Shown here piece after piece: positions 1 to 64,000 of a stretch of 64,000 nt of DNA. Source of the DNA: an uncultured delta proteobacterium (GTDB lineage Bacteria > Desulfobacterota > Desulfuromonadia > Desulfuromonadales > BM103); contig CAVQRZ010000001.1 in assembly GCA_963715335.1 (NCBI GenBank), positions 96,001 to 160,000 on the forward strand, in the 5' to 3' direction. Every line of letters begins with the position of its first letter. The first letter of the stretch is position 1. Position numbers and translations under genes: made by a program. The notes beneath the pieces were generated by a model. It was not told the origin of the DNA. It made no database searches and worked only from the letters and a program-made list of their open reading frames with translations.

Positions 1-1556
1 GTCCCTTCGTAAATCACATCCTCGACCCATTTTTCATTGATCTCGGCCTCGCTCAGACTGACCCCGTGAAAAGCCAGCGTCGCCTCTCCCGGAACCCCCG
101 CATGACTGATCCTGGCTTTGATTGTTGCCTGCATGGGGTCAACGGCAACCATCCCGGTGCCGTCATCGACCAGGAAAGGGACGTGACTACTGTTTATGTC
201 GCTGGTCAGCTTCCATTGGTTGCGACTGTCTTTCCTGTACTTGCGGACCCGGTAATAAATACAGGGAGACTCACTCATCGGTGAAACCAGGGCATACTTG
301 CGAACACCCCGGCCATGCACTTCCACCAACCCCATGGCAATTGAACGAATCCGACTGGTAGGGGTGTTCTCGATTTTGCGTTTCAGGCGGAGACAATGGA
401 AGCCTGCCCAGAGCAACCCGGCTGAGGCGATGGCAGGGACGAGTCCGGCCTTCGTCGCGTAACGCCCCGCTGCGCGGAACACCTCCAGATTGCCCACTTC
501 AAGGAAGATGAGCGATGCGACAAACATGGCCGAACCGAGCACAGAAGCCAGCATACGCATCGAGAGTTTTTTTGCCGGGCGATCAGGCGGTGCAGGCAGC
601 CACTGTTCGTCAGAGGCCTCGTTTGCACCCTCCTCCGGCTGCGCTATGGCTGCCTTGATCTCTTTGACAACTTCACCCAGACCGGGAACCGCTTGCGCAT
701 TTTCCAAAGCGCTTGCGGCGGTCAGCGCCGGGGCGACATTATTTCCTGCCATTTCGGAGCGGTCCTGTTCGAGGTCGCACATCAACCAGCCGTATCGGGT
801 CATCCGTTGCAGGATCGTCTCCTGATCGAGGAGCTGCCCGTCAAGGCTTTTGACCTGACAGTCAGGGAGACGGCCGAGGCCAAAATCCGTATGCAGAGAG
901 AAACGACCCGCGTACTCTCCTGCCAGTTGAACCATCGCCTTGAGATTGCGCGTCGCGCTCAAAGTCATTCTGTCGCCCAAACCCTTGGCGTTAAAACCGG
1001 CCGGGAGCACCCGGACGACATCTCTGGGCTGCGCCTGGTCATCCAGGATATACAGGTCGAGGACAGGCTTTCCTTGCAGGACCGAGTCGAGCATTTTTTC
1101 GTCGGCCATGGCCGTGACATGCCTGGCAGCCTTGTATCGCATCTGTATCGTATGTCGTCTGAGGGCGCGCTCTTCGAGCTTTCCGGAGACATCGGCCAGC
1201 ACGGCGACAAGCGAGGCTCCACGCGATAAACGAACCGTCTTTTCAGGGCAGACCAATTCGACCACGTCTGTCTTGACAACCAGTTCACGCAACCTCAGGG
1301 GAGTCGAGATCTCCTCGGTCCGTTGAACGACCCAGCATGCATAGCCGTGGTTGCGCAGCAGTTCGGCAAGTTGCCCGGTTTTCTCGCGGCTGCCCGATCC
1401 GAACAGGGCCTTGCCGGAACCGGTCAATCGGGTTCTGGCCGTATAGGCGTCCAGTCCATAATCACTCATCAAAACGTGCAGGAGATTTTCCAGGCCGGGA
1501 TCGGATGCCGGCCTCTGGGAGGCAATCAGTTGGCAGGTTTTTGATTCTTCGGCCAT
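1..1556 (-). CDS. GIDE/BAM-domain membrane protein, 3'-truncated by window edge
   Basis: Manual translation from ATG 1556 (MAEESKTCQLIASQRP...) stays open to the window start, so it is absent from the ORF track. Two hydrophobic segments are followed by RKIENTPTSRIRSIAMGLVEVHG...SPMSESPCIYYRV...SHVPFLVDDGTGMVAVDP, typical of bacterial GIDE (MUL1/BAM-like) domains. Confidence 0.7.
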   Translation of the reverse strand, partial: MAEESKTCQLIASQRPASDPGLENLLHVLMSDYGLDAYTARTRLTGSGKALFGSGSREKTGQLAELLRNHGYACWVVQRTEEISTPLRLRELVVKTDVVELVCPEKTVRLSRGASLVAVLADVSGKLEERALRRHTIQMRYKAARHVTAMADEKMLDSVLQGKPVLDLYILDDQAQPRDVVRVLPAGFNAKGLGDRMTLSATRNLKAMVQLAGEYAGRFSLHTDFGLGRLPDCQVKSLDGQLLDQETILQRMTRYGWLMCDLEQDRSEMAGNNVAPALTAASALENAQAVPGLGEVVKEIKAAIAQPEEGANEASDEQWLPAPPDRPAKKLSMRMLASVLGSAMFVASLIFLEVGNLEVFRAAGRYATKAGLVPAIASAGLLWAGFHCLRLKRKIENTPTSRIRSIAMGLVEVHGRGVRKYALVSPMSESPCIYYRVRKYRKDSRNQWKLTSDINSSHVPFLVDDGTGMVAVDPMQATIKARISHAGVPGEATLAFHGVSLSEAEINEKWVEDVIYEG

Positions 1557-1606
1557 AGGAAAAGTGTCGGGGAAAGTCGTCGCCTCCGCTAGAGACAATC
1601 ATCAGC

Positions 1607-2698
1607 TTATGCTGTCGGGATTTTCACCTGTAGTCCAAGGCCCAACTTTTCACAGGCCTTTCGATGGGCGCCATGCACAGGCAAAGCGACCAATTCATCG
1701 TATCCGAACCAGGAGAAACCGCTGCCTTCTGCAACCAGGCCAGGCAGGTCGACAGCGACCAGATAAACGGCCAACTCCAGCTTGAAGTGACTGTAGGCAT
1801 GGCGAACATCGCAAAGTCTGCCGGCAACGCCTTGCCAACCCAGGTCCGTGAGCAAACGACACGCAACCTGGTCCGGGGACAGATTATCCGTGATGTCCGC
1901 TGAGGGCAGTTCCCAAAGCCCACCCAGGAAGCCCTCGGCAGGGCGCTGTCTAAGCATCAGGTTGTGTTCTCTTTCGATGAGCAGGGCAACCTGTCGACGA
2001 ACCGGGACCTGCGCTCTCTGGCGTGGCAAGGGCAACGCTGTCGCCAGGCCGGCAGCGCAGGCCAGACAGATTTTGCGCAAAGGGCAGATTCCACAATCAG
2101 GGTCGCGCGGCAGACAAACTGTCGCGCCCAAATCCATGATGGCCTGGGCGTAGTCGTGCGACCTGTGCCGAGGAGTCAAGGTTTCAGCCCAAGCCCATAG
2201 CTGCTTTTCCGCGCTCCTGCCGCGCGGGTCTTCCCTCCAGGCAAAGAGACGCACCAAGACCCGCCGGACGTTGCCATCGAGAATCGGGGTTGGTTGATCA
2301 AAGGCGATGGAAAGGATGGCACCGGCTGTGGAACGCCCGATGCCAGGTAACGCGCCCAGCCCCTCAAGAGAATTCGGCAAAGACCCTCCGGATTCCGCGA
2401 CAATCATGCCGGCTGCCTTGTGCAGGTTACGCGCCCGGGAATAATAACCCAGTCCGGCCCACTGGGCGATGACATCATCCAGGGGCGCTGCAGCAAGGCT
2501 CTCCACGGTCGGGAAATGTTGCAAAAAGCGCTTGTAGTAAGGGATGACGGCAGCAACCGTGGTCTGCTGCAGCATTATCTCGGAGACCCAGACCCGGTAA
2601 GGGTCGCGGGTTTGCCGCCACGGCAGGTCGCGCCCTGCTCTGCCGTACCAGGCGAGCAAGAGGTTTGAGAATTCATCGGGTTCAAAGGGCAGGTTCAT
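1607..2698 (-). CDS. mutY: A/G-specific adenine DNA glycosylase MutY
   Basis: RDLPWR, WVSEIMLQQT, GLGYYSRARNL, HhH LPGIGRSTA, DGNVRRV, FeS motif CLPRDPDCGICPLRKIC, C-terminal Nudix-like domain. Confidence 0.97.
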   Translation of the reverse strand: MNLPFEPDEFSNLLLAWYGRAGRDLPWRQTRDPYRVWVSEIMLQQTTVAAVIPYYKRFLQHFPTVESLAAAPLDDVIAQWAGLGYYSRARNLHKAAGMIVAESGGSLPNSLEGLGALPGIGRSTAGAILSIAFDQPTPILDGNVRRVLVRLFAWREDPRGRSAEKQLWAWAETLTPRHRSHDYAQAIMDLGATVCLPRDPDCGICPLRKICLACAAGLATALPLPRQRAQVPVRRQVALLIEREHNLMLRQRPAEGFLGGLWELPSADITDNLSPDQVACRLLTDLGWQGVAGRLCDVRHAYSHFKLELAVYLVAVDLPGLVAEGSGFSWFGYDELVALPVHGAHRKACEKLGLGLQVKIPTA

Positions 2699-2734
2699 TA
2701 CAGATTCGCACCTCGCACTTCGCGCCTCGATGTT

Positions 2735-3778
2735 TCATCCTATCTCCCGCAGCGCTGTCAAAGTCGTTTCCATCTCCTTACGGGTGCCGATGGAGATGCG
2801 CAAGCCATGCGCCAGGGCCGGGTCACTGAAGTAACGGACCAGGATCTTGCGCTGGTAGAGTGCGTCATAAACCCGCTGGCCATGTCGATCAGGGGGACTG
2901 GCGAACAGGTAGTTCGCGCTGGAGGGGAGCACGGCATAGCCAAGCCTGGTCAGCTCATCCTTGAACCAGTCACGGGTGGCGCAAATACGTGCGACACACG
3001 CCCTGAAATACTCCTGGTCCCTGAGTGCGGCAACCACTGCCACCTGGGCCAGACGGTCAAGATTATAGTGGTCGCGGATCTTGTCAAGCGCGGCGATAAC
3101 CTCCGGCCTGGCGATCGCCAGGCCGAGCCGCATCCCCGCGAGGGAATAACTCTTGGAGAGAGTCCTGACCACCACGACATTTGGCTTTTTTTTCACCAGG
3201 GCGAGGCAGTTGCTCGCTGAAAAATCTGCATAAGCTTCATCGACCACCAGCAAGCCGTCGCAACGATCAGCCAGGGCAGCCACTTCAGCAGGAGACCAGC
3301 TCAGGCCAAGGGGTGCGTTCGGACTGGTGAGAAAGAACAGCCGACCAGGATATCGCGCAGGGAACCCGATGATCTCTTTCTCTTCGGTCAGTTGAAAGGT
3401 TTTGACTACCGTATCCTGCACCCGGGCCAAAGTCGCATAGTAGGAGTAGGACGGGTGCAGGTAGGCAACCTCCTCGCCCTCGCCAACAGAAGCCCTGATC
3501 AGGTTGTTGAGGAGCTCATCGGAACCGTTGGCCATGATCACCCAGTCAACCGGGTAGCCATAAAGGTCCGCGGCGGCCTGGCGCCCATCCCGGCAGGCCG
3601 CGTCCGGATATTTACGCAGGTCATCGCCGGTCGCCTGCCGGATCGCCTCAATCACCTTCGGTGACGGCGGGTACGGGTTCTCGTTGGTGTTGAGTTTGAT
3701 CCATTCCGCCTCGTCCGGAGGCTGGTAGCCGGGGACGTAACCGGCCATATCGGCGATGTTTTTACGAATGTAAGACAT
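2735..3778 (-). CDS. hisC: Histidinol-phosphate aminotransferase
   Basis: [38 protein letters not shown] (PLP lysine). Start taken at MSYIRK. Confidence 0.93.
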
Positions 3779-3886
3779 TTGGGAGACCTTAATTATTGGG
3801 AATCCAGAATTCAGCATCCAGTATTCAGAATATACAATAGACCTCTAAAGTGAAAGCCTCCTGTATACTGGATACTGGATACCAGC

Positions 3887-4954
3887 TTAATATTCCTCGA
3901 GTATTTTATACGTTGTCGTCCGTCGCACCGGTTGGAACCCGGCCGCCCTGGCAAGCTCAATGATCTCATCCTGAGACATGCGGAAGTCGACCCCGGCGGC
4001 GGCGACAACATTCTCTTCCAGCATCGTCCCTCCCAGGTCGTTGGCGCCAAAATACAGGGCGATCTGCGCCATGCGCGCCCCCTGGGTGACCCAGCTGGCC
4101 TGGATATTTGGCACATTGCCGAGAATCACCCTCGAGAGCGCAAGCACTTTCAGATATTCGACACCGCTCGCCTGCTCGCCACCCAACGCGGTGTTGCCGG
4201 GTTGATAACTCCAGGGGATAAACGCTGTGAAGCCCCCTTTTTCGTCTTGCAGATCACGCACGCGGAAGAGATGCTCGACGATGTCTCCGGGCTTCTCCCC
4301 GGCACCGAACATCATGGTTGCAGTGGTCGGCATGCCCAGGTGATGAGCCTCACGCATGACCTCGGCCCACTCCTGCCAGCCGATCTTGTTCGGCGAGATC
4401 TTCTGGCGCACTTCATCCACCAGGATCTCCGCACCCCCACCGGGGAGCGACTGCAGCCCGGCCAGATGCAGACGGCCCAGACATTCCACCATCGAGACGT
4501 TCGAAAGTTTGGCAATGTGCACAATCTCGGCAGGGGACAGAGAGTGAATCTGTACTGTCGGGAAACGGCGCCTCAACTGGCGAAAAAGGTCCTCGAACCA
4601 GTCGATCTGCAAATCCGGGTGGAGGCCGCCCTGCATCAGCAGTTGCGTCCCACCGTGCTCAACCAGCTCCTGGACCTTGATGAAAATCTCCGGGTAGCCA
4701 AGGACATACGCCTCAGGATGAGCCTCATCACGGTAAAATGCGCAGAACCGGCACTGCGTGGTGCAGACGTTGGTGTAGTTGACGTTGCGGTCGACAACGA
4801 ACGAGACCTGCCGGCCTGGATGCATCCGACGCCGCTGATTGTCGGCCAGTCTCCCCAGTCCGAGCAGTTCGGCTTCGGTCAACAGCCAGAGCGCTTCAGT
4901 CCTGTCGAGAGGCGTTGCCGATTCCAGTTTTTGCGTAATCGTGTTCAGCATCAT
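3887..4954 (-). CDS. mqnC: Cyclic dehypoxanthinyl futalosine synthase (radical SAM)
   Basis: VDRNVNYTNVCTTQCRFCAF, LLMQGGLHP, PGGGAEIL, NIQASWVTQG, GGTMLEENV; sits among menaquinone genes. Confidence 0.92.
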   Translation of the reverse strand: MMLNTITQKLESATPLDRTEALWLLTEAELLGLGRLADNQRRRMHPGRQVSFVVDRNVNYTNVCTTQCRFCAFYRDEAHPEAYVLGYPEIFIKVQELVEHGGTQLLMQGGLHPDLQIDWFEDLFRQLRRRFPTVQIHSLSPAEIVHIAKLSNVSMVECLGRLHLAGLQSLPGGGAEILVDEVRQKISPNKIGWQEWAEVMREAHHLGMPTTATMMFGAGEKPGDIVEHLFRVRDLQDEKGGFTAFIPWSYQPGNTALGGEQASGVEYLKVLALSRVILGNVPNIQASWVTQGARMAQIALYFGANDLGGTMLEENVVAAAGVDFRMSQDEIIELARAAGFQPVRRTTTYKILEEY

Positions 4955-5039
4955 CGAGCCAGAATCGGAGATGAGAGGAAAAAGGTCAGGGGAAAGAAAA
5001 TTTCTCCCCTTCTTGCCACTTTCCTCTTACCCCTTTCTT

Positions 5040-6131
5040 TTAAAATGTTCTGATTTCGTTATACAACGTATCTCGTTCCACCGGCTGTTTCCCGGCTTTA
5101 CGAATCAGTTCAACCAGCTGGTCCCTGCTCACCTGCTGGGGCGAATCGGCACCGGCATCGTGGCCAATCTGTTCTTCGACGACAGTGCCGTCGAGATCGT
5201 TGACGCCAAAGGCAAGAGCAACCTGGGCGACTTTCAGCCCCAGCATGACCCAGTAGGCCTTGATGTGCCGGAAATTATCGAGATAGATCCTGCTGATCGC
5301 CAAAGTCTTAAGCGCGTCCACTCCACCAACACCCCCGGCACCAGGCACCCGGGTGTTATCCGGTTGAAACGCCAGAGGGATGAACGCCTGGAAGCCGCCG
5401 GTCCGATCTTGCAGCTCGCGCAGCCGTGCCAGATGGTCGACCCGGTCGGCGAAATTTTCAACATGGCCGAACAGCATGGTGGCATTGGTTTTCAACCCGC
5501 CGTTGTGCACCTGTTCCGTAACCTCGAGCCAACGCTCACCACTGATTTTTTCCGGGCAGATCTGCTTACGCACTGCCGGGGCAAAGATTTCCGCTCCGCC
5601 CCCGGGCATGGAGTCGAGGCCGGCTCTCTTCAGTTCGGCAACGACCTCGGCCGGCGACTGTTGCGTCAGCCGGGCGAAATAGTCAACCTCGACTGCCGTG
5701 AAGGCCTTTATGTGCAGTTGCGGATGGTCCGCCTTCATCGCGGCCAGGACTTCCAGGTAGAAGTCAAAGGGCAGGTCGGGGTGCAACCCCCCGACCATAT
5801 GGATTTCTGTCGCTCCTGCTTCGCTGGCATCGGCGGCACGTGCGAGAATGTCGTTTAAAGCCAGCGTGTAACTACCGTCATCGTGCTCGTTTTCACGGCT
5901 GAACGCGCAGAAAATACATCGATTGACACAGATATTGGTGTAATTGATGTGACGATTGACGTTGAAATAAACCTTGTCGCCGTTAATTTGCCGGTTGGCC
6001 AGGGCCGCCAGTTCGCCGACCGCAAGCAGATCGTCAGACTCGAAAAGCGCCATGGCCTCGTCATCGCAGACGCGGGCCCCGCTTTCGATCTTGGTCCGGA
6101 TATTCTGGAACAAAGTCATCTTTTTATTCAT
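5040..6131 (-). CDS. mqnE: Aminofutalosine synthase (radical SAM)
   Basis: NRHINYTNICVNRCIFCAF, HIKAFTAVE, MPGGGAEIF, HIKAYWVM, DLDGTVVEE..H.AGA. Start is 6131 or 6119. Confidence 0.92.
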   Translation of the reverse strand: MNKKMTLFQNIRTKIESGARVCDDEAMALFESDDLLAVGELAALANRQINGDKVYFNVNRHINYTNICVNRCIFCAFSRENEHDDGSYTLALNDILARAADASEAGATEIHMVGGLHPDLPFDFYLEVLAAMKADHPQLHIKAFTAVEVDYFARLTQQSPAEVVAELKRAGLDSMPGGGAEIFAPAVRKQICPEKISGERWLEVTEQVHNGGLKTNATMLFGHVENFADRVDHLARLRELQDRTGGFQAFIPLAFQPDNTRVPGAGGVGGVDALKTLAISRIYLDNFRHIKAYWVMLGLKVAQVALAFGVNDLDGTVVEEQIGHDAGADSPQQVSRDQLVELIRKAGKQPVERDTLYNEIRTF

Positions 6132-6183
6132 CTGTTGATCTGTTGAAAAAGGCCATGGCAGGCGTGCGGAAGGACCTCTGCCG

Positions 6184-6807
6184 TTACCCCTTTTCCTCCC
6201 CCCACCGGGCAAAAAGGTCATGATCAATGCCGAGCTGATCGAGAACTTTGCCGACCACAAAATCAACCAGGTCAGAGATCTTGTCCGGGCCATGGTAGAA
6301 GCCCGGCATGGCTGGCAGGATCACGGCACCTGCCCGCGAGAGACGCAACAGGTTTTCGAGATGAATCGTATTGAATGGCGTTTCTCTCGGCACCAGGATC
6401 AACGGGCGGCGCTCTTTGAGCATCACGTCAGCGGCCCGTTCCAGCAGGTTTCCGCTCAAGCCCGCGGCAATCCTGCCGGCGGTGCCCATCGAACAGGGCA
6501 TGACGATCATGGCATCGGCGGGGTTCGAACCGCTGGCAGAACCCGCCCAGAAATCATCTATATCCAGGCAATCGACAGCGATACTGGCAAAATATTCCTG
6601 CACCCGGTGGCGCTGATTTTTGTTCTCTGTCGGCCAGTCAAGTCCGATCTCATGATTCAGTACCTGGCGGCCTGCCGCAGTCATAATCAGGCTGACCCGG
6701 CATCCCGCCCGCAATAATTCGCTGACCAGGCCCAGACCGTAGACCGAACCTGAGGCGCCGGTGATGGCGACCACAAAATGCCGTATATCGTGATTGTCCG
6801 TCGACAT
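6184..6807 (-). CDS. ubiX: Flavin prenyltransferase UbiX
   Basis: VAITGASGS, ASGS, PCSMGT, RAADVMLKERRPLILVPRETP, PAMPGFY. Confidence 0.95.
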   Translation of the reverse strand: MSTDNHDIRHFVVAITGASGSVYGLGLVSELLRAGCRVSLIMTAAGRQVLNHEIGLDWPTENKNQRHRVQEYFASIAVDCLDIDDFWAGSASGSNPADAMIVMPCSMGTAGRIAAGLSGNLLERAADVMLKERRPLILVPRETPFNTIHLENLLRLSRAGAVILPAMPGFYHGPDKISDLVDFVVGKVLDQLGIDHDLFARWGEEKG

Positions 6808-6819
6808 GATTATCCCGTT

Positions 6820-7704
6820 CTAGACAAGTGCATCGACAAGGGTAAAAAGAAAGATTGTCACGCTGATGTAACCGTTCATGTTAAAAAAGGCCGCATCCAG
6901 GCGCGACAGATCATCAGGTCGCACCAGCAGATGTTCGTAGACCAGTAATCCGGCCACCACCATGACCCCGACAAGATAAATAACTCCCAGCCCCTTGCTG
7001 AACACCAGCAGCACCAGCAGGACCACCATCACCACGTGGAATATGCGCACAACCAGGAACGAGCGTTCGATGCCAAAGCGTGCAGGGATCGAAAAGAGCC
7101 CCTTGTCCCGATCATATTGGTAATCCTGCAGCGCATAGAAGATATCAAAACCGGCGACCCAGAAAAGCACCGCAAAACCAAGGACCATGACCGGCCAACC
7201 GACGTCACCGCGCAACGCGATCCACGCGCCAACCGGCGCAGCAGCAAGGCAAATCCCCAGGATTAGGTGGGCCATGGCGGTAAACCGCTTACAGAAGCTG
7301 TAGAGGGCCAGGAAGAAGATCGCCACCGGGGCCAGCTTCAGGCACAGCGGGTTGAGCATCCACGCGGCAAACAACAACAGCGCAAAAGCGCCAAGCACCA
7401 ACAGCCATGCTTCATGTAAACGGACTTTGCCTGCCGGGAGATGCCGTTCGGCAGTTCGAGGGTTCTCCGCATCGATGCGCGCATCAATAATGCGGTTCAA
7501 CCCCATGGCCCCGGTCCGGGCCCCGACCATGGCAAGGCAGACCCAGAAGACCTGGCCAAGCGCGGGAACACTGCCGCTTGCCAGTGAGGCGAGCACCACG
7601 CCCATCAGGGCAAAGGGGAAAGCGAAAACCGTGTGGGAGAACTTGATCATCTCCAGCAAGGTCATCAGCTTGGTTAAAAAATTATTTGTGATTGTCGTAT
7701 CCAT
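6820..7704 (-). CDS. ubiA: UbiA-family polyprenyltransferase (MqnP-like)
   Basis: IKFSHTVFAFPFA, NRIIDARIDAENPRT, FDIFYALQD; polytopic membrane protein. Confidence 0.92.
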   Translation of the reverse strand: MDTTITNNFLTKLMTLLEMIKFSHTVFAFPFALMGVVLASLASGSVPALGQVFWVCLAMVGARTGAMGLNRIIDARIDAENPRTAERHLPAGKVRLHEAWLLVLGAFALLLFAAWMLNPLCLKLAPVAIFFLALYSFCKRFTAMAHLILGICLAAAPVGAWIALRGDVGWPVMVLGFAVLFWVAGFDIFYALQDYQYDRDKGLFSIPARFGIERSFLVVRIFHVVMVVLLVLLVFSKGLGVIYLVGVMVVAGLLVYEHLLVRPDDLSRLDAAFFNMNGYISVTIFLFTLVDALV

Positions 7705-7867
7705 AGTGAATTAGTCAGACAGTTTACAACGCCCCTATCTCAGGTTCAAGCAAACCCGACAGAGAGGGGAAAAAGATTGCGTGCCTTGTGCAATCAAAAA
7801 GACCGGCAACGGACTCTTGTCTAAACCATTGAAAAACAATTGAACGCTTAACCACGGAGCGGCAATA

Positions 7868-8680
7868 TTAAAGATCAAATTCGGCCCAGACCGGGGCGTG
7901 GTCAGAAGGTTTCTGCATGGCCCGGATCTCGTAATCAATGCCTGCTGAGAGACACTGATCGACGAGGGGCGCACTGGCCAGGATCAGGTCAATTCGCAAC
8001 CCGCGCGGCGGGTCAGCCTCGAAACCGCGACTGCGATAATCGAACCAGCTGAAGCGGTCTTCCACTTCCGGATGGCAATGGCGAAAAGTATCCGTCAAGC
8101 CCCACTTGCAGAGACGTTGCAACCACGCCCGCTCTTGCGGCAGGAAACTGCATTTTCCGGTGCGCAGCCACCGCAGGGCGTTCTCCTCGCCAATGCCGAT
8201 ATCCCGATTTTCCGGGGCAACGTTCATGTCACCGACCACCAGCAACCGCTCGTCGGGATTTCGCCGTGTGGTCAGGTCGTTGAACAGGTCAGCATAAAAG
8301 CGAGCCTTGTTCGGAAATTTAATAGGATGATCTTGACTTTCACCTTGCGGAAAATAGCCATTGACGACCCGCAAGCTCCCCTTCCGCAACGGATAACTCG
8401 CGGCGATCAAACGCCTCTGTGCCCCATCACCATCACCGGCAAACCCGTACTGTGCGTCAGACGGAGTACTGCGACTCAGCAGAGCCACACCGTAATGGGT
8501 CTTCTGCCCGAACCAGAGGGCTCTGTAGCCAAGTGCTTCGATATCCGCCTGCGGAAAGTCCTGGTCCTGGACCTTGGTTTCCTGGAGGGCAATGATTTCT
8601 GGCTGGTGCTTTTCTACGACAGCGCCCAGCTGGTGTAGACGGCTGCGAATACTGTTCACATTAAAAGAGACAATTTTCAT
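7868..8680 (-). CDS. xthA: Exodeoxyribonuclease III
   Basis: [44 protein letters not shown]. Confidence 0.97.
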
Positions 8681-8921
8681 TTGATTCCCTTTTCGACATT
8701 TTTTAGTCAGATGCGTCGTTGCATAGCTCAGGGAAGAATTCCATCTGCATTGACCGGTTCTGCCGAAGAGGGCGGCAAATGCCCGAAGAGGACCAACCTG
8801 GTTTTTGCTTTACACAACCCGCCCGTTTTTCATGAAGGAACATGATATAGCCCAGGCCGTTCGAGCCTTCGACTTCTCCCATGCGTGCAAAATTAATCAT
8901 ACCTGTACGGCACAAACAAAG

Positions 8922-8951
8922 AAAGCCCCGGTCATAAATGGCCGGGGCTTT
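8922..8951 (-). terminator. Intrinsic terminator-like hairpin (second copy of the hairpin downstream of nuoN)
   Basis: AAAGCCCCGGTCATAAATGGCCGGGGCTTT. On the minus strand it is followed by TTTCTTTGTTTG. 29/30 identical to 9532-9561. Confidence 0.7.
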
Positions 8952-8985
8952 CAGACTGCTGACAAAGTTCAGTTTTGATGTTTAG

Positions 8986-9524
8986 AAGGGCAGCAGAGGG
9001 TTTATCTGTTGTCCTTGTTCATTTCTACTCTGAAATTCAAAGATAAAACCAAAGCAGAACCCGGGGGTTGCGCCCCCCGACTGCGCCTTACTCTTTTGCT
9101 GGCCCAAAAGAGTAAGCAGAAAAAGGCCTGCGCTGCGCTGGGCATGTCTGGTTCGTCAAGGCGGCAACCTCAATTCGGACCATTCTAACCGATTAAGAGT
9201 CTACACTTCCCCCGCAGGAGCCGAGGCTCTTGAGAGCCTCTCCTGTTCGTGGAGACTTGCGTTGATAGAGGTTGTTTTGGCTTTTCCCTGGTAAATCACA
9301 CGGCAAGGTCAGGCCCTTTGACACAGGGCCGGATCCCCATCACAGCAGGTTCTTGAAGTCACAGACATCCGGCAGAGGAGATGCCCTCCGCAAGGAGAAG
9401 GCACTTTTGCATACTTTTGTTGCCGGACAAAAGTATGGCGTCCGGCGGGACGCGACCCGCCGGTTTTGCTTTTAAGCATTTCAAGAAAAGAGAAAAGGGC
9501 AACAGATGAACCATCTGTTGCCCT
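8986..9524 (+). repeat. Structured multicopy intergenic element, copy 1 (core 9051-9473 plus flanking REP-like palindromes)
   Basis: Near-identical to 31714-32135 and 38548-38970; many perfect hairpins; no credible ORF. Confidence 0.92.
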
Positions 9525-9531
9525 AAGCTGC

Positions 9532-9561
9532 AAAGCCCCGGTCATAAATGACCGGGGCTTT
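9532..9561 (-). terminator. Intrinsic terminator-like hairpin downstream of nuoN
   Basis: AAAGCCCCGGTCAT-AA-ATGACCGGGGCTTT, a perfect inverted repeat about 28 bp past the nuoN stop. Confidence 0.7.
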
Positions 9562-9588
9562 GGAATGATGCGCGAGACGTGCTCGAAG

Positions 9589-11052
9589 CTAGAAGACTGC
9601 GAGTTTCGCCAGCTCCATAACATCACCAGGGATGATCCCGAGGTAGAACACACCGATGATCGCAATCACGATCGAGATGGCGACAGTGGCCGGCATGGAA
9701 ACCCAGGCAAAGTCTTCGGTCGGATCGCGGAAGTACATGTAAACCATGACCCGCAGGTAGTAGTAAAGCGACACGGCCGAGTTAAGCACGCCGATTATGG
9801 CCAGCCAGATATAACCGGCCTTGACTGCACCGGCAAAGATAAAGAACTTGCCGGCAAAACCGGCTGTGGGCGGCAGTCCCATCAGCGAAAAGAGGAAGAT
9901 CGCCATGGCAACGCCGAGGAAAGGTCGCTTGTAACCGAAACCGGAGAAACCTTCCAGCGTCAGGTTATCCTCACCCTTTTTGCCTGCCAGGACCAGGATG
10001 GCAAAAGCACCGATGTTCATGAAGGTGTAAGCCAGCATGTAGAAGAGAATACCCGAGTAGCCGATCTCATTCGCAGCAACCATACCGACCAGTGCGTAGC
10101 CGGCATGCGCTATCGAGGAGTAGGCCAGCATGCGCTTGACGTTGGTCTGGCTGATGGCGATCACATTGCCAATCACCATTGTCAGCACCGCAAGGACCCA
10201 CAACATGGCGGTCCATTCCGGTTTCAGGCTGAAGAAGCAGTATTCCATGATACGCAGAAACGCGGCAAAAGCTGCGGCCTTGGGCCCGGCGCTCATGAAA
10301 GCGGTGATCGGAGTCGGAGCACCCTCGTAGACGTCCGGTGTCCACATGTGAAAAGGCGCAGCCGCAATCTTGAAGAGGAAGCCGATCGAAAGCAGGACCA
10401 GCCCGGCAAGGGTCATCGGATTCTCTAGCAGAGAGCCGTGTGCATTGAGGTAAATGCCGATTTCCGTCAGCTTGGTAGACCCTGTGACGCCGTAGATCAG
10501 CGCCATGCCGTACAGGAGGAAGCCGGTGGAGAACGCCCCGAGCAGGAAGTATTTCAGGCCTGCTTCGTTGGACTTGACCTGGCCACGGAAGAACCCGGCC
10601 AGAACATACAGACAGATTGACATGACTTCCAGACCAAGGAAGATCGTCATCATATCGGTTCCGGAGGCCATCCACATAGCGCCTGCAGTGGCAAACAGGA
10701 TCAGCGGATAGTATTCACTGACGGGGTAACCTTCGCGCGTCAGATAATCGTCTGACATGAGGACCGTCAACCCGGCGGCGAAAAGGAAGGTGATACTGAA
10801 GAACGCGGCATAATTGTCCATCGCGACAGCATCATTGAACCCGTATTGAGGATTCCCCCAGCCAGTTACGACAAAGAATCCCGTGACCACCAGGCCGATC
10901 AGGCTGATCCAGACAGCATGCCGCGTGGTGCCACGCGGCAGGAATACATTGATCAGCAGCAGTCCCATGCCGAAGCAGCTCAGTACGAGAGACGGCAATA
11001 TGGCCGCCATATTGACGTTCTGCAAGGCAATTTGCACCAGGTTGTTATCCAT
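9589..11052 (-). CDS. nuoN: NADH-quinone oxidoreductase subunit N
   Basis: EAGLKYFLLG, FKIAAAPFHMWTPDVYEGAP, KRMLAYSSIAHAGY; last gene of operon. Confidence 0.96.
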   Translation of the reverse strand: MDNNLVQIALQNVNMAAILPSLVLSCFGMGLLLINVFLPRGTTRHAVWISLIGLVVTGFFVVTGWGNPQYGFNDAVAMDNYAAFFSITFLFAAGLTVLMSDDYLTREGYPVSEYYPLILFATAGAMWMASGTDMMTIFLGLEVMSICLYVLAGFFRGQVKSNEAGLKYFLLGAFSTGFLLYGMALIYGVTGSTKLTEIGIYLNAHGSLLENPMTLAGLVLLSIGFLFKIAAAPFHMWTPDVYEGAPTPITAFMSAGPKAAAFAAFLRIMEYCFFSLKPEWTAMLWVLAVLTMVIGNVIAISQTNVKRMLAYSSIAHAGYALVGMVAANEIGYSGILFYMLAYTFMNIGAFAILVLAGKKGEDNLTLEGFSGFGYKRPFLGVAMAIFLFSLMGLPPTAGFAGKFFIFAGAVKAGYIWLAIIGVLNSAVSLYYYLRVMVYMYFRDPTEDFAWVSMPATVAISIVIAIIGVFYLGIIPGDVMELAKLAVF

Positions 11053-11084
11053 TGAATGGCTCCTCGAACGCTATGAAATCTAAT

Positions 11085-12653
11085 TTATTCGTTAACGATA
11101 ACTTTTGTCACTGATTGATCCAGGTTCTCAACCATCATGGCGATATGCTGCTTTTCTTTGACCTGGTTGATCAGGTTGTCAAGCGATGGGTTCATCTTCT
11201 CAAGGAAGGTGTTCGGGTAAAAACCGATCCAGAAGATGAACAGTACCAGCGGCAGCATAACGGCCAATTCCCGCACTGACAGGTCTTTGAGGTTTTCGTT
11301 CTTCGGATTGGTAACTTTGCCCATCATGACGCGCTGGAACATCCAGAGCATGTAAACCGCCGCCAGGATAACGCCGGTGGTCGCAAACACGGTGAAGACC
11401 CGCAGTTCACTTTCAAAAGCGCCGACCAGGATCAGAAATTCGCCAACGAAACCATTGGTTCCGGGCAATCCGATTGAAGAGAACGTCACGATCATGAAGA
11501 TCGTCGCAAACACCGGCATGACCTTGCTCAGGCCCCCGAAGTCAGCAATCAGACGGGTATGGCGGCGCTCGTAGATGAATCCGACGATGAGGAAGAGTGC
11601 GCCGGTCGAAATGCCGTGGTTGATCATCTGCAGCATGCCGCCGGACATCCCCTGCAGATTCATGGCAAAGATCCCCAGCATGACAAAACCCAGATGGGAG
11701 ACCGATGAATAGGCGACCAGTTTCTTGACGTCATCCTGCATCATGGCGACCAGCGCCCCGTAAATAATACCGATTACCGCCAACAGCGCCAAGAACGGGG
11801 TGAACTGCATCGTGGCGACCGGGAAGAGCGGGATGGCGAAACGGATAAAGCCGTAGGTTCCCATCTTCAACAGGATGGCAGCAAGGATAACCGAGCCGGC
11901 CGTCGGTGCTTCGGTGTGTGCATCGGGCAACCAGGTATGGACCGGGAACATCGGCACCTTGATGGCGAAGCTGAAGGCAAACGCTGCGAACAGCCAGGTC
12001 TGCAGGTGCGCCGGGATATCCAGCTGGGAGAAATGGGCTACGCTGAAGCCGTTTTCAAACGGCACACCGGCTTTGATCGAGAAATAGTAAACGTAGATAA
12101 TCGCAACCAGCATCAGCAGCGAACCGACCGCGGTGAAGAGGAAAAACTTGATCGCGGCATAAACCCGGTTCTTGCCGCCCCAGATACCGATCAGGAAATA
12201 CATCGGCACCAGCATCAATTCCCAGAACACGTAGAAGAGGAACAGGTCCAGTGAGATAAAGGCTCCGAGCATACCGGTTTCCAGCAGCAGCAACAGTGCC
12301 ATGAAGCCTTTGGTGTTGCGCTCCACTGCATGCCAGGTGGACAGCACGGTGATCGGCATGATGAAGGTCGTCAGAAGGACCAGCCAGAGGCTGATACCGT
12401 CAATGCCGACGTGGTAATTCATCTGGAAGTACTTGCCGATGCTGATCCATTTGGCAAATTCCGTGTAGTGCATGGCCGACGATCCGATGAAGGCGTCGTC
12501 AAAGCCGAGCGGCAGGCTGATCAGGAATATGATGATCGTAAAGATCAACGTCACTGACTTGATCAGGCGGTCGGCCTCCCGAGGCAGGAAAAGGACTACC
12601 AGCATTCCTACCAGCGGGAAAAAGGTCATCAGGCTAAGAAGATGGTCTGTCAT
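11085..12653 (-). CDS. nuoM: NADH-quinone oxidoreductase subunit M
   Basis: FYVFWELMLVPMY, IKVPMFPVHTWLPDAHTEAPT, LLKMGTYG. Confidence 0.96.
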   Translation of the reverse strand: MTDHLLSLMTFFPLVGMLVVLFLPREADRLIKSVTLIFTIIIFLISLPLGFDDAFIGSSAMHYTEFAKWISIGKYFQMNYHVGIDGISLWLVLLTTFIMPITVLSTWHAVERNTKGFMALLLLLETGMLGAFISLDLFLFYVFWELMLVPMYFLIGIWGGKNRVYAAIKFFLFTAVGSLLMLVAIIYVYYFSIKAGVPFENGFSVAHFSQLDIPAHLQTWLFAAFAFSFAIKVPMFPVHTWLPDAHTEAPTAGSVILAAILLKMGTYGFIRFAIPLFPVATMQFTPFLALLAVIGIIYGALVAMMQDDVKKLVAYSSVSHLGFVMLGIFAMNLQGMSGGMLQMINHGISTGALFLIVGFIYERRHTRLIADFGGLSKVMPVFATIFMIVTFSSIGLPGTNGFVGEFLILVGAFESELRVFTVFATTGVILAAVYMLWMFQRVMMGKVTNPKNENLKDLSVRELAVMLPLVLFIFWIGFYPNTFLEKMNPSLDNLINQVKEKQHIAMMVENLDQSVTKVIVNE

Positions 12654-12690
12654 GGATCCTTGCTCCTTATGTCAACGCTTAACGTTCTGC

Positions 12691-14682
12691 TTAGTTGAGG
12701 ATGAAAATGGCCAACATGACCACCGTGCCGAAAACCATTGTCAGGGCATAGTTATGGAACAGGCCTGTCTGGGTGTGGCGCAGTGTCGTGGAAATCGCAC
12801 CAACCAGCTTGGCGAGGCCGTTAACAATACCGTCGATCACCTTGACATCAAAACCTCTCCAGCAGAATATGCCGAGCTTTTTGGTGCTGTTGACGAACAG
12901 GACATCGTAGGCTTCATCAACATACCACTTGTTGAAAACCCAGCGATGCAGCTTAGAAAATTTCGCCGTAAACTTCGCCGGCAGATCCGGATTCTTCAGA
13001 TACATCACCGTCGCAACACCAATTCCGGTCAACGCGACGACAACCGAGAAGACCATCAGCATGATCTCGGTGCTGGCGGTTCCGTGTGCTTCAATCTTGT
13101 ACAGCTCTTGAGAGTGATGGAATACCGGGGCCAGGAACTGGTCGAGCTGATTGCCTACGTGAAACACATCGATAACGTGAGGGATGCCCACCAGGCCGCC
13201 AACGGTTGCCAGGCCTGCCAGGACAACCAGAGGCAGGGTGATCACCCAGGGGGACTCGTGAACATGGTCCTTCGCCTTGGGGTTGGTTTTCTGCTTGCCG
13301 TAGAAGGTCATGTACAGGCAGCGGAACATGTAGAAGGCTGTCATGAACGCTGCAATCACCGCGATGATCCAGACCATCTTGCTGCCGCGGGTCGAGGCAA
13401 ATGCCCACCAGAGGATCTCGTCCTTGGAGAAGAACCCGGAGAAGAACGGCAGGCCTGCGATCGCCAGGCAGGAGATACCGAAGGTGGCATGGGTAAACGG
13501 CATCTTCTTGCGCAGGCCGCCCATGTTGCGCATATCCTGCGCATCATCATGCAGGTGCGCATGATGCAGGGCATGGTGCATGGCATGAATGACCGAGCCG
13601 GAGCCAAGGAACAGACAGGCCTTGAAGAAGGCGTGGGTCATGAGATGAAAGATCCCGGCGGTAAAAGCGCCGACACCCATGGCGACAAACATGAAGCCGA
13701 GCTGGGAAACGGTCGAGTAGGCCAGGACGCGCTTGATGTCGTTTTGGGCAAAACCGATGGTGGCGGCAAAGATCGCCGTCAGAGCACCGACCAGCGCAAC
13801 CACCGACATGGTCACCGGGCTCATCGCGAAGAGCACGTTCATACGACCAATCATGTAGACGCCGGCAGTGACCATGGTCGCCGCATGGATCAGGGCCGAG
13901 ACCGGGGTCGGGCCCTCCATGGCGTCAGGCAACCAGGTAAAGAGCGGCAGCTGGGCGGACTTGCCGGTTGCGCCGAGGAAGAAGCAAAGGGTCGCAACCG
14001 TCGTCACGCCGAGGCCGAGCATCATGTCTCCGGAGAGCAGGTGCGCATTCTCGTTGATTTCGACAAAGTTGATCGTCCAGACATTATGCTTGCTGCCAAG
14101 AGTCCAGAAGATCGTGAAGAGGCCGAGGAGGAAACCGAAGTCACCAACCCGGTTCATGACGAACGCCTTCTTGGCGGCATCACCGGCGCTCTGCTTTTCG
14201 AAGTAGTACCCGATCAGCAGGTAGGAGCAGAGGCCGACACCTTCCCAGCCGACGAACATGACCAGGGCGTTGCTGCCCAGCACCAGCATGAGCATCGAGA
14301 AGACGAACAGGTTCAGATAACAGAAGAAGCGATAGAAGCCTTCTTCACCATGCATGTACCCGATGGAGTAGAGATGGATCAGTGAGCCAACCCCGCAAAC
14401 CACCATGAGCATGACGGCTGAGAGCGGATCAAACAAGAACCCCCAGTCAACCTGCAGGTCGCCAACCGACATCCACGACGCCACGACCGTCTGGTGAATC
14501 TTTTCGGTGTCGCCAAGCAGTTGGTAAAAATACTTGCAGGAGACCAGGAACGAAAGGAAGACGGCACCGGTACCGATGGCACCAATAATCTTCTCGTTCT
14601 TGATGAACCGCTTGCCAAGCAACCCGTTGATAATCGATCCGAGCAACGGGAAGAAGGGTATAAGCCACAGTTTATCGTACAT
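12691..14682 (-). CDS. nuoL: NADH-quinone oxidoreductase subunit L
   Basis: GWEGVGLCSYLLIG, GKSAQLPLFTWLPDAMEGPTPVSALIHAATMV, HAFFKACLFL. Confidence 0.97.
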   Translation of the reverse strand: MYDKLWLIPFFPLLGSIINGLLGKRFIKNEKIIGAIGTGAVFLSFLVSCKYFYQLLGDTEKIHQTVVASWMSVGDLQVDWGFLFDPLSAVMLMVVCGVGSLIHLYSIGYMHGEEGFYRFFCYLNLFVFSMLMLVLGSNALVMFVGWEGVGLCSYLLIGYYFEKQSAGDAAKKAFVMNRVGDFGFLLGLFTIFWTLGSKHNVWTINFVEINENAHLLSGDMMLGLGVTTVATLCFFLGATGKSAQLPLFTWLPDAMEGPTPVSALIHAATMVTAGVYMIGRMNVLFAMSPVTMSVVALVGALTAIFAATIGFAQNDIKRVLAYSTVSQLGFMFVAMGVGAFTAGIFHLMTHAFFKACLFLGSGSVIHAMHHALHHAHLHDDAQDMRNMGGLRKKMPFTHATFGISCLAIAGLPFFSGFFSKDEILWWAFASTRGSKMVWIIAVIAAFMTAFYMFRCLYMTFYGKQKTNPKAKDHVHESPWVITLPLVVLAGLATVGGLVGIPHVIDVFHVGNQLDQFLAPVFHHSQELYKIEAHGTASTEIMLMVFSVVVALTGIGVATVMYLKNPDLPAKFTAKFSKLHRWVFNKWYVDEAYDVLFVNSTKKLGIFCWRGFDVKVIDGIVNGLAKLVGAISTTLRHTQTGLFHNYALTMVFGTVVMLAIFILN

Positions 14683-14735
14683 CTATCTCTCCTCCGAACG
14701 AAGTAAGCTTCTTAGGAAAAGTGGGCGTGAGGCGC

Positions 14736-15038
14736 TCACCATTTCAGCATATTGATATTTTCAACGTCGATCGATTCCCGATTCCGGTAAAAAGCAATCA
14801 TCAGGGCAAGACCAACGGCTGCCTCGGCAGCGGCGACCGCCATTACAAAGAAGACGAAGATCTGGCCGTCTATATTTTGTAAGTGACTCGACAGTGAAAT
14901 AAAGGTCAGGTTGACTGAATTAAGCATCAGTTCAACGCACATGAAGATGACAATTGCATTCCGTCGGGTCAAAACACCATAGGTGCCCATGGCAAAGAGA
15001 ATCGCGGCAACGCTCATGTAGTGGTAAACGCTAATCAT
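14736..15038 (-). CDS. nuoK: NADH-quinone oxidoreductase subunit K
   Basis: RRNAIVIFMCVELMLNSVNL, VAAAEAAVGLAL; 100 aa from MISVYH. Confidence 0.95.
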   Translation of the reverse strand: MISVYHYMSVAAILFAMGTYGVLTRRNAIVIFMCVELMLNSVNLTFISLSSHLQNIDGQIFVFFVMAVAAAEAAVGLALMIAFYRNRESIDVENINMLKW

Positions 15039-15066
15039 TATTATGTCTCCCGTAGTCCTCTGTCGC

Positions 15067-15570
15067 TTAAACTTCTTTTTTGGCGAGTACGACCGCCCCG
15101 ACAATTGCCACCAGCAGGAGGATGGATGCAATTTCAAAGGGCAGGAGGAACTCGGTGAACATGGCCTTGCCAATCAGCTCTACATGGCCGACGCTTTCAA
15201 CTTTGAAGGCAGTGAGATCTCCCTCAGCACCGGTTACCCGGCCACGCTTGATGAAGTAAATCACATTGAAAAGTACCAGCAGGCTGGCGAGGGCTGACCA
15301 GACAATCCCGTTGGTGTAACGCTGGCGCGCTTCCGTACCGAGATTGAGCAGCATGATGACGAACAGGATCAGCACCATAATCGCGCCGGCATAAACCATG
15401 ATCTGGATCGCCGCCATGAAAGGAGCGTGCAACATGACATAGAATATTGCCAGGCAGAAGAAGGTGTTGACCAGGCCCAGAGCACTGTTGACCGGACTTT
15501 GGCAGCGAATCACCAGGAAACCCGAGATTACAGCAACCAGTGCGACCGAATAAAATAACAAAATCTCCAT
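15067..15570 (-). CDS. nuoJ: NADH-quinone oxidoreductase subunit J
   Basis: QIMVYAGAIMVLILFVIMLLN, LLPFEIASILLLVAIVGAV. Confidence 0.95.
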   Translation of the reverse strand: MEILLFYSVALVAVISGFLVIRCQSPVNSALGLVNTFFCLAIFYVMLHAPFMAAIQIMVYAGAIMVLILFVIMLLNLGTEARQRYTNGIVWSALASLLVLFNVIYFIKRGRVTGAEGDLTAFKVESVGHVELIGKAMFTEFLLPFEIASILLLVAIVGAVVLAKKEV

Positions 15571-15591
15571 GAGTTCTACGCTCCTCCTGGC

Positions 15592-15987
15592 TTATTTCAG
15601 CAGCCGCTGCTTGGTGAATTCAAAGTCTTCACGCTTGTAATTGGCCAGTTCGTAGGCCCCTGTCATTTCGATGGCCTCAACCGGGCAGGCTTCCACGCAA
15701 TAACCGCAGAAGATACAGCGCAGCAGATCTATCGTGTAAACTTTCGGGTACTTCTCGCCCTGTTCATTCTCGGCTGACTCCACCGTGATGCACTTGGCGG
15801 GACAGACCGTCGGACAGAGATAGCAGGCGACGCACTTTTCGCGGTCCTGGGCGGGGACCAGGCGATGCAGGCCACGGAAACGATCGGACGGCGTGAGCTT
15901 GACTTTCGGGTACTGCACGGTCGTCGAATGACCCGGCAGCAAGTGTTTGAAGGTGATGCTCAGTCCTTTGGCAAATTCTTTGAACAT
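15592..15987 (-). CDS. nuoI: NADH-quinone oxidoreductase subunit I
   Basis: TVQYP, FRGLH, CVACYLCPTVCP and CIFCGYCVEACP (2x[4Fe-4S]). Confidence 0.95.
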   Translation of the reverse strand: MFKEFAKGLSITFKHLLPGHSTTVQYPKVKLTPSDRFRGLHRLVPAQDREKCVACYLCPTVCPAKCITVESAENEQGEKYPKVYTIDLLRCIFCGYCVEACPVEAIEMTGAYELANYKREDFEFTKQRLLK

Positions 15988-16021
15988 GATCTAGACCTCT
16001 TCAAGACTCAAAGGTAACGGG

Positions 16022-17089
16022 TTATTGCAGGACCACGACCACAAGGCCGGTAATCACGACGTTGGCCAGGGCCAGGGGCAAGAGAACTTTCCATCCCATG
16101 CGCATCAGCTGATCATAGCGGACGCGGGGGAAGGTCGCGCGCAGCCACATGAAACAGAACATCAGGAAATAGATCTTCGCCAGCAGCCAGATAAAACCGG
16201 GGACCATGTTGAAGAGACCCCAGTTGAGCGGTGCACTCCAGCCACCGAGGAACAGCGTAGCGGCGATCGCCGAGATGACGATCATGTTGGCGTATTCCGC
16301 CATGAAGAAGAGCGCATACTTCATCGATGAATATTCAGTACAGAAACCGGAGACCAGCTCGCTCTCCGCTTCCGGCATATCGAAGGGAGTCCGGTTGATC
16401 TCGGCCAGTCCCGTAATGATGAAGAGCCCGAAAGCCAGCGGCTGGGTGAAAACGTACCAGTTCGGGACAAAGGAGCAGACCCCCCAAAGAGGCTCCTGCT
16501 GCAGGGCAACTATTTCACGCAGGCTCAAGGTTTCCGAGAGCATGAAAACGGCAATAATCGTCAGGCCGGCGGCCAGTTCGTAAGAGATCATCTGTGCCGA
16601 AGCACGGATGCCGCCAAGCAGGGAGTACTTGCTGTTCGATGCCCAACCGGCCAGAACGATGCCATAGATGCCGAGACCGGCGAAGGCCAGGACATAAAGG
16701 ACTCCGATATTCAGATCGGTGATCTGCTGGGGAACCATGAAACCGAACAATTTCAGGTCGGGGCCGAACGGAATGACAGCAACCGTAATCAGCGCCGGGA
16801 CCAGAATCATCGCAGGTGCCAGCAGGAACGGGACGATGGTCGCCTGGGTCGGGATGATCTCCTCCTTGAAAAACAGCTTGATGCCATCGGCAAACGGCTG
16901 CAGGAGGCCGTGCCAACCGGTGCGCATCGGTCCAAGGCGGGTCTGCATGTGGCCGATGATCTTACGCTCCCACCAGGTTGCGTAAGCAACGGACAGCATC
17001 ACGACCGTAAAGACCACCAGGATTTTCACCAACATGATCCCGATAAAAATCCCGGGACTGTTTGAGAGGCTCAGCATTTCAGGCGTCAT
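16022..17089 (-). CDS. nuoH: NADH-quinone oxidoreductase subunit H
   Basis: ERKIIGHMQTRLGP, GLLQPFADGIKL, AEINRTPFDMPEAESELVSG. Confidence 0.96.
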   Translation of the reverse strand: MTPEMLSLSNSPGIFIGIMLVKILVVFTVVMLSVAYATWWERKIIGHMQTRLGPMRTGWHGLLQPFADGIKLFFKEEIIPTQATIVPFLLAPAMILVPALITVAVIPFGPDLKLFGFMVPQQITDLNIGVLYVLAFAGLGIYGIVLAGWASNSKYSLLGGIRASAQMISYELAAGLTIIAVFMLSETLSLREIVALQQEPLWGVCSFVPNWYVFTQPLAFGLFIITGLAEINRTPFDMPEAESELVSGFCTEYSSMKYALFFMAEYANMIVISAIAATLFLGGWSAPLNWGLFNMVPGFIWLLAKIYFLMFCFMWLRATFPRVRYDQLMRMGWKVLLPLALANVVITGLVVVVLQ

Positions 17090-17181
17090 GATCTTCCTCT
17101 TCCTCTTATCAGATTAATCTTGCTCTGCGAAATGTATTCACACCGCGAGTGGTACTTGAGCTCCCGCGGGGTTGTCAAAGA

Positions 17182-19662
17182 CTACTTGGTCACTTTGACC
17201 GGGATGACCGCTTCGCCCTTGTAGAGACGATTCACCTGCGCCTCGCCAAAGTGGTAGGGGGCAAAAACGACCCCCTTCGGCAGACGGTTGCCAACTTTCA
17301 CCTTCAGCTTCAGTTCTGCGCCGTTGCCGCTCACCTTGACCAGGTCACCGTCCGCAACCTTGAGTTCGGCAGCATCGTCGCGACAGAGTTCCACGTAAGC
17401 TTCGGACAGGACCGCCATTGGGCCCTTGGCCCGGGTGGAGACCGTACCGCTATGGTACAGCGCGCTGCCGGTGACCAGCTTGAAGTCTCCATCGGCGGCG
17501 ACACCGCCAGCGACCGCAACCAGTTTACGGCTGGCCGGCTGCAGGGTCTCACCACCCCAGACCGCTCCCTGGGGACCGATTTCGTTGTAATTGAATTCTG
17601 CGTAAGCCGGGACTTCCTTGCCAATTTCGGCAAAGATCGCTGCCGGACCGGTAAAGACCAGGCTGCTGCCCAGCTTGCCTGCCAGGGCAGTCAAAATCGC
17701 ACCGTCACTGCGGGCTTCACCGGGGCTCTTGATCCCGCGGCGAACTTTCTGGATCCGGCGCTCGGCATTCGTGAAAGTACCATCCTTCTCGGCGAACGAC
17801 GCTGCAGGGAAAACCACGTCTGCCTGTTCGGCGGTCGGCGAGAGGAACAGGTCCTGAACGACCAGGAACGGTACTTGCTCAAGAGCCTTGGCGATGCTGT
17901 CACGGTCCGGGTAGCTGCTCAACGGATCTTCGGCGACCACGTACAGCGCATCCAGCTTGCCGTCGGCGGCTGCGGCCAGCATCGCCCGGGCGCCCAGCCC
18001 TTTGCCTTGCGGCAGAACCCCGAGGTCGATAGCACCCTGGCTGTTGGCTTTCTCGCCGCAGAGATACAGGCCGCTGCCTGTTCTGCCGGCAATTCCGGTC
18101 AGCAACGCCAGATTGGCGGCTGCGGTTGCCAGTTCCTTGTTCAGGCCCTGGTAGGGCAAACCGTACGCCAGCAGGATGGCGGCATTACCGGCGCCGGCCA
18201 GCTGCCTGGCCGCAGCCTGCAGCGCCGCTGCGTCAACACCGGTCCGCTTGGCAACCTTGGCAGGAGTAAAATCGGCAAGAGCAGCCTTCAACTCCTTGAG
18301 ACCATCAACACCGTCTGTTTTGGCCAGGTCTTCATCAAGCAGAACCCTGCACATCGCGTTGATAACATCCAGTTCCAGGCCGGGCTGGCTCAAAAGAGTT
18401 TTCGCTCTCGGCAATTTGCTCAGTTTGCCTTTCTTGTCGGCAACGACCAGAAGCTGTGCTTCGTTGCGGCGAATCGCCTGGTTGACCACCATGCCGACCA
18501 CCGGATGGGTTTCGTAGAAATCTGAGCGGATCGCCAGAATGACATTCGCCTTCTCGATCTGCGGGAAGGTCCCCGTGGAGGCCGCGACACCGAGGGTCTC
18601 CTTGAGGCCTTCTGTGACGCCCTTGTAACACTCGCCACCCGAGTTATCGAGGTTCTCAGTGCCAAGGGTTTTGGCAACCTGCTTGAGCAGGAAAAGTTCT
18701 TCGTTGGTCAGGCGGGCACCGGCAAGGATCCCCGCGCCTTGTCCCTGCTGCGCCTTGGCCAGGCCGTCAGCGGCAACCCGCAGGGCTTCATCCCACTCGA
18801 CCTCGACCAGCTGGCCGTCTTTGCGTACCAGAGGCTTGGTCAGGCGGTTTTCATGGTTGACATAGGAATAACCGAAACGTCCGCGAATACAGAGGTTGCC
18901 GTCATTGACACCAATCTCATCGTTGAAGCGGATGGTTTCGACCTTATTGTCCTTGACGCCAAGGGTCACTGTGCAGCCGTTGCCGCAGTAACCACAGACG
19001 GAATCGACCTCCTTGATCTGCCATGGCCGCGCCTTGAACTTGAACGGCCGCGGCAGGATCGCCCCGACCGGACACAATGACACGCACTGGCCGCAGAATT
19101 CGCAGCTCAGGCCACGGTCATATGCAGTAGCGATCTTGGTTTCAAATCCGCGGTTGATGAACGAGTAGGAGCCGTACCCGACCACTTCATCGCAGACCCG
19201 GACACAGCGCCCGCAGAGTACGCAGCGGTTCATGTTGCGTTCGATCAGGGGGTTAACCTCGTCGGTCGGCAGGTCAAACTTTTCACCTTCGAAACGATTG
19301 CTGGTCGAACCGAACTCGTAGGCCAAATCCTGCAGGTCGCATTCGCCGCCCTTGTCGCAGACCGGGCAGTCGAGTACGTGGTTCACCAGCAGGAATTCCA
19401 TGACCGTCTTGCGAACTTTCTCAATCTCAGCAGATGTGGTCGTTACAACCATCCCTTCGCTGACCGGCGTGGTACAGGCGGGGATGAGGCGGCCCTTCAT
19501 CTGCTCGACCTGCACCAGGCAGAACCGGCAGGCGCCGTAGGGCATCAGCTTCTTGGCGTAGCAGAGCACCGGGATTTTGATCCCGATTTCCATGGCCGCT
19601 TCGTAGATTGTGGCCGTCTTGCTGACTGTGACCTGTGTACCGTCGATTGTCAGGTTAACCAT
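17182..19662 (-). CDS. nuoG: NADH-quinone oxidoreductase subunit G (FdhF/HydA-like FeS relay plus molybdopterin-oxidoreductase-like domain)
   Basis: GACRFC, NHVLDCPVCDKGGECDLQ, CVLCGRCVRVC, CEFCGQCVSLCP, CGYCGNGC..NLC, EKDGTFTNAERR; located between nuoF and nuoH. Confidence 0.9.
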   Translation of the reverse strand: MVNLTIDGTQVTVSKTATIYEAAMEIGIKIPVLCYAKKLMPYGACRFCLVQVEQMKGRLIPACTTPVSEGMVVTTTSAEIEKVRKTVMEFLLVNHVLDCPVCDKGGECDLQDLAYEFGSTSNRFEGEKFDLPTDEVNPLIERNMNRCVLCGRCVRVCDEVVGYGSYSFINRGFETKIATAYDRGLSCEFCGQCVSLCPVGAILPRPFKFKARPWQIKEVDSVCGYCGNGCTVTLGVKDNKVETIRFNDEIGVNDGNLCIRGRFGYSYVNHENRLTKPLVRKDGQLVEVEWDEALRVAADGLAKAQQGQGAGILAGARLTNEELFLLKQVAKTLGTENLDNSGGECYKGVTEGLKETLGVAASTGTFPQIEKANVILAIRSDFYETHPVVGMVVNQAIRRNEAQLLVVADKKGKLSKLPRAKTLLSQPGLELDVINAMCRVLLDEDLAKTDGVDGLKELKAALADFTPAKVAKRTGVDAAALQAAARQLAGAGNAAILLAYGLPYQGLNKELATAAANLALLTGIAGRTGSGLYLCGEKANSQGAIDLGVLPQGKGLGARAMLAAAADGKLDALYVVAEDPLSSYPDRDSIAKALEQVPFLVVQDLFLSPTAEQADVVFPAASFAEKDGTFTNAERRIQKVRRGIKSPGEARSDGAILTALAGKLGSSLVFTGPAAIFAEIGKEVPAYAEFNYNEIGPQGAVWGGETLQPASRKLVAVAGGVAADGDFKLVTGSALYHSGTVSTRAKGPMAVLSEAYVELCRDDAAELKVADGDLVKVSGNGAELKLKVKVGNRLPKGVVFAPYHFGEAQVNRLYKGEAVIPVKVTK

Positions 19663-19699
19663 CGTGTCCTCGTATCGTCAGTGAATAACTTGGTAAGTA

Positions 19700-21481
19700 C
19701 TAGTCAATTGCCATAAAACGGCAGGCGTCGTAACAGGAAGTACACTCGGTGCACGCCTCGCGATCGATAACGGCAACCTGGCCCTTCTCCCAGGCGATGC
19801 AGTCTACCGGGCAGACCTTCGGGCAGATGCCGCACTTCTTGCATTTCTCTTCGATAACCCTGAAATGCAGCAGTGGCTTGCAGCTGTGCGACGGGCACTC
19901 CTGCTCCTTGATGTGCGTCTCATACTCATGGCGGAAATAACGGATCGTCGAGAGAACCGGATTCGGCGCCGTCTGGCCGAGACCGCAAAGGGAACTCTTC
20001 TTGATATCGTAGGCCATGTCTTCGAGCAGCTCTATGTCACCTTCCCGGCCCTTGCCCTGCGTGATCCGCTCGAGAATTTCGAGCATGATCTTCAGGCCGA
20101 TCCGACAGGGAATACATTTGCCGCATGATTCCACGCGGGTGAAGTTGAGGAAGAAGCGGGCGATATCGACCATGCAGGTCGTCTCGTCCATGACCACCAG
20201 ACCACCTGAGCCCATCATGGCGCCGGCCTTGATCAGGGAGTCGTAATCGACCTCGGCATCCAGAGCTTCTGCCGGCAGACAACCCCCCGACGGGCCACCG
20301 GCCTGAACAGCCTTGAACTTGCGGTTGTTGAGGATGCCGCCACAGACGTCGTAGATGACTTCCTTCATGGTGGTGCCGGCAGGGACTTCGACCAGGCCGG
20401 TGTGCTTGACCTTGCCGGTCAGGGCAAAGATCTTGGTGCCCTTGGTCCCCTCGGTGCCGATGCTTGAGAACCAGTCGGCGCCGTTATAGAAGATGTAGGA
20501 AACGTTGGCGAACGTCTCAACGTTGTTGATGTTGGTCGGCTTGGCCCAGAGACCGCGCACCGCCGGAAACGGTGGACGGGGACGGGACATGCCGCGCTCA
20601 CCCTCAATCGAAGCCATCAGCGCAGTTTCTTCACCGCAGACGAAAGCGCCGGCGCCGGCCTTGATCCGTACATCAAACTTGAAACCGAGGCCCATGCAGT
20701 TGTCACCGAGGATGCCCTTTTCATGGCAGGTATCGATGGCTTTCTGCAGGCGCTTGATGGCCAGCGGGTATTCAGCGCGGCAGTAAACGTAACCGAAGTC
20801 GCAGCCGATCGCGTAGGCGGCGATCATCATCCCCTCGATAACCCCGTAGGGATCGCCTTCGAGGACTGAACGGTCCATGAAGGCCCCTGGGTCGCCCTCG
20901 TCAGCATTGCAGATCAGGTATTTGTGGTCACCCGGAGTTGCCTTGCAGAAAGACCACTTGACCCCCGTCGGGAAACCACCGCCACCACGGCCACGCAGAC
21001 CGGACTTCTTGACTTCCTCGATAACTTCCTCGGGAGTCATGGTCACTGCCTTTTTGATCCCCGTAAACCCCTTGTGCGCCAGGAAATCGTCTAGGCTCTC
21101 CGCGTCGATGGTGCCGCAGCGGGAGAAGATGATGCGCTGTTGTTTTTCCAGGAACTGGTTGTAGTACTTACCGGCGACCTTCTTTTCGACGGCCTCGTTC
21201 TTGAGCATGTGCTCTTCAACGATCTGCGGCACCAGATCAGCGGTGACGAAGTCGTAGGTCACAGCTTCCTGACCGGGCAGGATGACGTCAACCAACACGT
21301 CATTGGCACACAGTCCGCGGCAACCGGTCTTTTTGATATCGCAGCGCTTGCCGATCTTGGCCTCGACACCCTGCTTCGCGAATTCTGACTCAAAGGCGTC
21401 GATGACGCTCTGGGCTCCGGATGCGAAGCCACCGGTTCCGGTACAGATAAGTACTTGGATATTTTCAGCTGTTTCGGCCAT
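19700..21481 (-). CDS. nuoF: NADH-quinone oxidoreductase subunit F, long HydB-like form
   Basis: GLRGRGGGGFPTG, CNADEGDPGAFMD, GAGAFVCGEETAL, ESCGKCIPCR; N-terminal Cys-containing thioredoxin-like domain and C-terminal 2x[4Fe-4S]. Confidence 0.92.
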   Translation of the reverse strand: MAETAENIQVLICTGTGGFASGAQSVIDAFESEFAKQGVEAKIGKRCDIKKTGCRGLCANDVLVDVILPGQEAVTYDFVTADLVPQIVEEHMLKNEAVEKKVAGKYYNQFLEKQQRIIFSRCGTIDAESLDDFLAHKGFTGIKKAVTMTPEEVIEEVKKSGLRGRGGGGFPTGVKWSFCKATPGDHKYLICNADEGDPGAFMDRSVLEGDPYGVIEGMMIAAYAIGCDFGYVYCRAEYPLAIKRLQKAIDTCHEKGILGDNCMGLGFKFDVRIKAGAGAFVCGEETALMASIEGERGMSRPRPPFPAVRGLWAKPTNINNVETFANVSYIFYNGADWFSSIGTEGTKGTKIFALTGKVKHTGLVEVPAGTTMKEVIYDVCGGILNNRKFKAVQAGGPSGGCLPAEALDAEVDYDSLIKAGAMMGSGGLVVMDETTCMVDIARFFLNFTRVESCGKCIPCRIGLKIMLEILERITQGKGREGDIELLEDMAYDIKKSSLCGLGQTAPNPVLSTIRYFRHEYETHIKEQECPSHSCKPLLHFRVIEEKCKKCGICPKVCPVDCIAWEKGQVAVIDREACTECTSCYDACRFMAID

Positions 21482-21499
21482 AAAATCCTCGATCAGTTA

Positions 21500-22000
21500 T
21501 CAATCCATCTGCTGGTATTTTTTAATGACTTCGTCCGTCTTCTGGACGGTCAATGAACCATAGGTCGCGTCGCCGACCATGATGACCGGCGCCATCCCGC
21601 AGGCACCTATGCAAGCCACGTATTCGGCGGTAAACTTGAGATCTTCTGTGGTTTCGGCATGCCCGACGCCCAGTCGCTCCTTGATGACATCGGCGATCCG
21701 GCCAGCACCCTTGACGTGACAGGCGGTTCCCATGCAGACGCGGATGATATACTTGCCGCGCGGCTCGAGGTGGAACTGCGCATAAAAGGTCAGCACGCCA
21801 TAAATCTGGCTTGCGTAGATATTCAGGCGCTCGGCGGTAAGATGTACCGTCGGCTCGGGGATGAAGCCGTAGAACTCCTGAATCTCTTGCAGCGCCGGCA
21901 TCAGGGCGCCAGGGAAATCGACATACTTGTCGAGAATCTGGTTCGCTCCGGTCAGGTCGACGTCCTGTTCTTCCACTGTCGTTTCGACTGCTTCACTCAT
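21500..22000 (-). CDS. nuoE: NADH-quinone oxidoreductase subunit E
   Basis: GVLTFYAQF, VCMGTACHVKGA, CIGACGMAP ([2Fe-2S]). Confidence 0.94.
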   Translation of the reverse strand: MSEAVETTVEEQDVDLTGANQILDKYVDFPGALMPALQEIQEFYGFIPEPTVHLTAERLNIYASQIYGVLTFYAQFHLEPRGKYIIRVCMGTACHVKGAGRIADVIKERLGVGHAETTEDLKFTAEYVACIGACGMAPVIMVGDATYGSLTVQKTDEVIKKYQQMD

Positions 22001-22027
22001 AAGCTGATTCCCTATCCTCGCGACAGA

Positions 22028-23206
22028 TTAGCGGTCGATCTCACCCAGAACGATATCGAGTGTACCGATAACCGCGACAACGTCTGCGATCATCGACCCT
22101 TCGACCATCTTGGGCAAGGCCTGGAGGTTAATGAATGAGGCCGGGCGAATCTTCATGCGATACGGCCGGGCCGATCCGTCGGAAACCAGGTAAAAGCCGA
22201 CTTCGCCTTTGGGGTTTTCGACACCGACATAAACTTCACCAGCATCGGGCTTGAACCCTTCAGTGATAATCTTGAAGTGGTGGATCAGGCCTTCGATGGA
22301 GTTGACGGCAGCCTGCTTGGGCGGCAGGACGACTTTCGGTACGTCAGCCAGGATCGGACCGGGCTTGAGCTTGTCCAACGCCTGGTGGATCAGCTTGCAG
22401 GACTCGCGCATTTCCTTGAGCCGGCAATGGTAACGGGCCCAGGTATCGCAGCCGTCATCAACAATGACTTTGAAATCGTAGTTCTCGTAACCCGAGTAGG
22501 GCTGGTCGCGACGCAGGTCCCAATCCACGCCCGAGGCGCGCAGGCAGGGGCCGGTAACACCCAGGTCGATGGCATCTTCAGCGCTGAGCATGCCAACCCC
22601 CATGATCCGCTTCTGCCAGATCTTGTTGCCGGTCAACAGCCCTTCGTAGGTGTTGATATGCCCAGGCATGGTGTTGACGAAATCGCGAATTTCCTTCTCC
22701 AGACCGGCGGGAAGATCGGCCGAGAGGCCACCAACACGGAAATAGTTGGAGGTCATGCGGGCACCGGAGATCTTCTCGTAGATGTCCATGATGTGTTCAC
22801 GCTCGCGGAAGCAGTAGATGAACACGGTCATGGCGCCGATATCGAGAGCGTGACACGCCAGCCACACCAGGTGGCTCTTGAGTCGTGTCAACTCGGCAAG
22901 CAGAACACGCACCACCTGGGCACGCTCGGGAATCTCACCGGTGATCCCGAGCAGCTTCTCCACGGCCAGCACGTAGCCGAGATTGTTGTGCATGGGAGCC
23001 AGGTAGTCGAGCCGGTCAGTCAACGGCAGGATCTGGTGATAGGTTCTGTGTTCGGAAAGCTTCTCAATGCCACGGTGCAAATACCCGATGTGAGGGGTCG
23101 CCTTGCGAACAATTTCGCCGTCCAGCTCCAGAACCAGCCGCAACACCCCATGCGTCGAAGGATGCTGGGGGCCCATGTTGATGGTCATGGTTTCAAAATT
23201 CGCCAT
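22028..23206 (-). CDS. nuoD: NADH-quinone oxidoreductase subunit D
   Basis: NMGPQHPSTHGVLRL, GYLHRGIEK, DIVLGEIDR; no NiFe-binding CxxC motifs. Confidence 0.97.
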   Translation of the reverse strand: MANFETMTINMGPQHPSTHGVLRLVLELDGEIVRKATPHIGYLHRGIEKLSEHRTYHQILPLTDRLDYLAPMHNNLGYVLAVEKLLGITGEIPERAQVVRVLLAELTRLKSHLVWLACHALDIGAMTVFIYCFREREHIMDIYEKISGARMTSNYFRVGGLSADLPAGLEKEIRDFVNTMPGHINTYEGLLTGNKIWQKRIMGVGMLSAEDAIDLGVTGPCLRASGVDWDLRRDQPYSGYENYDFKVIVDDGCDTWARYHCRLKEMRESCKLIHQALDKLKPGPILADVPKVVLPPKQAAVNSIEGLIHHFKIITEGFKPDAGEVYVGVENPKGEVGFYLVSDGSARPYRMKIRPASFINLQALPKMVEGSMIADVVAVIGTLDIVLGEIDR

Positions 23207-23261
23207 ATTTCTGCCTCGTCTATGTTCAGGAGATACTTGAATTTGTAAAAATCAGGGTTCT

Positions 23262-23741
23262 TTATTCCAGCCGATCCTGGTAAGGCTCGCGGTCGGGGCC
23301 CTGCACCGGATAATCCTTGCGCAACGGGTGGCCTACCCAGTCGTCGGGCATCAGGATCCGCCGCGGGTCAGGATGGTTGTTGAAGGTAATCCCCATCAGG
23401 TCCCAGGTCTCGCGCTCCTGCCAGTTCGCCGTCGCCCAGACCCCACTCACGGTATCAATCCGGGCATCGTTCTCTTCAACCGGAGCCTTGATGCGCAAAC
23501 GGGTGTGTTCGCCGATGTTATAGAGCTGGTAGACCACCATGAAGCGAGGGGCCCGCCCCATGTAATCGACACCGCAGAGATCGGTCAGGAAGTTAAAACC
23601 AAGACCTTCCTTCAGGAAAGCGCAAACAGCGACAATATCCTCTTTCTTGACAACCACGGTGGTCTCGTCACGAAATTCGATGACTTCGAGCACCGTATCG
23701 CCGAACTTGTCCTTCAGTTTGTCAGCAGCCTGTAAACTCAT
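23262..23741 (-). CDS. nuoC: NADH-quinone oxidoreductase subunit C
   Basis: ANWQERETWDLMGI..HPDPRRILMP..GHPLRKDYP. Confidence 0.95.
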   Translation of the reverse strand: MSLQAADKLKDKFGDTVLEVIEFRDETTVVVKKEDIVAVCAFLKEGLGFNFLTDLCGVDYMGRAPRFMVVYQLYNIGEHTRLRIKAPVEENDARIDTVSGVWATANWQERETWDLMGITFNNHPDPRRILMPDDWVGHPLRKDYPVQGPDREPYQDRLE

Positions 23742-23784
23742 AAGGTTGTGTCCTGTCTATCTGGGTTAAAGTTGTTGATCGCGA

Positions 23785-24291
23785 TCAACCGTTAATCCGC
23801 TCACCAACGCCGATGCTGGCGCCGAAGGAATTCTTCTCCTTCATGATCTTTTCCTGCAGCTTCATGAGGCCGTACAACAGGCCTTCCGGGCGAGGCGGGC
23901 AGCCGGGGATGTAAACGTCAACCGGCAGCGACTCATCAATCCCCTGGACTGTACTGTAGGTATCGAAGATCCCCCCCGAGCACGCACAGGCACCCATGGC
24001 GATCACGTAACGCGGTTCCGGCATCTGCTCGTAAACCGTCTCGATAACCGGCAGCATCTTCTTGGTTACGGTTCCGGCGATAACGATCAGGTCGGCCTGC
24101 CGCGGTGACGCGCGGAAAAGCACCCCAAAACGGTCCAGGTCAAAACGGGCGGCACCGGTCGCCATCATCTCAATAGCGCAGCAGGCGAGGCCGAAAGTCA
24201 GCGGCCAGAGAGACTTAGAGCGAGACCAGTTGACGACCTTGTCAAGCGACGTGGTAATAATGTTATTACCCAGAGTTTCCTCTACTCCCAT
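23785..24291 (-). CDS. nuoB: NADH-quinone oxidoreductase subunit B
   Basis: [37 protein letters not shown]; start at MGVEE. Confidence 0.96.
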
Positions 24292-24638
24292 TCCAGAGCT
24301 CCTTTTTTCCAAACGTATGCGTAACCGACGAGAAGAATCAGAATAAAGACCCCCATCTCGATAAAACCGAACAGGCCGAGACTCTTGAACATGACGGCCC
24401 AGGGGTACATGAATACCACTTCGATATCGAAAACGATAAAGAGCATGGCGATGATGTAGAACTTGATGGAGAACCGATCACGGGCCGAACCGACGGGCGG
24501 CATGCCGCACTCGTATGGAGCCAGTTTAACCGCTGACGGCTTTTTTTCGCCGACCAGTCGGGACAGAATGGCCGCTCCGAACGAGAAACAGATTGCGATG
24601 ATGATCAGGGTGAGAATCGGTAGATATCTATCCAGCAT
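24282..24638 (-). CDS. nuoA: NADH-quinone oxidoreductase subunit A
   Basis: [30 protein letters not shown]; start at MLDRY. Confidence 0.96.
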
Positions 24639-24715
24639 TGATAGGGTCCTCCTGCCAGGTGAGTGCAAAATTTCAATGGCCGCAACTATAGCGAAACGGC
24701 ATTTTGGCCGACTGC

Positions 24716-24744
24716 AAGTTAGGATAAATACGGGTCTTTGTCAA
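24716..24744 (-). promoter_or_regulatory. Sigma70-type promoter for nuo operon
   Basis: Minus strand TTGACA (24744-24739), 17-nt spacer, TAACTT (24721-24716). Confidence 0.6.
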
Positions 24745-24748
24745 GCGA

Positions 24749-24772
24749 AAAATACAGTATACTGTATGCAAT
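24749..24772. promoter_or_regulatory. Palindromic operator upstream of nuoA promoter (HgtR-like site)
   Basis: Perfect 16-bp palindrome ATACAGTATACTGTAT (24752-24767), overlapping GTATAC-T-GTATGC, just upstream of the -35 box. Confidence 0.55.
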
Positions 24773-24925
24773 CCAGAGGCCTGCAAACGCCCATCTTTCG
24801 GTGCTTTATGATTATTTTAGTCAGGAACTTAAAAAGACAAAAAAGCTGCGGGAATTAGCTGTCTTAGAGCAGATTAATCCCCTGTTCGGACATCCGGGAG
24901 AAAGGCTTAAGAGCGGGGCGATCAT

Positions 24926-25519
24926 TCAGTTGCGACGTGCGTCAAACTTGTTCATTGCTGCCAGCAAAAGACCCATGGCAATAAATGCGCCGGGGGGCAG
25001 GATCATCAATAACAGCGGCTGGTAACCCGGCCCGAATACGGCATACCCGAGCAAGGCGCCCGATCCGAGGAGTTCGCGGACCGAACCGAGGACAAACAGC
25101 GCGAGTGTGAAGCCGAGTCCCATACCCACCCCGTCGACGACCGCAGGGGCCAGCCGGTTCTTCGAGGCAAAAGCTTCGGCGCGACCGAGAATCAGGCAGT
25201 TCACGACAATCAGAGGGATAAAAATCCCCAGCGCCTTGTACAGATCATAAAAGTAGGCTTCCATGCACAGCTGTACAACGGTGACAAAGGAGGCGATTAC
25301 TACGATAAAGGACGGAATCCGCACTTTTGCCGGGATAACGTTGCGCAAAGACGACACCACGATGTTTGAACAGACCAGGACGAATGTCGTAGCCAGCCCC
25401 ATACCAAGACCATTTTCGGCACTGGTGGTGACCGCCAGCGCCGGACAGAGACCGAGCAGCAGGCGGAACACGGCATTGTGCCGCCAGAGACCTTTACGAA
25501 ATTCCTGGCCGATGGTCAT
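24926..25519 (-). CDS. rnfE: Rnf complex subunit E
   Basis: LLGLCPALAVT, LGIFIPLIVVNCLILGRAEAFA, ILPPGAF. Confidence 0.95.
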   Translation of the reverse strand: MTIGQEFRKGLWRHNAVFRLLLGLCPALAVTTSAENGLGMGLATTFVLVCSNIVVSSLRNVIPAKVRIPSFIVVIASFVTVVQLCMEAYFYDLYKALGIFIPLIVVNCLILGRAEAFASKNRLAPAVVDGVGMGLGFTLALFVLGSVRELLGSGALLGYAVFGPGYQPLLLMILPPGAFIAMGLLLAAMNKFDARRN

Positions 25520-26124
25520 GGCTTGCCTCCCCGGTTTTCAGCAAGAGCTGCGTCACGATGATCACGATAGAACTCCAACCCCTTGCGCACGGCACCGACC
25601 ACGGCCCGGGGCGAGATGGTCGCGCCGGTGATCTGATCAAACCCGCCACCATCCTTCTTGACCCGCCAGTCAGCATTGCCGAGGTTTTTGCCGGCGAAAT
25701 TCGCCTTGAATGACGGCAGGGCAATCTTGTCGCCCAGACCTGGGGTTTCAGCATGGCTGAGAATCTCAATCCCGGCAATCGTGCCATCCGGATCAATGCC
25801 GACCATAACCTCGATATTGCCGCTGTAGCCATCGGCCGCTACGACTTTGAATGCGACCCCGCTCAGCGCACCGTCCTGCCTGCCGCGGTAAAAAGTCCGC
25901 AGCATATCCCGGCCGCGCTTGTCCTTGCCCGTGACGAGTTGCACCGTGTCCTCGTCAGGCAGATTATTCGCTTGCGGCAGGACCGCCTGCAGGGCCCGCA
26001 GGGTTTCCAGGCGACGCTGCTCGGCAATCGGTTCACGGGTCACAGCCTCGACCAGGGAAAGGATCAGGCCGGCCCCGGCGGTAATCAGCGTCAGCACCAA
26101 AACCATGCGCGGCATACTGTTCAT
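25516..26124 (-). CDS. rnfG: Rnf complex subunit G
   Basis: N-terminal TM, GYSG, HAETPGLG, FDQITGATISPRA (FMN-Thr motif). Confidence 0.94.
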   Translation of the reverse strand: MNSMPRMVLVLTLITAGAGLILSLVEAVTREPIAEQRRLETLRALQAVLPQANNLPDEDTVQLVTGKDKRGRDMLRTFYRGRQDGALSGVAFKVVAADGYSGNIEVMVGIDPDGTIAGIEILSHAETPGLGDKIALPSFKANFAGKNLGNADWRVKKDGGGFDQITGATISPRAVVGAVRKGLEFYRDHRDAALAENRGGKP

Positions 26125-27113
26125 ACCCCGCCCCCTTGCCGCAAGGTGCCGAAGGTTCTCGGTTTCGTATAACGGTCGATCAACGGGGTCGCGGCGTTCA
26201 TGAGGAGAATCGCAAACGAGACCCCTTCAGGATACCCGCCGAACAAACGAATCAGGACGGTCAGCACACCGCAGCCTATGCCGAACAACAGCATCCCCCG
26301 AGTCGAAACCGGCGTGGTCACCATGTCCGTAGCCATGTAGAAAGCCCCCAGGACCAGGCCGCCGGTCACCAGGTGAAAAACCGGACTAGGATACCTGGCC
26401 GGATCGATCAGCCAGAATATGCCGGAAAGCAGGACCACTGTGCCGACGTAGGTCGCCGGGATATGCCAGGTCAGAATCCGGCGATAAAGGAGATAGGCCG
26501 CGCCGAGCAGCAGGGCCAATGCCGACACCTCGCCGATACAGCCGGGCATATCCCCGAGAAAATAGCCGGCCATGCTGCCCTGCATCGCAGCGGGCATTTC
26601 GCCGGTGAGCATAACCGCATTCTTCCATTCACCCAGGGGCGTTGCAGTTGTCACCAGGTCGAGCCCGGAGCCCAGCGGGGCGGGCGCCGACCAGGTCGTC
26701 ATCTGCACCGGGAAAGAGATCAGCAGCACAACCCGGGCGACCAGAGCAGGGTTAAAAGGGTTCGAACCCAGGCCGCCATAAACCTGCTTGCCGATCGCTA
26801 TCGCAATCACCGCGCCGAGCAGGGTCAGCCACCACGGGCTGGTTGGCGGCAGGTTGAGAGCCAGCAGAACCCCGGTAATCGCGGCACTGCCATCAGCAAT
26901 CGTCACTGTCTGACCCATCAAGCGCTGACAGACAGCTTCAGTCGCCAGACAGCCGAGCGTTGCAATCAGCAGCACACCCAGGGCCGGTACACCAAAGAAG
27001 TAAACAGCCACGCCACAGGCCGGGGCCAGACTGTAGAGCACAGCACGCATGACCTTCGGGATGGTCTCGCCGGAATGCACATGCGGAGAAGATGACAGGT
27101 AGAGTTGACTCAC
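26121..27113 (-). CDS. rnfD: Rnf complex subunit D
   Basis: SSSPH, GGLGSNPFNPAL, TTATPL (FMN site), FYMATD, GYPEGVSFAILLMN; GTG start. Confidence 0.95.
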   Translation of the reverse strand: MSQLYLSSSPHVHSGETIPKVMRAVLYSLAPACGVAVYFFGVPALGVLLIATLGCLATEAVCQRLMGQTVTIADGSAAITGVLLALNLPPTSPWWLTLLGAVIAIAIGKQVYGGLGSNPFNPALVARVVLLISFPVQMTTWSAPAPLGSGLDLVTTATPLGEWKNAVMLTGEMPAAMQGSMAGYFLGDMPGCIGEVSALALLLGAAYLLYRRILTWHIPATYVGTVVLLSGIFWLIDPARYPSPVFHLVTGGLVLGAFYMATDMVTTPVSTRGMLLFGIGCGVLTVLIRLFGGYPEGVSFAILLMNAATPLIDRYTKPRTFGTLRQGGGV

Positions 27114-28435
27114 GTTGCCGACATATTCCTCTTCTTGGCTATGATTGCGGCCTTACCGTAGCGAATCGCCTGGACCAGCGGGATCGTCGCCGGGCAACTG
27201 TAGCTGCAGCAGCCGCATTCTATGCAGTCCATGGCTCTATATTCCTCGGCTTCGGCGAGCATATCCCGGCGCGCGTAGGCAGCTATCGTCGTTGGCAGGA
27301 GTTTCATCGGACAACCCTGGACGCAGCGCGCGCAACGAATACACGGCCCTTCCGGCCGACTGACGACATCCTCGCTGCGCAGCAGCAGCAAACCCGAGGT
27401 GCCACGGACGACCGGCACACTCAGGCCGAGTTGGGTAAATCCCATCATCGGCCCACCAAGGATGATCTTGCCGGGCTCCTCGGCCAACCCGCCGCAGGCC
27501 TCAACAAGTTGCGAAAGAAGGGTGCCGATTCGCACCCGGAGATTCTTCGGCTGGCGTATGGCCGGACCGGTCACCGTGCAGATCCGCTCGATCAATGGTC
27601 GGCCATGCACGACCGCATCGGTGACCGCCGCTGCAGTCGACACATTGTGCACCGCAACGCCGATGTCCATCGGCAGGCCGCCCGAGGGGACCTCCTTGCC
27701 GGTCACTGCAGAAATCAACTGTTTCTCAGCGCCTTGCGGGTATTTAACCTGCAGGGCAACAACCTCGACCGGAGTATCCTTGCACTCTTTCACAAGATGC
27801 CTTATCACATCCGGCTTGTTCGCCTCGACGCCGATCACGACCCGCTCCGCACCGAACACGTACTGCAACAGGGCAACCCCCTGCAACACGCGCTCTGTCT
27901 CCTCGAGCATCATGCGGTGGTCTGCAGTCAGGTAAGGCTCACACTCGACCCCGTTGAAGATCAGGGTGTGAATCAGTTTTTCCGGAGGCGGCGAGATCTT
28001 GACGTGAGCCGGAAAGGCAGCTCCACCCATACCGACTACGCCGGCTTGACGGACTTTTTCCACAACCTCTTCCGGGGAGAGCTGTGCAGGGTCGGCCGGG
28101 TGCAGATCGGTTGACCACAGGTCCTCGCCATCGGCCCTGATCACAACGGCCGGCAACATGGTTCCCACAGGGTGGGGGCGCTTTTCAATGGCGATTACTT
28201 CACCCGAGGTCGGGGCATGGATCGGCACCGAGACGAACCCCCGGGCCGAGCCAATCTCCTGGCCTTTCTTGACCAGCTGGCCGACCTCGACACAGGGAAC
28301 CGAAGGGGCACCGATATGCTGGGCCATCGGCACGATCAATTCCACGGGCAACGGACAGTCCTCAATCGCCGCGTGCGACGACCACTGCTTGTTGTCCGGA
28401 GGGTGTATACCTCCTCTGAAAGTTCTCAGTTTCAT
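27110..28435 (-). CDS. rnfC: Rnf complex subunit C
   Basis: FRGGIHP, QHIGAP, GMGGAAFP, NGVECEPYLTAD, GGPMMG, CIRCARCVQGCP and CIECGCCSYSCP. Confidence 0.95.
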   Translation of the reverse strand: MKLRTFRGGIHPPDNKQWSSHAAIEDCPLPVELIVPMAQHIGAPSVPCVEVGQLVKKGQEIGSARGFVSVPIHAPTSGEVIAIEKRPHPVGTMLPAVVIRADGEDLWSTDLHPADPAQLSPEEVVEKVRQAGVVGMGGAAFPAHVKISPPPEKLIHTLIFNGVECEPYLTADHRMMLEETERVLQGVALLQYVFGAERVVIGVEANKPDVIRHLVKECKDTPVEVVALQVKYPQGAEKQLISAVTGKEVPSGGLPMDIGVAVHNVSTAAAVTDAVVHGRPLIERICTVTGPAIRQPKNLRVRIGTLLSQLVEACGGLAEEPGKIILGGPMMGFTQLGLSVPVVRGTSGLLLLRSEDVVSRPEGPCIRCARCVQGCPMKLLPTTIAAYARRDMLAEAEEYRAMDCIECGCCSYSCPATIPLVQAIRYGKAAIIAKKRNMSAT

Positions 28436-28457
28436 CTCGATCGTTCAGGGCAAAGGG

Positions 28458-29300
28458 TCAGGCCGCATGCGGCTTGTCGGCACCGTCAGGGAGAAAACTG
28501 CTCCCCTCCGGATAGCCATCGTCAAAGTTACGGATACACCTGGTCGGACACTTGGCGAGCGCCTCGATCGCCTCAGTGTCCTGCTCATAAACTACGGTCG
28601 CCAGAAAATCCTCTACCTTATATGCGGCAGGAACAGTCTTGTGGCAGATGTGACAACCGATGCATCCAACCTGGCAATACTTGCGCACTGCTGCGCCCTT
28701 GTCATGGCTGTTGCAAAGGACATGGATAGTAGACTCAAATGGCGTCATCCGGATCACATCACGCGGGCATGCGGCTACGCATTTGCGGCAGCCGGTGCAT
28801 TTGTGCCGGCTGATAACCGCCAGTCCATCCGCGGTCATTTCGATGGCATCGAAGGGGCAAGCACGCTGACAGGAGGCGAGACCTAGGCAACCACCGGGAC
28901 AGGCTTTCGGTCCATTGGCAATCTTCTGCGCCGCGGTACAATCTTCCAGCCCGAGGTATCGATATTTGAGCCGGGCCTTTTTATTGTCCCCCTGGCACAG
29001 AACCACGGCAACCTGCCGCGCTACAGCGCAAGCCTCGACGCCAAGAATCCGTGCCAACCGGGCCACAACTTCAGCCCCCCCGGGCGGACACTGGTTCAGG
29101 TCCGCGGTGCCGGCGATCACGGCCCGGGCATAACCGGCGCAGCCGGGAAAGCCGCAGGCGCCGCAATTGACTCCCGGCAGCACCTCAACGGCAGCAAGTT
29201 CGCGCGGATCGATCTCGACCGCGAACTTCCTGGCGGCAAAGCCAAGCGCCACGGCAGCAATCATGCCGATGCACCCAAGACTCAATATTGCTGCAATCAT
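28458..29300 (-). CDS. rnfB: Rnf complex subunit B (polyferredoxin)
   Basis: N-terminal TM, LPGVNCGACGFPGC, multiple CxxCxxCxxxCP motifs. Confidence 0.93.
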   Translation of the reverse strand: MIAAILSLGCIGMIAAVALGFAARKFAVEIDPRELAAVEVLPGVNCGACGFPGCAGYARAVIAGTADLNQCPPGGAEVVARLARILGVEACAVARQVAVVLCQGDNKKARLKYRYLGLEDCTAAQKIANGPKACPGGCLGLASCQRACPFDAIEMTADGLAVISRHKCTGCRKCVAACPRDVIRMTPFESTIHVLCNSHDKGAAVRKYCQVGCIGCHICHKTVPAAYKVEDFLATVVYEQDTEAIEALAKCPTRCIRNFDDGYPEGSSFLPDGADKPHAA

Positions 29301-29368
29301 AAAAAAATCCAGGCCTGCATAAGTATTTTATGAAGAGTCCGTGGAGGCGATAACGGCCTCTGGTTGCC

Positions 29369-29950
29369 CTAGCCTTTGACCAGACCGGCAAAGCCCATGA
29401 ATGCCAGAGACAGAAGGCCCGCCGTCACCAGGGCAATGGCCGTGCCGCGAAAGCTTCGTGGCACGACACAGAGTTCAAGGCGTTCGCGCAGGCCGGCAAA
29501 GAGAACCAACGCCAGGGTAAAACCGAGGGCCGCCCCGATGGCGAACACGACCCCCTCCAGAAAGGTATAATCCTTCTGGATATTGAGGACAGCGAGACCG
29601 AGGACCGCACAGTTGGTCGTAATCAGCGGCAGAAAGATTCCGAGCGACTGGTAGAGCACCGGGCTGACCTTCTGGACCACCATCTCCACCAGTTGTACCA
29701 ACGAAGCGATGACCAGGATAAAGGCGATTGTCTGCAGGTATTCAATGCCGAAAGGAATCAGGATGAAATATTGGACAAACCAGGTCACAACCGTGGCTAC
29801 AGTCATGACGAATGTCACTGCCATCCCCATGCCGAGAGCCGTTTCGACCTTCTTGGAGACCCCGAGAAACGGGCATATCCCTAGGAAACGCGCCAGGACA
29901 AAGTTATTGACGAAAATGGCGCTTACCAGAATGACAAGCAGATCAGCCAT
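29369..29950 (-). CDS. rnfA: Rnf complex subunit A
   Basis: [38 protein letters not shown]. Confidence 0.95.
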
Positions 29951-30336
29951 GCACCCTACCTTGTAAATTGGTCAGACCAGCGGTTATAAATCAGATGTCG
30001 ACCAAAGTCAAACGCTATACAATGAAAATTTTTTAGGATTACTACAAAAAGTCACAACCGCGCGGAGGGCTTGCCAGACGAGAGGAAAACCGCATCGCAA
30101 TCAAGACTTACTTAATAAAAATCAGCGGGAAAATACACTATAAAATTTAGCGCAGCTAAAACATGCTGCGAATAACCGCCCCGCGCGCGGAGCCGTCTGC
30201 CGGCCATGCAGCTCCTTGACAGGCTCCTGCCGCTATGTTAACAGACGGACAGGAAATTCATACAAAGTTTCATCAGGCGACGACGACTCAAACACAAGCT
30301 GCAACGCACAGCCCGAAATTACCCAAGGAGCAACCA

Positions 30337-31620
30337 ATGAATCACCAGCAGTCCGCCGAACTTTTTGTCAAAGCCAAACAGGTCATCCCGGGCGGAGTCA
30401 ACAGCCCGGTCCGTGCATTCAAATCCGTCGGTTGCGATCCGATCTTCATCGCTCGCGCTGCAGGATCGAAGATCTTCGACGCGGACGGTAACAGCTATAT
30501 CGATTACGTCGGCTCCTGGGGCCCGATGATCCTCGGCCATTGTCATCCGAAGGTCGTTGAAGCCATTCAACAGACCGCGGCAACCGGGGCATCCTTCGGC
30601 GCCCCGACCGCTCGCGAGACCCAGCTGGCCGAGATGGTCTGCGCGGCCTATCCGAATATTGAAAAAGTTCGCATGGTCTCCTCGGGGACCGAAGCGACCA
30701 TGAGCGCCATCCGTCTCGCGCGCGGCTACACCCGGCGCGACAAAATCATCAAGTTTGACGGCTGCTACCACGGTCATGCCGATTCGCTCCTGGTCAAAGC
30801 CGGCAGCGGTCTGGCAACCTTTGGCGTTCCAACCTCCCCCGGCGTACCGGCAGATTTTGCCAAGCACACCCTCACCGCGACCTACAACAACCTGGAAGAG
30901 GTCAGGGAAATGGTCACGGCCAACCGGGGCGAAGTCGCCTGCATCATCCTCGAGCCGATAGCCGGCAACATGGGCTGTGTTGCGCCCAGGCCGGGCTTCC
31001 TCGAGGGGTTGCGCCAGATCTGCGATGCCGAAGGGATCATCCTGATCATCGACGAAGTCATGACCGGTTTCCGGGTCGCCTACGGCGGCGCCCAGGAGCG
31101 GTTTGGTGTCCGTGGCGACCTGGTCTGCCTCGGCAAAATTATCGGCGGCGGCCTGCCGGTCGGCGCTTTCGGCGGCAAACGGGAGATCATGGAGGCCCTT
31201 TCTCCCGAGGGTGGCGTCTACCAGGCCGGGACCCTTTCCGGCAATCCGCTGGCCATGAGTGCCGGCATTGCCACCCTGGAACTGCTCCGGGAAAAAGGCT
31301 TCTATGAAGCCATCGAGGAGAAGAGCGCCTACCTCTGCAAGGGCCTCCAGGACGCTGCGGCCGAAGCGAAGGTCCCGACTTCCCTGCAACGGGTAGGCGG
31401 TATGTTCTGCACCTACTTCCAGCAGAAAGAGGTCTTCTGTTTCAGTGACGTCAGCCCGGAAGCCCCTCAAGTCTTCGCCAAATTCTTCCGCAGCATGCTC
31501 GATCAGGGGATCAACCTGGCGCCTTCGCAGTACGAGGCCGGCTTCATGAGCGCAGCCCACTCGCAGGACGATCTCGACCGGACGATTGAAGCGGCGCGCA
31601 AGGCGTTCAAAGCGCTTTAA
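30337..31620 (+). CDS. hemL: Glutamate-1-semialdehyde 2,1-aminomutase
   Basis: [56 protein letters not shown] before ATG 30337. Confidence 0.97.
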
Positions 31621-31645
31621 GCAGATATCAAATTTATTTGCAGTG

Positions 31646-32186
31646 AACAAACTAAGGGCAACGGGTGGTTAATCTGTTGCCCTTAGTTTGTTGTGCTCTG
31701 GGATTTAAAGACAAAAGCAAAACCCGGGGGTTGCGCCCCCCGACTGCGCCTTACTCTTTTGCTGGCCCAAAAGAGTAAGCAGAAAAAGTCCTGCGCTGCG
31801 CTGGGCATGTCTGGTTCGTCAAGGCGGCAACCTCAATCCGGATGGTTCTTATCGATCAAGAGCCCAGCTTTCCCCCGCAGGAGCCGAGGCTCTTGAGAGC
31901 CTCTCCTGCAGTGGAGACTTGCGTTGATAGAGCTTGTTTTGGCTTTCCCCTGGTAAATCACACGGCAAGGTCAGGCCCTTTGACACAGGGCCGGATCCTT
32001 ATCACAGCAGGTTCTTGAAGTCACAGAAATCCGGCAAAGGAGATGCCCTCCGCAAGGAGAAGGCACTTTTGCATACTTTTGTTGCCGGACAAAAGTATGG
32101 CGTCGGGCGGGACGCGACCCGCCGGTTTTGCTTTTGTCTTTAACTTCCAAAGTCTAATAAAAAGGGCAACGGGTTAACCCGCCTTT
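31646..32186 (+). repeat. Structured multicopy intergenic element, copy 2 (core 31714-32135)
   Basis: Near-identical to copies 1 and 3. Perfect 20-bp inverted repeat 31705-31724 / 32124-32143. Left palindrome extends to a 17-bp stem (31646-31692), likely also terminating hemL. Confidence 0.92.
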
Positions 32187-32378
32187 GCACTTGTGGGTTG
32201 AATCAACGAGAGCTGAAAGCCACGCACTTAATAAATTTGTGTGCGGGGCTTTTTGCATGCACATAGCGTCTGTCCGAATGCCCCGCGCAAGACTAACCTC
32301 TGTTCAAAATACACAAACAGGCTTATCATCCGTGGTGTTGTATACTTATGGGACATCCCGACATCAAGGAGAAGATTG

Positions 32379-33884
32379 ATGGACATCAAAATCCGCAAAA
32401 CATCCCCGCTGCAAATAAAGACCCCATGCATGGTGATCGGTGTCTGCGAGAAGGATTTTGCAGCCCCCCTACTTAAAGAGCTTGATCAAAAGCTCGGCGG
32501 CCTGCTTCGCAAGGCGCAGCGCAATGCTGAATTTTCCGCAAAGGTGGACGAGCAGATCCTCTTCCAGCCCGCCGGACACCTGCCGGCAGAGCGGGTTCTC
32601 CTCATTGGCCTTGGTCGGTCAAAAGAGATCACAACCGAGAAGATCCGTCGTGCGGCTGGTCAGGCAATGCAAGTGGTCACAGAGAAAAAATTTGGTCAGA
32701 TGGTCTTTGCCTTGCCGCCCGGGACCAGCGGAGATGATTATCCTGCACAGGTTCAGGCTGTAGCGGAGGGACTTCTTCTGGCCAGCTACCGTTACGACCG
32801 GTTTCTCGGCGACAAAGCCAAAGGCTCACGCAAACTGCCTAAAACTGTAACCCTGGTAGCCGAAGCTGGTCATGACAAGCTAGGTTGCGAGGCCGCCGTT
32901 GAAAAGGCGCAGAAACTCTGCCGGGCCGTGATCTTGGCCCGCGACCTGGTCAATGCGCCAGGGAATATAAAATCACCGGCCTTCCTCGCAGAACAGGCAC
33001 AGGCCGCAGCAGCTGAAAGCACATTGAAATGCAAGGTTCTCGGCCAGAAAGAATTGGTCAAGGAAGGGTGCGGCGCCCTGCTCGGCGTGGCCCAGGGTAG
33101 CGGGCGAGAGCCCCGGCTGATTATCCTGGAACACAATGGCGGCGGCAAGCATGAAGCGCCGGTCGCCCTGGTCGGCAAAGGCGTTACTTTTGATTCCGGC
33201 GGCATCTCGTTGAAATCGGCCGAGAAGATGGATGAGATGAAGATGGACATGGGCGGTGGCGCAGCGGTCATCGGCACCATGCTGGCGGCTTCACTGCTTG
33301 AATTACCGGTCAACCTGGTCGGCCTCATCCCCGCAGTGGAGAACATGCCCTCGGGAACGGCCTATCGACCGGGCGACATCCTGACCAGCCTCTCCGGTCA
33401 GACGATCGAGGTCCTCAATACCGATGCCGAAGGCCGCCTGATCCTCGCTGACGCCCTGACTTATGCTAAACGGTATGAACCAAAGCTGGTTATTGACCTG
33501 GCGACCTTGACCGGTGCCTGCATTATTGCCTTGGGACATCAAGCCACGGCCGTCCTGGGCAACGACCAGGAGCTTGTCCAATCGCTGCTGAGCGCCGGGG
33601 AGAAGAGCGGGGAGCGCCTATGGCAACTGCCGCTCTGGGAAGAGTATGACTCGCTGATCAAAAGCAGCGTTGCCGACGTCAAAAACACCGGTGGCCGGCC
33701 GGCCGGCACGATCACTGCGGCAGCCTTCTTAAAGAAGTTCGCAAAGGATTTCCGCTGGGCCCACCTGGACATCGCCGGCACAGCCTGGCGCGACCAGGAT
33801 CAGCCCTACACACCGAAAGGCGGGACCGGAGTCGGCGTGCGACTGCTGATTGAATTTCTACACGATCTGCCTGCCGCAGAATGA
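32379..33884 (+). CDS. pepA: Cytosol (leucyl) aminopeptidase, M17
   Basis: VGKGVTFDSGG, MKMDMGG, NTDAEGRL, DLATLTGA, WAHLDIAG; AAGGAG RBS. Confidence 0.96.
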   Translation: MDIKIRKTSPLQIKTPCMVIGVCEKDFAAPLLKELDQKLGGLLRKAQRNAEFSAKVDEQILFQPAGHLPAERVLLIGLGRSKEITTEKIRRAAGQAMQVVTEKKFGQMVFALPPGTSGDDYPAQVQAVAEGLLLASYRYDRFLGDKAKGSRKLPKTVTLVAEAGHDKLGCEAAVEKAQKLCRAVILARDLVNAPGNIKSPAFLAEQAQAAAAESTLKCKVLGQKELVKEGCGALLGVAQGSGREPRLIILEHNGGGKHEAPVALVGKGVTFDSGGISLKSAEKMDEMKMDMGGGAAVIGTMLAASLLELPVNLVGLIPAVENMPSGTAYRPGDILTSLSGQTIEVLNTDAEGRLILADALTYAKRYEPKLVIDLATLTGACIIALGHQATAVLGNDQELVQSLLSAGEKSGERLWQLPLWEEYDSLIKSSVADVKNTGGRPAGTITAAAFLKKFAKDFRWAHLDIAGTAWRDQDQPYTPKGGTGVGVRLLIEFLHDLPAAE

Positions 33885-33920
33885 CCACGCTTCAACGACC
33901 TGGCATGCCGGTCTTTCGCC

Positions 33921-33949
33921 TTGACAGGTGAAAAGCCGGTTGCTAGGTT
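33921..33949 (+). promoter_or_regulatory. Sigma70-type promoter for serA-hisZ-purA
   Basis: TTGACA, 17-nt spacer, TAGGTT upstream of serA. Confidence 0.5.
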
Positions 33950-34010
33950 ACTGTGTTCGGGTATAAGTATTTGCAGTGGCACAGCAATCTATTCTTTGAC
34001 GGGTTCCATC

Positions 34011-35594
34011 ATGAAGGTACTGGTTTCTGACAAATTCCCCACTGAGGGGCTCCAGGTGCTGGAACAGGCTGTAGGTATTGAGCTGGATTACCAGCCGGGG
34101 CTGTCTACCGAGCAGTTGCTGCAGGCGGTGGTCGATGCGGATGCACTGATTGTCCGCAGCGGCACCCTGGTCACCGAAGAGGTATTCCAGGCGGCCACGC
34201 GCCTCAAGGTCGTCGGTCGCGCCGGTGTCGGCACCAGCAACCTCGACCTTGATTCGGCGAACCGCAAGGGCGTCGTCATAATGCACACCCCCTTCGGCAG
34301 CACAACCACGACGGCCGAGCATACTATAGCGATGATTTTCTCCCTGGCCAGGCAGATACCGAGAGCCAGCCAATCGACCAAAAGCGGTCACTGGGATTCG
34401 GCGAATTTTCTGGGCATAGAAGTCGCCGGCAAGACCCTCGGAGTCATCGGCGCAGGCAAAATTGGCCGACTGGTCGTTGAACGGGCCCTCGCCTTGAAAA
34501 TGAAGCCGATTGTCTACGACCCCTACCTGACCGAAGACACCTTGCGCCTGCTGGGAGCCGAACAGGTTGAGTTTGACGAGTTGCTGAGCCGCTCCGACTT
34601 CCTGACCCTGCACACACCACGCAACGCAGAAACCGCCAATATCCTGAACAAGGAAACCCTGGCGAAAGCCAAGCCTGGATGCCATATCATCAACTGTGCA
34701 ACGGGCGGACTCATCGATGAATATGCCCTGGCTGAAGCGATCCGCGGGGGACACATAGCGGGGGCGGCGATTGATGTCTTTGATAAAGAGCCCCCGGCTC
34801 AAGACAACCCGCTCCTCGGGCTTGATCAGGTCATCTGCACTCCTCACCTGCGCACTGCCACTCGGGACGCCCAGGTGAACGTAACGGTACAGATTGCCAG
34901 CCAGGTTGTGGAGTTTCTGCAGCGTGGCATTATCGTTAATGCGGTAAACGTCCCGTCGATCAGCGCGGACCTGCTGGCCACGCTGAGACCGCATCTGGAA
35001 CTGGCCGAACGCCTTGGTTCATTCCAGGCCCAGCTCTATGGCAAAGGCCTCGAAGAGGTTCGCCTGGAGTATGCCGGGACCGTCACCAACAACCCGACGG
35101 AGCCATTAACCATGGCCGCGCTAAAAGGCCTTCTGGAGCGGATGATCGGCCCCGAGGCCAACTATATCAACGCCCCTCACCTGGCCAGGGAGCGCCGTAT
35201 CCGGGTCACGGAAACCCGCAGCCAATCGAGCCGCGGGTTCTCCAGCATGATCCGCCTGACCGTTGTCGGTACGGATGGAGAACATGCTGTATGCGGTGCG
35301 ATGTTCGGCGAAGGGGATTACCGCATTGTCCGCGTGAACGGCTGCAATGTTGAAGCAATTCCCAAAGGCTATCTCCTGGTGTTGTTCAACGAGGACCGCC
35401 CCGGCATCATCGGCTTTATCGGACAAGTGCTTGGCGAAGCGGAAATCAACATTGCCGGCATGAACCTGACTCGACAATCAACCGACGGCAAGGCGGTCTC
35501 CCTGATCAATGTTGACAGTTGCATTCCTAGCGAAACTCTGGAAAAATTGCGTGCCCACCCGCACATCGTGGCGGCAAACCAAATCGTATTATAG
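34011..35594 (+). CDS. serA: D-3-phosphoglycerate dehydrogenase (ASB and ACT domains)
   Basis: GRAGVG, TAEH, GVIGAGKIG, DVFDKEP, TPHL, C-terminal DRPGIIG ACT domain. Confidence 0.9.
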   Translation: MKVLVSDKFPTEGLQVLEQAVGIELDYQPGLSTEQLLQAVVDADALIVRSGTLVTEEVFQAATRLKVVGRAGVGTSNLDLDSANRKGVVIMHTPFGSTTTTAEHTIAMIFSLARQIPRASQSTKSGHWDSANFLGIEVAGKTLGVIGAGKIGRLVVERALALKMKPIVYDPYLTEDTLRLLGAEQVEFDELLSRSDFLTLHTPRNAETANILNKETLAKAKPGCHIINCATGGLIDEYALAEAIRGGHIAGAAIDVFDKEPPAQDNPLLGLDQVICTPHLRTATRDAQVNVTVQIASQVVEFLQRGIIVNAVNVPSISADLLATLRPHLELAERLGSFQAQLYGKGLEEVRLEYAGTVTNNPTEPLTMAALKGLLERMIGPEANYINAPHLARERRIRVTETRSQSSRGFSSMIRLTVVGTDGEHAVCGAMFGEGDYRIVRVNGCNVEAIPKGYLLVLFNEDRPGIIGFIGQVLGEAEINIAGMNLTRQSTDGKAVSLINVDSCIPSETLEKLRAHPHIVAANQIVL

Positions 35595-35606
35595 AAAGAC
35601 TCGATT

Positions 35607-36884
35607 GTGTCGAACATCATAGAAACACGCCTGCCTACCGGTGTAAGAGATTTTTTGCCGGTTAAGGCCGCCAAGCTTGACTATCTGCAAAACACCCTGC
35701 GCAGCATCTACCGTTCCTGGGGCTTTCGCCCTGTTGCACCGGCCATTCTCGAGGATCTCTCGGTCCTCGAGCTCGGGCTGGGGACCGATCTGCGGGAAAA
35801 GACCTTTCGTTTCGACGACCGTCAAACCGGTCGCCTGGTCGCTTTCCCACCCGACATGACTCCCCAGGTCGCGCGGATTGCCGCAACCCGCATGCGCGAC
35901 ATGCCGCTCCCTTTCCGCCTCTGCTATAACGGCTGCGTGCTGCGCCATACCGAGCAACAACTCGGCAAGGATCGGCAGATCTATCAGTCAGGGGTGGAAC
36001 TGATCGGCCTGAGTGGCCCCGAAGCCGATGCTGAAATGATCGCCATGGCGGTCAAATGTCTCCAGGCCGTCGGCGCGACCGAATTCACCATCGACATCGG
36101 CCAGGTTGAGTTTCTACGCGGAATCCTCGACGACCTGCCGCTTGATCCGGCACAATCCCGTGACGTCAGAACAACCATTGCCGCCAAGGACATCTCCGGT
36201 CTGCAGCAGAGACTCAAAGACCTGCCGTTGACCGACCAGCAGCGCGCCGAACTGGTTGCCCTGCCCAGACTTTACGGCGGCCGTGAGATCCTTGGCCAGG
36301 CTCGGCAGGTGATCACCAATCCCGCCTCACAGCAGGCTTTGGATAACCTGGAAAGAATTCTGGAAGTCCTTACGGTTTACGGCGTTGAGGAACACATCAC
36401 TTTAGACCTTGGTGAAATGCGTGGTTTCGATTACCATAGTGGGCTGATATTCCAGGGCTTCATGTCCGGCTTCGGCAGGGCGGTCTGCGCCGGCGGTCGT
36501 TACGACGGCCTGACCGAACGATACGGCTTTGCAGCTCCGGCTACCGGTTTTGCCTTTAACCTGTACAACCTGCTCTTCGCCCTCGACAACATTCTCGACG
36601 AGCGAGCCGAAGAGGGGACCGACATCCTGCTCTTCTCAGCGGGACAGGACAAAGCCCCGGCCCAGCGCCTGGCCGCGGCTCTGCGTGAACAGGGGTATTC
36701 GGTGGCTCGTGACATTATCGGGCGCGACCAGGCGGCCAGTCTTGACTACGCCCGGCGCATGCACTACCGCTACCTGCTGGTCATTGATTCAGCAGAACCA
36801 GAAATGATCCTGATCCGCACTGCGGACGGCGAAAATACTTGCGTGACACGCGCAGCGATCGAATCCGGGCAATTCCGGATTTAG
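35607..36884 (+). CDS. hisZ: ATP phosphoribosyltransferase regulatory subunit
   Basis: LPTGVRDFLP, DMTPQVAR, QSGVELIG, GGRYDGL; HisRS-like; conserved serA-hisZ-purA context. Confidence 0.93.
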   Translation: MSNIIETRLPTGVRDFLPVKAAKLDYLQNTLRSIYRSWGFRPVAPAILEDLSVLELGLGTDLREKTFRFDDRQTGRLVAFPPDMTPQVARIAATRMRDMPLPFRLCYNGCVLRHTEQQLGKDRQIYQSGVELIGLSGPEADAEMIAMAVKCLQAVGATEFTIDIGQVEFLRGILDDLPLDPAQSRDVRTTIAAKDISGLQQRLKDLPLTDQQRAELVALPRLYGGREILGQARQVITNPASQQALDNLERILEVLTVYGVEEHITLDLGEMRGFDYHSGLIFQGFMSGFGRAVCAGGRYDGLTERYGFAAPATGFAFNLYNLLFALDNILDERAEEGTDILLFSAGQDKAPAQRLAAALREQGYSVARDIIGRDQAASLDYARRMHYRYLLVIDSAEPEMILIRTADGENTCVTRAAIESGQFRI

Positions 36885-38183
<1,299 letters not shown>

Positions 38184-38212
38184 TTGTTTGGTAAACAATG
38201 TTAGCTAGAGTC

Positions 38213-39024
38213 AAAGGGCATCAGATGGTTAATCTGTTGCCCTTTTTCATTGTCTACTGGACTTCAAAGACAAAAGGGTTTTAAGTTCCATGCCTGCCGT
38301 TTGCAAGCGATCTCATCAGCAAGATCCTGCCAACCCATAATGACAGCAGTACGGCGAGGCCCCCTGTAACGGGCCGGCTCGTCTCCTCTGTTGTTCCCGA
38401 AAGCCATATCCCCTTCGCGAACGTCTATAGCCCTCCGCTAGGAGAAGGCACTTTTGCATACTTTTGTTGCCGGACAAAAGTATGGCGTCTGGCGGGACGC
38501 GACCCGCCGGTGTTGGTTTTCACTTTTCGAAATTTACAGACAAAATCAAAGCAGAATCCGGGGGTCGCGCCCCCCGACTGCGCCTTACTCTTTTGCTGGC
38601 CCAAAAGAGTAAGCAGAAAAAGGCCTGCGCTGCGCTGGGCATGTCTGGCTCGGCATGGCGGCAACCTCAATTCGATGGCTCTATTAACCGATAAATGTTT
38701 ACGCTTCCCCCGCAGGAGCCGAGGCTCTTGAGAGCCTCTCCTGCTGTGGAGGCTTGCGTCGGTAGAGATTGTTTTGGCTTTTCCCTGGTAAATCACACAG
38801 CAAGGTCAGGCCCTTTGACACAGGGCCGGATCCCCATCACAGCAGGTTCTTGAAGTCACAGAGATCCGGCAGAGGAGATGCCCTCCGCAAGGAGAAGGCG
38901 TTTTTGCATACTTTTGTTGCCGGACAAAAGTATGGCGTCGGGCGGGACGCGACCCGCCGGTTTTGCTTTTAAGCCTTTCAAGAAAAAGAACAAGGGCAAC
39001 AGATTAACCATCTGTTGCCCTACC
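38213..39024 (+). repeat. Structured multicopy element, composite copy 3 (variant module 38260-38520 plus full core 38548-38970)
   Basis: Full core matches copies 1 and 2. The upstream segment repeats the right-arm module (38431-38510) behind a different core. REP-like palindromes at 38213-38245 and 38992-39023. Confidence 0.92.
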
Positions 39025-39076
39025 AAGCATCAAAACCTAACGGTACTAAACCACGGCGTAATTATTAACCACCTCT

Positions 39077-39517
39077 CTACTGCTGCATGAAATAACCAGC
39101 AACCTTCCATTCATCACCTTCGAGCATCACGGTCACATATTCCGATACTTGGTCCGCGTTCTGGAAAGCAGAGTCATAGATCAACATGAGATATTCACCT
39201 GGTGGGCTGTCTTTCGCTTCGGTGGAATAACTGGCACTTTTCCGGACCCGCTGAACCAACCCGCCGGAGAGGTTACGGGCCTCGCTGAGCTTTTCTACCC
39301 AGTCCTTTTCCGCAATCTTCCCCTGCATCAGGCTCGCCGAGGCGTGCCAGCTCTCGGTATATTTGCCCCCGTCAACCAAAGCCAGGAACTCAACGCTAAC
39401 AGTCTCGGCCCGCTCGATCTTCTCACTGTCCGGGCTCTGGTTGTAGAGTGGGATCAAAATCATGAAGAGGCAGGCGACAATCAGGACGGCGTGAATACGT
39501 AATTGCTTCGGCAACAA
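39077..39517 (-). CDS. DUF4019-like exported/membrane-anchored protein
   Basis: N-terminal TM, then FLALVDGGKY..SW, PPGEY, E.VT, WKVAGYF. Confidence 0.75.
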   Translation of the reverse strand: MLPKQLRIHAVLIVACLFMILIPLYNQSPDSEKIERAETVSVEFLALVDGGKYTESWHASASLMQGKIAEKDWVEKLSEARNLSGGLVQRVRKSASYSTEAKDSPPGEYLMLIYDSAFQNADQVSEYVTVMLEGDEWKVAGYFMQQ

Positions 39518-39608
39518 GAGATCCTCCGGTAGATTTGAAATTTGTACTGTTTTTTACTATGGAAAAGACAGAAGGTCTAGACTTTTTAAAAACAGCCCTT
39601 CAAGTTCG

Positions 39609-41345
39609 TTACGCTTCCTGTCCGAGGCGACGGAAGGCTGCCAGCACATCGTTCTGGTTGAGAATGCCGACCAGCTTTTGCGGATCATCCGAATCGACCA
39701 CCGGGAAATAACTGACATTGCGATGCTGCTGCAGGATTTTCAGCGCCTCGCGCAAGGGTTGGTCCGGGTGCAGGCAATAGGATGCCGTTGTTGTCAGATC
39801 GCCGGCGACCACCAGCGGCACCAGGGTAGGTTCGAAGAGCAGGTTACGGATTTCCGTGTAATCGATAACCCCGACGAACCGGTTTTGGTCGTCAATCACC
39901 GGGAACCGGTCATAGCGGCTATGGGCAATATGCTTGAGCAATGCGTAGTAGGGTGTGCTATGCAAAACCGTCTCGACATTCTGGCGCATGATGTGCCGCA
40001 CCAGGATATCGCCGGGGTCCTTGAGCTGGTGGCCGATAGGGACCCCCAGGGCGCTGCGGAAATGATGGACGACATTGTGCAGGCCTTCCAGGGCTCCCAC
40101 CGGGGATTTCTTCTGCAGCAGCGCCAAAATCGGCACTTCGCCGGAGCGCACCAGCCCGTGCCTGACGGCAAGCGGGCCGACCAGTTCAAAAACGACTACC
40201 GCCCCGAGCACGATCGTTTCCAGCAACTTACCGCCCGTTGGCCAATGAAGCGCGAGTTGACTGGCCAGACCGATGGCGACGCCCGCCTGAGCCATCAGGG
40301 TCAGGCCGATGTAGGTCTTCTCGGTTTCGCCGAAAGCCCCGAGTTGGGCGCCGATGGCAGCCCCAAGCCACTTACCGAGGGTGCGCGCAAAGACGTATGC
40401 AATGCCAAGCAGCCCGATGTGAGCCAGGGATTCGATATGCAGGTTGGCGCCTGCCAGGACGAAAAAGATGACGTAGAGGAGGTAATCAACCTGGCGGATA
40501 TCCTGCTGCAGACGATGCCAGCGCGAGCAGCTGTTAGCAAGGACCATCCCGAGGACCAGGCTGGCCAGCAGAGGGTCGATCCCCAGACCCCGGCAAATAG
40601 CCACGGTGACGGCAATCCCGCCCAGCATGAGAATCTTGTTCTCGCTCGGCAGTTCGAGACGCTGGGCCCACACCGACATGAAAAAGCCAATAATCGCGCC
40701 GACCACGACTGGACCGGCCATGCGCATCATCAGTATCGCAAGCCCTTCGTCAGGGAAGATGAAAATGTGGGCGATTACTGCGAAGCCGAGGACCGACACC
40801 AGGTTGTTGAATCCGACCAGAGTCAGAACAAGATTGGTCACCGGTCCTTCCGCTTCGTACTCGCGGATGACCATCAGGGTGGCCGCAGGGGCTGTGGCCA
40901 CGGCAATGATCCCCAAAAACATGGCGAATGCCAGCGAGGTCTGCCAGAGGGTCAGGCCCGGGAGGACTTTCTGCTGGATCGCCAGGTTGACCCCCAGCGT
41001 GGAGATCGCTACCAGGATAAAAGTCAACAGCATCTCACTGCCGGAAAAGAGCAGGACCCGATGCCGCCAGCGATCAAGATGACGAATTTCGAACAATCCG
41101 CCGATATGCATCAGAATCAGGGCCAGGGCCAGGTCGGAGACCAGACGGAGCTCGCCGAGGACCTCCACGGGGAGGAAGGTCGGCAGGTTGACCAGCCCGG
41201 CAAGGGACGGGCCGAGCAACAGGCCGACCACCAGGTAGCCGGTGACTCTCGGGATATGGCAGAGAGAGGCCAGCCTGCCACCCAGCAGGGCGCCTATGAA
41301 AATCGCGGCAAGCGCGATCAGGATGTGGAACAAAGAAGACTCCAT
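39609..41345 (-). CDS. Cation:proton antiporter (Na+/H+ exchanger family) with tandem CBS domains
   Basis: MESSLFH start; IPRVTGYLVVGLLLGP, ATAPAAT, FFVLAGA, QAGVAIGL, ELVGP; C-terminal VRHIM..FPVID..VGVI CBS pair. Appears in-frame with the upstream gene, probably through a 1-nt indel. Confidence 0.85.
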   Translation of the reverse strand: MESSLFHILIALAAIFIGALLGGRLASLCHIPRVTGYLVVGLLLGPSLAGLVNLPTFLPVEVLGELRLVSDLALALILMHIGGLFEIRHLDRWRHRVLLFSGSEMLLTFILVAISTLGVNLAIQQKVLPGLTLWQTSLAFAMFLGIIAVATAPAATLMVIREYEAEGPVTNLVLTLVGFNNLVSVLGFAVIAHIFIFPDEGLAILMMRMAGPVVVGAIIGFFMSVWAQRLELPSENKILMLGGIAVTVAICRGLGIDPLLASLVLGMVLANSCSRWHRLQQDIRQVDYLLYVIFFVLAGANLHIESLAHIGLLGIAYVFARTLGKWLGAAIGAQLGAFGETEKTYIGLTLMAQAGVAIGLASQLALHWPTGGKLLETIVLGAVVVFELVGPLAVRHGLVRSGEVPILALLQKKSPVGALEGLHNVVHHFRSALGVPIGHQLKDPGDILVRHIMRQNVETVLHSTPYYALLKHIAHSRYDRFPVIDDQNRFVGVIDYTEIRNLLFEPTLVPLVVAGDLTTTASYCLHPDQPLREALKILQQHRNVSYFPVVDSDDPQKLVGILNQNDVLAAFRRLGQEA

Positions 41346-41434
41346 AACTGTATGCCAGACCTGCCCGCACCGCGCTTTTGCCCGAGTCGTCTCCGCACCC
41401 TGCGGAGCAGAGAAACAATCGGAGCCGGGGCTCG

Positions 41435-43529
41435 TCACGTGTCGCCGGCGTAAAGCTCCTCTAAAGAGGCTAAGCCCTTTCTTCTCGCCTATCACCAGAA
41501 GACGGTCTCCCTCCTTGAGGATGGCGCTGCCGTCCGGGACGAAGGACTGGTCGCCGCGCGTCAGCATGGCCACCAGACAGCCCTTGGGGATCGGCAGATC
41601 TTGCAGAGCCTGCCCGACCAGGCTGGCCGTGGGATGCTCGGCGCGGAGGTTGAGGATCAGGAAATGATCATCATGGAGCAGGCTCTGCCGCAGGCCTTGT
41701 TCGTCATCGGCCTGATGCCACTCCGTGAAGAAGCTTTCTTCGTCGATACGCTCCGCGATCCTTGCCAGAATTCGCAGGTGCTGGGTCGGGTTGTGGTCCG
41801 GGCTGACGAGGAAGAAAAGTGCGTAAACGACCTCGACACCCTCTTCCTGGTAGTTCAGCGGATTGTAGATCGAGATTCGTACCCCCTGCTTCGCCCTGAC
41901 CAGGATCATCTCGGCGTGCGCGATCTTGTCTGAACGGAAATGAGGGAGGGCCACCCCGCGGGTCACCGGAGTCGCCCCGATCTTGTTGCCATCCATGACC
42001 TGCTTGCAGATATCTTCTTCGGTCATAGGGATAATGGTGCACAACTTCGCCGCAACCTGCGCCACCACCTCTTTGAATTGACAGGGAGCATCGATTTCAA
42101 CAACCCGGCTGCGCATAACGATCTCATCAAAGGGGTCCTCCTCGCGCAGCCCCTTCTCCCGCAAGATCCCCCGCAGCTCGCTGTCCAGGTCGACATGCTT
42201 GTGACGGCCAAGACGCTCGAATACGTGGTAGATCGCTCCAGCCCGGACCACGCGGTGGCGACCGTAGTAGAGGTACCATCCACTCGAGGCCAAAATCAGC
42301 CCCGCGGAAAAGAGCATCGGCACGACCCCCATCTCGAAGATCAGGAAAAGCGGCAAGACAATTCCGGCCAGCTGCATCCATGGGTAAAACGGGGAACGGT
42401 AGCCCGGGTCGTAAGATTGAATCTGGCTCTCGCGCATGACGATCACCGCTACGCAGACCAGGGCGAACATCAGCAGCTGAAAGGAGCTGGCGAGCTTGGC
42501 GATGCCAACCGGATCGAACAGGACGATGGTGAGGATGATGGCGGTCAAGGTCAATGAAATGGCATGGAAGGGGGTACCGAACCGGCTCAGGCTGCGGAAC
42601 AAGTCCGGCAGCAAGTGGTCGCGGCTCATGGCCAGGGGGTAGCGCGAAGCACTGAGCAGCCCCGCGTTGGCAACCGACACAAAGGCTAGCAGCGCTGCCA
42701 GAGACAGCAGCACAACCCCGGGGAAGCCCAGGGCGTAGCCCGCCGCAGTTGCGACCGGGGTCAGGTTGCCGCGCAGCTCGTCGGGCGGGACCAGGCCGAC
42801 GATCACGGTGGTTCCGAGACCATAGACCAGAATGGCGCTGGCGAGGGCAAGAAACACCGCCCGCGGCAGATTCCGCTCCGGGTCCTTGACTTCTTCCGAC
42901 AGGCTCGCAACCTTGGTCACGCCGACATAGCTGATGTAGACCAGGCCGGCCGTGGAGATGATGTTGTCGAACCCGGCGGCCAAAAAGCCCTCGAAATGGA
43001 GCGGCTGGATGGAGAAGGCCCCGCTGGTAATGAAAACCAGCAGCAGACTGAGCAGCCCGAACACCAGTGCGACCTGGAGGCCACCGCTCTTCTTGGTGCC
43101 CAGGAGGTTGATCACGCCGAGGGCAACAGCGATCGTTACGGCGATCGGGACGATCTGCAGGATCGGGAAGAACAGGGCAATGTAGGCCCCCATCCCGACC
43201 AGCGCGAAGGCAACCTTGAGGACGAGGGCCAGCCAGGTACCGATGCCGCCGATCGTGCCAAAAAACGGCCCAAGGGAGCGGTCCAGGAAATAGTAGACCC
43301 CTCCGGCACGGGGCATGGCCGTCGCCAGCTCTATGATACTGAACGTGGCGGGAATCATCGGCAAGGCGGCCAGCATGTACGCGAGGACAAGCCCCGGGCC
43401 AGCGCTGATGGCAGCGATTCCGGGAAGCAGGAAAAACCCGGCGCTCAGGGTCGCACCGGTGGCGATGGCATAGACGTCGACCAGTCGCAGTTCTTTTTTC
43501 AAACGTACGTGTGTCCTGGGAAGCGCCAT
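41435..43529 (-). CDS. APC-superfamily permease fused to PTS EIIA and TrkA-C (RCK_C) domains
   Basis: LKKELRL, GATLSAGFFLLPG, ELATAMPRAGG, SEEVKDPERNLPR; EIIA motif GVALPH; RCK_C LVAMLTRG..VPDG..LKEGDRLLVIG. Removing one G at 41458-41459 restores the ending LFRELYAGDT-TGA at 41435. Confidence 0.82.
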
Positions 43530-43693
43530 CTTTCCCTCTCGCCTGTCAAACTCTTGCTGCGAACCGCACCGGGGCCCCAGTCACCAGCCAGCAACTGGGT
43601 CAGGCCCGGAAAGGGTAGAATATAGCATACCCTGTCAGACTTTCGAAAAGACAATTGTCCGGCACAGGCGTTGTCCGGGGTCCCCTTTCTTGC

Positions 43694-45223
43694 TCAGCGG
43701 GGCTTCCGATCCAGCCCCCGATACTGAATCGCCTCGGCCAGGTGGGCCGGACCGATCTCTGCGTTTCCGGCAAGATCGGCAATTGTACGACCGACCTTGA
43801 GCAGGCGCGTATAGCTTCGGGCCGACAGGCCAAGCCGGTCCGTGACCTGTTGCAGCAGTTCCTGCCCTGCTTTGTCGGTCCGACAGTATTTCTGCAGTTG
43901 CCTGGGTCCCATGCGTGCGTTGCAGTGAATCGATGAACCTGCGAACCGCTGTTGCTGGACGGACCGTGCCTGCGCTACCCTGCCACGAACAGTTTCGCTC
44001 CCCTCTACCGGCCGGGTATCGGCAAGATCCCTGTGCGGCAGGCGTGGGACCTCGACCTGCAGATCGATACGATCAAGCAACGGTCCCGAAAGCCTGGTCC
44101 GGTAACGTTGCATCAATGCCGGCGTACAGGTGCAGCTGTGCTGTGAATCGCCGAGAAATCCACAGGGGCAGGGGTTCATGGCGGCGACCATCATAAAGGA
44201 TGCCGGATAGGTGAGGCTTTGTGCGGCTCGACTGATACAGACCTGGCCATCCTCGAGGGGCTGCCGCAGCATTTCCAGGATATTCTTCTTGAACTCCGGG
44301 AGCTCATCGAGAAAAAGGACGCCATTGTGCGCCAGGGAGACCTCTCCGGGGCGGGGATGAGTTCCACCGCCGATCAAACCGGCATCAGAGATTGTATGGT
44401 GCGGCGCTCGGAACACGCGCCTGGCGACCAGGGCCTGACCGGTCGGCAGGAGTCCGAGGATGGAATGAATCTTGGTGATCTCAAGGGCTTCTTCAAAAGT
44501 CTGCTCCGGTAGAATCGTCGCGATCCTCCTGGCGAGCATTGTCTTGCCGCTGCCGGGAGGTCCGACCATCAGGATGTTGTGCCCGCCGGCGGCGGCAACC
44601 TCCAGGGCGCGCTTGACATGGTCTTGCCCCCGCACTTCGGAGAAATCGACATCGTCCTGAACAACCTGGCCGAACATCGTCGAAAGATCGACCCGGCACG
44701 GCTCCAGGGTTCGGTTGCCGGTGAGAAAATCAACCACTTCGCCGAGGGTCCCGGCCGGGTAAACTGGCAGGCCGTCGACCAGCGCACCTTCTTCGGCGTT
44801 GGCGGCAGGCAGGATCAGGCCGTCCAGATGCCAGCGCCGCGCAGCGGCGGCAACCGGCAGCACTCCACGGACCGGCTTGATGCAGCCATCGAGAGACAAT
44901 TCGCCCATCAGGAGGAAACGCGAGGCACGAGCCAACGGCACCAGTCCGGTTGCCGTGAGCAGGCCGACTGCCATAGGCAAATCGAAGGCTGTGCCTTCCT
45001 TGCGAATATCCGCCGGGGCCAGGTTGATCGTGATGCGACGGGTGGGAAATTCGTAACCGGAATTTTTAATCGCGGACTTGACGCGGTCCTTGCTTTCCTT
45101 GACCGCGCCCTCGGGGAGACCAACCGTGGCAAACTGCGGCAGTCCCTGGGCTATATCGACTTCCACCTCGACCGGGTAGGCGTCAATCCCGAGCAGCGCC
45201 CCGGATAAAACCTTGGCAAGCAT
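43694..45223 (-). CDS. comM: YifB/ComM Mg-chelatase-like AAA+ ATPase
   Basis: VGLPEGAVKES, ITINLAPAD, GPPGSGKT, PGEVSLAHNGVLFLDELPEF, NPCPCG, SGPLLDRID. Confidence 0.92.
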   Translation of the reverse strand: MLAKVLSGALLGIDAYPVEVEVDIAQGLPQFATVGLPEGAVKESKDRVKSAIKNSGYEFPTRRITINLAPADIRKEGTAFDLPMAVGLLTATGLVPLARASRFLLMGELSLDGCIKPVRGVLPVAAAARRWHLDGLILPAANAEEGALVDGLPVYPAGTLGEVVDFLTGNRTLEPCRVDLSTMFGQVVQDDVDFSEVRGQDHVKRALEVAAAGGHNILMVGPPGSGKTMLARRIATILPEQTFEEALEITKIHSILGLLPTGQALVARRVFRAPHHTISDAGLIGGGTHPRPGEVSLAHNGVLFLDELPEFKKNILEMLRQPLEDGQVCISRAAQSLTYPASFMMVAAMNPCPCGFLGDSQHSCTCTPALMQRYRTRLSGPLLDRIDLQVEVPRLPHRDLADTRPVEGSETVRGRVAQARSVQQQRFAGSSIHCNARMGPRQLQKYCRTDKAGQELLQQVTDRLGLSARSYTRLLKVGRTIADLAGNAEIGPAHLAEAIQYRGLDRKPR

Positions 45224-45306
45224 ATGTCCCTCCATTTGCAAATAGCAGGCCCCGATCTCGGGGCAAATTACATGCGTTGCCAGACTGGCAACATTTCATT
45301 AAACAG

Positions 45307-45447
45307 CTTGAAAAACGCTTAACGCCCGTTCGCTTCGCTCACTCAAGGCGCAAAGTAACGCAAAGAAAAACCATAAATTTTAATCTTATTCTTCCTTGGC
45401 CTTTCTTTCGCGTCTTTGCGCCTTTGCGTTAAATGGTTTATTTCAAG
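45307..45447. repeat. Inverted octamer-type repeat element (CGCAAAG family)
   Basis: TTAACGC...AAGGCGCAAAGTAACGCAAAG / TTCGCGTCTTTGCGCCTTTGCGTTAA arms around an AT-rich spacer. Confidence 0.7.
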
Positions 45448-45455
45448 ATTTGAAA

Positions 45456-46394
45456 TCACCCTGAATGCTCCAACTCGTCCAGGTATTTCTCTGCAACGAT
45501 CGCCGCAATCGCGCCATCACCGACCGCAGTCGCGATCTGCTTGAGGATCTTCTTGCGGACGTCGCCGGCCGCGAAAACGCCCGGCATCGAAGTCCGGCAA
45601 TCCGAGTCGGTCAGGATGTAGCCATCCTTATCGAGGTCAAGAATCTCGGCCAGGAAATGTGCCTTGGGCGTCACGCCGATGGCGACGAACATGCCGACCA
45701 CCTCGAGAGTCTGCCGGGAATCGTCCTGACGGTTGCGCAGCACCAGACTGGTGACCCCGCTCTTGTCGCCGAGAGCTTCCTCGACAAGGCAATTCCAGAG
45801 CGGTTCAATCTTGTCGTTGGCAAACAGCCGGTCCTGCAGGACCTTGGTAGCCCGCAGCTCATCACGCCGGTGCACCAGGTAAACCTTGCTGGCGAAACGG
45901 CTCAGGAACAGAGCCTCTTCGGCGGCCGTATCGCCACCGCCAATAATCGCGACCGGCACATTCCGGAAAAAAGCGCCGTCGCAGGTGGCGCAATACGAGA
46001 CGCCGCGGCCGGTAAATTCGGTTTCGCCAGGGATCCCAAGCTTGCTCGGTTCGGCACCGGTCGTAATAATCACGGCGCGGGTGCGCACTTCTTTGTCATC
46101 GACTGTGACGACCTTTTCCTTGCCATGATCGACCATGCCGGTGACTTCGCCGGTGACTGTTTCCAGGCCAAACTCCTGGCAGTGCTGCTGGAAGCGCATC
46201 ATCAGTTCAGGGCCGTCGATCCCTCCCGGAAAACCGGGATAATTCTCAACCTTGGTGGTCGTCATCACCTGGCCGCCGAGGATCATGCGTTCCACCACCA
46301 GGGTTTTGAGTTTGGCGCGGGAAGTATAAAGGCCAGCGGTCAGTCCAGCCGGGCCGCCACCGATAATCAGTACGTCATATAGGGTTTCGCGCAT
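45456..46394 (-). CDS. trxB: Thioredoxin-disulfide reductase
   Basis: IIGGGPAGLTA, VENYPGF, GVSYCATCDG, GGGDTAAEEA, FAAGDVR. Confidence 0.96.
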   Translation of the reverse strand: MRETLYDVLIIGGGPAGLTAGLYTSRAKLKTLVVERMILGGQVMTTTKVENYPGFPGGIDGPELMMRFQQHCQEFGLETVTGEVTGMVDHGKEKVVTVDDKEVRTRAVIITTGAEPSKLGIPGETEFTGRGVSYCATCDGAFFRNVPVAIIGGGDTAAEEALFLSRFASKVYLVHRRDELRATKVLQDRLFANDKIEPLWNCLVEEALGDKSGVTSLVLRNRQDDSRQTLEVVGMFVAIGVTPKAHFLAEILDLDKDGYILTDSDCRTSMPGVFAAGDVRKKILKQIATAVGDGAIAAIVAEKYLDELEHSG

Positions 46395-46544
46395 TTGTCC
46401 TCGTCCTGTATGCACTCTGTAGAAATAGCTGTCGAAAATTGCCGGTAACCTTAGCATAGCTGTGGCGAAAAGGGAATCGCCATCATACTTGCTTTCCCCG
46501 GCGCCGGGGGCCTAGAATAGTGCCGACAAAACCGGACCGAGACC

Positions 46545-47546
46545 ATGACCGAACAGACGACATCAACCCCTCTCCACCAGGGCCACAACCGCGGGCATCA
46601 CGACCATGGGCAGCTTGACCGTGGCATCACCCGTGGCTTCATCATCGCGATCGGCCTGACCGCGATCACCCTGATCGCAGAATTGATCGGGGGCTTCTGG
46701 ACCAACTCCCTGGCCCTGCTCGCCGACGCTGCCCACGTCTTCATGGACCTCTTTGCCCTGGTCCTGTCGCTGGCGGCGATTCATCTGGCCAGGTTCCCGG
46801 CCAGCGACACCCGAACTTACGGGTGGCATCGCGCCGAGATCTTTGCGTCACTGATCAATGGCGCGACCCTGCTGCTGATCGCTTTCGGCATTCTCGGCGA
46901 GGTCTGGGGTCGCCTGATTCACCCCGAAGCGGTCAAGAGCAAGGAGATGTTCATCATTGCGACGATCGGCCTGGTCATGAATCTGGTCGCCGCCGGCCGC
47001 CTGCATAGCCACTCCCGCGACGACCTCAACGTGCGCAGCGCCTTCCTGCACGTCCTCGGCGATGCGATCGCCTCGGTCGGTGTTATCATCGGCGGCATTA
47101 TCATGCTTTACACCGGCTGGTTCATCATCGATGCCCTGATCTCTCTGGGAATCGCCCTGATTATCAGCTGGGGTGCGATCCGCATCCTGCGCGAAGCCGG
47201 TCATATCCTGCTGGAGGGAGTCCCGCCACAGATCAATATCAACGAACTGGTTGCCAGGATGGAGGCCATCACGGGTGTCAGCAATGTTCACCACCTGCAC
47301 GTCTGGTCAATCTGTTCACACATCACGGCGTTGTCGGCACATATCGATATCGAACCGGACTATCGCTTGCACCAGGGTGAAATTATCGGTAATCTCGAGG
47401 AGCTGCTCGATCACGAGTTTCACATCACCCACACGACGCTGCAGGGAGAATGTTCAAGGTGCACGACCGGGCCAGTGATCCAGCAGCTCAAGCACAGGCC
47501 GCGCAAGCCGTCACATGACGACCACCACAACGATCATCGACACTGA
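46545..47546 (+). CDS. Cation diffusion facilitator (CzcD/ZitB-like Zn/Co/Cd efflux)
   Basis: His-rich termini, SLALLADAAHVFMD, TYGWHRAE, NVRSAFLHVLGD, HHLHVW. Confidence 0.92.
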   Translation: MTEQTTSTPLHQGHNRGHHDHGQLDRGITRGFIIAIGLTAITLIAELIGGFWTNSLALLADAAHVFMDLFALVLSLAAIHLARFPASDTRTYGWHRAEIFASLINGATLLLIAFGILGEVWGRLIHPEAVKSKEMFIIATIGLVMNLVAAGRLHSHSRDDLNVRSAFLHVLGDAIASVGVIIGGIIMLYTGWFIIDALISLGIALIISWGAIRILREAGHILLEGVPPQININELVARMEAITGVSNVHHLHVWSICSHITALSAHIDIEPDYRLHQGEIIGNLEELLDHEFHITHTTLQGECSRCTTGPVIQQLKHRPRKPSHDDHHNDHRH

Positions 47547-47552
47547 GATTCT

Positions 47553-47960
47553 ATGCACCGTTTGATCAAACCGATTTTCTGGACTTTCCTGTTCCTGGCC
47601 ATGCTGCTGGTCATCGACCAGATCCTTGTCCGGGTCCCCCCGATCCATCCAGCCCATGAAGCCGTCAGCAACTTCTACCGGGACTTCCGCGGTCGCCTGA
47701 TCGACCTGACTTTCGGCGAAAAGCAAGCGGCGCCGGAATCGGTCGAAGCCGTCATCGAGAAACAACAGGCGGCGGAGAAAAAGGCCCCTGCAAAAACCGG
47801 GACCCCCGGCAAAAAACAGTCCCTGCCGGCCAAGAGCACCCCTGCCGAGAAATCGCAACGCTACATCTACTCTGACGGCAAGGGCGAGCTGCACTTTGCC
47901 GATTCCCTGGAAGAGGTCCCGGAAAAATACCGCGCGCAGGCACAACCTATGGGGAAATAG
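47553..47960 (+). CDS. Membrane-anchored hypothetical protein (DUF4124-like C-terminus)
   Basis: N-terminal TM, low-complexity linker, YIYSDGKGELHFADSLEEVPEKYR. Confidence 0.7.
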   Translation: MHRLIKPIFWTFLFLAMLLVIDQILVRVPPIHPAHEAVSNFYRDFRGRLIDLTFGEKQAAPESVEAVIEKQQAAEKKAPAKTGTPGKKQSLPAKSTPAEKSQRYIYSDGKGELHFADSLEEVPEKYRAQAQPMGK

Positions 47961-48080
47961 CGTGGCGGGTGGCGCGTAGCGCGAAAAAAATAAAGGGGTG
48001 CCAGACTCAAGTCTGACACCCCTTATCTTCATAAAAAATTGGTTTTAGCTTTTTCCCGCCACGCGCCACGCGCTACTCGC
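47959..48080. repeat. Period-7 inverted array enclosing a REP-like hairpin between convergent genes
   Basis: AGCGTGG CGGGTGG CGCGTAG / CCACGCG CCACGCG CTACTCG arms; central AAGGGGTGCCAGACTCAAGTCTGACACCCCTT (47993-48024). Confidence 0.75.
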
Positions 48081-48081
48081 T

Positions 48082-48873
<792 letters not shown>

Positions 48874-49129
48874 GGCACCTCCGATATAAAACAAGGTTCT
48901 AAGCAACCCCTTGTCGCCTCTGCAAGTGGCATCAAAAGTAATTATATGCGAGTCGCAACGACAAACAAGGCCTCCCAAACTTAACCGGATTATCTTGACC
49001 GCAAGGCATAAATCATGCTATGACGTGTGGCATTTTGGTAGCTAGACTACTGTTTTAGATGGTTGTATTTTAATGACAGTTCCACCAGGGACTGAATGTG
49101 TTCAACGCCAGTTGAACCCGCCGAGAGAG

Positions 49130-49615
49130 ATGAAAACCAAATTCGCCACCTTTGCAGTGATGTTGATCTTCTGGGTCGTGTTGTCAGGCATGTTCGACGC
49201 CTTCCACCTGACCCTCGGCGTGATCTGCTGCCTGTTGGTTGCCCACTTCAGTCATGACCTGCTTTTTTACGGTGACCACAAGGCGGGTTGGGGGCAGGGG
49301 CTCCTTGGTATGATCAGCTACCTGCCCTGGCTCTTCTACCAGATCATCCTGGCCAACCTTGAGGTCGCATACGTCGTGCTGCATCCACGGATGCTCGACA
49401 AGATTGACCCGCATGTCATCCGCTTCAAGACCAAGCTTAAAAGGCCTATCTCCAAGGTTACCTTTGCCCAGTCGATCACCCTGACTCCAGGGACCATCAC
49501 GGTCAGCATTCATAAGGACGAATTCTCTGTTTACGCTCTGACCCGCAGCGCCAGCGACGCCCTGCCGGGCGAAATGGAAGAACGGGTCGCTCGCGCTCTG
49601 GAGTCGGGTCAATGA
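49130..49615 (+). CDS. mrpE: Na+/H+ antiporter subunit E
   Basis: ANLEVAYVVLHP, AQSITLTPGTITV. Confidence 0.9.
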   Translation: MKTKFATFAVMLIFWVVLSGMFDAFHLTLGVICCLLVAHFSHDLLFYGDHKAGWGQGLLGMISYLPWLFYQIILANLEVAYVVLHPRMLDKIDPHVIRFKTKLKRPISKVTFAQSITLTPGTITVSIHKDEFSVYALTRSASDALPGEMEERVARALESGQ

Positions 49616-49914
49616 TGCATTCATTCTTTCTGGCAACCGGAGTTGCGCTGGTCCTGCTGATGATCCTCAGCCTGCTGCGTACGGTAATCGGTCCGACCAT
49701 TCTCGACCGGATTCTCGGTGGCAATGTGATCGGCACCAAGACCACTGTGTTGCTGCTGCTCATCGGCTTGCTCTACGACAACCTTGCCATGTTCGTCGAT
49801 ATCGCCATCGCCTACGCGTTGCTCAACTTTATCGCCACGCTCGGAGCAACCAAGTTTTTCCTGCACCGGCTTGACGTTTTCCTGGAAGGACAGGATCGGG
49901 AAGAGAACCCATGA
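49612..49914 (+). CDS. mrpF: Na+/H+ antiporter subunit F
   Basis: GPTILDRIL, DIAIAYALLNFIAT. Confidence 0.9.
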   Translation: MMHSFFLATGVALVLLMILSLLRTVIGPTILDRILGGNVIGTKTTVLLLLIGLLYDNLAMFVDIAIAYALLNFIATLGATKFFLHRLDVFLEGQDREENP

Positions 49915-50246
49915 CGGTTTTTTCTATCATCGCCATAATTCTGATTATGCTGGGGCTGTTCTTTTTCTTCGCCGGGACCATAGGGATTCTGCGGCTACCG
50001 GACTTTTACAGTCGCCTGCATGCCGCCGGAAAATGTGATTCTCTGGCAGCGACGCTGATGATCGGCGGGATCGCGATCTACAACCTTCAGCCCTTTACGT
50101 TCGGTGCGCTGCTGGTCAGTTTCAAACTGCTTTTGGTTGCCCTGTTTGTTTTCGTCGCCAACCCGACGGCAACCCACGCGATCACCGAAGCGGCACTGGT
50201 GCTCGGCGTTAAACCGTGGCAGCGGACGGAGAAGAAAAAACCATGA
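49911..50246 (+). CDS. mrpG: Na+/H+ antiporter subunit G
   Basis: GILRLPDFYSRLHAAGK, NPTATHAI. Confidence 0.92.
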   Translation: MTVFSIIAIILIMLGLFFFFAGTIGILRLPDFYSRLHAAGKCDSLAATLMIGGIAIYNLQPFTFGALLVSFKLLLVALFVFVANPTATHAITEAALVLGVKPWQRTEKKKP

Positions 50247-50488
50247 TCTGGCAACTTGACCTGATGATTCTCACACTGGTGGTGGTTTGCGCCCTGGTAA
50301 CGATTAATATCAAGGACCTGCTCGGGGCATCTGTGGTGTTCGGCATCTATTCGTTCATGATGTGTTTGCTGTGGGCCGAGATGGGCGCCGTCGACGTCGC
50401 GTTCACCGAAGCCACCGTCGGTGCCGGCGTCAGCACTATCTTCTTCATCTCGGCGATCTTCAAAACCACCCGGAGGAGCAAAGATTGA
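50243..50488 (+). CDS. Mrp subunit, DUF4040/MbhD-like (stand-alone MrpA C-terminal part)
   Basis: AVDVAFTEATVGAG motif; ATGA overlap with mrpG stop. Confidence 0.85.
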   Translation: MIWQLDLMILTLVVVCALVTINIKDLLGASVVFGIYSFMMCLLWAEMGAVDVAFTEATVGAGVSTIFFISAIFKTTRRSKD

Positions 50489-50766
50489 AAGGCCTGGCAT
50501 TGTTCGCAACTCTGTTGACAGGAGCCCTGTTATTGTTTGGGACCAGGGATTTTCCCCCCTGGGGAGACCCCCAGGACCCTGCCAGCACTTACCTCTCCCC
50601 GGTCTATATTGAAAAGGCCGTCGAGCAGACTCACGTCCCGAATATCGTCACTGCGATACTCGGCGATTACCGGGGCTACGACACCATGTTCGAAACCGTG
50701 GTTATCTACTGTGCCGGCATGGCTGTGCTCAGCATCCTGCGCAGAAACAGGGAAGATCAGGAGTGA
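50485..50766 (+). CDS. Mrp subunit, MbhE-like (stand-alone MrpA/MrpB part)
   Basis: PNIVTAILGDYRGYDTMFE motif; TTG start overlapping the previous stop. Confidence 0.85.
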   Translation: MKGLALFATLLTGALLLFGTRDFPPWGDPQDPASTYLSPVYIEKAVEQTHVPNIVTAILGDYRGYDTMFETVVIYCAGMAVLSILRRNREDQE

Positions 50767-51230
50767 GAGATATCAACGAACATAAACCCGGTGAAGATCT
50801 GATCATCAAGACCGCGGTGCGGCTGATGGTCCCCTTTGCCCAGCTGTTCGGTCTCTACGTTATCGTTCACGGCCACTACAGCCCGGGCGGCGGGTTCCAG
50901 GGCGGCGTCATCCTCGGGGCCGCATTCATCATGCTCGCCCTGGCTTTTGACATGAAGACCTCCCAGCAATACATGACCATCAGGGTCAATACGGTTTTCA
51001 GCAACCTTGGCGCAGCGATTTTTGTCGGAGTCGGTGCGCTTTGCGCCATCTTCGGCGGGCTGTTTCTCGATTACAGCGCATTGGACAAGCTGATCCCGAT
51101 GGGTCCGGTCGAATGGCGCTCTTTCGGTATCTTCCTGGTTGAAGTCGGCGTCGGCTTTACGGTTATGAGTATCATGGTCCTGCTCTACTGGAACCTCAGT
51201 TCCGGCGGATCGATGGACAAGGGGCTGTAG
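50763..51230 (+). CDS. mrpB: Na+/H+ antiporter subunit B
   Basis: HGHYSPGGGFQGG, EVGVG. Confidence 0.9.
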   Translation: MRDINEHKPGEDLIIKTAVRLMVPFAQLFGLYVIVHGHYSPGGGFQGGVILGAAFIMLALAFDMKTSQQYMTIRVNTVFSNLGAAIFVGVGALCAIFGGLFLDYSALDKLIPMGPVEWRSFGIFLVEVGVGFTVMSIMVLLYWNLSSGGSMDKGL

Positions 51231-51231
51231 G

Positions 51232-51621
51232 ATGGAAGCGTTCCTCGACGAAATCATCGCCAAATATAATTACTGGATTTACGTTGTGCTGATGATGATC
51301 GGCTTCTACGCCATGATCGGCAAACGCAACCTGGTCAAAAAGTTGCTTGGCATGAACATCTTCCAGACGGCCATCATTCTTTTCTTTGTCTCTATCGGCG
51401 TCAAGAAGGGCGGCGGCATTCCGATCGTCGACAAGTACCAGGCCCTGGCGGGTGGCGTCGATGCCGCCACCGTAGTCAATCCGCTGCCGCACGTCCTGAT
51501 GCTGACCGCCATCGTTGTCGGAGTCAGCGTCACCGGCGTGGCCCTGGCCGTCCTGATCCGCATTCACAAGGAGTTCGGCACCCTGGAAGAAGACGAGATC
51601 CTGGAGAAGCTGCGTCGATGA
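51232..51621 (+). CDS. mrpC: Na+/H+ antiporter subunit C
   Basis: NLVKKLLG, NPLPHVLMLTAIVVG. Confidence 0.92.
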   Translation: MEAFLDEIIAKYNYWIYVVLMMIGFYAMIGKRNLVKKLLGMNIFQTAIILFFVSIGVKKGGGIPIVDKYQALAGGVDAATVVNPLPHVLMLTAIVVGVSVTGVALAVLIRIHKEFGTLEEDEILEKLRR

Positions 51622-53108
51622 GTGCTTCCAACCTCCATCTCTTCGTCCTGGTCGTACCGCTGCTCTCGGCTCTGGCCGTCAACCTCTGGGGACGCAACAA
51701 CCGCCAGCTGATCGCACCGCTGGTGCTCGGCTCTCTGGCTTTCTCGGTGTTCGGATCGATCATCGTGATGGCCCGCGTACTCAACCATGGCACGATCAGC
51801 TACACGGTCGGCAACTGGCAGCCGCCCTTCGGCATCGAACTTATTGTCGATCCGTTGAGCGCCATGATGATGGTCCTGATAGCTGTCGTGGCCCTGCTCG
51901 CCTCCTTTTCAGCCCTGAAGAGCGCCGAACAGGAGCTCCCCGGCCGGGAGGCTTTCTTCTTCACCCTCTACCTGATCCTGATCTGCGGCCTGCACGGCCT
52001 GGTGCTGACCGGTGATGCTTTCAACCTTTATGTCCTGCTTGAAATCACTTCGATCACCTCCTATGGCTTGATCGCCATGGGCCGCGGCCGGGCGGCGCTT
52101 TCCAGCTTCAACTACATCATCATGGGTTCGATCGGGGCCTGCTTCTACCTGCTCGGTGTCGGCTACATCTACATTCTCACCGGCACCCTGAACATGGCGG
52201 ACATCGCCCGGATCCTGCCGACCCTCAACGCACCGATCGCCATTACCACATCGATCGCCTTTGTCCTGGTCGGCCTGTTTATCAAGATGGCCTTTTTCCC
52301 GCTGCACGGCTGGCTGCCGAATGCCTACAGCCACGCGCCCACCGGTGCCGGCACCATCGCCGCGCCGTTGATGACCAAGGTGACCATCTACCTGATGATC
52401 CGGGTCATCCTCAACGTTTACACTCCGGCCCTGGTGTTCACCCATGACTGGGTGACCAACGGCCTGATCTGGGCTGCAGCCATCGCCATTGTCTGCGGTT
52501 CGGCGCTGGCCCTCGGCCAAAAAGATCTGCGCCGCATGCTGACCTACATCATCGTCGCCGAAGTCGGCTACATGGTCGGCGGCGTCTTCCTGGCCAACAG
52601 CAACGGCCTCACCGGTGCGATTCTGCACATCGTCAACGACTCCCTGATGACCCTCTGTCTGTTCCTGGTGGTTGCAGCGATCATTTATCGCCAGGGCAGC
52701 GTCTCACTCGTCTCCCTGCAGGGGATCTTCAGGCGCATGCCGATCACCATGGCCGCTTTCACCCTGGGCGCTTTCGCCATGATCGGCGTCCCGCCGACCT
52801 GCGGCTTCTTCAGCAAGTGGTACCTGATCCTCGGCGGGATCGATGGCGGGCACTGGGAATTTGTCATCGCTCTGGTGATCAGCAGCCTGATCAACGTGGT
52901 CCTTTTCTTCAGGATCCTCGAGCTGGCCTATTTCGGCTCCCTGGCGGACGGCGAGCATCACGAGCATAGCATTGCAGAGCGCCACGAGGCGCCCTGGTGG
53001 ATGCTCAAGCCGCTGGTCATCACGGCCGTGCTCCTGGTCGTTGTCGGCTTCAGCACCGGACCACTGATCAATAACATCATCAGCCTGATCATACCGGCAG
53101 GTTTTTAA
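51618..53108 (+). CDS. mrpD: Na+/H+ antiporter subunit D (paralog 1)
   Basis: GNWQPPFGI, DAFNLYVLLEI, KMAFFPLHGWLP, GFFSKW. Confidence 0.9.
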   Translation: MSASNLHLFVLVVPLLSALAVNLWGRNNRQLIAPLVLGSLAFSVFGSIIVMARVLNHGTISYTVGNWQPPFGIELIVDPLSAMMMVLIAVVALLASFSALKSAEQELPGREAFFFTLYLILICGLHGLVLTGDAFNLYVLLEITSITSYGLIAMGRGRAALSSFNYIIMGSIGACFYLLGVGYIYILTGTLNMADIARILPTLNAPIAITTSIAFVLVGLFIKMAFFPLHGWLPNAYSHAPTGAGTIAAPLMTKVTIYLMIRVILNVYTPALVFTHDWVTNGLIWAAAIAIVCGSALALGQKDLRRMLTYIIVAEVGYMVGGVFLANSNGLTGAILHIVNDSLMTLCLFLVVAAIIYRQGSVSLVSLQGIFRRMPITMAAFTLGAFAMIGVPPTCGFFSKWYLILGGIDGGHWEFVIALVISSLINVVLFFRILELAYFGSLADGEHHEHSIAERHEAPWWMLKPLVITAVLLVVVGFSTGPLINNIISLIIPAGF

Positions 53109-53125
53109 GCTGTTTTGAGACTGAT

Positions 53126-54595
53126 ATGACACCGACTCTATCCATCTGGCCAATGATCGCAATCCTGGTCTCCCTGCTGGGAGCCCTGCCGATCATGCTC
53201 TCCGACCGCCGGCCGAACCTGCGGGAAAGCTGGACGATTCTGATCGCGCTGGCCAAGCTCAGCATTGTCGCCTCGCTCCTGCCGGGGGTCCTTAAAGGCG
53301 GCAGCTATATCTTCACTATCGCCCAGGTCCTGCCCGGGGTGCCGATCGAATTGCGCGTCGATGCGCTGGGGATGGTGTTTGCCCTGGTCGCATCCTGTCT
53401 CTGGTTGTTTACCTCGATCTATTCGATCGGTTACATGCGGGCTCTCGATGAGCACGCCCAGACCCGCTATTTCGCCTCCTTTGCCGTGGCCATTTCAGCG
53501 ACTATCGGCATCGCGTTTTCCGCCAACCTGCTGACGATGTACCTCTTCTACGAGGTCTTGTCGCTGTCAACCTATCCGCTGGTCACGCACGAACAGAACG
53601 CGGAAGCGCGCGCCTCGGGACGCAAGTACCTGACCTATATCATCGGCACATCGATCGGCCTGGCCCTGCCGGCCATGATGATGACTTATGCCGCGGCCGG
53701 CACCCTCGACTTCACCCAGGGCGGGATTCTGGCCGGCAAAGCCTCACCGGAGCTTCTGGCCCTGCTGCTGGTGCTGTTCCTGTTCGGGTTCGCCAAGGCC
53801 GGACTGATGCCGTTCCACGGTTGGCTGCCGGCAGCGATGGTGGCGCCGACCCCGGTCAGCTCCTTCCTGCACGGTGTCGCGGTCGTCAAAGCCGGGGTTT
53901 TCGCGATCTTCCGCATCATCTTCCATATCCTCGGCCCGGAGACCCTGCAGTCGGCGGACCTCGGTTCAGTTATTACCTACATCGCTTCGGTGACCCTGCT
54001 GATTGCCTCGATGGTGGCGCTCACCCAGGACAGCATGAAGCGTCGACTGGCCTACTCGACGATCGGCCAGCTCTCCTACATGGTCCTCGGCGCCGGCATG
54101 CTCTCGGCAACCGGCATGCTCGGCGGCATCATGCACCTGGCAATGCACGCCTTCGGCAAGATCACCTTGTTCTTCTGTGCCGGAGCCATTTACGTCGCCA
54201 GCAAGAAAAAATATATCAGCCAGATGGATGGCCTGGGACGGCGTATGCCGATCACTTACCTGGCCTTTTTCCTCGGCTCGCTAAGCATCATCGGCATGCC
54301 TCCGCTGGGCGGCTTCATCAGCAAATGGAAGCTGCTGATCGGTGCCGTCGAGGGGGATCAGATGGTCCTGATCGCCGTACTGGTAATCAGTTCCCTGCTG
54401 AACGCCGCATATTTTTTCCCGATCGTCTACCGTGGTTTCTTTGTGCCTGCCGCGGACGGGCAAGAGGTAGGGTTCAAGGAAGCACCGCTCTTCTGCGTGC
54501 TGCCGCTGTCGTTCACCGCCCTTGCGTCACTGGCCCTGTTTTTCTACCCCGACACCCTGTTGCGGTTGGCGAAACTGGCACTGGGCATCGGCTAG
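53126..54595 (+). CDS. mrpD: Na+/H+ antiporter subunit D (paralog 2)
   Basis: YSIGYM, FYEVLS, KAGLMPFHGWLPAAMVAPTPVSSFLH, KRRLAYST. Confidence 0.9.
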   Translation: MTPTLSIWPMIAILVSLLGALPIMLSDRRPNLRESWTILIALAKLSIVASLLPGVLKGGSYIFTIAQVLPGVPIELRVDALGMVFALVASCLWLFTSIYSIGYMRALDEHAQTRYFASFAVAISATIGIAFSANLLTMYLFYEVLSLSTYPLVTHEQNAEARASGRKYLTYIIGTSIGLALPAMMMTYAAAGTLDFTQGGILAGKASPELLALLLVLFLFGFAKAGLMPFHGWLPAAMVAPTPVSSFLHGVAVVKAGVFAIFRIIFHILGPETLQSADLGSVITYIASVTLLIASMVALTQDSMKRRLAYSTIGQLSYMVLGAGMLSATGMLGGIMHLAMHAFGKITLFFCAGAIYVASKKKYISQMDGLGRRMPITYLAFFLGSLSIIGMPPLGGFISKWKLLIGAVEGDQMVLIAVLVISSLLNAAYFFPIVYRGFFVPAADGQEVGFKEAPLFCVLPLSFTALASLALFFYPDTLLRLAKLALGIG

Positions 54596-54618
54596 GCTGA
54601 AGCTGAAAAGGACCTCGA

Positions 54619-54774
54619 ATGAGTACGCACGAACCGGACCGCAACCACGGTCATGATGAAGATGGCCCGATGATTTTGGCCCACGACGCCGTGGCAGGCT
54701 ACCGGCCGGTCTTCTACATCTGCATTACCCTGGGAATGCTTTATCTGGCCTTCGTCTTCTGGCAGAGCTGGTAA
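54619..54774 (+). CDS. Small single-TM protein within mrp operon (51 aa)
   Basis: MSTHEPDRNHGHDEDGPMILAHDAVAGYRPVFYICITLGMLYLAFVFWQSW*; AAGGA upstream; stop overlaps the RBS of the next gene; below the ORF-track cutoff. Confidence 0.65.
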   Translation: MSTHEPDRNHGHDEDGPMILAHDAVAGYRPVFYICITLGMLYLAFVFWQSW

Positions 54775-54784
54775 GGAGCAACCG

Positions 54785-55055
54785 ATGTCCAAACGCCCGA
54801 TCGATATGAATGAAGAACTGGGGATGTTTGACAAGCCCCAAAATGTCAAGCGCCTGCTTTACGTATTCTACACCTGCGTGGGCCTGCTCTTTGGTGGTTG
54901 ACATTTTCTATCACAAGCACGCGATCTTCGCCTGGGAAGGGTACTTCGCTTTTTACTCGGTATACGGGTTTGTTGCCTGCGTGATCCTGGTGATCGTCGC
55001 CAAGTACGTGCTGAGGCCCATGGTTATGCGCAAAGAGGATTACTATGACGATTAA
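54785..55055 (+). CDS. Small two-TM Mrp-associated protein (~89 aa, +1 frameshift at ~54890)
   Basis: MSKRPIDMNEELGMFDKPQNVKRLL..., continuing in another frame as VVDIFYHKH...FYSVYGFVACV...RKEDYYDD; AAGGAG RBS. Confidence 0.75.
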
Positions 55056-56825
55056 CGCCCTGCCGCCTGCACTGATCCTGATCCTCGGAGGGCTTCTGGT
55101 ACCACTCTTCAAAGGGCGTGCCCGTCAGGCTGGCTGTTGCTGCTGCCGATTATCAGCTTCGTCAACCTGCTGCAGATCCCAGACGGCAGCCATTGGGTCT
55201 ATCCGTTCCTCAGCGACCAGGTCGTGTTTGGCCGGGTCGACAAGCTGAGCCTGATCTTCGGCTATATCTTCCACCTTGTTGCTTTCCTCTCGGCACTCTA
55301 CGCTCTGCATGTCGACGACACGGTTCAGAACATCGCCGGCACAGTCTACGCCGGCGCAGCCATCGGCGCAGTTTTTGCCGGCGATCTTTTGACGTTGTTC
55401 GTCTTCTGGGAGCTGCTAACCATCAGCGCGACCTTCCTGATCCTGGCCCGGCGCACCGAGCGAGCACTCGGCGCCGGCTTCCGCTACTTCATGGTGCATG
55501 TCGCCGGCGGCCTCTGCCTGCTGGCCGGCAGCGTTCTGCATTTTCACAAGACCGGCTCTGCGGCATTCGACCTGGTCGGACTGAACGGGCCAGCCTCCTG
55601 GCTGATGTTCATCGGCATCGGCGTCAACTGCGCCTGGCCACTGCTCCACCCCTGGTTGACCGACGCCTATCCCGAAGCGACTATCACCGGCACCATTTTC
55701 CTCTCGGCGTTCACCACCAAGACGGCGATCTACGCGCTGGCCCGGGCCTTCCCCGGCACCGAGGAGCTGATCTTCATCGGCGCAGCCATGGCCGCCTTCC
55801 CGATCTTCTACGCGGTCATCGAGAACGACCTGCGACGGGTGCTCGCCTACAGCCTGATCAACCAGGTCGGCTTCATGGTGGTCGGCATCGGCATCGGCAC
55901 CGCCCTCTCTATCAACGGCGCCATCGCCCACGCCTTCAACGACATCCTCTTCAAGGGGCTGTTGTTCATGACCATGGGAGCGGTCATGTACCGTACCGGC
56001 AAGATCAACGCCACCGATCTTGGCGGGCTCTACAAATCGATGCCCTGGACCTGCGCCTTCTGTATCGTCGGTGCCGCTTCGATCTCGGCCTTCCCGCTCT
56101 TCTCCGGTTTCGTCAGCAAATCGATGGTCATGGAAGCGGCCGCCCACGGCGACATGCGCTGGGTCTGGTTCATCCTGCTGTTCGCCTCGGCCGGCGTGTT
56201 CCACCACGCCGGCATCAAGATCCCGTTCTTCGCCTTCTTCTCGCACGACTCCGGCATTCGCTGCAAAGAGGCACCGCCGCACATGCTGCTGGCGATGGGC
56301 ATCTCGGCCGTGCTCTGCATCCTGATCGGCTCCTTCCCGCAATACCTCTACAGCCTGCTGCCCTACGCCGTTGACTACCAGCCGTACACGGTCAGCCACG
56401 TTCTGGCGCAGACCCAACTGCTGTTCTTCTCGGCACTGGCCTTCACCCTGTTGCTGCTGGCCGGCATCTACCCGCCGGAGATCCGCTCGATCAACGTCGA
56501 TGCCGACTGGATCTACCGCAAGGGTTGCCGCCAGATCTACCGCCTCTGCCAGTGGGCCTTCGACGGCATCAACGACTGGGCCAACCGGACCTTCGCCCAA
56601 CAGTTACCGAAACTGCTGGGCCACTTCTTCGAAGAACCGGGCGGCAACCTCCAACGCTACGGCTACCGGCTCTGGGTAGAGTCCAGCGGGATGACGGATA
56701 ATCGCGACAAAGTCGATCAGGACATTGACCGGCGCAGCCGCAGTGCAGCCTACCCGGTCGGCTTAAGCGTCCTGCTTGCCGTCGTCATTCTCACCCTGGT
56801 GTCCACGATCCTTTACCTGCACTAG
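55045..56825 (+). CDS. mrpD: Na+/H+ antiporter subunit D/A-like (paralog 3; -1 frameshift at ~55130)
   Basis: MTINALPPALIL... joins LLLPIISF...; FWELL, LHPWLTDAYPEA, SAFTTKTA, RRVLAYS, HAFNDILFKGLLF. Confidence 0.85.
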
Positions 56826-56869
56826 GGCACCCTCACGGGCTGCTTCTGCCACTGCGACGGCAGGCATTC

Positions 56870-58003
56870 ATGGTCGGTCTTTATCTGCATATCCCTTTTT
56901 GTCATCGCAAGTGCGTTTACTGCGATTTCTATTCGGTCGAAGCCGTCACGGCAGCACTGCAGGGCTATCCCGAACTACTCATCAGGCAGCTTGAGCGAAC
57001 CAGCGGACAAGGCCGCTGGCAACACCCCTTCGACACCATCTATTTTGGCGGTGGAACCCCGTCATTGCTTTCCCCGCAATCGATCGATGCAATCCTGCAG
57101 GCAATCAGCCGCCATTACTCCCTGGCGAGCGATATCGAAATCTCCCTGGAAGCAAATCCGGGGACGGTCACCATCGACAGCCTGAGTGGCTATCGCAGCG
57201 CCGGCATCAACCGCCTCTCGCTGGGACTGCAGAGCTGCAATGACCGACTGCTGAAAGTCCTCGGCCGGTTGCATGACCGTCGCCAGGGGCTGCAGAGCTT
57301 CGAATTAGCACGACAGGCCGGTTTTGACAACATCTCCCTGGACCTGATGTTTGCCTTACCGGGCCAGACCCGTGACGATCTTGAAGAGGACCTGCAGACT
57401 TATCTCGAACTGGCCCCGGAACATTTTTCATGTTACGGCCTGACGAGCGAGCCGGGAACACCTCTGCACGCAATGGTCGCCTCCGGAGCCCTGGCCCTGC
57501 CGAGTGAGGATTTCTATGCCGATGCGTTCCTGCGCATCCATGACCGGCTGAGTGCTGCCGGCTACATGCATTATGAAATCGCCAATTATGCCCGCGACGA
57601 CTTCGAGTGCCGACACAATGCCGGCTACTGGAAGCGTTTCCCCTGCCTCGGGATAGGTGCCGGGGCACACTCTTTCCTGAACGACGGCTGGGGCAGCCGG
57701 TGGGAAGTTGCCGGAGACCTGCAGACTTACCGTCAGGCACTGCAAACCGGCCAGGAACCGATGACGTGCCTCGAAACCTTCGATCGTGAATCCGCTTTGT
57801 GCGAGACCATCTACCTGGCGTTGCGCACCCGGCGCGGCATTGCCGACGCCGAGCTGCAACAACGTTTCGGCTGCACTCTGGCAGAGCAATTTCCGGAGGC
57901 GATCGAAGCCACTGGAGAATGGCTGAAAAATGATGCCGGCCGCTGGTTCCTGACCCCGTCCGGCTGGCTCCTTTTCGACCACCTGATTCTGAATTTCCTT
58001 TAA
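56870..58003 (+). CDS. hemW: Radical SAM heme chaperone HemW (HemN-like)
   Basis: LYLHIPFCHRKCVYCDF, YFGGGTPS, EANP, YEIANY, HNAGYW; upstream of hrcA. Confidence 0.9.
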   Translation: MVGLYLHIPFCHRKCVYCDFYSVEAVTAALQGYPELLIRQLERTSGQGRWQHPFDTIYFGGGTPSLLSPQSIDAILQAISRHYSLASDIEISLEANPGTVTIDSLSGYRSAGINRLSLGLQSCNDRLLKVLGRLHDRRQGLQSFELARQAGFDNISLDLMFALPGQTRDDLEEDLQTYLELAPEHFSCYGLTSEPGTPLHAMVASGALALPSEDFYADAFLRIHDRLSAAGYMHYEIANYARDDFECRHNAGYWKRFPCLGIGAGAHSFLNDGWGSRWEVAGDLQTYRQALQTGQEPMTCLETFDRESALCETIYLALRTRRGIADAELQQRFGCTLAEQFPEAIEATGEWLKNDAGRWFLTPSGWLLFDHLILNFL

Positions 58004-58036
58004 AACTCAAACCCCGATAAAAACTCTTCGCGTACC

Positions 58037-58065
58037 TTGACAAAGCCTATATGCGTTGTTATCTT
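58037..58065 (+). promoter_or_regulatory. Sigma70-type promoter of hrcA operon
   Basis: TTGACA (58037), 17-nt spacer, TATCTT (58060). Confidence 0.7.
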
Positions 58066-58075
58066 GGCCTTGCTT

Positions 58076-58102
58076 TTGGCACTCTGGGAAAGCGAGTGCT
58101 AA
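58076..58102 (+). promoter_or_regulatory. CIRCE element (HrcA operator)
   Basis: TTGGCACTC-N9-GAGTGCTAA; one mismatch to consensus TTAGCACTC-N9-GAGTGCTAA; directly upstream of hrcA. Confidence 0.95.
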
Positions 58103-58154
58103 GTTGATTCGCAGGCCGGTTTAACCGGCTTGAGTTTTTTGCACGGAGCATATT

Positions 58155-59195
58155 ATGGCCAAGGCCCTGACTGATCGCTGCCAGCAGATTTTGGAGGCGA
58201 TTATTGAAGAATACATCGCGACTGCTCAGCCGGTCGGCTCCAAGGCGTTGACGCAGAATCACGGCATCAAGCTTTCATCGGCGTCGGTGCGCAATGTCAT
58301 GGCCGAACTGGAAGACCTCGGCTACCTCGCGTCGCCCCACACCTCGGCTGGCCGCATCCCCACAGAAAAAGGGTATCGCTTTTATGTGGACACTCTGCTG
58401 CGCGTCAGCGATCTGGACGCCCGGCAGAAGGACCAGATCGAGATAAAATACCGGCAGCACGGCCTGCAGATGACCGACATGCTGCGTGAGGCCAGCCGCA
58501 CCCTGTCTTCTTACTCACATCTCACCGGGTTGGTGATGATCCCGCGTCTCAGAGCCACGGTTTTCCGGCATATCGAGTTTGTCAAACTCTCTGCCCGGCA
58601 GGTGCTGGTGGTTTTCGTTACCCAGTCCGGCCTGGTCCAGAACAAGCTCGTGGAGATCGACGAGGAACTTACTCACCGTGAGTTGGAACAGATCACAAAT
58701 TACCTGAACCGGACCATGAGCGGCATGAGCATCCAGGAAGTGCGCGCCAGGATCGTTGCCGAAATGGCCCATGAGAAGGCCCTCTACGACCACCTGTTGC
58801 GACGTGCTTTCGCACTTTCCAGCGCCGCCCTTGGCGATGAAGCGAAGGGTGATGTAATCATCGACGGGACCAGTTACTTCCTTGAACAACCTGAATTTTC
58901 CGACCTGCGGCAAATGAAAAACATTGTCCAGGCCTTTGAGCAGAAAAGTATGCTGGTCGATCTGCTCGACCGTGGCACTGACACTGAAGGCGTACAGGTC
59001 ATCATCGGCAGCGAGACCCAATACCACGAACTTTCTGGCTGTAGCCTGATTACCGCAGCCTATTCCGGTAAACGCGGCACCCTCGGCACCCTCGGCGTCA
59101 TCGGCCCGAACCGCATGCACTATTCAACGGTTATTCCGATTGTCGATTACACGGCGAGCCTGATCAGTCGCTTGCTTGATAAAGAAAACGATTAG
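58155..59195 (+). CDS. hrcA: Heat-inducible transcription repressor HrcA
   Basis: PVGSK, SSASVRNVMAELE, PHTSAGRIPT..GYRFYVD, GVIGPNRM. Confidence 0.96.
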   Translation: MAKALTDRCQQILEAIIEEYIATAQPVGSKALTQNHGIKLSSASVRNVMAELEDLGYLASPHTSAGRIPTEKGYRFYVDTLLRVSDLDARQKDQIEIKYRQHGLQMTDMLREASRTLSSYSHLTGLVMIPRLRATVFRHIEFVKLSARQVLVVFVTQSGLVQNKLVEIDEELTHRELEQITNYLNRTMSGMSIQEVRARIVAEMAHEKALYDHLLRRAFALSSAALGDEAKGDVIIDGTSYFLEQPEFSDLRQMKNIVQAFEQKSMLVDLLDRGTDTEGVQVIIGSETQYHELSGCSLITAAYSGKRGTLGTLGVIGPNRMHYSTVIPIVDYTASLISRLLDKEND

Positions 59196-59207
59196 GAGGC
59201 TAACGCC

Positions 59208-59823
59208 TTGGCGAAAAAAAAGCAGCAACCGGCCACAGAGGAGCCGGAAACCATTTCAGAGCAGGTTGAGAAAAGCCCCGGCGAAGTACTTGCCGAGGGC
59301 ACCGAAGAGACGTTTGACCCTCTGCAGGAGCTTGAAAACTCCAGGGCAGAGGCCAGCAAGAACTGGGACCTGTACCTGCGCGAACGGGCCGACCTGGAAA
59401 ATGCCCGCAAGCGCCATCAGCGCGACCGGGAAGAGGCTGTCCGTTTTGCCAACGATCGTCTGCTCAGGGAGATGATCCCGGTGCTCGACAACCTCGAGCG
59501 CGCGGTCGGAGCATGCCGAACAGGGTGTCGACGATAATCAGGGGCTTCTGGAGGGCGTCAACATGACGATCAATCAGTTCCGCAAAGCCCTCGAGGACTT
59601 CGGCGTCAAGCCAATCAAGGCCCTCGGCGAGGACTTCGACCCGAACCTGCACCAGGCCATCGGCCAGATAGAATCGGCGGAGCAGGCTCCGAACACGGTC
59701 CTCAGTGAATTCCAGAAAGGTTACCTGCTGAACGATCGGCTGCTGCGTCCTTCGCTGGTCATGGTTGCCAAGGCCCCGTCCGAAGAGACAAAAGCCCAGG
59801 ACAACGGGACTTCCGGGGAATAG
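59208..59823 (+). CDS. grpE: Nucleotide exchange factor GrpE (+1 frameshift at ~59508)
   Basis: ADLENARKR, LDNLERA, then shifted frame FDPNLHQA..KGYLLNDRLLRPSLV; removing one G restores the frame. Confidence 0.92.
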
Positions 59824-59888
59824 CAACGGCCAGCAGGAGCGTCCGGAAAAACCGACAATAGACCGAATCTTTAAGGAGGATTCTTATC

Positions 59889-61800
59889 ATGAGCAAAGTA
59901 ATTGGCATCGACCTGGGGACGACGAACTCCTGTGTCGCTGTAATGGAAGGCGGCGAGCCGGTGGTTATCGCCAATACCGAAGGGACCCGCACCACGCCGT
60001 CGATGGTGGCTTTCACCGAAAGCGGTGAGCGGCTGGTCGGCCAGCAGGCGAAACGCCAGGCGGTCACCAACCCTGAGAACACACTGTTCGCCATCAAGCG
60101 CCTGATCGGCCGCAAATTTGATTCAGAGGCGGTTAAGAAGGATATTCAGATCAGCCCGTTCAAGATCATCAAGGCCGACAACGGTGATGCCTGGGTTGAG
60201 GTTCGCAACAAGAAATACAGCGCACCGGAAATCTCCGCCATGGTCCTGCAGAAGATGAAGCAGACCGCCGAAGACTATCTTGGCGAAACGGTAACCGATG
60301 CCGTCGTAACCGTCCCGGCCTACTTCAATGACTCCCAGCGTCAGGCCACCAAGGATGCCGGCAAAATCTCCGGCTTGAACGTGCTGCGAATCATCAACGA
60401 GCCGACCGCGGCCGCCCTGGCTTACGGCCTCGACAAGAAGGACGAGGAGAAGATCGCCGTCTTCGACCTCGGCGGTGGCACTTTCGATATCTCCATCCTT
60501 GAGCTTGGCGACGGCGTCTTCGAGGTCAAGTCGACCAACGGTGACACCTTCCTCGGTGGCGAGGACTTCGACCAATTGATCATCGATTACGTGGCTGACG
60601 AGTTCAAGAAAGATCAGGGGATTGACCTACGCAGCGACAAGATGGCGTTGCAGCGTCTCAAGGAAGGCTCTGAAAAAGCCAAGTGCGAGCTGTCTTCCTC
60701 AATGGAAACCGATATCAACCTGCCCTTTATCACCGCCGATGCATCGGGCCCAAAACATCTCAACATCAAGCTGACCCGCGCCAAGCTCGAGAGCATTTGC
60801 GGTAAACTGCTCGACAAACTGACCGGCCCCTGCAAGACCGCTCTCAAGGATGCCGGCCTGTCCGCATCGGATATCGATGACGTTATCCTGGTCGGCGGCA
60901 TGACCCGCATGCCGGCCGTGCAGGAGAAGGTCAGGGAAATCTTTGGCAAGGCCCCCAACAAGGGCGTCAATCCGGATGAAGTGGTTGCCATTGGTGCGGC
61001 CATCCAGGGTGGCGTGCTCAGAGGCGACGTCAAGGACGTGCTGCTGCTCGACGTCACTCCGCTCTCACTGGGCATCGAGACTCTCGGCGGCGTCATGACC
61101 AAGCTGATCGAGAAGAACACGACGATTCCGTGCAAAAAGAGCCAGGTCTTTTCCACTGCGGCGGACAATCAGCCGGCCGTCTCGGTGCATGTCCTGCAGG
61201 GCGAGCGCGAAATGGCCAACGACAACAAGACCATCGGCCGCTTCGAACTGGCCGACATTCCGCCCGCCCCGCGCGGCGTACCACAGGTCGAAGTGACCTT
61301 CGACATCGATGCCAACGGCATCCTCAACGTCGGGGCCAAAGACCTGGGCACCGGCAAAGAGCAGTCGATCCGCATCACCGCCTCATCGGGTCTGTCGGAG
61401 GATGAGATCGAGAAGATGGTCAAGGATGCCGAACTGCATTCATCAGAAGACAAGAAGAAGCGTGAACTGATTGAAACCCGGAATCAAGCGGACAGCCTGG
61501 TTTACACCACCGAAAAGGCCATCAAGGAACATGGCGACAAGGTTGACGAAGAGACCAAGAAAGGGATTGAAAGCGCCCTGGAAGATCTCAAGAAAGCCAT
61601 GGAAAACGACGATCCGGCAGTGATCAAGAGCAAGACTGAAGCTCTCGCCACGGCCTCTCAAAAACTCGGAGAAGTCCTTTACCAGCAGTGCTCAGAGCGA
61701 GGCCGAGACGGGCAAGGCAGGTGATGCTGAAAGCGGCGACCGGAAGAAAGATGATGTCGTCGATGCAGAGTTCGAGGAAGTCGACGACGAAAAAAAATAA
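59889..61800 (+). CDS. dnaK: Chaperone DnaK (+1 frameshift at ~61689; true stop 61800)
   Basis: [24 protein letters not shown]; removing T61689 gives the canonical tail [16 protein letters not shown]. Confidence 0.97.
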
Positions 61801-61803
61801 CCC

Positions 61804-61878
61804 GGTAAAGGATACAGGGCCAAGGGGGCAGGGCGAGGATCTATCGCCCCGCTTACCCTTGGCCTTTGACCTTTCTGC
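61804..61878. repeat. Period-7 inverted array enclosing a REP-like hairpin between dnaK and dnaJ
   Basis: GGTAAAG GATACAG GGCCAAG GGGGCAG / GCTTACC CTTGGCC TTTGACC arms around GGGCGA-GGATCTA-TCGCCC. Confidence 0.65.
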
Positions 61879-61893
61879 CGCAAGGACATTGTT

Positions 61894-63009
61894 TTGGTCA
61901 AACGCGATTATTACGAGATTCTCGAGGTCAAGCGCAACGCCAGTGAAACCGAGATCAAGAAGGCCTACCGCAAGCTGGCGCTGAAGTGTCACCCGGATAA
62001 AAACCCTGGGGACAAAGAGGCCGAGGAACGTTTCAAGGAACTCTCCGAAGCCTATGCCGTTCTCTCCGACGGGCAGAAACGGGCGCTCTACGATCAGTAC
62101 GGTCATGCCGGAATCGATCAGCAGGGCGGCTTCGGTTTCTCCTCGGGCGGCTTTGGCGGCACTCCTTTCGAGGATATTTTCGGCGATATCTTTGGCGATA
62201 TTTTCGGCGGCGGGGCCAGTCGGCGCGGCGGCGGACGGCGCGGCGACGACCTGCGCTACAACCTGACCATCGCTTTCGAGGAAGCCGCCTTCGGCCTCGA
62301 AACCAAGATCAAGGTGCCCAGGCATCACACGTGCGACACCTGCAACGGCAGCGGCGCCAGACCAGGGACCAGCGCCGAAACCTGCCGGACCTGCTCCGGC
62401 AACGGCCAGGTTCGCTTTCAGCAGGGGTTCTTTTCCCTGACCCGGCCCTGCCCGGACTGCAACGGTGAAGGCAAAAAGATTTCCGACCCTTGCAGCGACT
62501 GCCGTGGCAGCGGGCTGACCCGCGGGCAAAAGACCCTTTCCCTGAAAATCCCTGCCGGAGTAGAATCGGGCAACCGGCTGAAAATGAATGGCGAAGGGGA
62601 ACCCGGTTCCAAGGGCGGCCCGCCGGGTGATCTCTACGTGGTGATCACCGTCAAGGAGCACTCGATCTTTCAACGTGAGGGGAACGACCTGATCTGCGAA
62701 GTCCCGGTCTCCTTTCCCCAGGCTGCGCTGGGCTGTGAGCTGGAAGTTCCGACCCTCGAAGGGAAGGTCAAGCTCAAGATGCCAGCCGGCACCCAGAGCG
62801 GCAGGATCTTCAAGCTGAATGGCAAGGGGATTCCTGTTCTGCAAGGCTATGGCCGAGGGGACGAGCTGGTCATCGTCCGGGTGGAGACACCGACCAAGCT
62901 GACAACCCGCCAGGAAGAGCTCCTCGAAGAATTTGCCCGTGAGGCCGGGGAAGATATTCATCCGATGGGGAAAAGCTTTTTCGACAAGGTCAAGGAGTTG
63001 TTCGACTGA
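61894..63009 (+). CDS. dnaJ: Chaperone DnaJ
   Basis: RDYYEIL, HPD, G/F region, four CxxCxGxG repeats; TTG start. Confidence 0.97.
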
Positions 63010-64000
63010 TGCGCTTTAGAGTTGCCATGGCCTGGTTGCTGCTGTTGCTGAGCTGCTGTGCTGGCGCTGCGCTCGCCCAGCCGACAGGGCCACCACAGGC
63101 TGACATCGCAATGCAGAGAGCGCTGGACCATTACCAGGCCGGCAAGCTCAATGAAGCCGCCGGCCTGCTGCGCGGATTTATTATCAGCCAGGCCGATTCA
63201 GACCGGATTAACGAGGCCTATTATTACCTGGCTCGCATCCATCACGACCTCGATCAACCTTCGATTGCCCTGGATTATCTGGACCGGCTCGACCGGAACG
63301 CGGCGAGTCCGGCCAGTGCCCTGTTGCAGGCCAGGTTACTCCTGCAGATGGGTGATGCCGCCCGGGTCGTTGATCGATTGCTGCAAATCGACTCGGAGAC
63401 ATGGCCGCTGCAACAGCGCCAGGAACGCTATCTCGCCCTTGCCGAAGGGTTTATGGCCCTGGACGAGCCTCACAAGGCTCTCTACTTCTACCAGCAAGCC
63501 ATGGTGGTAGAGGGGGACGCCTCTCCGCGTGACGTCCTGGCACATATCTATAGCCTGCTGAGCGATCGTTTCAGCGAGGCTGAACTTGCTGAAGCAGCGT
63601 TCATGTATCGCGACAGCCCGGTGGCTTACCTGGCGATGCTGCAACTCGGCTGGCGAGCCCTGGCGGCGGATCAAAAAGAACAGGCCCGCGAGTGGGCCGC
63701 TGCCGCTATGCAGTCACCGATCGGTTTCGCCTATCGTGAAGAAGCCCTGGCACTGCAGTCGCAACTCAGCGACCCGAGCCAGCTGCAACGCTCCATCGGT
63801 GTCCTGCTGCCTTTGAGCGGCCGCTACGCCGCCTTCGGTGAAAGGGTAAAGAACGGGATGGAACTGGCAATGGAGACGTTCCGCCCCCATATCCCGGTAC
63901 GCCTGATCTTTCGTGACACGGCCGGAGATGAGACGATCGCCGCCCAGCAGGTCGCCGAACTGGCGATCAGTGATCGCGTCATGGGCATTGTCGGGCCGCT
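63009..64000 (+). CDS. LpoA/LppC-like penicillin-binding protein activator (TPR plus periplasmic-binding fold), truncated by window edge
   Basis: Manual translation from ATG 63009: signal peptide [20 protein letters not shown]-like helices, then IGVLLPLSGRYAAFG...IVGP; open to window end. Confidence 0.75.
   Translation, partial: MRFRVAMAWLLLLLSCCAGAALAQPTGPPQADIAMQRALDHYQAGKLNEAAGLLRGFIISQADSDRINEAYYYLARIHHDLDQPSIALDYLDRLDRNAASPASALLQARLLLQMGDAARVVDRLLQIDSETWPLQQRQERYLALAEGFMALDEPHKALYFYQQAMVVEGDASPRDVLAHIYSLLSDRFSEAELAEAAFMYRDSPVAYLAMLQLGWRALAADQKEQAREWAAAAMQSPIGFAYREEALALQSQLSDPSQLQRSIGVLLPLSGRYAAFGERVKNGMELAMETFRPHIPVRLIFRDTAGDETIAAQQVAELAISDRVMGIVGP

Follow-up and report, generated by a model that had tools for sequence, protein, structure and literature searches.

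The ~423-bp unit that recurs in the window (the whole 64-kb stretch of DNA analyzed here, G000:C1:96001-160000, from the 3.3 Mb, 43-contig assembly G000) is probably the inner cassette of a selfish repeat that is built in layers, carries no genes and sits behind genes. We give this reading a probability of roughly 0.55; it pictures a MITE/BIME-like repeat in terminator regions that is layered and mobilised in trans, and whose cassette can be swapped and is insulated from transcription. Full copies of the core lie on the plus strand at 9051-9473 (copy A, found from the sequence and by blastn), 31714-32135 (copy B) and 38548-38970 (copy C). An additional right end module at 38430-38526 forms the terminus of a shorter, one-ended relative with a different body (38274-38526, plus strand), just upstream of copy C and in the same frame as it. 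The preliminary description of this DNA had overlooked this fourth right end module and had spoken of a three-copy element. Its three sets of coordinates are correct for the window, but the count does not hold for the genome, where a genome-wide blastn search for the core brought up additional copies (104 HSPs and 50 full-length copies at 82-100% identity in G000) and a profile search found 59 near-full copies (those spanning >330 of 422 positions). Pairwise identity among the 50 full-length copies has a median of 89.8%, a minimum of 78.7% and a maximum of 97.1%, and since no pair exceeds 97.1%, there is no sign of a very recent burst.

With a profile of the end module (E ≤ 1e-10), we found 148 end modules in G000, which resolve into 59 head-to-head pairs (mostly 430-440 bp apart), 13 tail-to-tail junctions and 30 solitary modules. 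Besides the cassette there are one-ended relatives of ~250-330 bp, which have other bodies but share the end modules and are placed tail-to-tail (four ~623-bp units) or head-to-head (C10:26352-26891). We had considered a circular permutation for the relatives of the B type and dropped this reading because they are in fact two one-ended units paired tail-to-tail or head-to-head.

The 423 bp that had been taken as the full unit are its core. In most copies, the alignment of copies together with their flanks shows conservation running past both ends, through linkers of ~30 nt (left) and ~22 nt (right), into a 27-bp palindrome on each side with the consensus GGGCAACAGATG-GTT-CATCTGTTGCCC. Beyond this outer palindrome lies a further arm, frequently starting with CAGrCTGCTGACAAAG, and the element measures ~540-640 bp when the outer layers are included. 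At copy A the layers can be followed from the outside inwards, starting on the left with one copy of a 30-nt directly duplicated native terminator hairpin (AAAGCCCCGGTCATAAATGGCCGGGGCTTT, 8922-8951, found in a search for flank repeats). Next comes the outermost arm (8952-8987, plus strand, beginning with CAGACTGCTGACAAAG), which is conserved in the flanks of many copies and whose reverse complement recurs on the opposite side of other copies. It is followed by the left outer palindrome (8988-9014, fold z -3.8), a degenerate copy of the 27-bp consensus with a T-rich tract behind it, and by the left linker (9015-9050, plus strand, ..CTCTGAAATTCAAAGATAAAACC), which moves together with the core in the alignment of copies and flanks. 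On the other side of the core are the right linker (9474-9496, plus strand, AAGCATTTCAAGAAAAGAGAAAA), the right outer palindrome (9497-9523, GGGCAACAGATGAACCATCTGTTGCCC), whose loop is inverted relative to that of the left one, and the right copy of the duplicated terminator hairpin (9532-9561). Elsewhere in the window, outer palindromes lie to the left of copy B (31656-31682) and on the left (38216-38242) and right (38994-39020) of the locus of copy C.

Within the core, two inverted end modules of ~100-130 nt, each with three hairpins, bracket an asymmetric center, so that the architecture is mirror-symmetric for ~130 nt inward from each end and the asymmetric middle spans 200-230 nt. The outermost hairpin, hp1, is GC-rich, its TYGCGY loop is conserved, and it is flanked on the outside by an A/T-rich tract; hp2 has a 12-bp A/T-rich stem; and hp3 has a short stem with a GNNA loop and adjoins an almost invariant GGGCAT. 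In copy A, the left end module (9051-9174, plus strand) consists of an A-rich tract, hp1 (CGGGGG-TTGCGC-CCCCCG), hp2 with its 12-bp stem, a small GC hairpin and GGGCATGTCTG. The center (9175-9351, plus strand), delimited by covariation and helix pairing, holds the hairpin CAGGAG..GAGGCTC-TTGA-GAGCCTC..CTCCTG and weaker helices. The right end module (9352-9473, plus strand) runs from ATGCCC through hp3 (CTCC-GCAA-GGAG), hp2' (CATACTTTTGT..ACAAAAGTATG) and hp1' (CCGGCGGG-ACGCGA-CCCGCCGG) to TTTTGCTTTT. The ~100-nt end module is the conserved building block of a nested palindromic element.

The outer palindromes belong to this nesting. G000 contains 102 of them, 85 of which lie within 80 nt of an end module, and their loops depend on the side: on the left the loop is GGTT in 28 of 34 and AACC in none, and on the right it is AACC in 23 of 27 and GGTT in one. 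Because the loops on the two sides are opposite, the palindromes are inverted repeats and not a direct target duplication, and we ruled out the inner 27-bp palindromes as the duplicated target. The outermost ~10 nt of the core are A/T-rich and variable, which fits a U-tract better than a transposase cleavage site. Two side observations concern these outer layers. At 23717-23732 of the window, GTTTGTCAGCAGCCTG matches the motif of the outermost arm with no core nearby, possibly as a solo outer layer or by chance. Further, the copies at C6:14548, C21:74729, C9:105459 and C29:12192 of G000 lack the GGGCAACAG palindromes and are flanked by hairpins like GGGACACAATGCAATCAAGTATTGTGTCCC, which may represent either another kind of docking palindrome or the REPs that belong to the RAYT genes described below.

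The preliminary description had proposed a series of hairpins, which are all present in the sequence and fold as it had stated; the right end module has an MFE of -47.9 kcal/mol (z -4.5) and none of 200 shuffles folded as well. It had also claimed that the two ends keep the same architecture while their stems differ and stay paired, and this was upheld by the variants of hp1 as well as by covariation. The hp1 stem occurs in at least five kinds (CGGGGG/CCCCCG, GGCGGG/CCCGCC, GTCGGG/CCCGAC, GGCAGT/ACTGCC and GGCGGT/ACCGCC), all of them fully paired around one TYGCGY loop. For covariation we used 63 cassettes from six genomes with a nine-helix structure, and 140 distinct modules from 95 loci; the resulting figures overstate independence, since the sequences share ancestry and one of them supplied the structure. 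Among the cassettes, subject to that limit, 90.3% of the cells are paired, compared with 46-51% when the partners are slid, both-side changes occur in 21 of 63 pairs (12.1 ± 2.0 in shuffles, with 0 of 500 reaching 21), and the covariation score is 0.109 versus 0.057 in shuffles (0 of 500). Among the modules, under the same limit, both-side changes occur in 16 of 24 pairs (reached by 6 of 500 shuffles), the cells with such changes number 293 versus 99.5 in shuffles (0 of 500), and the covariation score is 0.274 versus 0.120. The support is uneven along the cassette: pairing reaches 92-98% in the four terminal helices and in the central GAGGCTC/GAGCCTC helix (helix 4 at 97.5%), but the other three central helices (3, 5 and 6) are only 69-79% paired and covary weakly. 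Even with that limit, so many distinct, fully paired stems are hard to explain without selection for single-strand folding. The hairpins are kept by compensatory changes and so act as folded single strands, of DNA or RNA, rather than as double-stranded motifs.

The element is non-coding, as had been proposed from the first three copies, for stop-free stretches shift frame between copies and open frames are not conserved. A 22-codon frame behind AAGGAG in the right module was ruled out as coding because indels break it in relatives. The element had not been assigned to a named family, and it indeed matches no Rfam family: there was no match in the window at the gathering score, none on the element at E values up to 10, and none for modules in other genomes in a scan at the gathering score. 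Among the multicopy sequences described in Geobacter genome papers (PMC2700814, apart from the supplementary alignments), none matches the element, and a search of the literature on terminator-targeting MITEs gave nothing relevant.

Within the family, 41 of 44 genomes (10 of 11 genera) match the core, the most distant full-length relatives being ~70% identical, and the named records that contain the core are all MAGs labelled Geobacteraceae, Desulfuromonadales or delta proteobacterium. The right module alone (129 nt) reaches much further: at the level of the order, 136 of 233 genomes have a match, typically 80-90% identical, which amounts to 50 of 71 genera and 23 of 27 families. Other families, as seen in their complete genomes, often have the module singly, at one extremity of a repeated unit of ~300 nt that in some cases is arranged in tandem. 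Several right-module matches lie at the very ends of contigs C152, C62 and C58 of G010 (L043-L045). On another contig of that genome (L042, G010:C79), a SAM riboswitch (RF00162, 80.9 bits) at 5654-5776 is 1.4 kb from tandem ~620-bp relatives and unrelated to the element.

The ends of the cassette also carry transcription signals. A consensus scan of 8850-9650 gave six terminator-like sites versus 1.1 ± 1.1 in shuffles, and the GC-rich stem-loop with T-tract that defines an intrinsic terminator was found in hp1' with TTTTGCTTTT, which faces outward on the plus strand, in hp1 with GTTCTGCTTT, which faces outward on the minus strand, and in both outer palindromes, which face inward. Each end of the cassette, read outward, therefore looks like an intrinsic terminator at the level of sequence. 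In the same region the scan found no sigma-70-like promoter, and inspection of the center by eye showed neither a conserved promoter-like block nor sigma-54 spacing. Contigs from four sediment RNA runs (two studies) match 9028-9560 at ≥85% likeness, deepest over the modules, with none over the left flank (8700-8945); these contigs attest presence in the libraries and carry no strand, ends or level, and DNA carry-over is possible. An RNA product, such as the discrete ~400-nt transcript considered in the preliminary description, is thus a possibility and no more.

These observations bear directly on a different reading, in which the repeat is a family of small-RNA genes, each end module being the 3' domain of a ~200-300-nt RNA and the cassette two such genes placed head-to-head with promoters in the center. 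The outward polarity of hairpins and T-tract at both ends, the covarying stems of the module, its conservation across the order, the ~300-nt units of other families with the module always at one end, and the many element contigs in the RNA libraries, with none for the left flank, would all suit such genes. The central promoters that they require were found neither in the scan nor as a conserved block, the central helices are weakly supported, and the asymmetry between G-U and A-C pairs that might name the transcribed strand is weak and rests on small counts. The RNA contigs, for the reasons given above, do not separate transcripts from carried-over DNA, and the mirror-symmetric ends, the tandem arrays, the flips and the presence/absence differences described below are typical of mobile DNA. 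We consider small-RNA genes unlikely, and we keep them under consideration because of the order-wide conservation, the terminator-like polarity and the one-ended units.

By a crude ORF call, the 50 copies lie between convergent ORFs in 27 cases, between tandem ORFs in 18 and between divergent ORFs in two, with three left without a class, and the placement after a gene 3' end that had been noticed for the three copies of the window thus extends to the genome (27 of 47 classifiable copies convergent). In the tandem contexts, the cassette had the same orientation as the genes in seven cases and the opposite orientation in 11 by the same crude call.

Occupied and empty sites were then compared between relatives, and the presence/absence differences that a mobile unit predicts were found. 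Among the 18 comparable cassette loci of G008, four lack the element in G000, where only a hairpin or a short gap is kept; the comparison is unrooted, and gain is told from loss by inference. At L182, G008 has an arm, a palindrome, a linker, the core, a linker, a palindrome and an arm, and G000 (C23:86561-86589) has an arm, one palindrome and an arm. At L186, the layered element of G008 lies between two copies of a 20-nt native terminator with its GATT loop in the same orientation, and the corresponding site of G000 (C29) has that terminator once and nothing else. Copy A offers a second case of this kind: the element is bracketed by two copies of the 30-nt terminator AAAGCCCCGGTCATAAATGRCCGGGGCTTT (8922-8951 and 9532-9561), and in a metagenome relative (L204, flanks 72-84% identical) the same two genes are ~200 bp apart with one terminator and no element. 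A rule that the element duplicates a whole terminator upon insertion rests on these two loci, because a long direct flank repeat (≥14 nt, real-looking, within 260 nt) was found at one of the 49 own copies, namely this 30-nt hairpin. At the ends of the 423-bp core itself, the aligned copies show no short TSD.

The gene context could also mean that the repeat is a terminator or insulator block kept by the host at gene 3' ends, comparable to a BIME, whose palindromes end or stabilize the mRNAs of the neighbors and bind host proteins, with a mobility that is ancient or incidental. The convergent placement of 27 of 47 copies, the inward-facing terminators predicted in the outer palindromes, the occupation of most loci in all three congeners and the order-wide conservation of the module are all in line with this. 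For such a task, however, a simple hairpin suffices, and the neighbors have no need of a 423-bp center or of outward terminators. The four loci without the element in G000 keep only a hairpin or a short gap, the copy-A locus of L204 has just its single native terminator, and the content of the cassette differs between orthologous loci. A block maintained by the host strikes us as doubtful, somewhat more so than the small-RNA genes.

The content of the loci turns over between relatives. In a programmatic check of 20 cassette loci of G008 against G000, five were collinear, eight inverted (flanks collinear, core on the other strand), one swapped, with G000 holding a pair of one-ended relatives in place of the cassette, four without the element, and two not comparable. 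At the inverted loci the flanks align only as far as the outer palindromes, and each linker stays with its own end of the core. G008 has a collinear cassette at both locus A and locus B, and in G007 locus B is occupied as well. Locus C differs in all three congeners, with an inverted cassette in G007 and a pair of one-ended relatives in G008. Among the relatives, then, the cassette may be flipped, exchanged, doubled in tandem or absent while the flanks are unchanged; the flips and swaps were observed between species only. At one locus (L183 2599-3307 on G008:C6, versus C21:21021-21025 of G000), G008 is ~700 bp longer beside a shared cassette, and the right palindrome of G000 is shortened.

Sequence identity adds to this picture. 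At 13 orthologous loci the cassettes are 77.5-92.6% identical. Among the 50 copies of G000, the one at the orthologous locus is never the most similar, with ranks from 2nd to 48th, which a star-like family would in part produce anyway. Within one genome, paralogues are up to 94-97% identical (97.1% in G000), and the flanks are 82-94% identical between genomes. Since pairs at 97% within a genome exist beside flanks at 82-94%, copying or conversion after the split of the species is indicated.

Invertons are segments of DNA between inverted repeats that are found in both orientations, and the ~475-bp segment here likewise lies between inverted repeats, with both orientations found between species. 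It differs from them in that no promoter or invertase was found and that ~59 copies of one segment are present per genome. That a site-specific invertase flips the cassette between the inverted 27-bp palindromes within a population and thereby redirects an internal promoter is improbable: the bounding inverted repeats and the opposite orientation at eight of the 13 loci shared by G000 and G008, with breakpoints at the palindromes and linkers moving with the core, would suit it, but the orientation differs between species only, the promoter was not found and no invertase is linked, ~59 identical switches per genome would be unprecedented, and swaps and absences need more than inversion.

Returning to the layered mobile repeat, we searched for a parent and for a mobilizing enzyme. 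With the end-module profile, no transposase or other ORF bracketed by these ends was found in G000 and 101 loci of relatives, where all module pairs are 120-670 bp apart; the absence of a transposase reported for the window thus extends to this set. The two RAYT-like Y1 transposase genes of G000 encode proteins of 214-216 aa and are associated with a palindrome different from that of the element. They lie at G000:C10:40073-40402 (L172 1240-1884, minus strand) and G000:C9:68347-68679 (L173), and each is flanked by copies of the palindromic repeat GGGGACACTCAAAAGGGACACTCTATTTTGAGTGTCCCC (GGGGACACTC..GAGTGTCCCC), which looks like a classical REP/RAYT pair unrelated to the cassette. Y1_Tnp is found in 32 of the 44 genomes of the family, with no match in G008, G005 and G006, all of which are element-rich (G008 being 96% complete), and G002 has five Y1_Tnp matches and no element match. 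From the different flanking palindromes and the lack of co-distribution, we ruled out the RAYT (Y1) as the mover. Y2_Tnp occurs in 12 of the 44 genomes and in none of G008, G007 and G010, which carry the repeat, and IS91 (Y2 HUH) was ruled out for lack of co-distribution. A derivative of IS200/IS605 (PATE) with a TnpB guide RNA was also ruled out, since the TnpB domain gave zero matches and the end hairpins are inverted and not direct.

For the layered repeat we suggest the following mechanism. Copies would spread and be replaced when DNA is broken and rejoined at hairpin or palindrome structures. Responsible would be either a trans-acting enzyme that recognizes the folded ends or the host, through recombination or template switching at the palindromes. 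The symmetry of the palindromes would permit both orientations, and a donor cassette recombining in either one would cover the flips, swaps, tandem doubling and homogenization. The outward-facing hp1 with its T-tract would stop transcripts leaving the cassette, and the inward-facing outer palindromes with their T-tracts would stop transcripts entering it. With stops in both directions, the element would be insulated and therefore tolerated behind genes. The conservation of the module across the order at 80-90% identity exceeds the need of a purely selfish repeat, and it fits a host or RNA function as well.

A more far-reaching proposal, which we offer tentatively and think rather unlikely, treats the three-hairpin module as the 3' domain of order-wide, self-insulated non-coding units, of which a genome would have up to ~150. 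Their copying, flipping and exchange between fixed palindromic docking sites behind genes would be the work of a process that recognizes hairpins and needs no transposase of a known family, a scattered, gene-less analogue of integron cassette exchange. In integrons, the attC recombination sites are conserved as folded single-strand hairpins, and the cassettes form tandem arrays of variable order. In contrast to those, the cassettes here carry no gene, no integrase was seen, ~60 loci are scattered and do not form one array, and the orientation is not fixed.

The closest comparisons for the layered repeat are with known families of small repeats. Prokaryotic MITEs (Correia/CREE of Neisseria, Chunjie) resemble the cassette in being non-coding, multicopy and mostly intergenic, with foldable inverted ends, variable size and partial copies. 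Chunjie of Geobacter uraniireducens, for example, is reported to measure 178-235 bp, and 38 copies keep their TIRs and DRs beside 57 partial copies (PMC10969869). Our element is small, non-coding and multicopy in the same sense (423 bp, frames not conserved, 50-59 copies). Its terminal inverted repeats extend over ~130 nt as an architecture, conserved as hairpins with differing stems, and presence/absence differences at orthologous sites exist (four of 18 G008 loci and the copy-A locus in L204). A parent IS with the same ends was not found in G000 and the 101 loci of relatives, and in place of a short TSD one of 49 copies has a direct repeat, which is the terminator hairpin. Unlike MITEs, the cassette ends in three-hairpin modules of ~100-130 nt that are kept as structure and not as short sequence TIRs; where a duplication is seen, it affects an entire terminator hairpin of 20-30 nt and is part of the outermost layer; and the element is nested in three layers of which the inner cassette flips and swaps. 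The non-autonomous mobile unit put forward in the preliminary description holds up in its non-coding nature, its structure-conserved ends and its presence/absence, but it is one layer of a nested element and not a simple MITE with short TIRs and short TSDs.

REP/BIME/REPIN repeats are built as mosaics from palindromic units that alternate in orientation and are joined by conserved linkers. They lie extragenically at gene 3' ends, are conserved over a broad taxonomic range and have no internal transposase. The cassette repeat is likewise an extragenic palindromic mosaic at gene 3' ends. It differs from them in being much larger, with a 230-nt unique center, and the RAYT-like genes of G000 are flanked by a different palindrome and are not co-distributed with the element. 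The layering of our element is comparable to that of BOX, RUP and SPRITE of Streptococcus pneumoniae, which cluster and insert into one another, SPRITE carrying a structure like a rho-independent terminator (according to the sections of PMC10969869 on these repeats). Those repeats, however, are from another phylum and unrelated in sequence, and the same sections say nothing of an inner cassette that flips or is swapped between fixed palindromes.

If our reading is true, a large and so far undescribed class of structured repeats is present in Geobacter-type bacteria, and in G000 its 59 cassettes alone sum to ~25 kb. Three features set it apart from usual bacterial repeats: the hairpin structure of the ends is conserved throughout an order, about half of the shared loci have the inner cassette in flipped orientation, and two insertion sites show the duplication of an entire native terminator hairpin. 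The repeats also appear to break the short-read assemblies of Desulfuromonadales MAGs, as seen from the many matches at contig ends. The family is a tractable case for studying non-autonomous elements that lack a recognizable parent and, equally, the supply of terminators or small RNAs to the host. For the organism, the repeat would reshape the terminator regions of dozens of genes, with an orientation and content that differ between close relatives.
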